DNA from: a virus
Taxonomy: Duplodnaviria > Caudoviricetes
DNA length: 41,112 nucleotides
IMG/VR virus record: IMGVR_UViG_3300038556_000051
Span: 1 to 41,112 of that record
Reading direction: 5' to 3' (one strand)
Positions 1-41,112 of this stretch are shown here, in pieces (within the stretch, counting starts at the first letter, position 1; every line of letters starts with the position of its first letter). The notes under the pieces were generated by a model. It was not told the origin of the DNA. It saw nothing but the letters and a program-made list of their open reading frames with translations, and made no database searches. Position numbers and translations under genes: made by a program.

Positions 1-183
1 ATGACCGTCCTCCTCTACATCGGTGCCCGGATCGCCGGCGGCATCCTTCTTATCGGCGCCGTGAGCGCTGCCACCCTCATCAACGACGGAACGCCTGGAG
101 AGACTTCTGCGGAACAGCGGTGGAAGAAGGCCGTCGCGGTCACGATGGCGCTGTTTGGGGCGGCCCTGCTATTGCTGGGGTAA
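1..183 (+). CDS. Small 2-TM membrane protein
   Basis: 60 aa with two hydrophobic stretches; converges on the downstream operon. Confidence 0.5.
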   Translation: MTVLLYIGARIAGGILLIGAVSAATLINDGTPGETSAEQRWKKAVAVTMALFGAALLLLG

Positions 184-235
184 CTACCCGTCCCGCGGCG
201 GAGCTCCCTCGTGATGGCGTGCGCCGTGAAGCTTA

Positions 236-826
236 TCACTCCGCCGGCGTGGGACGGGAGTTTGGAGACCCAGCCTTAGGTGCGCCTTCCGAGAGCTGCA
301 GCCGCTCGGTGAAATAGTACAGCCCCAGCATGGTAGCGACTATCACATGAGCTACCCAGAACGTCACCCCGAACAGGATCGCACTGCGCACATAAGGCAG
401 CAGGTCGCCGCGCAAAAGCGATTTGGCGCCGGGAGCAAGAGCGTTCCCGATCATCACTAGGATCACCAGCGCGAACGACGAGAACGACAGATATCCGAAC
501 AAGTAAGCCAGAAACCTGCGGCGGCTGAGGCCTTCGACCTCACCCGTCATCCGGGGCGGAGACTGACCGCCCACCTTGTTTGAAAGAGTGTTGGAGCGAT
601 CGGTGGTTATCAGCGTCAAGGCCGCGACGAAAAATCCTCCGAGGATGGCAAGTGGGTTCTGCAGCTGCGCCAAGAGCCCTTCTTTCCCGAACGCGGCCCC
701 GAAATCGGGCCACAGTAGTGACAGAGCGACGGTCGCGGAGGCGCCAAGTGCTGGCAGGACGATGTTGTATCGCCACCAGAAGCGGTGGCGAATCGCCAAA
801 AACCGCAGCGGGGCAAGCAGCGTCAC
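236..826 (-). CDS. 4-TM membrane protein, putative anti-phage effector (RexB-like role)
   Basis: GTG at 826 preceded by SD GGAAGGGA; 196 aa with four hydrophobic helices; starts 23 nt after the stop of 850..1818. Confidence 0.75.
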   Translation of the reverse strand: MTLLAPLRFLAIRHRFWWRYNIVLPALGASATVALSLLWPDFGAAFGKEGLLAQLQNPLAILGGFFVAALTLITTDRSNTLSNKVGGQSPPRMTGEVEGLSRRRFLAYLFGYLSFSSFALVILVMIGNALAPGAKSLLRGDLLPYVRSAILFGVTFWVAHVIVATMLGLYYFTERLQLSEGAPKAGSPNSRPTPAE

Positions 827-849
827 AGATTCCCTTCCGTTGAGAGCAC

Positions 850-1818
850 TCAGGATGGAGCGAGCAGGCTTCCCATCTCCGTTATCATATCGTCCCGGAG
901 CTGCTCGACACAATCGTTCATCACCGATCCGAGCTCGATAATGTACCGCTTGGCGAAAAGCGTCTCGCCGATATCGTCGTTCATCACGTCGATCTTCGCC
1001 CGGTTCGGCACCTCTCGGCTGGTGAGCTCGGCCGACTTGGGTCGGTGCCACTCCACATACATCTCCTCGAACTCGTGCTGCCGCGCGAACGTCTGCACTG
1101 CCCGTATGACGTCGGTCGCTCTTTGGCCGATCGGAACGCTCACCTTCAGACGCATCTCGCGGCGCTTGATCTGGGCGAATGGCGGCGGGTCGAACCGGTT
1201 CTCAGCTATCCGAGCCTGGACAAGCCGCACGGAGCCAAGCTGGCTCCCCTCATCCAGTTCCGCTTTGAGACGTTCGTTTGCGACCACGCTCAGCTCGACC
1301 CGTGGAAGCGCTTTTCTCTCGTTCCCGTCTATATCTATGACCGGAATCTCTTTGTCGCGGAAAACGGTTCGAAGCTGCCGCTGCAGCTCTGGGCGGATCC
1401 TGCTCTGGCCGAGGCCGGTGACTTTCTCGAGGAGTGCTCGGTAGACCCGGCCTCGTGGACTGGCGGGCTCGAGGTTGAACAGAAGATGCGCGGATACAGC
1501 TCGTGCCTCATCATCGCCCTTCCCAAAATGGCGCACCTTCCGCGTTTGTAAGTGGATCAGCGACGCATCGGATGCATCCGGGTCGCCGAACTGAAAGAGG
1601 AGTGCCAGGGCTTTCGCGCCAGAGGGCAGGCGTACAATACGACCATCGGTGATCTGCATCAGAAAACGCTCTGACTCGATCCGATTTACGGCAAGGCCGT
1701 CCTTCACCCGCTCAAGAAGATACCTAGCGATCTCTTCCATCGGGACCGTCTCGCCAGCTGGATTGGTATCGAAGGCGAGGTCGAAGCGAACCACCTCGCG
1801 CTGTTTGGATTGCTGCAT
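850..1818 (-). CDS. Soluble 322-aa protein, putative defence sensor (RexA/DUF4747-like architecture, inferred)
   Basis: Long globular-looking ORF with visibly lower GC than the phage core; operon with the 4-TM gene. Confidence 0.7.
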   Translation of the reverse strand: MQQSKQREVVRFDLAFDTNPAGETVPMEEIARYLLERVKDGLAVNRIESERFLMQITDGRIVRLPSGAKALALLFQFGDPDASDASLIHLQTRKVRHFGKGDDEARAVSAHLLFNLEPASPRGRVYRALLEKVTGLGQSRIRPELQRQLRTVFRDKEIPVIDIDGNERKALPRVELSVVANERLKAELDEGSQLGSVRLVQARIAENRFDPPPFAQIKRREMRLKVSVPIGQRATDVIRAVQTFARQHEFEEMYVEWHRPKSAELTSREVPNRAKIDVMNDDIGETLFAKRYIIELGSVMNDCVEQLRDDMITEMGSLLAPS

Positions 1819-2011
1819 CTAAGCCCCTGCTGTTGCCGGAAGCAGACTTGCAGACGGGAGTGGCAGAGTCGAGTCGCTGCGCCACATGTGCAGTTGTGGA
1901 AGCTGTCGATTGAGTCGCTTCTGGAACGAAACGTTCGAAGAAGATTTAAAGAACCGGAGGCGAGCTCCAGACTTCCTCGCCGCCTCCTCCTAGAGGGCGG
2001 TCTCGATCGCG

Positions 2012-2033
2012 AAAAAAGACCCCTTTCGGTGTC
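2012..2033 (-). terminator. Intrinsic terminator
   Basis: - strand GACACC-GAAA-GGGGTC followed by TTTTTT. Confidence 0.6.
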
Positions 2034-2091
2034 AGGCCGCCCTCGTTTTCAATCTCGCGATGGCATCAAGCAGCACAGCCTCACGGCGACG

Positions 2092-2124
2092 AAAAGACCT
2101 TCCACCGGTGAAGCCGGCGGAAGG
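2092..2124 (-). terminator. Intrinsic terminator-like hairpin
   Basis: - strand CCTTCCGCCGG-CTTCA-CCGGTGGAAGG followed by TCTTTT. Confidence 0.6.
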
Positions 2125-2171
2125 CAAGTCTAAGCTTTGGGTTGCAGCTCGCGGAATGCGAGCATCAGACA

Positions 2172-2196
2172 AACATGACAGTGGCGAAACGGTTCC
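2172..2196 (-). promoter_or_regulatory. Putative sigma-EcfG (general stress response) promoter
   Basis: - strand GGAAC-N16-TGTT. Confidence 0.45.
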
Positions 2197-2277
2197 GCCT
2201 ACGGGCCTGGCGAGCGCGGCCGCCGTCCAGCGCGCTTGGTGGCTCTGCCTCGCGTCCGAGTTGAAAGCGGCCAGCAG

Positions 2278-2814
2278 CTAGCGAACGATGCGCTGCGTCA
2301 GGCTGCCATGACCCACGACAGCGTCGCCGCCCATCACGAGCTCGCCTGCGCGATCACTTTGACGTTCCGCGACCCGGGCCCGCTCGCGCGCGACGGTCAG
2401 ACCTGCGAGCAGCGCCTCGGCCTCAGCCTGCGCAGCTGCCAAGATCGGCCCGATGTGGTCCCGAACAGCAGCTTCATATCCCGCCTTGTCGCGGATCGCG
2501 CGCGCCGTCGGCCAGGCGCCGAGAGGCAAGAGCGCAAGGTCCTGCAGCCGCATGCGGGCCACCTCTGCCATCGCCGCGTAATCGCCCAAGCCCGTCGCTC
2601 TGAGAAAAGGCATGACGCTCCCGACGATCATCGTCCGCCGTCGGTGCAGGGCGAAACTCAGCTGAGCTCGCGCCGTCGCGATCCCGCCACTGTTGCTGGG
2701 CAGCTGACTGGACGATCGTACGTCTTCCGCCGCCAGGATGAACTCATGGTGGCTTTGCGCCAGGCGAGCGCGCATCAAATCGATTTCGGCAGCGCAGAGA
2801 GGACCGGAGATCAT
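2278..2814 (-). CDS. Hypothetical alpha-helical protein
   Basis: 178-aa ORF with protein-like composition; start uncertain. Confidence 0.5.
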   Translation of the reverse strand: MISGPLCAAEIDLMRARLAQSHHEFILAAEDVRSSSQLPSNSGGIATARAQLSFALHRRRTMIVGSVMPFLRATGLGDYAAMAEVARMRLQDLALLPLGAWPTARAIRDKAGYEAAVRDHIGPILAAAQAEAEALLAGLTVARERARVAERQSDRAGELVMGGDAVVGHGSLTQRIVR

Positions 2815-3054
2815 CAGGGAAATAGATCAGATCTCGCAGACATTTTCACCTCGGAGAATCGCGTAGCCGTTCTTCCTCTTGCCTGCGCGACGACTTTGCG
2901 CGAGGACGCGCCTCCGCCGATGATCATCGGTGGCCTGTGGCGCGAGCCATGGGGGACGAGGGCGGCCTCGGAGCAGTTCATCCCTGTGCCGCCCGCACCG
3001 CCCTCGTCCATCCCGCGGCAGCCGAGCAGCGGTCGAGGCGGGGATTTAGGGCTC

Positions 3055-3318
3055 TCACCCGTTCGAGTTCGAACGCGATCGCATCCCTGCCGCCGTGTCC
3101 ATTACGAACACCGTAATCGTGAAAAGAGCCAACCCGCTTTCGCTTTCCGCGCATAACTTGAGCTGCCCGTCAGCCCAGAGTTCATCTGGCGCATCTCGGA
3201 GCATCTCCCCGATCGTTCGAACGGCTTGGTGACGCGCCTCTTCAAGGCTGCCAAGTTCGATACCCTCGCGATCGACGTGCGTACTGCCGTCTTCGGAATG
3301 GAAAAAATAGCGAGCCAT
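3055..3318 (-). CDS. DUF6894-like small protein
   Basis: MARYFFH..DG...DREGIEL..LEEAR..A pattern typical of this alphaproteobacterial family. Confidence 0.8.
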   Translation of the reverse strand: MARYFFHSEDGSTHVDREGIELGSLEEARHQAVRTIGEMLRDAPDELWADGQLKLCAESESGLALFTITVFVMDTAAGMRSRSNSNG

Positions 3319-3352
3319 GCCGCCCCAACTCTGGAACGACCTTTAAGTTCGC

Positions 3353-3574
3353 CTAGGCCGAACGGTTCGAAGATAAGTCGAGGCTTTGATGCGGTCGATG
3401 CTGAAGACCGGGAACGCGACCAACCAGACGCCTCCCCTCCCAAATCTCGCAACCATATTGTTCTCGAAGCTCCATCGCCCGCGAGAACGCGTCCGCGTCG
3501 TCCACCGCCGCAACCTCGTGCACCGTGTCGATCATGCCAGTGCGGGTTAGCTGATAGATCCGATACTCGCCCAT
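3353..3574 (-). CDS. Small alphaproteobacterial hypothetical protein
   Basis: ATG at 3574 with GGGGAGG SD; YRIY...DDADA...EIWEG.RLV pattern. Confidence 0.7.
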   Translation of the reverse strand: MGEYRIYQLTRTGMIDTVHEVAAVDDADAFSRAMELREQYGCEIWEGRRLVGRVPGLQHRPHQSLDLSSNRSA

Positions 3575-3789
3575 CGCCCATCCTCCCCCACTCAGGTGGA
3601 ATCGATAACAGCTGCGCCTTCGTAGACTCATCGCCTCGATTCGAGTCAATAGAATGTTTTAACCTTGAAGAACCACCTCTACGTCTTTTCCGCGACGCCC
3701 GATATGGCACACGTGCCGTTCTCGGACTCTGCTCACGTGGTGGCGTGGCGGCGCTGCAGGAGAGCCGTTAACCTGTGCTCGCGTTTCGC

Positions 3790-3814
3790 GGAACCACATT
3801 GACCGGAGACCGTT
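3790..3814 (+). promoter_or_regulatory. sigma-EcfG/sigmaT-type promoter
   Basis: Exact GGAAC-N16-CGTT, upstream of a GGAGG SD and the 3843 gene. Confidence 0.65.
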
Positions 3815-3842
3815 ACGCTTGCGCATCCATGGGAGGTTGGCA

Positions 3843-4079
3843 GTGCGCAGCATTTTTGGTTCCAGGCCGCAGCCCTGGACCCTCGAGGACGAGGACCTTC
3901 TCAGAAACTTGGCTGCCGGTGGCGCATATCTCCCCGACATCGCCCGCCAGCTCGGACGGTCTCAGCAGGCAGTGCAGAACCGGGCGCTTCGCCTCGGCCT
4001 GGCGGTGACGTCCGGGCCAAGTCGGCGTTACCCCGCGAACAGAGCCTCTCGCCGGCCAAGGCCATCCGCGACGTCATGA
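3843..4079 (+). CDS. GcrA-N-terminal-like HTH protein
   Basis: WT.EDEDLLRNL...G....IARQLGRS..AV..RA.RLGL motif; GTG start 7 nt after GGAGG. Confidence 0.7.
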   Translation: MRSIFGSRPQPWTLEDEDLLRNLAAGGAYLPDIARQLGRSQQAVQNRALRLGLAVTSGPSRRYPANRASRRPRPSATS

Positions 4080-4171
4080 TCAAGGGGTTACCGTCCCCTC
4101 CGTAAATTTCCCTAGGCTATCTACGCCCGGCGCAGGTGGATTTGGTAAATCGTTTGTTCTATCGCCGCGCG

Positions 4172-4309
4172 ATGGACGATCCAAAAAGTCTACTGTCGCT
4201 CGTGAGTGGTCTCGCCGGCTACGTTCAGGGCATGAATAGCATTGCCGGCCTCCTCGTCCCCGGCTCGACTCTCCTCCTCCTCATGGCGATACTGTTCTTC
4301 CAGAGCTGA
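4172..4309 (+). CDS. 45-aa hydrophobic peptide (not in ORF track)
   Basis: MDDPKSLLSLVSGLAGYVQGMNSIAGLLVPGSTLLLLMAILFFQS*; AT-rich upstream region. Confidence 0.4.
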   Translation: MDDPKSLLSLVSGLAGYVQGMNSIAGLLVPGSTLLLLMAILFFQS

Positions 4310-4327
4310 TCGACCGCTCTATCCAGG

Positions 4328-7114
4328 TCAGGCGATCTTCGCTCCCAGCACGCTCACTCCGGCGGTACGAGGGTTGCCGTCGATGTCCCACGGCGCCTGA
4401 AGCACGTCGGCCGCGTTCACCTTTTTCGCGGTTGTGGCGAGGTAGCTCGAGTAGCGGAGCGGGAAGCCCGCTTCGCCGTCAGCCGAGGCGACGATCGAGT
4501 TCGACAGGCCCAGGGAGATCGTGTGGTTCCGGGCCGGGTCATAGTTCAGCCCGGTGATCGCGCCGGTGCCGCTGGCGCGCAGCATCGAGTGAATGATGCC
4601 GCCGGAGATCGTGATGTTGCGCAGGCCGAAGCACGATCGATTGTCGAACGTTCCATTGTCGTTGTCGAACAGGACGAGCAGGTTCTGCGGGCTGCGGCCG
4701 ACGAATGTCGGGCAGCGGACAGACCAGTCGCCACCCGAGTAATTCCAGTAGCCCGGCGTGTAATCGACGGTCGCCTTGTGCGACACATAGTTGACCAGAG
4801 ACACCCGGCAGGGCGCGCGGCTGAACGTGCTGGCCTGCGACGCCCAGGTCGTGCTGAACGTATCGTAGATCGTGCCGGTGCCCGAGGAGGTGCCGTCGCC
4901 GCTGGTGATCGACCTGATCCGGCGATACTCGCCGGTCGCCCGGTTTCGGATGAAATCGTTCGGGCGGAGCTGCGCGCTGCCCTGCACCCCCGAATAGCTG
5001 AAGGTGTTGCCGCCACCCGTCGCCGTGATGACGACGGCCGCGTCGCCGTTGGCGGCGAACGGTGCCGCATAGCTTTGACAGAGCCAAGGCGTGGTCTGGT
5101 TGTGGCCAAGATACATCACGTTCTGGAGCAGGATGTTCTCGTGCTGCTTGCCCGTTGTCCCGTCATTGTCGCAGCCGTAGATGGCAAGGCAGTCGGGGTG
5201 GCCGAGATAGAAGCAGCGGACCAAGTTGCCGGCGAGGATCCCGCTCGCATTGCCCCACACGGTGATCGTCTTCGCGGTGTTGTCGAGGATATCGACCTTC
5301 CACCCGATCGTGTCGAAATCGGTCGAGCCGCCCGCGTTGATCGGATAGCTCGCCGCGTCGCCCGCCTCGTTGGTGAAGCTCAGGTTCGCGCCGTCGTTCA
5401 TGCCGCCGCCGCCGACCTTCGGGCCGGTCAGCGCGCGCATATAGACCTCGGACTGCGAGAAGTTGCCGCCGGCGTTCATGCCGTAGAGTGTCGGCGATCC
5501 CGACAGGGTCAGGGTCGTCTTGCCAGTGCCGGAGTTGTAGCTCGCGCTCGCGACGGTGAGCTCGGTCTCGGCGTGCTGGCGGCCCTCGCCCACACCGAAC
5601 TGCCGCCAGCGCACATCCCATTCGCAATGGCCGTTCTGGTCGCCGTTCGTGAAGTGGTTGGCGAATCCGGTGTAGCGCCCGCGCGAGGCGCGCCGGAACT
5701 TCAGCCCGCCGCACGGGTCCGGCATGTCAACGTCGCTCTCGGCGATCGCAAAATAGTTGCCCTTGCTGAAGTAACCCGGATTGTAGCCCGGATCGCCCGC
5801 CACGCCTCCGATCGGATAGCCGTAGGAGAGAGCGCCGGCCGCGCCGTCCGGGTGGAAGATTTTCGAGCCCTGCGTGAAGGCGCACCCCGAGAAGGCGTTG
5901 CTCGAGGACAGGCCGCCGATGCCGATGCCGCCGGCATAGACGTTCTGGACCGAGAGGCCGACGCCCTGGAACTCGAGCCAGCTATAGATGAAATCGAGCG
6001 AGCCGCGGTTGACCTTGCTGATCCAGGTCTCGCCGGTGTTGCCGGTCGCGCGGCGGATGATGATCTTGTCGCGATTCTCAACCGAGGCGCCGCCGAAGGC
6101 GCTGGCACCGTTCGAGCCGATGTCATACTCGTGCGCGCCGCTGCGGACGAGGTTGAGCACGCGGCGGCCGGTGAGCACGCGGCGGAACGGCGGGCTGGCC
6201 ACCGTGCCGTCATAGTCGTCGGCGATGCCGTTCGAGTTGAGGGCGCGCGTGACGGTCTTCCAAGGTCCGCGCGAGCCGCTGACAAAGGCGGCCGCCTTGC
6301 CGTCCCAGGCGTCGTTGCCGTTGGTGCGATCGACCCAATATTCCTGCACCGGCGTCGGGATCGCGCTGCCGCAGCCGCGTATCGCGATGCGCTCGACCAC
6401 CTCGCGCCCGTTCACCGGCCGCGCGCGGGCATAAAGGAAGGCGCGGCCGTTCACGTTCACCTTGATCGGATAGCCGAACATGCGCGGGTTGTTCGGGTGC
6501 CGAATCATCTGCGTCACCTGGACGGGCGTGCCGCCCTCGAGGCTGAACTCGACATAGCTGATACCCCCATCGTCGGCGGTGCCGGCATAGGCGAGGATCG
6601 TCATGTCCTGCGTGACGTCCTCGCCCCGGAAGACGGAGAAGTGGAGGCTCGGCTGCGCGTCGGAGCCGCTGCCGAAGGTGCTGGCCGACGCAGTCGGCGC
6701 CGCGCCGCCCGAGCCTTCGGTGTCGTTGACGTAGCTGCCGCTCGGGGTGATGGTCTGGACTGACGCGGCATTTGCGAAGGAGAGCGGGATGACGGTCGCG
6801 TTCGGGCTGTTCGTCGCCCGCGCGTCCGCCTCGGTCAGGATGAGGCTTGGGGTCCCGGCCGAGCCCGTCCCGTCATATGTCCAGGTCCGCGCCGCGCCGT
6901 TCACGGTGAAGCCGGGCGGCAGGCTGGTTCCGACGATGCTCGATCCCGCAAGGGCGCCGAAGATGGCCCCTGCTGCAGGGGTCCCGATCGTGAAGGATGT
7001 TTGTGACAGCGACAGCACGCCAAGGGTCGGGCTCGGCGCCGGTGTCGGGGCGGGGCTGGACAGGGCAGCGCCAGTGGCGCGCTGGCCGAGCAGCAGCTGG
7101 ATTGTCGCGCTCAT
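4328..7114 (-). CDS. Large virion fibre/spike, putative beta-helix polysaccharide depolymerase
   Basis: 928 aa, G/S/T/N-rich; N-terminal PAPTPAPSPT linker; YWVDRTNGNDAWDG...GPWKTV motif typical of the start of pectate-lyase-like beta-helices. Confidence 0.65.
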   Translation of the reverse strand: MSATIQLLLGQRATGAALSSPAPTPAPSPTLGVLSLSQTSFTIGTPAAGAIFGALAGSSIVGTSLPPGFTVNGAARTWTYDGTGSAGTPSLILTEADARATNSPNATVIPLSFANAASVQTITPSGSYVNDTEGSGGAAPTASASTFGSGSDAQPSLHFSVFRGEDVTQDMTILAYAGTADDGGISYVEFSLEGGTPVQVTQMIRHPNNPRMFGYPIKVNVNGRAFLYARARPVNGREVVERIAIRGCGSAIPTPVQEYWVDRTNGNDAWDGKAAAFVSGSRGPWKTVTRALNSNGIADDYDGTVASPPFRRVLTGRRVLNLVRSGAHEYDIGSNGASAFGGASVENRDKIIIRRATGNTGETWISKVNRGSLDFIYSWLEFQGVGLSVQNVYAGGIGIGGLSSSNAFSGCAFTQGSKIFHPDGAAGALSYGYPIGGVAGDPGYNPGYFSKGNYFAIAESDVDMPDPCGGLKFRRASRGRYTGFANHFTNGDQNGHCEWDVRWRQFGVGEGRQHAETELTVASASYNSGTGKTTLTLSGSPTLYGMNAGGNFSQSEVYMRALTGPKVGGGGMNDGANLSFTNEAGDAASYPINAGGSTDFDTIGWKVDILDNTAKTITVWGNASGILAGNLVRCFYLGHPDCLAIYGCDNDGTTGKQHENILLQNVMYLGHNQTTPWLCQSYAAPFAANGDAAVVITATGGGNTFSYSGVQGSAQLRPNDFIRNRATGEYRRIRSITSGDGTSSGTGTIYDTFSTTWASQASTFSRAPCRVSLVNYVSHKATVDYTPGYWNYSGGDWSVRCPTFVGRSPQNLLVLFDNDNGTFDNRSCFGLRNITISGGIIHSMLRASGTGAITGLNYDPARNHTISLGLSNSIVASADGEAGFPLRYSSYLATTAKKVNAADVLQAPWDIDGNPRTAGVSVLGAKIA

Positions 7115-7908
7115 CAGTAGCGGCTCTGCAGATAGGCGCGCAGGTCGAGCAGCGGCGTCCCGACAATCTGGGTCCGACTGAACAGACCGGCGTAGAAGCG
7201 CAGGTCCGTCAGTGTCGTGCCGCCGAATCCGCCGCCTGGACCAAGCCGCACGCCGTTGGCAATCGCCGCGGCGCCTGGCGTGGTGTTGGAGCCGGCACCG
7301 CCTTCCGACACCCCGTTTACGAACAGGGCGCCCCAGGGCGGGGTCGAAAAGCCGCTCCCGGTCGTCAGCGCCTCGATCAGGAAGTCGACACCGGCGGCGG
7401 GCGCGCTCGTGGTGTTCATGACGTTCCCGCCCTGGTAGAACTCGATGATGCGGGCCGCCTTGGTCGACAGATAGGGGTTCACGTCCCCGGTGCCGACGTT
7501 GAAGTTGGGCGATACGATCCGGCCATTGTCGATGACGCTCGGCTGTCGCATGGCGACAAACATGTGCATCACGCTCGAGCTGGCCGCGGCCAACGACAGG
7601 AACGCGTTGACGGTCTTGGGCCGCATGTATGGCTTGCCGCCATCGGCGACGTAGACGAAGCAGTCAGTGAGGCTCGGCGCGACCCACAGGATGCCGTTCG
7701 GCGAGACCGGGTGCCGGATGCACGCGATGTCCTGCCCATCCGCAGACACGACAGTGGTGCCAGCGATGTTCTGGAACAGTGTCGAGATGATCGACAGGTC
7801 GAAGGGCGCTTCATAGCCCGTCCAGTCGAACGCCGGCGCAGGCGCCGGGGTGGGGGTTGGGGTGCCGCGCGGTCGCAGCACGAGATCGCTGATCGGCGAG
7901 CCGTACAT
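7114..7908 (-). CDS. Putative fibre protein with ConA/LamG-like beta-sandwich
   Basis: N-terminal PTPTPAPAPA linker; beta-rich; TGATG coupling to the next gene. Confidence 0.55.
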   Translation of the reverse strand: MYGSPISDLVLRPRGTPTPTPAPAPAFDWTGYEAPFDLSIISTLFQNIAGTTVVSADGQDIACIRHPVSPNGILWVAPSLTDCFVYVADGGKPYMRPKTVNAFLSLAAASSSVMHMFVAMRQPSVIDNGRIVSPNFNVGTGDVNPYLSTKAARIIEFYQGGNVMNTTSAPAAGVDFLIEALTTGSGFSTPPWGALFVNGVSEGGAGSNTTPGAAAIANGVRLGPGGGFGGTTLTDLRFYAGLFSRTQIVGTPLLDLRAYLQSRY

Positions 7909-7910
7909 GT

Positions 7911-8498
7911 TCAGCGCACCAGGAAGGGCTTGATGAGGAGCCCCGTCGCACTGTGCGTCGGCGTACCTCGCGTGACACCGACGACGAAAGCGGACATGTA
8001 TCCTGCCAGAGAGGCAGCCTGGGCGTCCCCCTTGATCGGAAGAGGCCTGTTCGATGGGACCGCCACGTGAGCGACACGAGCGCCACCGAGATCTTCCCAG
8101 TCGCCGGACGCGACAGAGACCTTGCCGAGGAACTTGTTCGCATCGGCATCGGTGATGGCGGTGGCTGCGGCTCCTCGGGCCCCCATGCTCGCTGTGCCCG
8201 AGAAGAAGTAGAGATCGAGCGGCTGCCCCTGATCGTCAGCATCGATCAGCGTGACGGATGCGAGCAGAGAGACCCGGCCAACATAGGCAGCGTTGACCAC
8301 CTCGACGGCCGTGAAAAGCACTTGGCCAGTCGCGTAGGCGGTGGTCTGCAGCCCGGGCTGCAGCTCTGGCAGGCTCGCGTCCGAGGCGACGATCGCCGAG
8401 CCCGGCGGTCCGGTGACCACCTCGGCGAAGGTGCCATCTCCCATGTCCCGGAAGCGCGTCGGCATCCCCGTCATCCGCTCGATCACAATGTCAGGCAT
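7911..8498 (-). CDS. Putative virion spike-base/structural protein
   Basis: 195-aa beta-rich ORF with GGAG SD; first gene of the post-lysis trio. Confidence 0.5.
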   Translation of the reverse strand: MPDIVIERMTGMPTRFRDMGDGTFAEVVTGPPGSAIVASDASLPELQPGLQTTAYATGQVLFTAVEVVNAAYVGRVSLLASVTLIDADDQGQPLDLYFFSGTASMGARGAAATAITDADANKFLGKVSVASGDWEDLGGARVAHVAVPSNRPLPIKGDAQAASLAGYMSAFVVGVTRGTPTHSATGLLIKPFLVR

Positions 8499-8534
8499 AG
8501 TCAGTCTCCAAAGGTCAGGTGGCAGGAGCGGGAC

Positions 8535-8723
8535 TTACTGGCCCGCGACGGCGCACACGGTCGCGGCCGCGGCCTGCGCCTGGTCGAGCCGGTGCTGGGC
8601 CTCATCGAGGATGCGGCGGCCGTAGGCGCACGGGCTTTCGCCCGGGCGCGGGCCAATCATGGCGCCGGTCGTGGCGCAGCTGCTCAGCGCCGCCGCGCAG
8701 GCAGCGAGGATCAGGTGCTTCAT
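8535..8723 (-). CDS. Small lipoprotein (spanin/o-spanin-like)
   Basis: MKHLILAACAAALSSC lipobox; ATGA overlap with the upstream gene; 62 aa. Confidence 0.65.
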   Translation of the reverse strand: MKHLILAACAAALSSCATTGAMIGPRPGESPCAYGRRILDEAQHRLDQAQAAAATVCAVAGQ

Positions 8724-8941
8724 GGCTGGTCTCCCTTGTCGATGGTGGCTTTCCCGCCGCTCGAGGAGCCGAGCCAGAAGCTGACAGCTGCAACGGCGAA
8801 ACTTTTCCAGGTGCCGATCACGTCGCCGATCATCGCGGGATCCCGGGACACCAAGACGACCCAGCCGGAGAAGGCGCCGTATCCGCCGAGCGCGACAGCG
8901 CAGACGGCGAGGATCACGCGCAGGTTCGGCACGCGAGGCAT
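8720..8941 (-). CDS. Holin-like 2-TM protein
   Basis: Two TM segments ending FWLGSSSG; within the lysis cassette. Confidence 0.6.
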   Translation of the reverse strand: MPRVPNLRVILAVCAVALGGYGAFSGWVVLVSRDPAMIGDVIGTWKSFAVAAVSFWLGSSSGGKATIDKGDQP

Positions 8942-8944
8942 GGG

Positions 8945-9070
8945 TCAGATCTCCATCAGCCGAGATGCAGCGAGGACGAGGCCGGCGCCGATCGCGAGCA
9001 CGGTCATGATCCCAAGCCCGCACGCCAGCAGGGCGCGACCGATCACGCGCCGCTCATCATCCTGGCTCAA
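8945..9070 (-). CDS. 41-aa single-TM lysis accessory peptide
   Basis: TTG start overlapping the endolysin TGA (TTGA); hydrophobic helix. Confidence 0.4.
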   Translation of the reverse strand: MSQDDERRVIGRALLACGLGIMTVLAIGAGLVLAASRLMEI

Positions 9071-9687
9071 GCGAAATTCTCCGGGCGAAGCCCCTCGGCC
9101 TTGATCGCGTTCAGCTTCACCAGGCACTCGGCGCGAGTGATCGCGCCGTCGCGGTTCACGTCGAGGCCGATATTCTGGCGGTAGGTGGTCGGCCGCGTCG
9201 CCCGGTCCCAGAGCACGAAGCTGTCCGGCTTGCCGACGCCGGCGGGCCAGAGGATCGCCATGTAGACGTCGCCCAGGCTCCGGAGCCGACCCCGATAAGG
9301 CCGGAAATAGTCGGCGACGTAGTCGAGCTGCTGCTCGGCGGTGAGCGCGGCCAGGCGATCCGTCGTCGTGCCGAGCGCTCGCGCGGTGGCAGGCATGAAC
9401 TGGATGAGGCCGGTTGCGCCGCTCCCCGCCATGTTGCGGACGCTCGGGCTAAACGTGCGCCCGCTCTCCCACGCCATGCACGTCATCAGGTCGTCAGGCT
9501 CACAGCCGAGATCCGCAGCGATCGCGCGCACCTGGTCGCGGAAGGCCGGGCTGACCCTCGCGCCCCATGCGAGCGGAGCGACCGCGATCCCCAGCTCGCG
9601 CGCGATCGCGGCGAGCGTCTTCGCGCCGGGCACGCCGTCGGGCGTGACCCCCACACGTTGCTGCACATCAGCCCAGGTGACGGTCAT
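9067..9687 (-). CDS. Endolysin (lytic transglycosylase, SLT-like, with N-terminal PG-binding motif)
   Basis: DGVPGAKT PG-binding motif; catalytic ES and GATGLIQFMPATA motifs. Confidence 0.9.
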   Translation of the reverse strand: MTVTWADVQQRVGVTPDGVPGAKTLAAIARELGIAVAPLAWGARVSPAFRDQVRAIAADLGCEPDDLMTCMAWESGRTFSPSVRNMAGSGATGLIQFMPATARALGTTTDRLAALTAEQQLDYVADYFRPYRGRLRSLGDVYMAILWPAGVGKPDSFVLWDRATRPTTYRQNIGLDVNRDGAITRAECLVKLNAIKAEGLRPENFA

Positions 9688-9908
9688 CGCGATGTGTCCT
9701 TTGCAGGCGCGTCGATCAGCTCGAGCAGCGCGGAGATCTTCGGGTCCTCGGGCGGCGTCGCGATCGACGAGAGCGCCTCTGCGGTCGCCTCGAACGCGTC
9801 CCGGACCGCGCGGGGTTTGCGGACGCCATTGACCGCGAGGCCGACCGAGGCGGCCAGCGACAGGGTTGCCACTCCGGTCAGGACGAGCTGCGCGTCATTG
9901 CTCAGCAT
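9684..9908 (-). CDS. Single-TM small protein in lysis cassette
   Basis: 74 aa with an N-terminal TM; ATGA coupling to the endolysin. Confidence 0.55.
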   Translation of the reverse strand: MLSNDAQLVLTGVATLSLAASVGLAVNGVRKPRAVRDAFEATAEALSSIATPPEDPKISALLELIDAPAKDTSR

Positions 9909-10254
9909 GTTGCGCTCCCTTGAGGTTTATCCGGTTCCGCACGACGGTCTCGAGCGCGTGCACGAAGAAGGCGAAGCCGAGCGCGCCGCTCGCGAGCGCC
10001 GCGATCACCGCGGCCACAGGCGACAGCCACCCTTGCGCGACCGCGAGCACGGACAAGGTCGCGAACATCGGCAGGGCGGCGAACTCGGAGGCGACCAGCC
10101 ACCGGCGCTTGCGCTGCCAGAGCTTCACCGCCTGCGGATCCGGCGGCGGCTCGATCGTGACGACCCCCAACAGGTAGACGATGCGCGCCACGAAGGCGGA
10201 GAGGGCGGCGCCATAGGCGAGCACCCAGAGAACCGCCGCTTCGCGGTTGGTCAT
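9895..10254 (-). CDS. Putative holin (3 TM)
   Basis: ATG at 10254 with GGGGGA SD; three hydrophobic helices and a basic C-terminus; upstream of the endolysin. Confidence 0.65.
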   Translation of the reverse strand: MTNREAAVLWVLAYGAALSAFVARIVYLLGVVTIEPPPDPQAVKLWQRKRRWLVASEFAALPMFATLSVLAVAQGWLSPVAAVIAALASGALGFAFFVHALETVVRNRINLKGAQHAEQ

Positions 10255-10282
10255 GGCGATCGTCCCCCGTCGAGGTGAGCGG

Positions 10283-10606
10283 TTACTTCGGCTGGCCGTC
10301 GGGCCAGGTGCAGTCCGGGTGGCCCGGCTTGCAGGGCTCGATCGGCACCGGCTGTGTCGGTTCGACCCGCGGCTTGCCGTCGCACGCGGCCAGCGACACC
10401 AGGCCGACTCCGGCGGCCAGCAGCGCGGCCGTTCGTCGACCAGGTTGCGGCGCCTGGATGACGCCGAGTTGGCGAGCCAGCACGGGCGCGGTGATCGCGG
10501 CAATCGCCAGCAGCGCGGCCGAGGCCGGCGCCTGGTCGAGGGCGGTGATGGGCAGGGCGATGGCGCACAGCACCACCGCCCCGAGCAGAGGCATGATCCA
10601 CTTCAT
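10283..10606 (-). CDS. Membrane protein with internal lipobox and Pro/Cys-rich tail
   Basis: Two TMs, then RR-hydrophobic-LAAC, then a P-rich tail; AGGAG SD. Confidence 0.6.
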   Translation of the reverse strand: MKWIMPLLGAVVLCAIALPITALDQAPASAALLAIAAITAPVLARQLGVIQAPQPGRRTAALLAAGVGLVSLAACDGKPRVEPTQPVPIEPCKPGHPDCTWPDGQPK

Positions 10607-10646
10607 GTTGAGCTCCTAGTTGTGACCGGCTGCGCGCCGGCATGCG

Positions 10647-11057
10647 TCAGGCGGGTGAGATGCCCGCGAGAACCTGTTCCGCTCGCGCGGCCGTCAGAAG
10701 CCCTGCGGGCACGAGCGCCTGGATGCTGGCGACCAGCACCGGATCGTCGAGCGCAACGCCGTCCGTGAACCCGTTCAGCAGATCCAGGAAGTCCGCGATC
10801 AGGTCGCTGCTCTGCGCGGCCGCCCGGAGCGCCGCGCGCTCCTGGTAGGTGAAGAGCAGCTTGAAGCGGCCGACCGTCAGCAAAGGGCTGGCGGTCACGA
10901 TATCGACGAACCCGCCCTTCGCAGGCGACCAGGCGACGCGCTCGGGATAGCCGAGCGCGACTTCGATCGCGCGCTCGCCGGCGCCGGGGCTGGGCTGCTG
11001 CTCGAGCGGCCCGGCAAGCCAAGCGTTGTCGCTGTTGCGTATGAGGGCAAAGGCCAT
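10647..11057 (-). CDS. Tail-fibre-associated (chaperone-like) protein
   Basis: Immediately follows the tail tip gene; ends GLLTAARAEQVLAG as often seen in such proteins. Confidence 0.55.
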   Translation of the reverse strand: MAFALIRNSDNAWLAGPLEQQPSPGAGERAIEVALGYPERVAWSPAKGGFVDIVTASPLLTVGRFKLLFTYQERAALRAAAQSSDLIADFLDLLNGFTDGVALDDPVLVASIQALVPAGLLTAARAEQVLAGISPA

Positions 11058-11059
11058 GG

Positions 11060-14000
11060 TCAGCCGATCTTCAGGAAGCAGAGCTCGGGCCGCTCGGTCC
11101 CGCCGCCGTTGTTCACGATCACGGTCCGGACCTCGTACGACTGGGTGACGCCGCTCGCATTGGTGAAGGTGGCGGCACCCACCCCGAGCGTCACCGGATC
11201 CCCGGGACCGTTGCTCTGGGTGTTGCTCCCGCCGGTCATCACCACCCAGGCGCCGCCGGCGGGGCGGATCTGGACCTGCAGGCTGTTGCCCGTGCCGGTG
11301 ACAGTGTCGCCGAGGGTCCGGTAGCGCGCTTCGACCCCCACCGACTGCCCACTCGCGAGCACCACCCGGTCCGGGTAGGTGGTGGTCCCCGCGGTGATCT
11401 GGATCGCAGGATAAGACGGACCGGGCGAGACGCCATCTCTCGCCTTGGTGAGCGTCACCCGTACCGTTCCCACCGGCGTGCCGGAACGAGACGCGACCAC
11501 GTCCACATAGGCGCTGTCCGCCGAGATCGCACTTATCGTCAGCGTCTGCCCGCGCGTGCCGCTCAGGGCGGCCGTGCAGCCGACGATCGTCGGTGCGGAG
11601 AATGACGTCGTAGCGTCGCCGGCCAGATCTGCCCCGCTTCCCTGCCGCAGGGAGAAGGTGATCACCTTGTTGAACTCGCCGGCCTTGGGCGTGCCATCGG
11701 ACGTGCAGGCGATCGAGAAAGCGGCCGAGGCCGGCGCGACGGTGAAGCCATCCGCCCCGTTTGATCCTGGTGCACCATCCGATCCGCGAGAGCCCGCGTC
11801 AGCGAAGCTGAAATCCTCGATATAGCTTCCGGCGAAATAGAGATCCGCGACGCCGAAGAGCGCTTCGTTGGGCGCGTTCACCGGATGGCTGTCGAGCAGC
11901 GTCGTCGTGCCACCGCGCGAGAGCAAGTAGCGCACCGTGATGTTGTCGCTGACAACTGCAACCCGATCTCCCGCCAAGGGAGTGATGCCCGGGATCGCGC
12001 CGACGGTGACCCCATTGCGAAAGACGTAGAAGCTGTTGAACGCGGTCAGCCCGCTCGAGGTCGACCAGTGCAGCCAATAGTCGACGGACGAGTAGCTGTT
12101 GTCGACCGCCGGGTCGGTGGTGAGACCGATGCCGCCGTGCGTGCGGACCGTGGCGCTGACCGCGGCGCCGGCGACATAGGCGTTCCCGGTCCGGGCCTTG
12201 CCGTCCCAATTATCCGTTGCCGCTGATCGCCGGATCGAGTTGCCCTGAACGACCACATTGTTCTGGGCGACGATCGTGAACGTGCCCGCACCGGGCAAGC
12301 CGCCGCGCGACAGCGTCATGCTCTCGACGAACTGGCCGGTCCCGAACAATATGAGGAGCAGCTGGTGCGCGCGGTCGGCGGGCACGCTCGAGAGAAGCGG
12401 CTGGCCCACATCGACACCGTTCACGAATGCCCGGATCTCGGTGCCGATATGCGCGATTTCGAGGACCTGTCCCGTTGCCGGCGCGACGCCCGTCGGCGCG
12501 AAGCTCACATAGGATCGATGCCGCTGCCATCCACCAGTGGTGCTCCAGATTCCGGGCGTGGACAGGCTGACGAAGTTATCGGGGTCGGTGTCGCCCAGCG
12601 CAGGGTTGCGCAAGCCGAAGTGCAGGTCGCCGCCCCGATAGACGCAGCTGACCCGTGCTTGCGGGAACAGCTCGATGCTCCGCGCTTGCGCGACACCCCC
12701 GGCGGCGAGCGCCGTGAACGTGCTGCCGCTGCGCGCCATGGCGGCGAGCGTGGTGCTGTACGCCGACGCACCTGCCGGGCCCTCGACGCCCGCCCAGGCA
12801 GCCGTCGTGACCGGACCCAGGATCAATCGGCCGCCGCTCGCGCCGCGCGCGCGATAGCGAACCGACACCTGGTATTGCGCGCCGCTTGCGACCGAGGTCA
12901 GCACCTTGGCGGTCGCGGACGGCGGCTCAGCTCCGCCTGCCAGCCAGCCGGCGTCCGGATCCATCCCCGCCCCGGTATAGACCCGGTACTCGAAGACGAC
13001 TTCCTCGACCGAGCTCGGCGCGGATCCGCGCACGTCTAGCGCGGGGACGGTCACACCGCCCGAGGTTACCGAGCTGGCGGCGATCGTCCAGTCGCCCGAG
13101 GCCGGCGTTGGCACCAGCGGCGGCCCCGACACGCCGGGCGTCGGCGGCGGCGTCGCGGTCTGGCCGAGCGCGAAAGCATGCTTCGCCGTGGTTTCGGAAC
13201 GGCCACTGAGCGTCACGACCCCGCCGCCAGGCTCGAGCGAGCGGCTGAGGATGAGCATGAGCTGATTGCTCAGACCGCTCTCGGGCAGGTTGACCGTGAC
13301 GCAGTCGCCGGGTTTGTAGCCCATCCAGCGGAGCTTGAGCGGCATGGAGATCGGGCCGAACTCGCGCGCGTTCTGGATTTCGTATGCGGCAAGGTTGCCG
13401 GCCTGCGCCGCGAGCTGGACGAGCGGGAACTCGAGCTCGCGGGTCCGCTGCCCGCCGTCGGCCGTCACATAGCTCGCGACACGGATCGGCGCCGAGGGCA
13501 CCATGTCCCAGCCATGCGCCTCGGAGCGGTAGCGGGCGATCACGCCATTGATGCGGTCGCGCTGGCGCTGCGTCGTCTGGACGCTCACCTCACCCGGCGC
13601 CAGGTCGTCGATGCCGATCGTCGCGAGGGAGACACGCGGCGTCTGCACGAGGCAGCTGATCTTCGCACCAAGGCGCAGCGGCTCGCCGGCGCCCGCCTGA
13701 AGGATCGCCTTGAATACCTCCCACTTGCTGTCGACCGAGTAGACGACGCCGCCCACCTTCCAGCCGTTCGCATCGGAGACGTTCGCGCCCTCGACGAAGG
13801 CGGGCACGTCGATCGCGACGATCGGCACGCCGACCCCCATGACGCGGACGCCGTTGCGCGTGCGACCGAGCAGCCAGGTCAGTGCATGAAGATAGGGGTT
13901 TTCCGAAAAGACCCAGCTCGCCTCGTCGTTCGCGCGACATGCGCCCGACCCGCCAGGATAGGTGCTGTCGAGGCGCGGGTCATAGACCTTGACGCCCTGG

Positions 14001-14716
14001 ACGACCCAGAGCGGTTTCGGCGTGCCATTGCCGAACTTCTCGCCCTTGGCATCGAAGCGCAGGCGCCACATGGAAGCCGCCAGGCCGGACAGCTTCGCGC
14101 TCGTGCCCCAGCCGCTCGGCCTGGGCGAGATCCCGGCCTGGACCGCGAGCGCGCTTGCCTCCGGGAGCGCGCCCAGCTGATTGCGCTGGAACATGTAGTC
14201 GCGATAGTTCGCGCCCACCGCGTTGCCGGCGCCGTCGAACGTCGTCACGACGTCATCGGACTCGAAGCTCTCATAGGCCTGGATCGGCCCCAGCGAGTGC
14301 ACGACGACGAAGTCGCTCAGGTCGTTCGGCGTCTTGTTCGACCAGCCGTCGCTGTTCGAGCGCCAGACGATGTTGCCGGCGGTCCCGGTGCGGCCGATGG
14401 CATAGGGAATGCCGGCGCTTGGGTCGGCCTTGAAGATGGTCTGGCTGCCCGTGGTCACCGCCGGCTTTTTGGCCAGAAGGCCGGAAGCCATGCTGAGCGC
14501 GCTCGAGGCGAGCAGCAGCGTGCCGGCGGAGATCCCGAACAGGCTGGCACCGGTGGCGGCAACCGCGGCCGTGCCGACCGTCAGGGTCGCGCCCGTCGCG
14601 AGCGTGCCGGTGGTGACCGTCGCGCCGATCGCCGGCGCCGTGCCGATGCCTGCGGTGGCGACAGTGATCGCGACCACCGCCACGACGGCGGCCGCGATCT
14701 TCACGACTTTCGACAT
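11060..14716 (-). CDS. Tail tip/host-specificity protein (gpJ-like) with C-terminal receptor-binding domains
   Basis: 1218 aa; G.KVYDPR and W.FSENP motifs; Fn3-like segment; short Gly-X-Y linkers between beta domains. Confidence 0.85.
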   Translation of the reverse strand: MSKVVKIAAAVVAVVAITVATAGIGTAPAIGATVTTGTLATGATLTVGTAAVAATGASLFGISAGTLLLASSALSMASGLLAKKPAVTTGSQTIFKADPSAGIPYAIGRTGTAGNIVWRSNSDGWSNKTPNDLSDFVVVHSLGPIQAYESFESDDVVTTFDGAGNAVGANYRDYMFQRNQLGALPEASALAVQAGISPRPSGWGTSAKLSGLAASMWRLRFDAKGEKFGNGTPKPLWVVQGVKVYDPRLDSTYPGGSGACRANDEASWVFSENPYLHALTWLLGRTRNGVRVMGVGVPIVAIDVPAFVEGANVSDANGWKVGGVVYSVDSKWEVFKAILQAGAGEPLRLGAKISCLVQTPRVSLATIGIDDLAPGEVSVQTTQRQRDRINGVIARYRSEAHGWDMVPSAPIRVASYVTADGGQRTRELEFPLVQLAAQAGNLAAYEIQNAREFGPISMPLKLRWMGYKPGDCVTVNLPESGLSNQLMLILSRSLEPGGGVVTLSGRSETTAKHAFALGQTATPPPTPGVSGPPLVPTPASGDWTIAASSVTSGGVTVPALDVRGSAPSSVEEVVFEYRVYTGAGMDPDAGWLAGGAEPPSATAKVLTSVASGAQYQVSVRYRARGASGGRLILGPVTTAAWAGVEGPAGASAYSTTLAAMARSGSTFTALAAGGVAQARSIELFPQARVSCVYRGGDLHFGLRNPALGDTDPDNFVSLSTPGIWSTTGGWQRHRSYVSFAPTGVAPATGQVLEIAHIGTEIRAFVNGVDVGQPLLSSVPADRAHQLLLILFGTGQFVESMTLSRGGLPGAGTFTIVAQNNVVVQGNSIRRSAATDNWDGKARTGNAYVAGAAVSATVRTHGGIGLTTDPAVDNSYSSVDYWLHWSTSSGLTAFNSFYVFRNGVTVGAIPGITPLAGDRVAVVSDNITVRYLLSRGGTTTLLDSHPVNAPNEALFGVADLYFAGSYIEDFSFADAGSRGSDGAPGSNGADGFTVAPASAAFSIACTSDGTPKAGEFNKVITFSLRQGSGADLAGDATTSFSAPTIVGCTAALSGTRGQTLTISAISADSAYVDVVASRSGTPVGTVRVTLTKARDGVSPGPSYPAIQITAGTTTYPDRVVLASGQSVGVEARYRTLGDTVTGTGNSLQVQIRPAGGAWVVMTGGSNTQSNGPGDPVTLGVGAATFTNASGVTQSYEVRTVIVNNGGGTERPELCFLKIG

Positions 14717-15132
14717 TCAACTCTCCACGCCGCCTCATACGCGAGCGGTTGCAGAACGGCGGCGCCCTCGGCGTCCGGATGCCAGCCGAGCACGCGACCA
14801 TTGCCGAGTGCGACGGTCAATGCCGGCAGCGCGGCCTCCTCCGAGGGCAGCGCCAGCAGGTCGCCGACCAGGGCCGCAGCGGGCGGCACCCGAACGAGAC
14901 CGAGATCATCCAGCGCGACGAACAGGTCGTCATAGCCGGCGCGCCGGAGCGCACGCAGAGCGCCCGTCGCGGACCGGTAGCGACCGCCCTTGGACAGCAG
15001 CACCCGGTAGCCGCAGGCCCGCAGGTGGAACGCTGCCATCTGGACGCAGTCGTGACGCCCATAGGCGAGCGGCTGGCCCTTGAACCGATCCAGCGTCGCC
15101 TGGGCGATCTCTGCGCGCGCGAGCAGGCTCAC
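14701..15132 (-). CDS. NlpC/P60-like tail peptidase (DUF6950-like)
   Basis: YGRHDC catalytic Cys and GD motif; position between hub and tip genes. Confidence 0.8.
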   Translation of the reverse strand: MSLLARAEIAQATLDRFKGQPLAYGRHDCVQMAAFHLRACGYRVLLSKGGRYRSATGALRALRRAGYDDLFVALDDLGLVRVPPAAALVGDLLALPSEEAALPALTVALGNGRVLGWHPDAEGAAVLQPLAYEAAWRVECRKS

Positions 15133-15135
15133 AGC

Positions 15136-15786
15136 TCACCGGAAGGCAAAGTTCAGCCCCTCGAGGAACACGCCGCCACCACCGCCGCCATAGTAGGTGA
15201 CGGACGGCCGCGGCGACTCGACGCCCCAGTAGATCTGCTTGTCGACGCCGGTGACGCCGGCGAGGCCCGTCTCACCAGGCCAGATCGTCTGGTGGAAGGT
15301 GTCGGACAGCCGTGATCCCTCGTCGTCGAAGAAGAACTGCTCGAACGCCGACACGATCTCGAACTCGATCTGGCGCCCATCCGACGCGCTCTTGATCGTC
15401 GGCACGTCGACGCTGCCGAGGAAGACGAGCAGCGGATCCGGCACCACCAAGCCCGTGGCAGGATCTACAGCGCCGATCCACATCGAGACCTGGCTGCCCT
15501 GCATGTTGGACGCGGCGAGCGTCGCCGCGGCGGCATCGCCCGACGGGTTAAGCGTCAGCGTGACCGCGGGCGCCTCGTCGCCGCCGCCGTCGCTGATCTC
15601 CTCGATCGAGTCAATCGCGCCGAAGGTCGGGTCCAGTCCGACGAACGTGCGGCCGCCAAAGGTGACCGCGCCGGCGCCGTCCAGGAGGCGCAGCGTGTAG
15701 CCCGGCAGCAGGATCTCGACGGCGCCGAAGATCGCGACGGTCGGCGCGGCGAGCGCCGTCTGCATCTGCGGCGTGAACGCGCTCAT
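15136..15786 (-). CDS. Tail hub/minor tail protein
   Basis: Position after Dit; HQ.IWPGE.G...V....IYWG C-terminus. Confidence 0.7.
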   Translation of the reverse strand: MSAFTPQMQTALAAPTVAIFGAVEILLPGYTLRLLDGAGAVTFGGRTFVGLDPTFGAIDSIEEISDGGGDEAPAVTLTLNPSGDAAAATLAASNMQGSQVSMWIGAVDPATGLVVPDPLLVFLGSVDVPTIKSASDGRQIEFEIVSAFEQFFFDDEGSRLSDTFHQTIWPGETGLAGVTGVDKQIYWGVESPRPSVTYYGGGGGGVFLEGLNFAFR

Positions 15787-16379
15787 TGGGCTTCGCTGAT
15801 CGTGAACGAGAACGGCTCGAAGAGCAGCTCGACGGAGATCCGCGCCCGTGCGGCCTCCGCCGAGATCAGGCCCTCGATATAGGGCTGGGCCACCTCGACG
15901 ACGGCACCGTCCGCAGGGCTCACGCGGAGCATCGGCGTGATCGCGGCCGACAGCACGCCCGCGCCGTTCGCGGTGGCGTCAGCCGCCCATTGGTGAAGGT
16001 ACCGCCGTCCACCATGGATGAGGCTGAAGAACTGCCCCTCCCGCGCCTGGTAGCCGGCCGTGAAGCCGCGGAGGTTGAGCACGGATCCGCTCTGGCCGCT
16101 TCCGTTCACCACCGGCGCGCCAGGCGCGCCGATCGTCAGCCAGGGCTGGCGGAACGCCATGATCGCGCCGGCGGTGACGGCCTTGGCCAGGCGCGCGAAG
16201 AAGATCCGGCCAGCGTCACCGGGCGCCGGCGCGCACTCGACGGTCAACGCGAAGCGATTGCCCAGCCGATTGAGCCGTTGCGCCGCTCCGCCCAGGGCGC
16301 CTTGCTGCACCGTCCCGAAGTCGAGCAGCTGCGGCGCCGAGGCAGTAATCCCCGGTGTGGTCGGCAACAGAATCGACAT
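15783..16379 (-). CDS. Distal tail (Dit-like) protein
   Basis: ATG at 16379 directly after the tape measure; ends FTISEAQ. Confidence 0.7.
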   Translation of the reverse strand: MSILLPTTPGITASAPQLLDFGTVQQGALGGAAQRLNRLGNRFALTVECAPAPGDAGRIFFARLAKAVTAGAIMAFRQPWLTIGAPGAPVVNGSGQSGSVLNLRGFTAGYQAREGQFFSLIHGGRRYLHQWAADATANGAGVLSAAITPMLRVSPADGAVVEVAQPYIEGLISAEAARARISVELLFEPFSFTISEAQ

Positions 16380-16380
16380 G

Positions 16381-18213
16381 TCAGCCGCGGCCCATCCTGC
16401 GACTGGCGGCCTTGCCGGCCTTGCGCTGGGCGAGCGCGGCGCCGCCCATAACCGCGCCCTGCGCGAAGGTCGCCGCCACCGGCGCCGACACCTCGCGAAC
16501 GCGCGCATCGAAGTAGGAGCTCGCCTCGACCGCGACCACCAGGCCGCCGCGCCCTTGCGGCGCGCCGGAGCCGTTGCGCACATCGATGGTCTCGCCGCGG
16601 CTGACCCGCGCGATCGGCATGCCGTTCAGCTGCAGCACGTTCCGATCGATGCCGGATCGGCCGCCGATCGTCATGGACCCGCCACTCGCGAAGCCGGGGA
16701 GGATCGAGCCCAGCGCGCCGGCGCCGGCGATCTTGAACGACTGGCCGGCGATCAGCCGCGCCACGAACTGCGCCGCGATCGACAGCATGTTGCTGCGCAG
16801 ATTGCGGACGAAGTTGTCGACGCCGCCGGCGAGCAAGTCCTCGAACAGCACGGCATTGCGCTGGATGCCGTCCGCACGCCGCTGGGATTCCTCGTCCGCC
16901 GCCGCGAGCCGGAGGTCGCGCTCGAAGTCGATCCGGTCGGTGATCGCCTTCTGCCAGTCGGCCGAGGTCTCGATCCCCTGCACGTCGTAAAAGCGACGCG
17001 AGCTCTCGGCGAGCGCGGCGTCAGCGTTGACGCTCGCCGAGGCCGCGAGGTCGCCCATCAGGGCGCGGGTCGCCTCGAGCGTGGACTGCTCCCATGAGGG
17101 CCCCGTCGATCCGCTGCCGGCGCCGGCGCGCGACCGCGCAGCCGAGCGGCCCGACCCGCCAGGTAGACTTCCGAGTCGCGGCGGAACAGGCGGAGCGGCT
17201 GGGCTGCTTCGGCGGCCCGCGAGGATGTCGTTCCTCTGCTTGATCAGCGCCTTGAACTCTGCGTCGAGACGCGCATTGTCCTGTGCCGTCGCTGGGCGGG
17301 TGGTCTCGAAGAGCCCGCCGAGGTATGAGGTGCGGGCGCCGCGGCCGCTCGCACGATCTTCCTGGTTTTGTCGAATCCGCGCGTCGATGCTGCTGAGCGA
17401 CTTCTGGTCGAAGAACGCGCGGACCTGTCGCCCACCTTCCGCAGCGGCGCTCGCCACCGTCATGAACGCATCGGCGAGCTTGATGATGACCCCGGCATTC
17501 TCGGCCACGACGGCCGAGAGCTTCGCCTCGAGGACAGACTTCACCGCAGTCAGCTTGTCGGCCGCCTCGTCGGCCTGCGCGATGACGCTATCCTCGAGCA
17601 CCAGGCCGAGCTTGCTCGCGGCGTCGCGGAGCTCGTTCACGGCCGTGCTTCCCCCAGCAAGCAGCGTGTCGAGCTTCTGACCAGCCTTGCCGAAAAGGTC
17701 GACCTCAAGGCGCGCGCGCAGCGCTGGATCCTTGATCCTGGACAGCGCATCGGCGAGTTTCGGGATCGCCTCGCCTGCCGTCAGCACGCGACCGCTCGCA
17801 TCGCGCACGGACACGCCGAGCTCCCGGAACGTCGCGGCCTGCGCCTTGCTGCCCACGGCCGCTTCGCCGAGCGTGCGCGTCAGACGGCTGAGCGCAGCGT
17901 CCATCTCGCCCTGCTCGATGCCGACCTGCGATGCGGCGTAGCGATAGACCTGCAGGTCGCGGGTGCTGACGCCGAGCTGCTGCGACACCTCGCCCAGCGA
18001 GGATGCGTATTCCAGACTGCGGCGCGAGGCGGCAACGATCGCGTCGACAGCGAAGGCGCTGGCCAGCGCTGCTCCGGCGGCGGAGATCCGGTTCATCTGA
18101 CGCTCGATGCCCTGGGCCGCGCGCTCCGTCGCGCTCAGCGCCTGCTTGAGGCCGACCGTGAAGCCCGAGCTTTCGAGCGTTAAGGTCGTGTAGAGGCTGG
18201 CGACCTGCGTCAC
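16381..18213 (-). CDS. Tail tape measure protein
   Basis: 610 aa, Ala-rich helical; C-terminal GFASGG motif. Confidence 0.85.
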   Translation of the reverse strand: MTQVASLYTTLTLESSGFTVGLKQALSATERAAQGIERQMNRISAAGAALASAFAVDAIVAASRRSLEYASSLGEVSQQLGVSTRDLQVYRYAASQVGIEQGEMDAALSRLTRTLGEAAVGSKAQAATFRELGVSVRDASGRVLTAGEAIPKLADALSRIKDPALRARLEVDLFGKAGQKLDTLLAGGSTAVNELRDAASKLGLVLEDSVIAQADEAADKLTAVKSVLEAKLSAVVAENAGVIIKLADAFMTVASAAAEGGRQVRAFFDQKSLSSIDARIRQNQEDRASGRGARTSYLGGLFETTRPATAQDNARLDAEFKALIKQRNDILAGRRSSPAAPPVPPRLGSLPGGSGRSAARSRAGAGSGSTGPSWEQSTLEATRALMGDLAASASVNADAALAESSRRFYDVQGIETSADWQKAITDRIDFERDLRLAAADEESQRRADGIQRNAVLFEDLLAGGVDNFVRNLRSNMLSIAAQFVARLIAGQSFKIAGAGALGSILPGFASGGSMTIGGRSGIDRNVLQLNGMPIARVSRGETIDVRNGSGAPQGRGGLVVAVEASSYFDARVREVSAPVAATFAQGAVMGGAALAQRKAGKAASRRMGRG

Positions 18214-18214
18214 G

Positions 18215-18739
18215 TCACACGTTCCTTCCGCTGCGATCGACGCGCCCGAACTTGCGCACGCCGTTCCGGCGCGCCGCCAGCTCGGCCGCGCTCTTCAGGC
18301 CGACACGAAGCTCGGCGAGCTGGACATCCAAGAGCTTCGACCGCAGCCGCTCGAAGGCGGGGCGCATCCACGGCCGCGGCGGCTGATTGACCGTGCCGAA
18401 CTCGTGAAACCGGCCCCAGAAGGCGGTGCCCACGGTGACGTTGAAGACGATGTGACCCTGCTTCCGCGCTTTCGCGCGGCGAACCTTGATCTGGTCGCGC
18501 AGATGCCCGTAGTCGACGATCTTCCCGCTCTTGAGGCGGCGAACCTTGTTCCGGGGATCATAGGGCGCCAGCAGGCGGAGCTCGTCGCGGAACGCCTGGG
18601 CGGCCTTGCGATCGGCCTTGACGCCGATCTTGGTCGCGACCTCCGTGCCGACCTCCTCGAGCGCGCGCTTCAGCTCCTCGACGCCGTAGAGCTTGACCTT
18701 ACCCGCCCCCTTTGTGACGACCTTGAACGAACGCGACAT
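18215..18739 (-). CDS. HK97 gp10-like tail completion protein
   Basis: FWGRFHEFGTVNQPPRPWMRPAF motif. Confidence 0.85.
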   Translation of the reverse strand: MSRSFKVVTKGAGKVKLYGVEELKRALEEVGTEVATKIGVKADRKAAQAFRDELRLLAPYDPRNKVRRLKSGKIVDYGHLRDQIKVRRAKARKQGHIVFNVTVGTAFWGRFHEFGTVNQPPRPWMRPAFERLRSKLLDVQLAELRVGLKSAAELAARRNGVRKFGRVDRSGRNV

Positions 18740-18797
18740 GGTCGCACCTCCAGATTGATGACGATCGACGATCAGCCGACATATGTCGGCCCGTTCT

Positions 18798-19163
18798 TCA
18801 CGGCTCTGGCGAACCTGCCGGATCGACAGCGGTCCGCGCGACCCACGCGCTCAGCACAGCTGCCATTTCCTCGGGCGTCTGCGCTCGAGGCGCCGGTGAT
18901 GGCGCCTCGCGCCGCTTTAAAAGCGACGCCAGCTTCGGCACCTTGCGCGGATTGTCGCCGTAGAAGCCGAGCACCGCGGTGTGCCAGGCCAGATAAAGTG
19001 CTTCGTCCTGCCGGCTCTCCGCGGCGCGGACCCGACCGTCCAGGGCCGCCGCAAGCGTGCGCGGCGTCTGCCGCCAGAACGCCTCAGGGTCGAATCCCTC
19101 GGCGCACCACGTGCGGAACAGGTCTAGCCAGTCCCAGCCTTTCGGGCCGTCCGAGGGTTTGCC
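18798..19163 (-). CDS. Tail assembly chaperone gpT-like part, expressed by -1 frameshift
   Basis: -1 frame ORF with FWRQTPR motif and no credible own start. Confidence 0.7.
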   Translation of the reverse strand, partial: GKPSDGPKGWDWLDLFRTWCAEGFDPEAFWRQTPRTLAAALDGRVRAAESRQDEALYLAWHTAVLGFYGDNPRKVPKLASLLKRREAPSPAPRAQTPEEMAAVLSAWVARTAVDPAGSPEP

Positions 19164-19477
19164 TTCGGACCCGTAGCTGCCGGCGGGAACACCCGGGAGA
19201 GCAGCTTGGCGCCGATCTCCGCCGTTGCTTCCAGTCCAGCCTCGCTGACGATCTCGCCGGCCTGTGCGAGCGAGCACGGGTGATGCTTCTGGAGCGCCGC
19301 CCAGACGATCGCGCGCACCGGTCTGATCGACGTGCCGCTCGCGAAGCTTACCGCGAACTCCGCAATGCCGACGTTCGTCAGGTCCTCGAGCTCGCAGATG
19401 GCGTTGATGTCGAGCACGAGGCGATAGGTCGCCTCGCCCGCGACGAGCTCGGCCTCGCCGAGCAGCGGGTTCGCCAT
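19124..19477 (-). CDS. Tail assembly chaperone gpG-like (GTA-gp10-like)
   Basis: MANPLLGE...NAICELE; located after the tail tube gene. Confidence 0.8.
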   Translation of the reverse strand: MANPLLGEAELVAGEATYRLVLDINAICELEDLTNVGIAEFAVSFASGTSIRPVRAIVWAALQKHHPCSLAQAGEIVSEAGLEATAEIGAKLLSRVFPPAATGPKANPRTARKAGTG

Positions 19478-19478
19478 A

Positions 19479-19907
19479 TCAGCTATCCGCCGCCTGGGTG
19501 ACGGCGCCCGCGATCCGGATCGTCACCGTCGCGGTCTGACGATCGTCGATCGGCGCGTTGCGCTCGTAGCCCTTGACGATGCCCTTGAAGGTGAACGCCT
19601 GGGCGGCGGTCTTGGCCGGTACCACGATCTTGCAGTCGCGCTGCGCGCCCGAGGCCTTGGCCGCGTTGATCAGGGTGTCGGTGGTCGAGCCCGCGATATA
19701 GTTGAGCTCGAGCGTGATCTCGCCCGGATCGATCAGGCCCGACACATATTCGCGCGTGCGGTTCGGCGACTCCATGTGGGTCGCTTCCACCTCGTCAACT
19801 TGCTCGTTCGGCAGCGATACCTGCATCACTTCCGCAAGCTTGGTCAGGGCCGTCCCGTTGTGCAGCCAGAACTGGCAGCCGTAGCCGATCTGAACATCGG
19901 TCGCCAT
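19479..19907 (-). CDS. Major tail tube protein
   Basis: VEATHMESPNRTREYVSGLIDPGE motif. Confidence 0.9.
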   Translation of the reverse strand: MATDVQIGYGCQFWLHNGTALTKLAEVMQVSLPNEQVDEVEATHMESPNRTREYVSGLIDPGEITLELNYIAGSTTDTLINAAKASGAQRDCKIVVPAKTAAQAFTFKGIVKGYERNAPIDDRQTATVTIRIAGAVTQAADS

Positions 19908-19919
19908 CGTGTCACCTCC

Positions 19920-20315
19920 TTAAGCGGCGGCCCACCAGAGCCGCATTTCCAAGATCCTGCGGAAGACGCGGATGCCCCCCGGCAGGTCCTCCGGTTCGAA
20001 CGAGCGCGCGCCTTCGAGAAAGCTGCGCTGGAATATGATGCCGCCGATCGTCGTCGCTGGCTCGAGCACCAGGACGACCGCGGTCGCGAGCGCCTTGGCG
20101 GCATCGGGCGTGGTCGCAAAGCAATCGATCTGCACCAGCGGCGATTGCAGCCCATGAGCGCCGTCGTGCGTGTAGGCCCGCCCCGGCGTGACCAGGCTGA
20201 GCATGAGGGACGGGAAGAGGTCCCCGCCGGGCCGCTCGTCCCAGGCCCCGCGATCGCCGACCAGAGCCGCGACGCTGGTCGCGGCCAGCAGGCGAGCGAG
20301 CAGCGCCTCTTCCAT
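19920..20315 (-). CDS. Tail terminator (DUF3168-like)
   Basis: MEEALLARLLA...ALVG.R and VQIDC motifs. Confidence 0.8.
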   Translation of the reverse strand: MEEALLARLLAATSVAALVGDRGAWDERPGGDLFPSLMLSLVTPGRAYTHDGAHGLQSPLVQIDCFATTPDAAKALATAVVLVLEPATTIGGIIFQRSFLEGARSFEPEDLPGGIRVFRRILEMRLWWAAA

Positions 20316-20482
20316 CAGCTGCGCGCGGCAGCGCCCGCCGCGTCGGCCGTCTCGACAAGCTCGACCAGGCCGGCGCCGACGAGCAGATCCGCGTCGTCGC
20401 CGGCATCATAGGTGTCGCCGGCACGCTTGCGCCACTTCCGTCCGTAGCGGTTGCCGTGCGGCTTCAGGGCTCGAACGATCAT
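20315..20482 (-). CDS. 55-aa phage protein (not in ORF track)
   Basis: MIVRALKPH...GDTYDAGDDADLLVGAGLVE; TGATG overlaps on both sides. Confidence 0.65.
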   Translation of the reverse strand: MIVRALKPHGNRYGRKWRKRAGDTYDAGDDADLLVGAGLVELVETADAAGAAARS

Positions 20483-20802
20483 CAGCTTCTCCTGACTGCG
20501 GTGATGTCGATCCCGGCTCTCTCGAAGGGAACGACCGATTCGATGTCCCAGCTCGCGCCGTCGAGGATCGCACGATCCCGCGGCGTCAACGTCCGGGTGA
20601 CGCTGTCCTTCAAGACGCGGATGGTGGCCGGCGCGCTACTGCCCTCCTGAGCGGCTGCGCGGCGTTCGCTGCCGGTGCCGTAGCGCACGTCGGCCCACCG
20701 GGTGGCGATCGCCGTCCAGGTCGCCACCTCGGCGCCCATGGGCGACTTGCTCACCGTCGCCCGCTCGAACACGACGCGCTTGTCGCGGTCGCCGGCGTTC
20801 AC
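20482..20802 (-). CDS. Head closure protein (SPP1 gp16-like)
   Basis: AG.RDKRV.F...W..IATRWA...G.E pattern. Confidence 0.85.
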   Translation of the reverse strand: MNAGDRDKRVVFERATVSKSPMGAEVATWTAIATRWADVRYGTGSERRAAAQEGSSAPATIRVLKDSVTRTLTPRDRAILDGASWDIESVVPFERAGIDITAVRRS

Positions 20803-21329
20803 AGGAACTCCATGCGATGAGGTGCCAGCAGGGCATCGACCCCGAGCGGGATCTCGCTCACGATATTGCCGACGTTCACCGCCTCCCGATTTCGATACCA
20901 GTGCGCGACCAGCATGAGGATGGCGGCGACCAGGTCTGCCGCGACCAGGCCGGCATCGTAACCGGCCGTGACCTGGACGAGGATCGCCTCGGAGCCGGCG
21001 CCGGTTGCGGGCCAGCTGGTGCCCGTCGCCGGCATCAGCCGCGGGCGGTAGCGGCGCGCGATCAGGCGCGCTCCGGTGAGCGTCTGCGTGACGCCACCCG
21101 GATCCAGGTAGGTGACCGTTCCCAATGCCGGCGCCGGCCAGGCCGGCACCTCGAGGCCGTCGGGGTCGAACTGATCGAAGGCGAACGTCACTTGCCGGCG
21201 GGTGAGCAGCTGGCCGGTGTAGCGCTCGACATGCGCCCCGGCGGCGTCGATGAAGCGCTGGATCAGGACATCATCGTCGCTGCTGTCGACGCGGAGCTGC
21301 AGCTTCGCCTCTGCCAGGGTGATCGGCAT
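20799..21329 (-). CDS. Head-tail connector (gp6-like)
   Basis: ITLAEAKLQLRVD..DDD.LI and AILMLVAHWY.NREA motifs. Confidence 0.9.
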   Translation of the reverse strand: MPITLAEAKLQLRVDSSDDDVLIQRFIDAAGAHVERYTGQLLTRRQVTFAFDQFDPDGLEVPAWPAPALGTVTYLDPGGVTQTLTGARLIARRYRPRLMPATGTSWPATGAGSEAILVQVTAGYDAGLVAADLVAAILMLVAHWYRNREAVNVGNIVSEIPLGVDALLAPHRMEFL

Positions 21330-21355
21330 GATCGTCAGCTCTCCGGTCCATCAAG

Positions 21356-21383
21356 GAGGGGCAGGCCTTCCGGCCCGCCCCTC
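21356..21383 (-). other. GC hairpin with GGAA tetraloop between head genes
   Basis: GAGGGGCGGGCC-GGAA-GGCCTGCCCCTC on the - strand. Confidence 0.45.
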
Positions 21384-21409
21384 GCCCCCGCTCCCGCCAG
21401 CGGTCGTCG

Positions 21410-21655
21410 TCAGCTCTCGCCCGGGGGCGCCTGCTCACCGTCTCCCTCGGCCTGCGGCTCGCCGCCCTCGGCCGCCGGCGCCGCCGTGGACGGCTTGCTC
21501 TTGGCCTTCGACCTGGCCTTGCCGCCCGCGTCCGCCAGCTCGGCGACGCCGGCGGCGATCAGGGCGGTTGCCACCGCCTCGTCGAAGCCGGCCACCTCGC
21601 CCGAGTTGTAGATCCGGTACTGGCGGACGAACCGGACCGCCGTCACGCCGCTCAC
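21410..21655 (-). CDS. Small head-region protein
   Basis: GTGA overlap with the upstream stop; VRFVRQYRIYNSGEVAGF...A.ALIAAGVAE. Confidence 0.7.
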   Translation of the reverse strand: MSGVTAVRFVRQYRIYNSGEVAGFDEAVATALIAAGVAELADAGGKARSKAKSKPSTAAPAAEGGEPQAEGDGEQAPPGES

Positions 21656-22107
21656 TGCGGCAACCTCGCAGCGCCGCCGAACACGATCGCGGCCGCGACC
21701 GTGGCGGTGTCGGTGTTCGCGGCCGACAGGTCGGGCGTGAAGTTCAGCCGCAGGTAGCGCCTGGCGCCGCGCAGCGACACGTTCGCCTCGAGCTGGCCCG
21801 TCGGCGAGCCGGCGCCGGTGGCAACCACCGCGGGCGTGGCGCTGGCCAGCGTGGCCGCGTCCGACAGGTTGGCGGCGTCCCCATGCTGCAGCGTCCAGCC
21901 GAGGCTGAGCGTCTGCGACGCGGCGAGCGTTGCCGCCCAAAGCAGGGCCAGCACCGCGCTCTCGGGCAGGCCGAGCGCGTGGCGATCGATGATGACGCCG
22001 GTGACCAGCGTGTTGTCGCCGGCACCACCCGCGGTGAGCGAGGTGTTGGCGGCTGCGCGGCGGACGCTGATCTCGTCGCCGACCGCGCGCATTCCAGTGA
22101 TCGACAT
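21652..22107 (-). CDS. Capsid decoration/cement-like protein
   Basis: 151 aa, beta/Ala-rich, directly after the capsid gene; RRYLRL motif. Confidence 0.65.
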   Translation of the reverse strand: MSITGMRAVGDEISVRRAAANTSLTAGGAGDNTLVTGVIIDRHALGLPESAVLALLWAATLAASQTLSLGWTLQHGDAANLSDAATLASATPAVVATGAGSPTGQLEANVSLRGARRYLRLNFTPDLSAANTDTATVAAAIVFGGAARLPQ

Positions 22108-22168
22108 GTCGTGTCTCCCATTTCAGCCCTGATCGGGCGGCGCCAGGCGCGACCCAGGGGCATTCTGT

Positions 22169-22193
22169 CCGGGCCGGCACCGCGCCGGCCCGG
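22169..22193. other. 10-bp stem hairpin downstream of the capsid gene
   Basis: CCGGGCCGGC-N5-GCCGGCCCGG. Confidence 0.45.
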
Positions 22194-22209
22194 GTCAATC
22201 ATCCGCGGA

Positions 22210-23523
22210 TCAGGGGATCCAGATGACGGCGGTCAGCACCGCGATCGCGGCGAGGTGGCGGGTGCCGATGTCGTGCTGCTGGATCGCCCGCATGACGGTC
22301 TCGTCGCGGCTGAAGGCCGACTGCATCTGCGCGTTCGCGTCCACATAGGCGCCCTCGGTCGTCATCGCGATCTCGAGGCCCATGTGCTCGCCGACCACGA
22401 TCTGGGCGAAGTCGACGAGGTAGATCTCCGACTCGTTGCCGCCGCCGCCCAGGTTGGTCGGGATCTGCGTGGTCGTCTTGTACGGCTTGCCGCGTAGCTC
22501 GCCGTTCGACATCTCCGGGAAGACCCGGTTGCCGTTGCCGTCGCGCAAGTTCTCGAGGTACTTCTTCGTGCGCGGCGCGAACAGCCAGGTCGGCCGCAGC
22601 ATCGGCACGTCGGCATTCTCGATGGCGAGCTCGAGGCGGCCCAGATCCGAGAGCACGTTGACCATGTTCGCGGTCGCGTTCGCGGTCAGGATGTGGGTCG
22701 TCTCGGTGGCGAAGCCGGTGTGCTGGAAGCGCAGGCCCCGCGGGCTGAACTCGGTGCCGGCGCCGCGGATGAACGCCAGATCGCCGCGGACCGCGAGCGA
22801 GAGCGTCAGGTCGTCGCGGACGACGCGGTCGGCCGCGACCGACGCGGCGCGCAGCAGGTCGTTGCTGATCGGCACCAGCGCCGCCAGTTTCTTGGCCGAC
22901 AGCTTCACCTGCCCGAAGGTCAGGCCGGTTGCCGGCGCATTCTGTTGCTCGCCGATGTAGCTCGCGTTCGAGCCCGTCGCCTGGCGCCCCATGGTCATGT
23001 TGGCGTTCGGCATCGGCACCACGATCGGGTTTGACGACATGATCACCGACTGCGGCCGCAGCAGCTCGATGATCTCGGACGACACGTCCTCGGGCACCAG
23101 GAAGCCGCCGGCGCCGCCGGAGTTCATGTTCTGGTTGGCGAACAGGGCGCTGTCGCCCCAGCCTTCTGCGATCTGTTGCGCGACGATCGGGATGCCCTTG
23201 GCAGCCGCCAGCGCGCGCGTCATGCGGGCGAAGGTGATGCCCTTCTCGACCGCCTGAGCCGGCACGGTGGTGCGGTCGCCGGCAGGGCCGCCGGGCATAT
23301 CCGGCACCGGGCGAGCGGCCGACGCCTTGAGCTCGAGGATTTTCTCCTCGCGTGCGATCGAGGCCTGCAGCTGCTTGGCCTCCTGCTCGGACGCCTCGAA
23401 CGCGGCCAGCTCCTCGGCCGTCAGATCCTGCTCGCCCTCGGGTCGGGCCGACGCCGTCGCCAGGATGCCGTCCATGTTCTGGGTGACGGCCGCCAGGCGC
23501 TTCTTCAATGCAATGAGACGCAT
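22210..23523 (-). CDS. Major capsid protein, HK97 family
   Basis: Coiled-coil delta domain; GGFLVPE and KLAALVPISNDLL motifs. Confidence 0.95.
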   Translation of the reverse strand: MRLIALKKRLAAVTQNMDGILATASARPEGEQDLTAEELAAFEASEQEAKQLQASIAREEKILELKASAARPVPDMPGGPAGDRTTVPAQAVEKGITFARMTRALAAAKGIPIVAQQIAEGWGDSALFANQNMNSGGAGGFLVPEDVSSEIIELLRPQSVIMSSNPIVVPMPNANMTMGRQATGSNASYIGEQQNAPATGLTFGQVKLSAKKLAALVPISNDLLRAASVAADRVVRDDLTLSLAVRGDLAFIRGAGTEFSPRGLRFQHTGFATETTHILTANATANMVNVLSDLGRLELAIENADVPMLRPTWLFAPRTKKYLENLRDGNGNRVFPEMSNGELRGKPYKTTTQIPTNLGGGGNESEIYLVDFAQIVVGEHMGLEIAMTTEGAYVDANAQMQSAFSRDETVMRAIQQHDIGTRHLAAIAVLTAVIWIP

Positions 23524-23541
23524 TGGTGTGCTCCTTTGGTG

Positions 23542-24465
23542 TTAAAGCGAGGCGCGCAGCTGCGCGACCGCCAGGGTTGCCTCGGCGATGGTCCGCCTTG
23601 GCGCGGTCGGGGCGATTTGCTTCGCCAGCCGATCGATTGCGGCCGAGCGGAACTCGACGCGGTCGGCCATCTTGGCCGCCTTCGCATCGTGCCCGACCCT
23701 CAGATACTTGGTCGCGAAGTCCCGCTTCACGACGTCCGCCGTGACGCCGCGGCCCTGGGCGACGGCGTCGATGAACTCGGCCTCGATCGCGTCCGTCACC
23801 TCGCGGATCAGCGCCTGGCCGTCTTCGGTCGACATGTCGGGCCGCTTCGCCGCCGCGTTGCTGCTGACCACCTCGTAGGTCCGGCGGCCGCTCGCGTCCG
23901 GGCTCTCCTGCCGCTGCCCCGACATGATCACGCCGATGTTGCCGACCTGCGCGGTCGGATCGATCGAGATCTCGCGCATCTGGCTAACCAGCCAATAGGC
24001 CGCGCTCGCCGCCGTTCCCTCCACATGCGCGACGATCGGCGTCCGCATGCCGGCGATCTGCGCGGCAAGCCGACTAATGCCGGCCACCGCGCCGCCGCCG
24101 CTGTCGACCACGGCCAGGATCCGTCGCACGTCACGCGACGCATCCAGCGCCGCCAGGTCCGCGCCGAGCCCCTCGGCCGACAAGCCGCCGCTGATCTCGC
24201 TCATGAGCGTCGCCCGGGGCATGATCGGCCCGATCAGCGGAACCATGGCGACGCCGTCGGCGACCATGACCGCGGACCGGGTGCCCGGCACGCGCTCGCC
24301 GGTGGCCGCCTCGAACGCCGCGAGGCGCTCGGCATGCCCGTCGAACGCGATACGCGCGACCGCGTCGCCCCCTTCGAGGCGAAGGGCGATCTCCTCGATC
24401 GCGGCCAGCCACTCGGGCAGGATCGCCCAGGGCTGCGCGCGGATCGCTGCAACCAGTCTCGACAT
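23542..24465 (-). CDS. Prohead protease, S49 family
   Basis: VDSGGG, AASAAYWL and G.IGV motifs. Confidence 0.9.
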   Translation of the reverse strand: MSRLVAAIRAQPWAILPEWLAAIEEIALRLEGGDAVARIAFDGHAERLAAFEAATGERVPGTRSAVMVADGVAMVPLIGPIMPRATLMSEISGGLSAEGLGADLAALDASRDVRRILAVVDSGGGAVAGISRLAAQIAGMRTPIVAHVEGTAASAAYWLVSQMREISIDPTAQVGNIGVIMSGQRQESPDASGRRTYEVVSSNAAAKRPDMSTEDGQALIREVTDAIEAEFIDAVAQGRGVTADVVKRDFATKYLRVGHDAKAAKMADRVEFRSAAIDRLAKQIAPTAPRRTIAEATLAVAQLRASL

Positions 24466-24481
24466 GATCGTGTGCCTTTCG

Positions 24482-25747
24482 TCAGGGTTCGACGGGCGGC
24501 GGCGCGCCGGCGCCTTCGAGCTGGCTCCCCGAGCCCATCCGGAACCGATCGCCGCCGGGCCGCGCGCGCATGTTCTCGCGCCGGCGCGCCTCGTCGGGGT
24601 TCATGATCCCCTTGTCGATCGCCATGCCGTAGGCCTCGAACCGGCTCTTGATGTCGCCCTTCAGGAGCGCATCGGGCAGGAACTCGAAATAGTGGCCGGG
24701 CTCGGCAAAGAAGAACGTCGCGGCGCTCGCGACCCGCTCATAGTGCGGGCCCATGTTGTAGATCACGAACTCGAGGCTCTGCTGCTCGATGTTCGAGAAG
24801 GTCGCACGGCTCAGCTCGAACAGCAGATGCGGCGGAACGCCGAACGCACGCGCGACCTCGACAACGCCGAACTGCCGCGCCTCGAGGAACTGGCTCTCCT
24901 TGTTCGGCGTGCCCAGCGACTTCACGTCGGTGTCCTGGTCGAGCACCGCGGGCTCGCCGGCATTCGCCGGGCCACCGTAGAGCGCCTTCCAATCCTCCCG
25001 GATCTGCCGCTTCACGTCCCGGTCGACCTTGCCCTTGAGCTGCAGCGCGATCGGCGGCTGCGAGTTGTTCTGCCAGAACCGGGCGGCGTATTCGGCGGTG
25101 TTTCGGGCGCCGCGGAGCGCGGTGTCCATCAGGTTGATCCGATCAAAGCCGGTCAGGCCGTTGCGGCTGAAGCCCGGCACGTACCAGCAGCTGGCGCGCG
25201 TCAGCCGCTCGCGGCCGCCGCTCGGCAGCGTGCAGTCGTAGAACACCTCGTAGCCGTCGTTCTTGTCCCAGCTCGTCGACATGCCGACGCCGTACGGATC
25301 CAGCCGGGTGAGCTGGTCGGGCTGGAACATCTGGTCGCGATGCACGAAGGCCGCGAACTTACCGGCGAACAGCATGTCGCCGAGCATCACCTCCTTGAAC
25401 AGGAACGGCGACTGGATCCCGTTCGGGCGATCGTGGAACAGGCCGTAGAGCAAGCTGCTCTCAGCCCGCTCCGGGCCATCCGGCGTGCGCCGATAGTAGA
25501 TCATCGGCGTCATCGCGAAGACGCCACAGAGGATCTCCGCCGCGCGCAGCACTGCCGGCAGGGTCAGCGCGTCGCGGACCCCGACGCGGCCGAACACCCC
25601 GCCGCTGCCCCCGGTGAGCGCGATCCAGGCATTGCCGCCCATGCCGGCTTCCGGCCCGGTCAGCTGGTTGGCGCTGGCGATCGGGCCGGGCACGGCTCCC
25701 CCGGCGCTGCCACCAAGCCAGCGCGAGAGGTTGCTCCAAAGGCCCAA
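24482..25747 (-). CDS. Portal protein, HK97 family
   Basis: QFLEAR...EVARAFGVPPHLL...TFSNIEQQ. Confidence 0.95.
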   Translation of the reverse strand: MGLWSNLSRWLGGSAGGAVPGPIASANQLTGPEAGMGGNAWIALTGGSGGVFGRVGVRDALTLPAVLRAAEILCGVFAMTPMIYYRRTPDGPERAESSLLYGLFHDRPNGIQSPFLFKEVMLGDMLFAGKFAAFVHRDQMFQPDQLTRLDPYGVGMSTSWDKNDGYEVFYDCTLPSGGRERLTRASCWYVPGFSRNGLTGFDRINLMDTALRGARNTAEYAARFWQNNSQPPIALQLKGKVDRDVKRQIREDWKALYGGPANAGEPAVLDQDTDVKSLGTPNKESQFLEARQFGVVEVARAFGVPPHLLFELSRATFSNIEQQSLEFVIYNMGPHYERVASAATFFFAEPGHYFEFLPDALLKGDIKSRFEAYGMAIDKGIMNPDEARRRENMRARPGGDRFRMGSGSQLEGAGAPPPVEP

Positions 25748-25750
25748 GTC

Positions 25751-27472
25751 TCAGATCCCCGTATACTCGAAACTGCCTGCCGCCGCCGGATTGCGGGCCA
25801 TCAGCATGAACGCATTGAACAGCGCGATCAGCGGATCGATCTTGGCCACGCCGGCGGCCTGCTTCTCGATCAGCACCGCGTTGCCGCGCTGCAGCGCCTT
25901 CGCGTTTGACACGCACCAGGCCATCAGCGCCTGCTGCGCCGGGCTGAACGTGCCGTCCATAAGCTTGCGAACCGCGCCCTTGGTCGCCGGCATGAGCCGC
26001 CAGCCCTGCGCGATCGCCTTCATCTGCGCGTCGCTGATCCCGATCTCGACCAGCGCGTCGACCAGGTCGGCGACATGCGCCGAATCGAGCCCGATCGCCG
26101 CGTCCTCCGGCAACAGGCCGGCGTCCATCAGGCTCTTCACGATCGCGGCGACGCCCGCCAGGTCATCGGTCGGGCTGTCGCAGAAGGTCAGGTCACCATC
26201 CCGCTCGAAATCGAACAGCCGCGACGCGATCGCCTCCCGGATCTCGAGCACGCCGCGGAACGCGAACGCATGCCCCCAACCGAGCCACCGGCGGGTCTCG
26301 CGCTCGCGCCCGATCACATAGACGCCGAGCAGGTCGTCATGCCCGCCGCCGTCGATCCCGACCACGGCCACCTCCGACCGCGCGATCAGCTCGTCGAGGG
26401 TGAGCGGCTGCGCCGCCCGTTCCCAATAGTCGGCGCCACCCCAGCGATCGCCCTGGAGGGCTAGGCCGATCTGGATGTTCAGGTGCTGCGAGCACCAGAT
26501 CCTGACCGCCTCCTCGCCCTTCGTCCGCTCCGCCTCGAAGTCGGCGACGAGCATGTCAAGGCGTAGCGACCGCCCGAGGTTCGGCAGCACCATCGGCCAC
26601 CAGTTCGGATCCAGCCAGGGCCGGTTCCGATCTTTCTGCAGCTCCTCCGGAAACTCGTAGAGGAGCGGCAGCATCTGCGCCGCCGGCCCGGTCACCTTGC
26701 CATCTCTGATCGCCCGGGCCAGCTCGAGCGTCATCTTGAACTCGCCCGCCGGCGGCTGATCCGACTGCGTCGTAATCATCACGCCAAAGCCGCCTGGCCG
26801 GGCGAGCAGGCCCCCCCGCAGCTGCCGCATGACGCGCTGCGCATAGGCCATCTTGCCGAGCACGTGGATCTCGTCGACCAGGTAGCCCTTCGGGATCGTG
26901 CCCGTCGCGATCTTCTCGTCGAAGGTTGCGACCTTCAGGATCGTCTTGGTCTTGAGGTCCTCGATCTCCTTCAGCTGGTCGCGGATGTGAAATCGCGACT
27001 GCAGCACGCCCTCCCGGTCGGCCGCGATCATGCCCTTCGCCTGGGCGAACCCGCGATCGGCGATCGCCTGCGTCGGCCCGTAGAGGCCGTAGAACTGGTT
27101 CGGCTCGTCGTCGACGAGGAGCGAGCCGAGCATCAGCCCGGCCGCGTTCGTCGTCTTCGAGTTCTTCTTGGGCACGAGCACGAAGAGCTCGCGCACGCGC
27201 CGCCGGCCCGTGTGGTCGATCGACCCGTGCAGCGCGGCGACCGCGTCCCGGAACCAGTCCCCGGCCGCCTCGAGCAGCTCCGGCTGCCCGGGCACGTCGG
27301 GCAGCCGGAGCTTGTTGAAGATCCCAACCGCGCGCGCCGCTGCGACCTTGTCGAGCGGCAGCTGCGGCATGATCGATGCGCCGGTGCGCAGCCGTTCCTT
27401 CCAGTCCGGAACAGCGAAGCTCCAATCGTCCGACCCGCCCGCCAGGGCGGTCAGTTCAGCAGCTGGCCCCAC
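25751..27472 (-). CDS. terL: Terminase large subunit (start uncertain: GTG 27472 or CTG 27454)
   Basis: Walker A VPKKNSKTT, Walker B LVDE, GIDGG..DDL nuclease motif, KIDP. Confidence 0.95.
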   Translation of the reverse strand: MGPAAELTALAGGSDDWSFAVPDWKERLRTGASIMPQLPLDKVAAARAVGIFNKLRLPDVPGQPELLEAAGDWFRDAVAALHGSIDHTGRRRVRELFVLVPKKNSKTTNAAGLMLGSLLVDDEPNQFYGLYGPTQAIADRGFAQAKGMIAADREGVLQSRFHIRDQLKEIEDLKTKTILKVATFDEKIATGTIPKGYLVDEIHVLGKMAYAQRVMRQLRGGLLARPGGFGVMITTQSDQPPAGEFKMTLELARAIRDGKVTGPAAQMLPLLYEFPEELQKDRNRPWLDPNWWPMVLPNLGRSLRLDMLVADFEAERTKGEEAVRIWCSQHLNIQIGLALQGDRWGGADYWERAAQPLTLDELIARSEVAVVGIDGGGHDDLLGVYVIGRERETRRWLGWGHAFAFRGVLEIREAIASRLFDFERDGDLTFCDSPTDDLAGVAAIVKSLMDAGLLPEDAAIGLDSAHVADLVDALVEIGISDAQMKAIAQGWRLMPATKGAVRKLMDGTFSPAQQALMAWCVSNAKALQRGNAVLIEKQAAGVAKIDPLIALFNAFMLMARNPAAAGSFEYTGI

Positions 27473-27909
27473 GACGTGCCCTTGCCTGCGTCGACCGCGT
27501 CGACAAGCGCCTGTTCCTTCTTGCCGAGTTTGGGCGCCTTCGGGCCCTTGTCGGCCTTCGGCGCGCCCGCGCCGATCCGCCACCGCTCGAGCTTCTTCTC
27601 GAGCAGCGACATCGCCGCGGCATTCCCGCGCTCCACCTGGTCGACGATCGCCGTCAGGTTCTTCGCCTCGAGCTCCATCCGCACCGTCCGCCGATAGGCG
27701 AGCTCATGAAAATAATGCTTCTGCAAGGTGCGGGTCGTGATCCCGAACGCCTCGGCGATCCGCTCTTCGTCATAGCCGAGCGCCAGCCACAGCAGCACTT
27801 TTTGGCGGTTTTCTGCGGTTGCCTCGTGGGCCGGCCGACCGCGGCCGCGGCGGCTGAGCCGGATCGGATTGCCGAACAGGTCGACGGCGGCCCCGAATTC
27901 CTCGCTCAC
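27451..27909 (-). CDS. terS: Terminase small subunit
   Basis: GRP, HTH (IA..GIT..TL.KHY..EL) and GN..AM motif; directly upstream of terL. Confidence 0.8.
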   Translation of the reverse strand: MSEEFGAAVDLFGNPIRLSRRGRGRPAHEATAENRQKVLLWLALGYDEERIAEAFGITTRTLQKHYFHELAYRRTVRMELEAKNLTAIVDQVERGNAAAMSLLEKKLERWRIGAGAPKADKGPKAPKLGKKEQALVDAVDAGKGTSWGQLLN

Positions 27910-27990
27910 AAGAAAAAAATCTCCAAGTGCGGGAGGTGGCGGTGTGGGGGCCGAAGGCCTCCCAGAGATTGAACCACCCCCCCTCTGTTC
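27910..27990. other. Putative cos packaging region
   Basis: Between HNH and terS; - strand G-run GGGGGGGTGGTTCAATCTCT...ACCGCCACCTCC...GAGATTTTTTT, typical of HK97-like cos sites. Confidence 0.6.
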
Positions 27991-28036
27991 CGACTGGTCG
28001 CGGGGCTCGCACCCGCCGCCCGGCTCTCGCCGGTCC

Positions 28037-28390
28037 CTAGAGTTCGATCGCTTCCTCGCGCTGCTTGGCCGACGAGTGGCAACTGGCGCATAGCGTCCAG
28101 AGGTTGCCGTCGTCCCAGAACAGCCGCTCGTCGCCGCGGTGCGGGACCTTGTGGTCCGCCACCAGCTTCGACGTGTCCGGCTCGATGCGGCCGCAGCCTG
28201 CCCACTGGCAGGTGAACCGATCCCGGACGAGCACGCGCCACCGGAGCGCCTTCCACCTGGCAGTCGAGTACCACCGCCGCCACGGCTGGGCGTTGCGGTT
28301 GCGGTCGACCTCGCGCGGGGTCTCCGCCATCTTGACCCGGCCGCCCCCGAGGCGCCCCACCCTGGGCGGCAGCGTCACCAGGCGGCCCAC
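28037..28390 (-). CDS. HNH endonuclease (terminase-associated, HK97 gp74-like)
   Basis: RDRFTCQ..GC, DHKVPHRGD, NLWTLCASCH; GTG at 28390 with GGAG SD. Confidence 0.9.
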   Translation of the reverse strand: MGRLVTLPPRVGRLGGGRVKMAETPREVDRNRNAQPWRRWYSTARWKALRWRVLVRDRFTCQWAGCGRIEPDTSKLVADHKVPHRGDERLFWDDGNLWTLCASCHSSAKQREEAIEL

Positions 28391-28406
28391 ATGCGCTCCA
28401 ACGAGA

Positions 28407-28436
28407 GCGGGCGGCACACCGAAGTGGACCGCCCGC
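28407..28436 (-). terminator. tR'-like hairpin in the late leader
   Basis: GCGGGCGG..CAC-TTCG-GTG..CCGCCCGC followed by TCTCGTT. Confidence 0.45.
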
Positions 28437-28544
28437 GAGAGTTCAGGAGAGGATGCCCCGATCGCTGTGCCATACAGCTCCCCGAGCCTGATCAGAGTTG
28501 GCACAGAATTGCCGCCAATGTGGACACCCAATATTTCGCAGCCG

Positions 28545-29084
28545 TCACTTTTCTGACCTTGACGGATTTCCGCGCAGATTTCCGCGGTTCAGGACATTGC
28601 AGATGCGCGTGAGAGCCCGGCTGTAGCGCTTCCGAAGACCATCGGCGCCGAACCGGACGCCCATCCGGGCGCGCAGATCCAGCCACGGCACTTGGGCGGC
28701 GCCACGCGCGAGCTCGGTGACGGCGAGCACCACCAGCCGGCGATCGCGCTCGGGCACGAGGCCGAGCCACTCGCTCGCCTCCATCATCTGCGCATACTCG
28801 GCCCGGGTCAGCGGCAGCTTGCGCGGCGCGGCGTCCGGGTCGGCATAGTCGCCCCACTCCGCACGGATCAGGTGCCACGGCCCATCCTTCGCGATCGGGC
28901 TGGGCCCGCCGCTCGGCATGCGGCGCCAGAGGTGGACGGTGTCGACCAGGCGGTCCTGGAGCCGGTCGAGTGTCCAGAGCCGACCAGCGGTCGCCACGAG
29001 CCGAGGATCGCAATCACCCTTCCGACTGTCGGAAGGATCGAAATCAACCCTTCCGGCCATGGCCTGCCCACAACTCTCTGACAT
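28545..29084 (-). CDS. Late transcription regulator (DUF6362-like, Q position)
   Basis: WT...QDRL..., MMEASEWL..V..RDRRLV; last early gene before the late operon; start uncertain. Confidence 0.65.
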   Translation of the reverse strand: MSESCGQAMAGRVDFDPSDSRKGDCDPRLVATAGRLWTLDRLQDRLVDTVHLWRRMPSGGPSPIAKDGPWHLIRAEWGDYADPDAAPRKLPLTRAEYAQMMEASEWLGLVPERDRRLVVLAVTELARGAAQVPWLDLRARMGVRFGADGLRKRYSRALTRICNVLNRGNLRGNPSRSEK

Positions 29085-29266
29085 TATTACACCTTTTTTA
29101 CTGTTGGAAGGATTGGAAGGATTGGAAGGATAATTGTGTATTTCGCTTCATGCGCATGCGCGCATGCGTGTGTGTGTCTGAATGTCGGCGCAATCCTTCC
29201 AACCCTTCCAAAGCCGCAGAAATCCGCGCTTTTTCCCTTCCAAGATGGTTCCGCCAACCTTCCGAT
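29018..29266. repeat. Iteron array, putative replication origin
   Basis: TTGGAAGGA x3 (29104-29130); inverted copies at 29194, 29203, 29235, 29258; inverted repeat 29018-29036; AT-rich segment; directly downstream of the primase-helicase. Confidence 0.75.
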
Positions 29267-29280
29267 CCGGAAGCATCAGG

Positions 29281-32200
29281 TCATGGCGGAAGCTCGTCCC
29301 ATCCATCTGTCGGCGGCGGCGCATGTGGCGGATCGTCGGCGATCGCGCGCACGCGGCCGTCCCCGTCGACGAAGTCGTGAACCTGTTTGATCAGGCGCAA
29401 GCCAAGCCACTGCATCCCGTCGCTGGCCTTCTTCTGAAATCCCTTCTCGGCCATCGCGCGGCTGAAGCCCTTCTGTGACCACTCGCGCTCGCCGGCGGCC
29501 TTTGCCCAGGCGCAGAACACCTCGTGCAGGTGCGACGACTGGACCTTGCCGACCGGATCGGCCTCGGTGCAGAGCCGCAGGAAGCGAGCGAGCGGATCAC
29601 TGTCGTCGCGATAGGCCTGAGTGGCCTCGGTCACCGCCGACGGCTCGACCAGCCCGTTCGCAAGCCAGTCCAGCAGCCCGGCGACGAGCCGGTTGAGCAC
29701 ACCCGAGCCCTCACGGGCCTTGATCTTCCCGAGCAGCTCGGGATCCTTTTTCGGCCAGTTCGCGACGCCGGATTCCGGCTTGTCGATGTTGCGGCCCCAT
29801 TCGACCAGCTTCATGCGGCCCCAGATCCCGTCGTCGGTATCCGGGATGTCCGGCTTGATGTTGCCGCTAATCAGGAGCTTGAACCGAGGGTGCAGGTCGA
29901 AGAAGCCGCGGTGCAGCGCTCGAACGGGGACCGGTTCACCGCCGGTCACGAACTTGATGAGAGCCGAGTTCAGCTTCGCGCCCCGCTCCGGCTCGGACGC
30001 GCGCAGCATGCGGACGCCGCCCAGCCGCGCGAGATCCGGCGTGGCCGCATCGCCGCGCTTCTTCACGCCCTGGTCGAGGAACGTCTCAACGAGCGTCGAG
30101 CCCGAATAGTCGCCGGCGACGTGACACCAGGCATCGATCGTCGTGGACTTGCCGTTGCGCCCGCGCCCGTACCAGAACCAGAGCTTGTGCTCGCCGGTGT
30201 CGCCGGTGAGTGCATAGCCGCCGACCTGGTGGAGGTAGCGGCGCATCGCTGGGTCGGGCTGGGCCCACTCGAGCATGCCGTCGTAGAGAGGGCACTCCGC
30301 AGCGGGATCGTACTCGAACGGCGCCAGCTTCGTGTTCAGATCATCGCGCCTGTGCGGGGCGAGCTCCACCTCGGCGCGCATCCCGTCGGCCAACTGGACC
30401 CGCCTGAAGCGCAACGTCCCGTTCAGCACGTTCACGGAGAGCGGATCGCTGTCGAATGCCTCGATCGGAATGGTCAGCCACCGCCGCGCCAGCAGCGCGA
30501 TCGAGGCGGGCTTGCCTGCCGTCTCGGACTGGCGGCCGAACGTCCGGAGCTTCGTCGAGAACAGCTCCCAGCCCCGACCTTTGGGCACCCAGTGATCGCA
30601 GGCGGCCGCGTCGACCTCCTCTTCGAGAAAGCTCGTCTTCTCCCGCTCCACGAGGATGCGCTTCACGCCTGTCGCAGCGACGCGGTCCGCCTCGCGCTGG
30701 ATGAGCCGGATCGTCTCGAATACGGCGGCCACGACCTCGGCTGGCGGCGTCTTCTCATCCTGATCAAGCAGCTTCCAGCGCCGACCATCCCAGCCGAACC
30801 AGCCCTTGCCCGTCGTGAAGCGATAGTCCGCGCCGAAGCGGTCGCGGAAGCGCTCGCCGATTCCGAAGTCGGTGAGTGGGTACCGCGCGAGCCGGAGCTC
30901 GAACAGGTCGCGGTGCGGATCATAACCCTTGTTGAACCCGTCATCGAATGCGCGATCGATGTCGGCGAGCTGCAGATCCGGGATTGCCTCGCACTTGTGT
31001 GCGATGAGCTCGCGCACCGCCGCTTCGTCGAACAGGCCAGCCGAGAGGCGGCGGCCGATACCCCAGAGGATCGCGGTCATCGCCTTCGCGTCCCGGGCGA
31101 CGAGATCGAGGCGGCGCTCGAGCCAGCGTTGCGCTATCCGCTTGGCCTGCTCGAGCTCTGCTGATTCGAGCGGTGGTGCCTCGCCTCCGGCATCCCTTGG
31201 CAGGCCTTCCATGGTTCCGAAGCGGAAGGGTGCCGTTGATTGCGCCTGCTGCGCGCGCGGGGGTGGCGCGCCGGCGTGGCCGTCGTTTGCCGGCGGAGGT
31301 GGCCCGCGGCGCCTGGTCGACCCGCCCTGGCGCTGAGCGCGAGCGATCGATGCGGCCGCGACCTCCGCGAGGTCGCGAGGGTTGTTGAGGCCGGCTGACC
31401 AGCCGCTCTCGAGCGTGGCGAGCAGCTGCCCGTCGCTGTCCCGGCCGGGGTTCTCGCGCGCGGCCGCCTCGAGCAGCGAGCGCGCGAGGTGGCCGTCGAT
31501 TGCGGCGATCGGCGTCGACACCGTGAGTGCCGCGATCTTGAGTGCGCTCTCGTTCAGCTGCGCGTTTCGCTTCCCCGACCCCGCGCGGCGCACCCGGTCG
31601 AGCTCGGCGTCGAGCGCCGCCAGGCCGTATTTGCGGATCGCGTCGCGCACGCGATCGTCGACGTCGAGCGAAGTGCCAGGCGCGGCGTGCCGTTGCGTCT
31701 CGACCGACGCGGCCGGATCCGCCGTTGCTCGCTCTGCCGCGCGCCGCCCGCCGCGATCGCGCAGGATCTCGATCAGCTCTATGGGCGCCTCCGCCACGGC
31801 CGCGTCGACGCGGCCGTGCAGCCAGCGATACCTGCCGGCTGTCGCATCGGCACATGGCTCGACGATCACCGATGGCGGCGCGATCACGTAGCCGCCGCGG
31901 CCGCGCACATCGACATGCTCGGGCAGGTTGCCGCGATTGCGGATCTCGTCCCCGCCGTCGCGCGGCTGCCGCAGGTAGATGTGGACGCCGCCCGATGGCG
32001 TGCGGACCGCGAGCGACGCCGGCACCGGGCAGCCCATCTGCACCTCGAGCCGCTCTTTCAGCAGCTCGAGCGTGAAATCCTCGCCGGTGGCCGGATCGTG
32101 CCTGGGATCGAAGTCTAGGGCGAAGAAGCCGTCGCCGTCGCGCGTGACCGCGCCGAGCGGAAGGCCGATCATCGCGTTCGGCCACTGGCGCCACCAGCGC

Positions 32201-32415
32201 AGGATCTGCGCCTCGTCCGTGGTCGCGGCTTTCAGGCCAGTGGCGACATAGGGCTGCTTGGCCTTGGGCGTGACCATCTCGCCGGCACGCTTGCCGGTGC
32301 GGATCTGGTAGGGCTCGCCGTCGCACTCGCGGCACGGGAAGACCGGCCAGCCGCGCCGCGCATATTGCAGCGCGGCCGAGGCCATCGGCGACGGCAGGTC
32401 GGCGCGCGTGCTCAC
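29281..32415 (-). CDS. Bifunctional primase-polymerase fused to P4/D5-type SF3 helicase
   Basis: GWPVFPC, RTPSGGVH, DVRG.GGYVIAPPS; TDFG.GERF; Walker A GRGRNGKST. Confidence 0.92.
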   Translation of the reverse strand: MSTRADLPSPMASAALQYARRGWPVFPCRECDGEPYQIRTGKRAGEMVTPKAKQPYVATGLKAATTDEAQILRWWRQWPNAMIGLPLGAVTRDGDGFFALDFDPRHDPATGEDFTLELLKERLEVQMGCPVPASLAVRTPSGGVHIYLRQPRDGGDEIRNRGNLPEHVDVRGRGGYVIAPPSVIVEPCADATAGRYRWLHGRVDAAVAEAPIELIEILRDRGGRRAAERATADPAASVETQRHAAPGTSLDVDDRVRDAIRKYGLAALDAELDRVRRAGSGKRNAQLNESALKIAALTVSTPIAAIDGHLARSLLEAAARENPGRDSDGQLLATLESGWSAGLNNPRDLAEVAAASIARAQRQGGSTRRRGPPPPANDGHAGAPPPRAQQAQSTAPFRFGTMEGLPRDAGGEAPPLESAELEQAKRIAQRWLERRLDLVARDAKAMTAILWGIGRRLSAGLFDEAAVRELIAHKCEAIPDLQLADIDRAFDDGFNKGYDPHRDLFELRLARYPLTDFGIGERFRDRFGADYRFTTGKGWFGWDGRRWKLLDQDEKTPPAEVVAAVFETIRLIQREADRVAATGVKRILVEREKTSFLEEEVDAAACDHWVPKGRGWELFSTKLRTFGRQSETAGKPASIALLARRWLTIPIEAFDSDPLSVNVLNGTLRFRRVQLADGMRAEVELAPHRRDDLNTKLAPFEYDPAAECPLYDGMLEWAQPDPAMRRYLHQVGGYALTGDTGEHKLWFWYGRGRNGKSTTIDAWCHVAGDYSGSTLVETFLDQGVKKRGDAATPDLARLGGVRMLRASEPERGAKLNSALIKFVTGGEPVPVRALHRGFFDLHPRFKLLISGNIKPDIPDTDDGIWGRMKLVEWGRNIDKPESGVANWPKKDPELLGKIKAREGSGVLNRLVAGLLDWLANGLVEPSAVTEATQAYRDDSDPLARFLRLCTEADPVGKVQSSHLHEVFCAWAKAAGEREWSQKGFSRAMAEKGFQKKASDGMQWLGLRLIKQVHDFVDGDGRVRAIADDPPHAPPPTDGWDELPP

Positions 32416-32540
32416 AGCCGCTCTCCGGCGCCAGAGCGCACGAGATCGGCCTCTGGAACAGAGGCGTGGCGCGGATCACTGCTCACGAAAATCTTGCCCC
32501 CCTACGGGTATGTTCTTGTCTGTCTGGCCCCGACCAGGCC

Positions 32541-32783
32541 TTAGGGCGGCGCTTCGCCGAGGATCCGCGCGGTCGTCACCGCCGGCGCGTGCTCGGCCAG
32601 CCAGCGGACCGCCGCGCGCACCTCGCCGGAGAGCGCCAGCGCGTTGCGCTGCGCCCGGGCGGTCATGATCGCGTGCCGCTGATCCGCCGGCAGCAGTCGC
32701 CAGCAGCGGACGCAGAGTCGCTCCCAGCTCTGCAGCTCACGGCCGCAGGCCGGGCCTGGGCAGACGTGCCTGCGCCGGCTCAT
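32541..32783 (-). CDS. Small Zn-finger protein
   Basis: CPGPAC...LCVRCWRLLP; ATGA coupling. Confidence 0.7.
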   Translation of the reverse strand: MSRRRHVCPGPACGRELQSWERLCVRCWRLLPADQRHAIMTARAQRNALALSGEVRAAVRWLAEHAPAVTTARILGEAPP

Positions 32784-32926
32784 GTGTCCAGCCGTCCGCA
32801 GCACGGGCACCGGCTCGGCCCGGGCCCGTAGAGTGCGTCGAAATAGGGCTTACGCCGCTCGCGCCATTCCCGCGCCCAGCGGCGGCCTTCCTCGGCCTCG
32901 ATCGTGCGCGTGCTCTTCGCCATCAT
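32780..32926 (-). CDS. 48-aa Cys-containing protein (not in ORF track)
   Basis: MMAKSTR...CPCCGRLDT*; ATGA overlaps at both ends. Confidence 0.6.
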   Translation of the reverse strand: MMAKSTRTIEAEEGRRWAREWRERRKPYFDALYGPGPSRCPCCGRLDT

Positions 32927-33930
32927 GCGATCTCGATGCGGTTCCCGAGCTGGCGGAGGCCGGCTCGCACGACGTCGAAGAAGAAGGCGCCGGGCAGCTC
33001 GTCACGCGCGCGGGCATTGTCGATCAGCTGGCGCCAGAGCTCCGGCCAGGCCCGCGCGATCGCGCGCATCGCGGACTGCGGATCGTCGATCAGCGCGGCC
33101 TGGAGCGCCGCGGGCGCCGGCATCAGCAGATGGTCCGAGCCATGCCCGATCTGCCGCGCGACGGTCTTGCGCCGCACCGCGGCCTCGGCTTCGCGCGCGA
33201 CCTCGTCGGCGACACGGGAGGGCGTCGGAACCGGCTCCGCGGCGGCCGCCGGCGGCGCGGGCAGCTGCGACGCGACCTCGGACGAGGTGTGGCTCTCTTC
33301 GTCGGGGATCGTGGCGGCCTGGCTCGCCTCCGGCTCGGCCGACGACGACATGGCCGCGCGCACGCGTGCCAGGGTCGCCTGGCGGGGCTGGACCGTCTTC
33401 TGCAGCTTGGTCAGCGTGTTCGGGGCGACGCCGGCGCGCGCGAGGAACGCCACGTAGCTGATGCCCTTGCTGTCGCAAAAGGCGCGGATCTCCGCAGCCA
33501 GCGCTTGTCCGGGCGTGGGCCCCGCCTCGACAGCATCGCTGCAAGAAGGCTGGCCGGGAGAGGGAACGGAGGCCTCTCCCGGCCCGGGCCCGGCGGCAGG
33601 GACGTAAACCGCCGGAACCCGTTTCTCATCGTCCTGCAGCTGCAGGACCAATCCTCGCACCCGCGCGATCGTCGCGGCCGTGGGCTTGCGCGAGTCCTCG
33701 AGCGAGCGGATCCACTCGATGCCCTTGCCGACGAGAGCCAGCGTCTCGACCAGGCTCAGCCCGTTGATGCGGGCGAACTTGCGCAACTCGTTGACGAGCT
33801 GCTGACCCGACGGCGCCGCGGGCAGGCGCGCGTCGAGCGGCGTGAAGAGGGTGCCGGAGGCGGGCACCAGCTCCGCCTCCGGCTCGAGCCCCGCGCGAAG
33901 GGGTGTCGACGCGCTGCTCGATCTTGTCAC
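32923..33930 (-). CDS. Protein with tandem Cro-like HTH domains
   Basis: Two repeats L..E.R.F....G.S.......P..AT.ARVR separated by Pro-rich linkers. Confidence 0.6.
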   Translation of the reverse strand: MTRSSSASTPLRAGLEPEAELVPASGTLFTPLDARLPAAPSGQQLVNELRKFARINGLSLVETLALVGKGIEWIRSLEDSRKPTAATIARVRGLVLQLQDDEKRVPAVYVPAAGPGPGEASVPSPGQPSCSDAVEAGPTPGQALAAEIRAFCDSKGISYVAFLARAGVAPNTLTKLQKTVQPRQATLARVRAAMSSSAEPEASQAATIPDEESHTSSEVASQLPAPPAAAAEPVPTPSRVADEVAREAEAAVRRKTVARQIGHGSDHLLMPAPAALQAALIDDPQSAMRAIARAWPELWRQLIDNARARDELPGAFFFDVVRAGLRQLGNRIEIA

Positions 33931-34496
33931 AGGAAGATGCTCGCCTTGGCGGACGTGGTCGCGCCGGTGTCGCAGATCGTGACGCGGCGCCCGATCGGCG
34001 CCCGCATAGAATCCACCTTGATCAGCCCCATGTTGCGGAGCTGGACGACGATCGCGGCCGCGCGCTGCCGGTAGCCCAGCCCGGCCTGCAGCGCGATCTC
34101 CGAGTTGGTCGGGCAGGGCTGGCCCTCCTCGGCCGCCTCCGTCAGGATCTGGAGCACCAGGCGCTGGGCGCGAGGCAGCTCGAGCGGGCGGACCATGGTT
34201 ACCAGCGGCTTAAGCGTCCGCCGCGCGCGGTACTCGAACAGCCCCGGCAGCGAGCTTCGCGCCTGCCAGAGCTGGACCGACCCACCGTCCGACAGCATGC
34301 GGGCGGCCGCCGCGCACGCGTCGGTCCGCGGCATGCGCGACACGCGGGCGTAGGTGCAGGTCTCGCCGGCGATCGCGCGCTGGGCCCAGCGGATAAGTGC
34401 CGCCGGCGCCGCGACGAAGATGCCCCGATCGGGGCCGAGCAGGTCCGGCGCGGCGACAGGTGCCGGGCTGGTCAGCGTGGGAAGGGTGTCGAGCAT
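33927..34496 (-). CDS. LexA-type winged-HTH protein
   Basis: LQILTEAAEEG.PCPTN.EIA...L.NMGLI. Confidence 0.7.
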   Translation of the reverse strand: MLDTLPTLTSPAPVAAPDLLGPDRGIFVAAPAALIRWAQRAIAGETCTYARVSRMPRTDACAAAARMLSDGGSVQLWQARSSLPGLFEYRARRTLKPLVTMVRPLELPRAQRLVLQILTEAAEEGQPCPTNSEIALQAGLGYRQRAAAIVVQLRNMGLIKVDSMRAPIGRRVTICDTGATTSAKASIFL

Positions 34497-35039
34497 CTAT
34501 ACCCCCATGCCGAGAGCGCGGCCGAGCTGGTCGCGAAGCGCGAGCGCGCCGGAGCGGCCCAGGCGGAAGGTCAGCCCCAGGCCACGGACCTCGATTGCGC
34601 CGTCCTGCGCCCTGCCGGCGCTGAACAGAGGACCGGGCGGCGTTTCGCCGAGCACGCCGGCGGTCGTCGCGCGCGGCGGCGCGGAAGGCTCGGGCACCGC
34701 AACCGCCTCGAGCGCGACTCCGCGACCCGTGCGCCCGAAATCCTCGAACCGCACCGCGCCCGCCGTCATCTGTCCGAGGCTCTCCGCGAGCGGACCGCTG
34801 GGCTCGATCTCGCCGGCGAGCAGCCGCGTGATCACGCCGCCCATGGAGAGCGGTGAACCCGGCCGCGCTGCTTCGCGCTTCGCCCGTTCCGGATCATCGG
34901 TGATCCAGGTCGCGAGCGCGATCGCCGCGACGCTCGGCTCGGAGGCTGCCCCGATCTCGAGCTGACAATGCCGGATGAGGTGCTCGGGGCCGTTGCCCAC
35001 GCACCAGCTCGGCAGGTGAAATGTACCATCGAAAACCAT
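34497..35039 (-). CDS. Hypothetical early protein
   Basis: GGAGGGA SD; stop abuts the next start. Confidence 0.65.
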   Translation of the reverse strand: MVFDGTFHLPSWCVGNGPEHLIRHCQLEIGAASEPSVAAIALATWITDDPERAKREAARPGSPLSMGGVITRLLAGEIEPSGPLAESLGQMTAGAVRFEDFGRTGRGVALEAVAVPEPSAPPRATTAGVLGETPPGPLFSAGRAQDGAIEVRGLGLTFRLGRSGALALRDQLGRALGMGV

Positions 35040-35096
35040 ATGTCCCTCCGCTCTCGCTACGCCTCACATGCGGTGCCCAACCGCGGCGCCTTGTCC

Positions 35097-35600
35097 TCAG
35101 CTCGTGTCGCTCCGCACGCCCGCGCGGGTCTCGATGGCTGTCAGCAGCGCGACCGCGACGCTGACCAGTTCGCGCGCGTCGGGGATCACCCCAAGCGCCT
35201 CGGCGCGGTCGACGTCCTGGTCGTCGGACAGCGCGGCACCCAGGCGCGCCATGACCTCGCCGGCTTCCTTGGCCAGCGATGCGAGCTGGCGGCCCCATTC
35301 GGTCTCGAGCGCCTCGACGGGCGGCAGCTGGAACAGGTCGAAGCCTTGCCGCCGCGCCAGGGCGCGCGTGACATGCGGCCAACCCGGCGCGCCGTGGCCG
35401 TGCTCTTCGATGGTTGCGACCAGGTCGATCGGCGCGAAGCAGCTCGTGTTCTTCGAGCCCCAGTCCGAAAAGCTCGACTGCGCGCGCCGGGTGATCTCGG
35501 TCAGGTAGACCTGCCCGCCGGCGGCCTTCATCGCCGCGGCCGTGGCGATCTTCAGGTCGAGCTGCTCGGGCGGCAGCCGGCGATCGCGCGCGGTGGTCAC
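35097..35600 (-). CDS. CII-like phage regulatory protein
   Basis: AAGG...R..S.FSDW, FAPID.VA..E...G.PHVT.ALA, KE.GEV pattern; position in the PR operon. Confidence 0.7.
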   Translation of the reverse strand: MTTARDRRLPPEQLDLKIATAAAMKAAGGQVYLTEITRRAQSSFSDWGSKNTSCFAPIDLVATIEEHGHGAPGWPHVTRALARRQGFDLFQLPPVEALETEWGRQLASLAKEAGEVMARLGAALSDDQDVDRAEALGVIPDARELVSVAVALLTAIETRAGVRSDTS

Positions 35601-36028
35601 GGCTGCGCTCCGGCTTGCGTCGCGTCCGCCGTGGAGTCACTCTCGATCAGACGGAGGGGCGGCCAGCCATGGGCATCAAAACTAGCGGCCACGTGGCCAT
35701 CACGGGTGATTGCGGCCACCAGTTCGAGATATCGTTCGTTGGGCTGGACGATCAGACCGATCTGGTTTGCCCCGCCTGCGGCGCGATCAGTCACCTCGAT
35801 GCGGATCAGGTCGGCCGGATCAACGATCAGCTCCAGGGTCGCGTCGAAGCCTTCCGCACGAAACAGGTCCGGAAGTTCTTCGGCGGCCAGCTCTCGAAGA
35901 TCACGCGACGCACAAAGCGCATCAAGTATCGTCGTAAATGACGAGCAGGCCATCTCTACAGCGGCCTGAACGTCTGCCGCGTCCAGTTCGACATGGATGC
36001 GGCCGACCTTCACCCCGGCGCTGGTCAT
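35597..36028 (-). CDS. 143-aa ORF, antisense partner of the Zn-ribbon gene
   Basis: AGGAGG SD; ATGA overlap upstream and GTGA overlap with cII; acidic, protein-like sequence. Confidence 0.55.
   Translation of the reverse strand: MTSAGVKVGRIHVELDAADVQAAVEMACSSFTTILDALCASRDLRELAAEELPDLFRAEGFDATLELIVDPADLIRIEVTDRAAGGANQIGLIVQPNERYLELVAAITRDGHVAASFDAHGWPPLRLIESDSTADATQAGAQP
35669..35941 (+). CDS. Zn-ribbon basic protein, nested antisense
   Basis: GGAGGGG SD; CGH...CPACG; K/R-rich C-terminus; 90 aa. Confidence 0.7.
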   Translation: MGIKTSGHVAITGDCGHQFEISFVGLDDQTDLVCPACGAISHLDADQVGRINDQLQGRVEAFRTKQVRKFFGGQLSKITRRTKRIKYRRK

Positions 36029-36438
36029 CGCACGCCCTCCTGCTTGCGAGCGGAACGGGCCGCGACCATGAGCGCTTTCCACAACCACGAAGGGCTGAGG
36101 TGATGATAGCGAACCTCGACGATCGAAAACCGAGAGTGGAGGAGCACACCGGCGGCGTAGCCGTATGGGTGCCGCTTGAGAACGGGGCGCATGGGTTTCA
36201 CCTGCCGCCCGACACCGCTATCTCGGCCGCCATCGATATGCTGTTCGTTGCCACGCGATTGAAGATTGGCGTTCGCGGCTCGCCATTGGCGCTTGAACTC
36301 AGTCCAGCCCAGTTGGACGATCTGACGAACAGCCTTCGCGAACTCCGCCGCCGGATCGGCCCGGAACTCCCGGACCATGATCGGCCCGGGCTCGCCCACG
36401 ACGGTGACGAGGCGAGCTGACTGTAGCTCGGGGCTCAT
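36025..36438 (-). CDS. 137-aa bridging ORF
   Basis: ATGA overlaps at both ends and GGGAG SD, but shadow-like sequence. Confidence 0.35.
   Translation of the reverse strand: MSPELQSARLVTVVGEPGPIMVREFRADPAAEFAKAVRQIVQLGWTEFKRQWRAANANLQSRGNEQHIDGGRDSGVGRQVKPMRPVLKRHPYGYAAGVLLHSRFSIVEVRYHHLSPSWLWKALMVAARSARKQEGVR
36103..36420 (+). CDS. Hypothetical protein, paralogue A (nested antisense)
   Basis: 105 aa; aligns with 36528..36914 (GVAVWV, HG..LPP.TA, VRG.P.A.ELSPAQL). Confidence 0.75.
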   Translation: MIANLDDRKPRVEEHTGGVAVWVPLENGAHGFHLPPDTAISAAIDMLFVATRLKIGVRGSPLALELSPAQLDDLTNSLRELRRRIGPELPDHDRPGLAHDGDEAS

Positions 36439-36950
36439 TCCCAGGCTCCCTGCCTGACGTTCAGCGCTTGCGGCTCACCGACGACCTTCGCATGAAGAGC
36501 GCCTGGAGAATCGAGGGGCCGAAGCGAATGATTGCGTATGTCGACGAGGGCAGCCCGAAGGTGGAGATCGACGCGCTGGGCGTCGCCGTCTGGGTGAACG
36601 ATGACGGCGCAGATCCGCACGGCTTGATGCTGCCGCCCCCGACCGCCCTCGAGACCGCGCTCCGCATGATCGGCACCGTTGCCGAGCTCGACGACACGCT
36701 GGTGATCCGTCCGGAGGCGGTCAGCTTCGACGTCGGCCTGGTCGGCCCCGAGCTCGAGACTGCGTTCCGGGTGATGTTCTCCGTTCGAGGTGCCCCCTTT
36801 GCGATCGAGCTGAGTCCGGCGCAGCTTGAGGGCCTGATTGACGGGCTGCAGAAGCTCAGCCGGTGCGTCGATCCGAAGGTGCCGGGCAGGGTTGATAGAG
36901 CGCGCCGCGACTGACGCGAGCGCTCGGCTCAACTCGGGAATCGCAGTCAT
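36435..36950 (-). CDS. 171-aa bridging ORF
   Basis: ATG overlaps the cro stop and TGA overlaps the next ATG; shadow-like sequence. Confidence 0.35.
   Translation of the reverse strand: MTAIPELSRALASVAARSINPARHLRIDAPAELLQPVNQALKLRRTQLDRKGGTSNGEHHPERSLELGADQADVEADRLRTDHQRVVELGNGADHAERGLEGGRGRQHQAVRICAVIVHPDGDAQRVDLHLRAALVDIRNHSLRPLDSPGALHAKVVGEPQALNVRQGAWE
36528..36914 (+). CDS. Hypothetical protein, paralogue B (nested antisense)
   Basis: 128 aa; GAGGGG SD; synonymous-site divergence from paralogue A. Confidence 0.75.
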   Translation: MIAYVDEGSPKVEIDALGVAVWVNDDGADPHGLMLPPPTALETALRMIGTVAELDDTLVIRPEAVSFDVGLVGPELETAFRVMFSVRGAPFAIELSPAQLEGLIDGLQKLSRCVDPKVPGRVDRARRD

Positions 36951-37225
36951 GCCGCTGCTCCGATAGAATCGATCGATGTATCGGGAGACAGCGCCTCATC
37001 CGCGCCGTTAAGCGACGCGATATGATCGGCGTCTCGCTCCGCACGGAACTGATCCATGAAGGCGATGACGCGGTTGACACGTCCCAGCGTCGGCGACATC
37101 CCGCCACGAAGCCGCGTGACGAAGGCGGGCTCGTTCGCAGCCTCTCGGCCGAAACGAGTGGGCGCCATCCCAGTATCCAACAGGAACTGGTCGATGCGCT
37201 CGATGAGGTCGGCTTCTGTGATCAT
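36947..37225 (-). CDS. cro: Cro-like repressor
   Basis: LIERIDQFL..TGMAPTRFGREA.NEP.FV.RLR.G.SPTL; divergent from cI. Confidence 0.85.
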   Translation of the reverse strand: MITEADLIERIDQFLLDTGMAPTRFGREAANEPAFVTRLRGGMSPTLGRVNRVIAFMDQFRAERDADHIASLNGADEALSPDTSIDSIGAAA

Positions 37226-37236
37226 CTCGACGATGC

Positions 37237-37317
37237 TGTTAGCGGACGCAAACATAGCGATCAAGTTGCTTTGTTAGCGATGGATGAAAATGACGTAGCT
37301 GTTCGCATGTGCGAAAT
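37237..37317. promoter_or_regulatory. OR-like operators and PR promoter
   Basis: 18-bp TGTTAGC-GGAC-GCAAACA (37237), TGTTAGC half-site (37272), TGTTCGC-ATGT-GCGAAAT (37300); - strand TTGATC-N17-TAACAG. Confidence 0.7.
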
Positions 37318-37327
37318 AGCGAACGCT

Positions 37328-38068
37328 ATGGCGAGCCCCGAAGAAGAGCCTCTGCTCTATCGAAAGCTGATGGCAGTGAAGCCGATCGGCATGACGCCGA
37401 ACCGGTGGCTGACCGAAGCGGGCGTCAACAGGAGCTTCTTTACGACCCTACGATCCAGGGGGAACGCCAACTGGCAGACGGTTGAGAAGCTGCTGAGTGT
37501 GGCTGGCCTGACTCCTGACCAGTTCGGTTCGATGCAGGCGCCTGGGACAGACCGTAGCTCGATCGAAGACGAAGGTGCGGCGAAGCAGCTTCCCTTCCTT
37601 CGCGACGACGAGGAGAGACGAGACATCCCCATGCTCGGAACCGCCTTGGGTGCCGACTTTGAGGTTAGCGACGACGGAACGCCTCAGTTCGCCGAAGTCA
37701 CGGATTTGCATCTCGACGAGGTGGTGGACCACCTCCGTCGGCCTGTTTCGTTAAGAAATCGCCCGCACCTGTACGGGCTCAGTGTCGTTGGCGCATCTAT
37801 GTCGCCTAGGTTCGAACCGGGAGACCCCGCCTACATCGATCCCAAGGCGACACCTCGTATCGGCGATGATGTCGTCGTGTATCTTCGGAAGCCGGAGGGC
37901 GACGAGGGCGAGAGGGTGTTCTCCGTCCTGCTGAAACGATTAGTCAAGCGGTCCGCCGCCTTTGTGGAGCTTGAGCAGTTCAACCCTCCTATCGCCTTCC
38001 GGCTGGATACGAAGTGCATCGCGCGCATCGATCGTGTCATTCCGTGGCGCGAGATCGCAATCTTTTGA
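37328..38068 (+). CDS. cI: CI-like repressor with S24 autopeptidase domain
   Basis: N-terminal HTH; catalytic G.SMSPRF..GD and LKRL; start assigned to ATG 37328. Confidence 0.9.
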   Translation: MASPEEEPLLYRKLMAVKPIGMTPNRWLTEAGVNRSFFTTLRSRGNANWQTVEKLLSVAGLTPDQFGSMQAPGTDRSSIEDEGAAKQLPFLRDDEERRDIPMLGTALGADFEVSDDGTPQFAEVTDLHLDEVVDHLRRPVSLRNRPHLYGLSVVGASMSPRFEPGDPAYIDPKATPRIGDDVVVYLRKPEGDEGERVFSVLLKRLVKRSAAFVELEQFNPPIAFRLDTKCIARIDRVIPWREIAIF

Positions 38069-38122
38069 TGTTCGTATTCACAAACAATGCTGTTGACTGT
38101 TAGCGCAAACAAACACTAAGCC
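38069..38122 (+). promoter_or_regulatory. OL-like operators and PL promoter
   Basis: TGTTCGT-ATTC-ACAAACA (38069) and TGTTAGC-GCAA-ACAAACA (38098); -35 TTGACT at 38093. Confidence 0.7.
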
Positions 38123-38148
38123 TAGCCCGTTCTCAACGGGAGGGCTCA

Positions 38149-38334
38149 ATGCGCTACACCGACCCGGCGGCACTGCCGCCCATTCACACGAGCTGGTGCT
38201 CGTGCCGCGACTGCCGCGCCGCCGCTGACCAGCGGATCCGCGACGACCTGAAGGCGATCATCGCCGGCATGATCATCGCGCTGTTTGTGGCCGCGGTGCT
38301 GATCGCGATTGGCGCGCCGGGAGCGGGGGCGTGA
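38149..38334 (+). CDS. Small membrane protein with CxCxxC
   Basis: GGGAGG SD; WCSCRDC followed by a C-terminal TM. Confidence 0.7.
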   Translation: MRYTDPAALPPIHTSWCSCRDCRAAADQRIRDDLKAIIAGMIIALFVAAVLIAIGAPGAGA

Positions 38335-38666
38335 CAATAGAGCACACCTCAGGGCCATGGCTCGCCGATCGCGAGGCCGGTGGCTTCACGATAGTTGACG
38401 AGGCCGACGGCCGTGTGATCGCTCGTCTATACGACGGCCGCGGGACATTCCCACAGTCGACCTTCGCCCTTACGCAGTACCTCTATGACGGGCAGCATGA
38501 AGCGAACGCTCGGCTGATCGCTGCTGCGCCGGATCTACTCGCCGCGTTGCGGAGCCTGATCGCCGGAGCCCGGCCGTGCACCTGGGACGACGAGGACGAT
38601 CCTGGTCAGCACGCCGCGTGGATCGCCTGCGACCAAGCGATTGCCAAAGCGACAGGTGCGGCGTGA
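38331..38666 (+). CDS. Phage protein (HT.GPW...ANARLIAAAPDLL family)
   Basis: Widespread phage early-gene motif; GTGA coupling. Confidence 0.85.
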   Translation: MTIEHTSGPWLADREAGGFTIVDEADGRVIARLYDGRGTFPQSTFALTQYLYDGQHEANARLIAAAPDLLAALRSLIAGARPCTWDDEDDPGQHAAWIACDQAIAKATGAA

Positions 38667-38923
38667 TCGGCCTGCTCCAGCACCAGCGGACCGCAACCTT
38701 GGCAGCCCACCAGGCGAACGCCGGCGTGGATGCACTTCTCACGTTCGCGCTCGACGGGCCCGAGCTCAACGGCGCTCTTCGGGAAGAGGCCGCCGAGCTG
38801 CTCACGGACGCCTTGAAGCTCGCCCTTGAGCTCGAGCGCGATCTGGGCGTTCAGGATCCCGACGGGGAGCGCGGGCAGCTGCTCGCGGCCTGCGTTAAGT
38901 TCCTCGACGGTTGGGCTGGCTGA
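38663..38923 (+). CDS. Hypothetical phage protein
   Basis: GTGA overlap upstream, TGATG downstream. Confidence 0.65.
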   Translation: MIGLLQHQRTATLAAHQANAGVDALLTFALDGPELNGALREEAAELLTDALKLALELERDLGVQDPDGERGQLLAACVKFLDGWAG

Positions 38924-39372
38924 TGAACCCGCCTCGCTTCCGCCACGAGACGGAGAGCCTCGCGGCCGTGGCGCGCAAGATCTGGCAGGACCGCGTGTCG
39001 CTTTACCCGGCCGCGATCGCCGCGGGTCGCATCGATGAGACGACTGCGGCCTCCAACATTCGCATTGCCCAGGCGATCGCGGCCGACTGGTGTCGCGCCT
39101 GGTCGCGCGAGGATCTCACCATCGAAGCGGCCGACGCCACACAGCCCGAACGTATCCGGACGCTCGCCGAGGCCGCCCAGCGTGCCCGGGCGCGGATCCG
39201 TGCAGCAAGCGGTCAGGACGAGGCGGCCGAGCGCGAGACTTACGCCGAGCTCGTCGAGACGCTGCTCTGGTGGGAGCACCACCCGTTCGGGATCGCATTT
39301 CTCACCCGAGCGACCGATCGCCTGAGAGCCGATGCAGCTGCTCGCCAGCAGGCGCAGGTGCAGGCAGCATGA
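38923..39372 (+). CDS. Hypothetical phage protein
   Basis: R...YP..IA.GRI motif; coupled at both ends. Confidence 0.7.
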   Translation: MNPPRFRHETESLAAVARKIWQDRVSLYPAAIAAGRIDETTAASNIRIAQAIAADWCRAWSREDLTIEAADATQPERIRTLAEAAQRARARIRAASGQDEAAERETYAELVETLLWWEHHPFGIAFLTRATDRLRADAAARQQAQVQAA

Positions 39373-39518
39373 ACCCGCCGGCGCCCGAGCTGGTCGAACT
39401 CGCCAAGGCGCTTGCTCGCGCCGCGGTGGCGCGCGACCTTGCGGCGCACGCGAACACGAAGGGCCGATTCGATGCGCACAGTCATCTACGCTCGCTTCAG
39501 CTCCGCTCTCCAGAATAG
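39369..39518 (+). CDS. 49-aa protein overlapping the integrase start (candidate RDF)
   Basis: ATGA overlap; helix ELVELAKALARAAVARD. Confidence 0.45.
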   Translation: MNPPAPELVELAKALARAAVARDLAAHANTKGRFDAHSHLRSLQLRSPE

Positions 39519-41112
39519 CCGCTCGATCGAAGACCAGATCGCGATCTGCCGGGAGCGGTGCGATCGTGAGGGCTGGCCGATCGTCGACGTGTTCACCGAC
39601 TATGCGATCAGCGGCGCCGCCGGCATCGACGAGGGCCAGCGTCCAGGCCTCAATGCCCTGCTCGCGCGCGTCGAGGCCGGCGACGTCGACCAGCTGCTCG
39701 CAGAGTCGACGGACCGCATCGCGCGCCACCAGGGCGACTTCTTCGTCATCCGCGAGCGCCTCGAGTATGCGCGGGTCCGCCTGTTCACGCTGAGCGACGG
39801 CACCGTTGACGAGATCACCGGCACCTTCAAGGCGCTGATGGACTCCCGCTTTCGAAAGGAGCTCGGCGCCAAGCTGCGCCGCGGCCAGAAGGGTGCGGTG
39901 CGCGAAGGTCGCGCGCCCGCCGGCCTCGCATATGGTTACCGTAAGGCCAACCGCCTGGACGAGCGCGGCGAACTCGTGCGCGGCCTTCGGGCGATCGATC
40001 CTGACCAGGCCGCGATCGTCCGCGAGATCTTCGAGCGCTACGCCGCCGGCGACAGCCCGCTGGCGCTCGCGCGCGACCTGAACGCCCGACGCATCCCGGG
40101 ACCGCGAGGCGGCCACTGGAGTGCGTCGACGATCAACGGCGACCACAAGCGGATGAACGGGATGCTGCAGAACCGGCTCTACGTCGGCGAACTCGTCCAC
40201 TTCCGCACCTCCAAGGTTCAGCACCCGCAGACCCGGCGCGAGCGCATCCGGCCGAACGATCCGGCCGAGTGGGCCATTGCCGCGGTCCCGGATCTCGCGA
40301 TCGTGTCACGCGCACTATTCGACGCCGTCCAGGAGCGGCGCGCTCAATACCGTGGCCAGCGCCCAGAGCACGCCAGACGGCCAAAGAAGCTTCTCTCGGG
40401 CCTGATCCGCTGCGGTGTGTGCGGCGGCCGCGTCAGCCTGATCCGGCGCGAGATCTGGGGCTGCAGCCGTCACAAGGACGGCGGCGGCTGCAGCAACAAT
40501 CGAACCGTCGGCACGCACCTGCTCGAGGCGCGGGTGATCGGCGGGCTGAAAACCCATATGCTTCATCCGGATCTCGTCTCGGCATTCGTCCGCGAGTATC
40601 ACCTCGAGCACAGCAGAAAGGTCCGCGCGATTGAGAAGGGCAGGGACCAACTCGAGCGCCGCCTGGCCGAGGCCAACCAGAAGCTCGAGCGCCTGGTCGC
40701 GGCGATCGCCGAGGGCGCCAGCGACTTCCCCGAGATCCGCGCTGCGCTCACCCGGGTGCGGGCCGAGCGCGACGCGGCCGCCGACCAGCTGCGCGACGCC
40801 GAGGCCCTTCCCGTTGTGGCTCTGCACCCGCGTATCGCCGACGACTATCGCCGCCAGGTCGAGCAGCTCGAGGCGGCGCTCGCCGGCGACCCGGGCACGC
40901 GCGCGGAGGCGGCGCCGATCATCCGCAGCCTGATCGACGAGATCGTGTTCGAGCCCAACCTGGCCAAGAAGCGAGGCGGCCTGATCACCATCACCGGACG
41001 GCTCGCCACGTTGGTCAGCCTGGCAAGGGGCGAGACGGCACCGGAGCCGATGCGTGTCAGCGGTGGAGCGGGTAGCGGGGATCGAACCCGCATCACAAGC
41101 TTGGAAGGCTAG
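39472..41112 (+). CDS. Large serine recombinase (integrase)
   Basis: YARFSS catalytic Ser, DRIAR, YGY, LLSGLIRCGVCG Zn ribbon, coiled coil. Confidence 0.95.
   Translation: MRTVIYARFSSALQNSRSIEDQIAICRERCDREGWPIVDVFTDYAISGAAGIDEGQRPGLNALLARVEAGDVDQLLAESTDRIARHQGDFFVIRERLEYARVRLFTLSDGTVDEITGTFKALMDSRFRKELGAKLRRGQKGAVREGRAPAGLAYGYRKANRLDERGELVRGLRAIDPDQAAIVREIFERYAAGDSPLALARDLNARRIPGPRGGHWSASTINGDHKRMNGMLQNRLYVGELVHFRTSKVQHPQTRRERIRPNDPAEWAIAAVPDLAIVSRALFDAVQERRAQYRGQRPEHARRPKKLLSGLIRCGVCGGRVSLIRREIWGCSRHKDGGGCSNNRTVGTHLLEARVIGGLKTHMLHPDLVSAFVREYHLEHSRKVRAIEKGRDQLERRLAEANQKLERLVAAIAEGASDFPEIRAALTRVRAERDAAADQLRDAEALPVVALHPRIADDYRRQVEQLEAALAGDPGTRAEAAPIIRSLIDEIVFEPNLAKKRGGLITITGRLATLVSLARGETAPEPMRVSGGAGSGDRTRITSLEG
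41064..41112 (-). tRNA. tRNA-Gly(TCC), 3' portion (cut by window edge); probable att site
   Basis: - strand CTAGCCTTCCAAGCTTGTGATGCGGGTTCGATCCCCGCTACCCGCTCCA: anticodon TCC, T-arm GGTTCGATCC, CCA end. Confidence 0.88.

Follow-up and report, generated by a model that had tools for sequence, protein, structure and literature searches.

Introduction

A moron is an inserted gene that sits between conserved genes and brings a promoter and a terminator of its own. The interlinked genes of the lambda nin region and of P1 immI icd form overlapping stop/start chains in which translation would protect downstream expression. Translation shields a transcript from Rho.

The closest published case to the locus described here is olg1/gene 10 of the Pseudomonas phage Fc02, where, according to the accessible part of the report, gene 10 of the early operon has nested opposite it an antisense gene driven from a separate promoter, pC1, the pC1 transcript reads toward the repressor, and both strands (olg1/olg2 and gene 10) have exclusion activity when supplied from plasmids (PMC9936078). 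For coliphage 186, the accessible account describes a CII site with two-turn spacing, similar to that of the repeat described below, and translated polymerases that survive collisions at a ratio of 93:7 (PMC6593788). In-register antisense frames are open in GC-rich DNA, and some are translated and selected; shadow ORFs and antisense overlapping genes are the subject of PMC3454372 and PMC8850804.

Here we describe the interval between cro and cII in the window, by which we mean the whole stretch of 41,112 nucleotides analysed, an entire 41-kb virus record. The junction that couples cro to cII is a hotspot for the insertion of self-contained genes that point backward (“cargo,” C1–C3, + strand), each enclosed in a forward open reading frame (“bridge,” B1–B3, − strand) that is coupled to its neighbors.

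Results

The coupled chain and its empty allele

Profile matches in the window identified cI (S24 peptidase), cII (phrog_101), a primase-helicase and a serine recombinase. The cII product also matches PF06892 at an E value of 5e-4, which is below the curated cut-off, and 9 of 14 homologue matches carry this family. In named genomes, 21/22 cII homologues are from Sphingomonadales, and on this taxonomy the host is probably a sphingomonad. The cro gene, without a Pfam or PHROG match, was assigned from its position and from a “croB” profile built in this analysis, which has 33 matches upstream of cII; its likely start is at 37225, with the frame open to 37264. A 160-kb contig (L134) is identical to the window across 8.5 kb, so that no polymorphism was obtainable there.

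On the minus strand the order is cro (stop at 36947), B1, B2, B3 and cII, joined by four exact 4-nt stop/start overlaps: ATGA at 36947–50, 36435–38 and 36025–28, and GTGA at 35597–600. The motif GGAG lies 7–8 nt upstream of all four forward starts (B1, B2, B3, and cII), a spacing found at 9 of the 251 minus-strand RTGA sites in the window, and the Shine–Dalgarno (SD) sequence of the cII start is predicted to be paired. C1, C2 and C3 are nested in B1, B2 and B3 in codon register (offset 0), each cassette consisting of a + strand cargo gene with its own SD and a forward frame that runs from SD-ATGA to SD-(A/G)TGA. A preliminary description had reported these reading frames, their in-register nesting and the four overlaps, and all were found where it had placed them; SD motifs, which it claimed for most junctions, are in fact present at every one. 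It had further argued that such exact abutment is not expected of shadow ORFs. On its own, the chain in the window has a null probability of 0.013–0.06 when flanks are shuffled or phase is randomised, and of 0.24–0.26 under resampling of the cargo codons, and is unlikely only to a moderate degree; across related phages, chains lie far above chance (see below).

Table 1. Features of the cro–cII region, with positions in the window.
Feature	Position	Strand	Description
cII-like activator, probably of CP76/phage 186 type	35097..35600	-	167 aa; phrog_101 E 1e-10
Bridge B3	35597..36028	-	143 aa; ATGA and GTGA overlaps; may itself fold as a protein
Insertion at cro/cII coupling junction	35601..36950	.	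1350 bp; absent from L001
Likely sigma70 promoter of C3	35614..35643	+	TTGCGT, 17 nt, CACTCT
Cargo C3	35669..35941	+	90 aa; zinc-ribbon (CxH...CxxC) protein
Bridge B2	36025..36438	-	137 aa; ATGA overlap at each end; non-conserved product
Possible C2 promoter	36043..36072	+	CTTGCGA, 17 nt, CATGAG; 30 nt before start; without -7T
Cargo C2	36103..36420	+	105 aa; C1 paralogue with internal deletion
Bridge B1	36435..36950	-	171 aa; ATGA overlap at each end; non-conserved product
Possible C1 promoter	36467..36496	+	CTTGCGG, 17 nt, CATGAA; 31 nt before start; without -7T
Cargo C1	36528..36914	+	128 aa; two beta3-alpha units
cro-like gene	36947..37225	-	divergent from cI; tail non-conserved
Inverted repeat CCGATA-N13-TATCGG, likely CII operator	36960..36984	+	in cro tail
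cI-like repressor, S24 peptidase	37280..38068	+	PF00717 E 1e-5, phrog_4 E 7e-12; start codon approximate

In the close relative L001, whose cro is 69% identical, cro overlaps cII directly through a GTGA, and both flanks are 76–79% identical to the window. The native junction is recreated at each end of the insertion, and twice more inside it, GGAG...(A/G)TGA being common to all of the junctions. Since either end of a cassette restores the native junction, further cassettes can be stacked onto it; the window has three.

Census of related cro–cII intervals

We gathered 162 loci by cII homology, leaving out two at contig starts and genome matches already included; together with the window these gave 135 non-redundant loci, in 120 of which cro could be located. 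As at the insertion site of a moron, relatives lack the insertion at the same site: not only L001 but 59 of the 120 intervals are empty, while 61 are filled. Nearly all of the empty ones are coupled at −4/−1 (54/59), and four more have a one-base gap. Antisense cargo was found in 31 filled intervals (34 genes, picked by eye after the chains had been seen), and in 20 of these 31 loci the cargo is supported by homology between loci or by a Pfam match.

A chain was called strict if every junction was at −4/−1, and loose if gaps of 0 and +1 were also allowed. A complete chain from cro to cII is present in 18 of the 31 cargo loci by the strict rule, where 5.8 are expected with shuffled flanks, 6.1 with randomised phase and 3.0 with both, and in 24 by the loose rule, where the corresponding expectations are 7.3, 7.8 and 4.0. 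The excess over the flank-shuffle and phase nulls has P<=1.5e-8, calculated over 31 cargo loci of which the related ones share ancestry. Resampling of the cargo codons alone, the codon-shuffled control that the preliminary description had asked of related intervals, gives higher expectations (11.1 strict and 14.5 loose; P 8e-5 and 5e-6), and it counts against the relay reading that most of the 18 strict chains would arise under this null by itself. The homology-backed loci have 12/20 strict chains against 1.8–4.3 expected, and with one locus per family a mean of 7.3 of 9 are chained (P median 6e-5, worst 0.002). The modular arrangement first described for the window recurs across related cro–cII intervals.

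Openness of an antisense frame is by itself uninformative: such a frame is present in 107/130 cII control blocks. Frames that span the gene or block and are also coupled on either side occur for 20/34 cargo genes, for 2/120 cro genes and for 21/130 cII blocks, the comparisons of cargo with the two controls giving P values of 4e-14 and 2e-6. Codons that would create a stop in the bridge are missing from the 13 cassettes in which the cro-coupled start is in register (0 observed, 4.1 expected), and occur 3 times against 3.4 expected in the 8 others. In L003, L033, L038 and L102 the bridge runs in a different frame, which argues that openness is kept rather than the peptide. A codon score was unable to separate sense from in-register antisense.

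The preliminary description had asked whether cargo always keeps a coupled open frame; such frames are kept above chance, and two loci, L013 and L016, carry cargo and have no chain by any rule that we tried. When overlaps of −8/−11 are allowed as well, outside the rules that were compared with null models, five of the seven remaining cargo loci are also chained. Among filled intervals without antisense cargo, 16/30 have no loose chain, including 6 of the 11 “croD” loci, with gaps of 150–320 nt; together with L013 and L016, these show that continuous translation is not required in every lineage.

Coding strand of cargo and bridges

Identity by codon position in the cargo frame is 0.575/0.64/0.43 over 1606 codon pairs, and protein constraint therefore sits on the cargo strand. 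This pattern among homologues, together with the AF2 model of C1 (pLDDT 91.6), bears out the earlier view that the antisense cargo genes are real. C1 and C2 share 38% identity (E 1e-15), and their family profile has 85 matches. The best fold match of C1 is a COMM domain (Z 6.6, rmsd 2.2, 60 aligned residues), a weak match that covers one half only, followed by equally weak similarity to Pur-alpha/PC4 (Z 4–5); Foldseek gave no match for C1 at E<=0.001, and a structure-atlas search only unnamed clusters, under 0.9. C3 matches Pfam Zn_ribbon_8 (E 1e-4) and, weakly, PADLOC PDC-M14A (E 9e-5), and has homologues in L070, L126, L163 and L169–L173. No curated-level family was found in Pfam, PHROG, NCBIfam or PADLOC for any of B1–B3 and C1–C3.

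Bridges of the C1/C2 family, aligned on the bridge, have only 20% identity and unrelated ends. For B1 and B2 it is probably the act of translation that matters rather than the product. B3 differs. Its family has 38 database matches, most of 98 or 127–155 aa, with a shared N-terminal strand-helix pattern that lies partly outside the overlap; in the B3/C3 overlap, amino-acid identity is equal on the two strands (0.33/0.33); and B3-like paralogues without a zinc-ribbon partner occur in L170–L172. An AF2 model built on 24 sequences reached a pLDDT of 78.4, while the single-sequence atlas model was poor (pLDDT 0.45), the viral and PDB Foldseek searches gave no match to the B3 fold, and the structure-atlas search gave nothing usable. 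There is an about even chance that B3 is a working protein as well as a bridge. Some other bridges begin with a D5 winged-helix-like domain, as in L003 (E 0.003). The paralogy of C1 and C2 and the possible standing of B3 as a protein in its own right go beyond the preliminary description.

In a search from the cargo side, where position could introduce no bias, the C1-family profile matched 3/401 genomes, in all three just upstream of the cII match, one of them new (L127), while the C3 profile gave 6 matches in 5/401 genomes plus 3 viral loci; a word search of viral contigs found no C1 relatives. Seven new switch-like loci resulted (L127, L163, and L169–L173, of which L170–L172 are close kin), and in all seven a bridge is joined at both ends, four by the strict rule and three through a +1 gap or a −8 overlap. 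L174, a weak match without switch context, is not bridged, and in the phage L164 the cargo/bridge pair follows cII and is coupled only at its 5′ end. The forward ORF of L164 resembles Pseudomonas proteins. L165 was rejected as a C3 relative, its match being to an unrelated zinc ribbon.

Cargo promoters and the putative CII operator

Upstream of the cargo genes we found a common motif, CTTG.. / 16–18 nt / GCTA..GT, 29–39 nt before the start in 27/31 training loci. The resulting matrix scores 10.6–19.2 bits at 33–36 nt in all seven of the unseen bridged loci, 5.3 bits in L164 and 1.5 in L174, and reaches 8 bits in 2/54 empty cro tails; the 95th percentile in random stretches of the window is 6.1 bits. 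When the window is kept out of the training set, the C3 promoter scores 10.5 bits (0/200 shuffles as high), whereas the scores of the C1 and C2 candidates are not significant, being equalled in 79% and 16% of shuffles, respectively. In the accessible part of a study of Novosphingobium, the -7T is absent from over 80% of sigma70 promoters (PMC8407463). The cargo genes are thus predicted to carry their own sigma70-like promoter inside the tail of the bridge, with significance in the window for C3 only; transcription would then begin near 35650, 36079 and 36503 on the + strand. An E. coli-type promoter scan of the window found nothing, and is little informative for this host. A search of the + strand from the cargo genes to cI yielded no intrinsic terminator; hairpins without a U-tail follow the cargo stops.

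The inverted repeat in the cro tail is the sole match of its pattern in the window and is kept in L001, with half-site centers 19 bp apart. Empty cro tails hold such a repeat as well, and its type tracks the cII clade: among the 23 loci whose cII is closest, 8 have the CGATA/GGTAA type; at intermediate distance it is GGAAA; and of the 15 that are most distant, 7 have CCGGAC. On the strength of this conservation, the repeat is likely the operator at which CII activates a pE-like promoter directed toward cI, whose −10 element would lie near 37009–37014 and whose CII-dependent start near 37021. Other repeats of 6–7 bp are also present in the interval.

The preliminary description had the cargo riding a PRE-like establishment transcript toward cI. 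An establishment transcript that began at the repeat would leave out C1, C2 and C3, all of which lie upstream of it; with the likely CII site in the cro tail and a promoter motif shared by the cargo genes in the bridge tails, that proposal finds no support.

Discussion

The empty allele, the excess of chains, the constraint on the cargo strand and the common promoter motif are the observed part of what we regard as the best explanation. Beyond them we infer a relay: the forward frames are probably kept so that ribosomes can follow RNA polymerase unbroken from cro to cII. In a lysogen, the cargo would be transcribed from its own promoters, with transcripts that perhaps read on toward cI, as from pC1 in Fc02. 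Upon infection or induction, the early transcript would have to cross 1.35 kb of opposing promoters; as a translated transcript it could resist Rho and win head-on collisions with the cargo promoters, and the coupled relay would deliver ribosomes to the cII start, after which CII would act at its likely operator within cro. The benefits for Rho resistance, for collisions and for cII initiation cannot be separated in these data. In empty intervals the native cro tail seems to follow the same principle, since it is not conserved and yet crosses the CII site in a frame that is coupled in nearly every case.

Among other readings, true dual coding would have the forward ORFs kept for working proteins, on the model of Fc02 gene 10 opposite olg1, with coupling merely the way in which they are expressed. 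B3 carries this reading, through the size of its family and the N-terminal pattern partly outside the overlap, the equal identity on both strands, its AF2 pLDDT of 78 and the paralogues without a zinc-ribbon partner, and the D5-like start of bridges such as that of L003 points the same way. Against this, bridges of the B1/B2 family are barely alignable and have unrelated ends, the cargo strand is favored in the other families, and the frame of the bridges varies between loci. Even for B3, the conserved C-terminus mirrors the SD and promoter of the cargo, the third-position pattern of its tails is also seen in other families and may be an alignment artefact, and the covariation used by AF2 may be a mirror image of that in C3, the model from a single sequence being poor. 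As a general account we therefore consider dual coding unlikely; it is unlikely for B1 and B2, and plausible for B3, where we see the case as evenly balanced. A different possibility is inheritance without ongoing selection, in which recombination at the SD-ATGA microhomology, or landing in short ORFs that already exist, preserves phase, while the frame stays open through the codon use of GC-rich DNA. The GGAG...(A/G)TGA at every junction, the in-register frames open in most control blocks and the common ancestry of family members are what it would predict. The phase is kept, however, despite differences in flank length within families whose cargo proteins are mostly 25–60% identical, most chains are broken by flank shuffles, and the pattern is found in at least seven cargo families plus singletons, which leaves inheritance alone improbable.

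Promoterless cargo carried on a CII-activated, PRE-like transcript from the start of cII would agree with L021, L029 and L033, in which the tail holding the CII site adjoins cII, upstream of the cargo, with the weak scores of the C1 and C2 promoters, and with the lack of an intrinsic + strand terminator found between cargo and cI. In the window, however, the clade-typical repeat is found only in the cro tail, and across loci the cargo genes share a promoter motif at a fixed distance that only 2/54 empty tails have, so that we hold this reading to be very improbable. Chance shadow ORFs in GC-rich DNA are more improbable still. Open antisense frames are indeed common, and the probability in the window alone rises to 0.06, or to 0.25 with codon resampling, but the cross-locus excess and both control comparisons, with cro genes and with cII blocks, are far from chance, SD motifs are present at both internal junctions, and the ends of shadow ORFs should be unrelated to neighboring starts and stops, whereas the ends of the bridges coincide with them. 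The shadow-ORF reading is largely refuted.

Returning to the relay, it may represent a general, stackable format, in which a promoter and an antisense cargo gene sit in a relay ORF that copies the SD-ATGA junction. Unrelated genes would be plugged into the cro–cII overlap, expressed in the lysogen, perhaps feeding cI by read-through, and silenced on induction by collisions, with relays such as B3 having become folded proteins. We put this wider proposal forward tentatively, at somewhat less than an even chance. If true, the format also breeds overlapping genes. The relay itself, if true, would mean that open reading frames can be kept for being translated and not for their product, and would explain how genes are added inside a tightly coupled phage switch. 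Annotation has overlooked the cargo hotspot: protein databases contain B3 and not C3. With its empty and filled alleles, and with stops that can be introduced on one strand without changing the protein on the other, this natural locus allows direct tests of Rho polarity, of collisions between polymerases and of the birth of genes by overprinting.

Morons, translational coupling and shadow ORFs each account for a part of this arrangement. Like morons, the cassettes place accessory genes between two conserved ones, each with its own SD and, across the families and for C3 in the window, a promoter motif, and an empty allele exists; unlike morons, they sit inside the 4-nt overlap of a switch, are wrapped in a coupled forward ORF and have no intrinsic terminator that we could find. 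The ORFs of lambda nin and P1 immI icd do not span antisense genes, and models of shadow ORFs predict no SD-bearing starts with coupling at both ends. With coliphage 186 apl–cII–pE, as far as its accessible account goes, the locus has in common an inverted repeat of about two helical turns at the cro/cII boundary, a CII that is probably of the CP76 type, and predicted convergent promoters where the translated polymerase would be favored; that account describes no cargo, and in the window the likely operator lies within the part of cro that is translated, 1.35 kb from cII (PMC6593788). Searches of the accessible literature found no published polymorphic, stackable coupled-bridge cassette.

The likeness to Fc02 is the closest: nested antisense ORFs right after a cro-like gene (ner in Fc02), on a lysogenic strand directed toward the repressor, are found in the window as well. 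The accessible part of the Fc02 report concerns a single conserved locus of a transposable phage, with two functional proteins, and describes no coupling, polarity or stacking. The system in the window, by comparison, has a polymorphic site, unrelated cargo families, stacking, and bridges whose products are mostly not conserved; what is new here is the empty allele, the controlled census, the cargo promoter, the position of the CII site and the exception formed by B3.

Cargo and forward ORFs in related loci

Among the loci compared with the window, most of them gathered by cII homology, L038 has a BssS-like antisense cargo gene in the interval between cro and cII (see table). On the forward strand, a D5 winged-helix-like domain begins ORFs in L003, L013, L016, and L102, and in L003 this ORF runs on as the bridge, that is, the coupled forward ORF across the cargo gene. 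In L040, the place directly upstream of cII is taken by a Rha-family gene.

Features in the window and in related loci
Feature	Position	Strand	Evidence or remark
BssS-like antisense cargo, cro–cII interval	L038:3667–3912	-	PF13991, E 6e-5
Forward ORF, D5 winged-helix-like domain at start	L003:3346–3978		domain match, E 0.003
Rha-family gene with primase-like C-terminal part	L040:3222–4004		coupled to cII
C3/B3-like antiparallel pair, after cII	L164:2992–3294		TGATG coupling at start of pair
Two adjacent genes matching candidate defence system PDC-M53	window 236–1707	-	matches to B (E 1e-27) and A (E 5e-11)
ORF opposite small membrane genes of lysis region	window 9829–10278	+	cargo-type promoter match

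Cargo promoter surroundings and intervals without cargo

Many cargo promoters (the shared sigma70-like motif upstream of cargo starts) have a −35 box that, judged by eye, is enclosed by a GC-rich inverted repeat. This repeat adjoins the SD that serves the forward gene downstream and was seen upstream of cargo in L025, L033, L038, L041, L089, L101, and L102. The cro tails of L026 and L066 lack cargo, yet finish in the same hairpin/promoter-like stretch, and are perhaps remnants of lost cassettes. One cro type (L079, L081–L083, L086, L103, and L105) has a spacer of 150–310 nt before cII. This spacer is alike in several of the loci, in many cases contains no coupled ORF, and could be an operator region or encode a regulatory RNA. 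Within the window, a cargo-type promoter match of 10.7 bits at 9919 accompanies the + strand ORF of the lysis region, a coincidence that may be due to chance.

The source label of one locus, L051, may be wrong: it is titled Bordetella, but a match at the same coordinates was also drawn from the genus around a Sphingomonas genome.

Pairs resembling B3 and C3

The zinc-ribbon cargo gene of the window (C3) and its opposing bridge (B3) have counterparts elsewhere. In L170–L172, the C3-like cassette is adjoined by a second, tandem B3-like ORF, open on both strands and without a zinc-ribbon partner. The phage of L164, where a C3/B3-like pair follows cII, has a forward ORF similar to Pseudomonas proteins.
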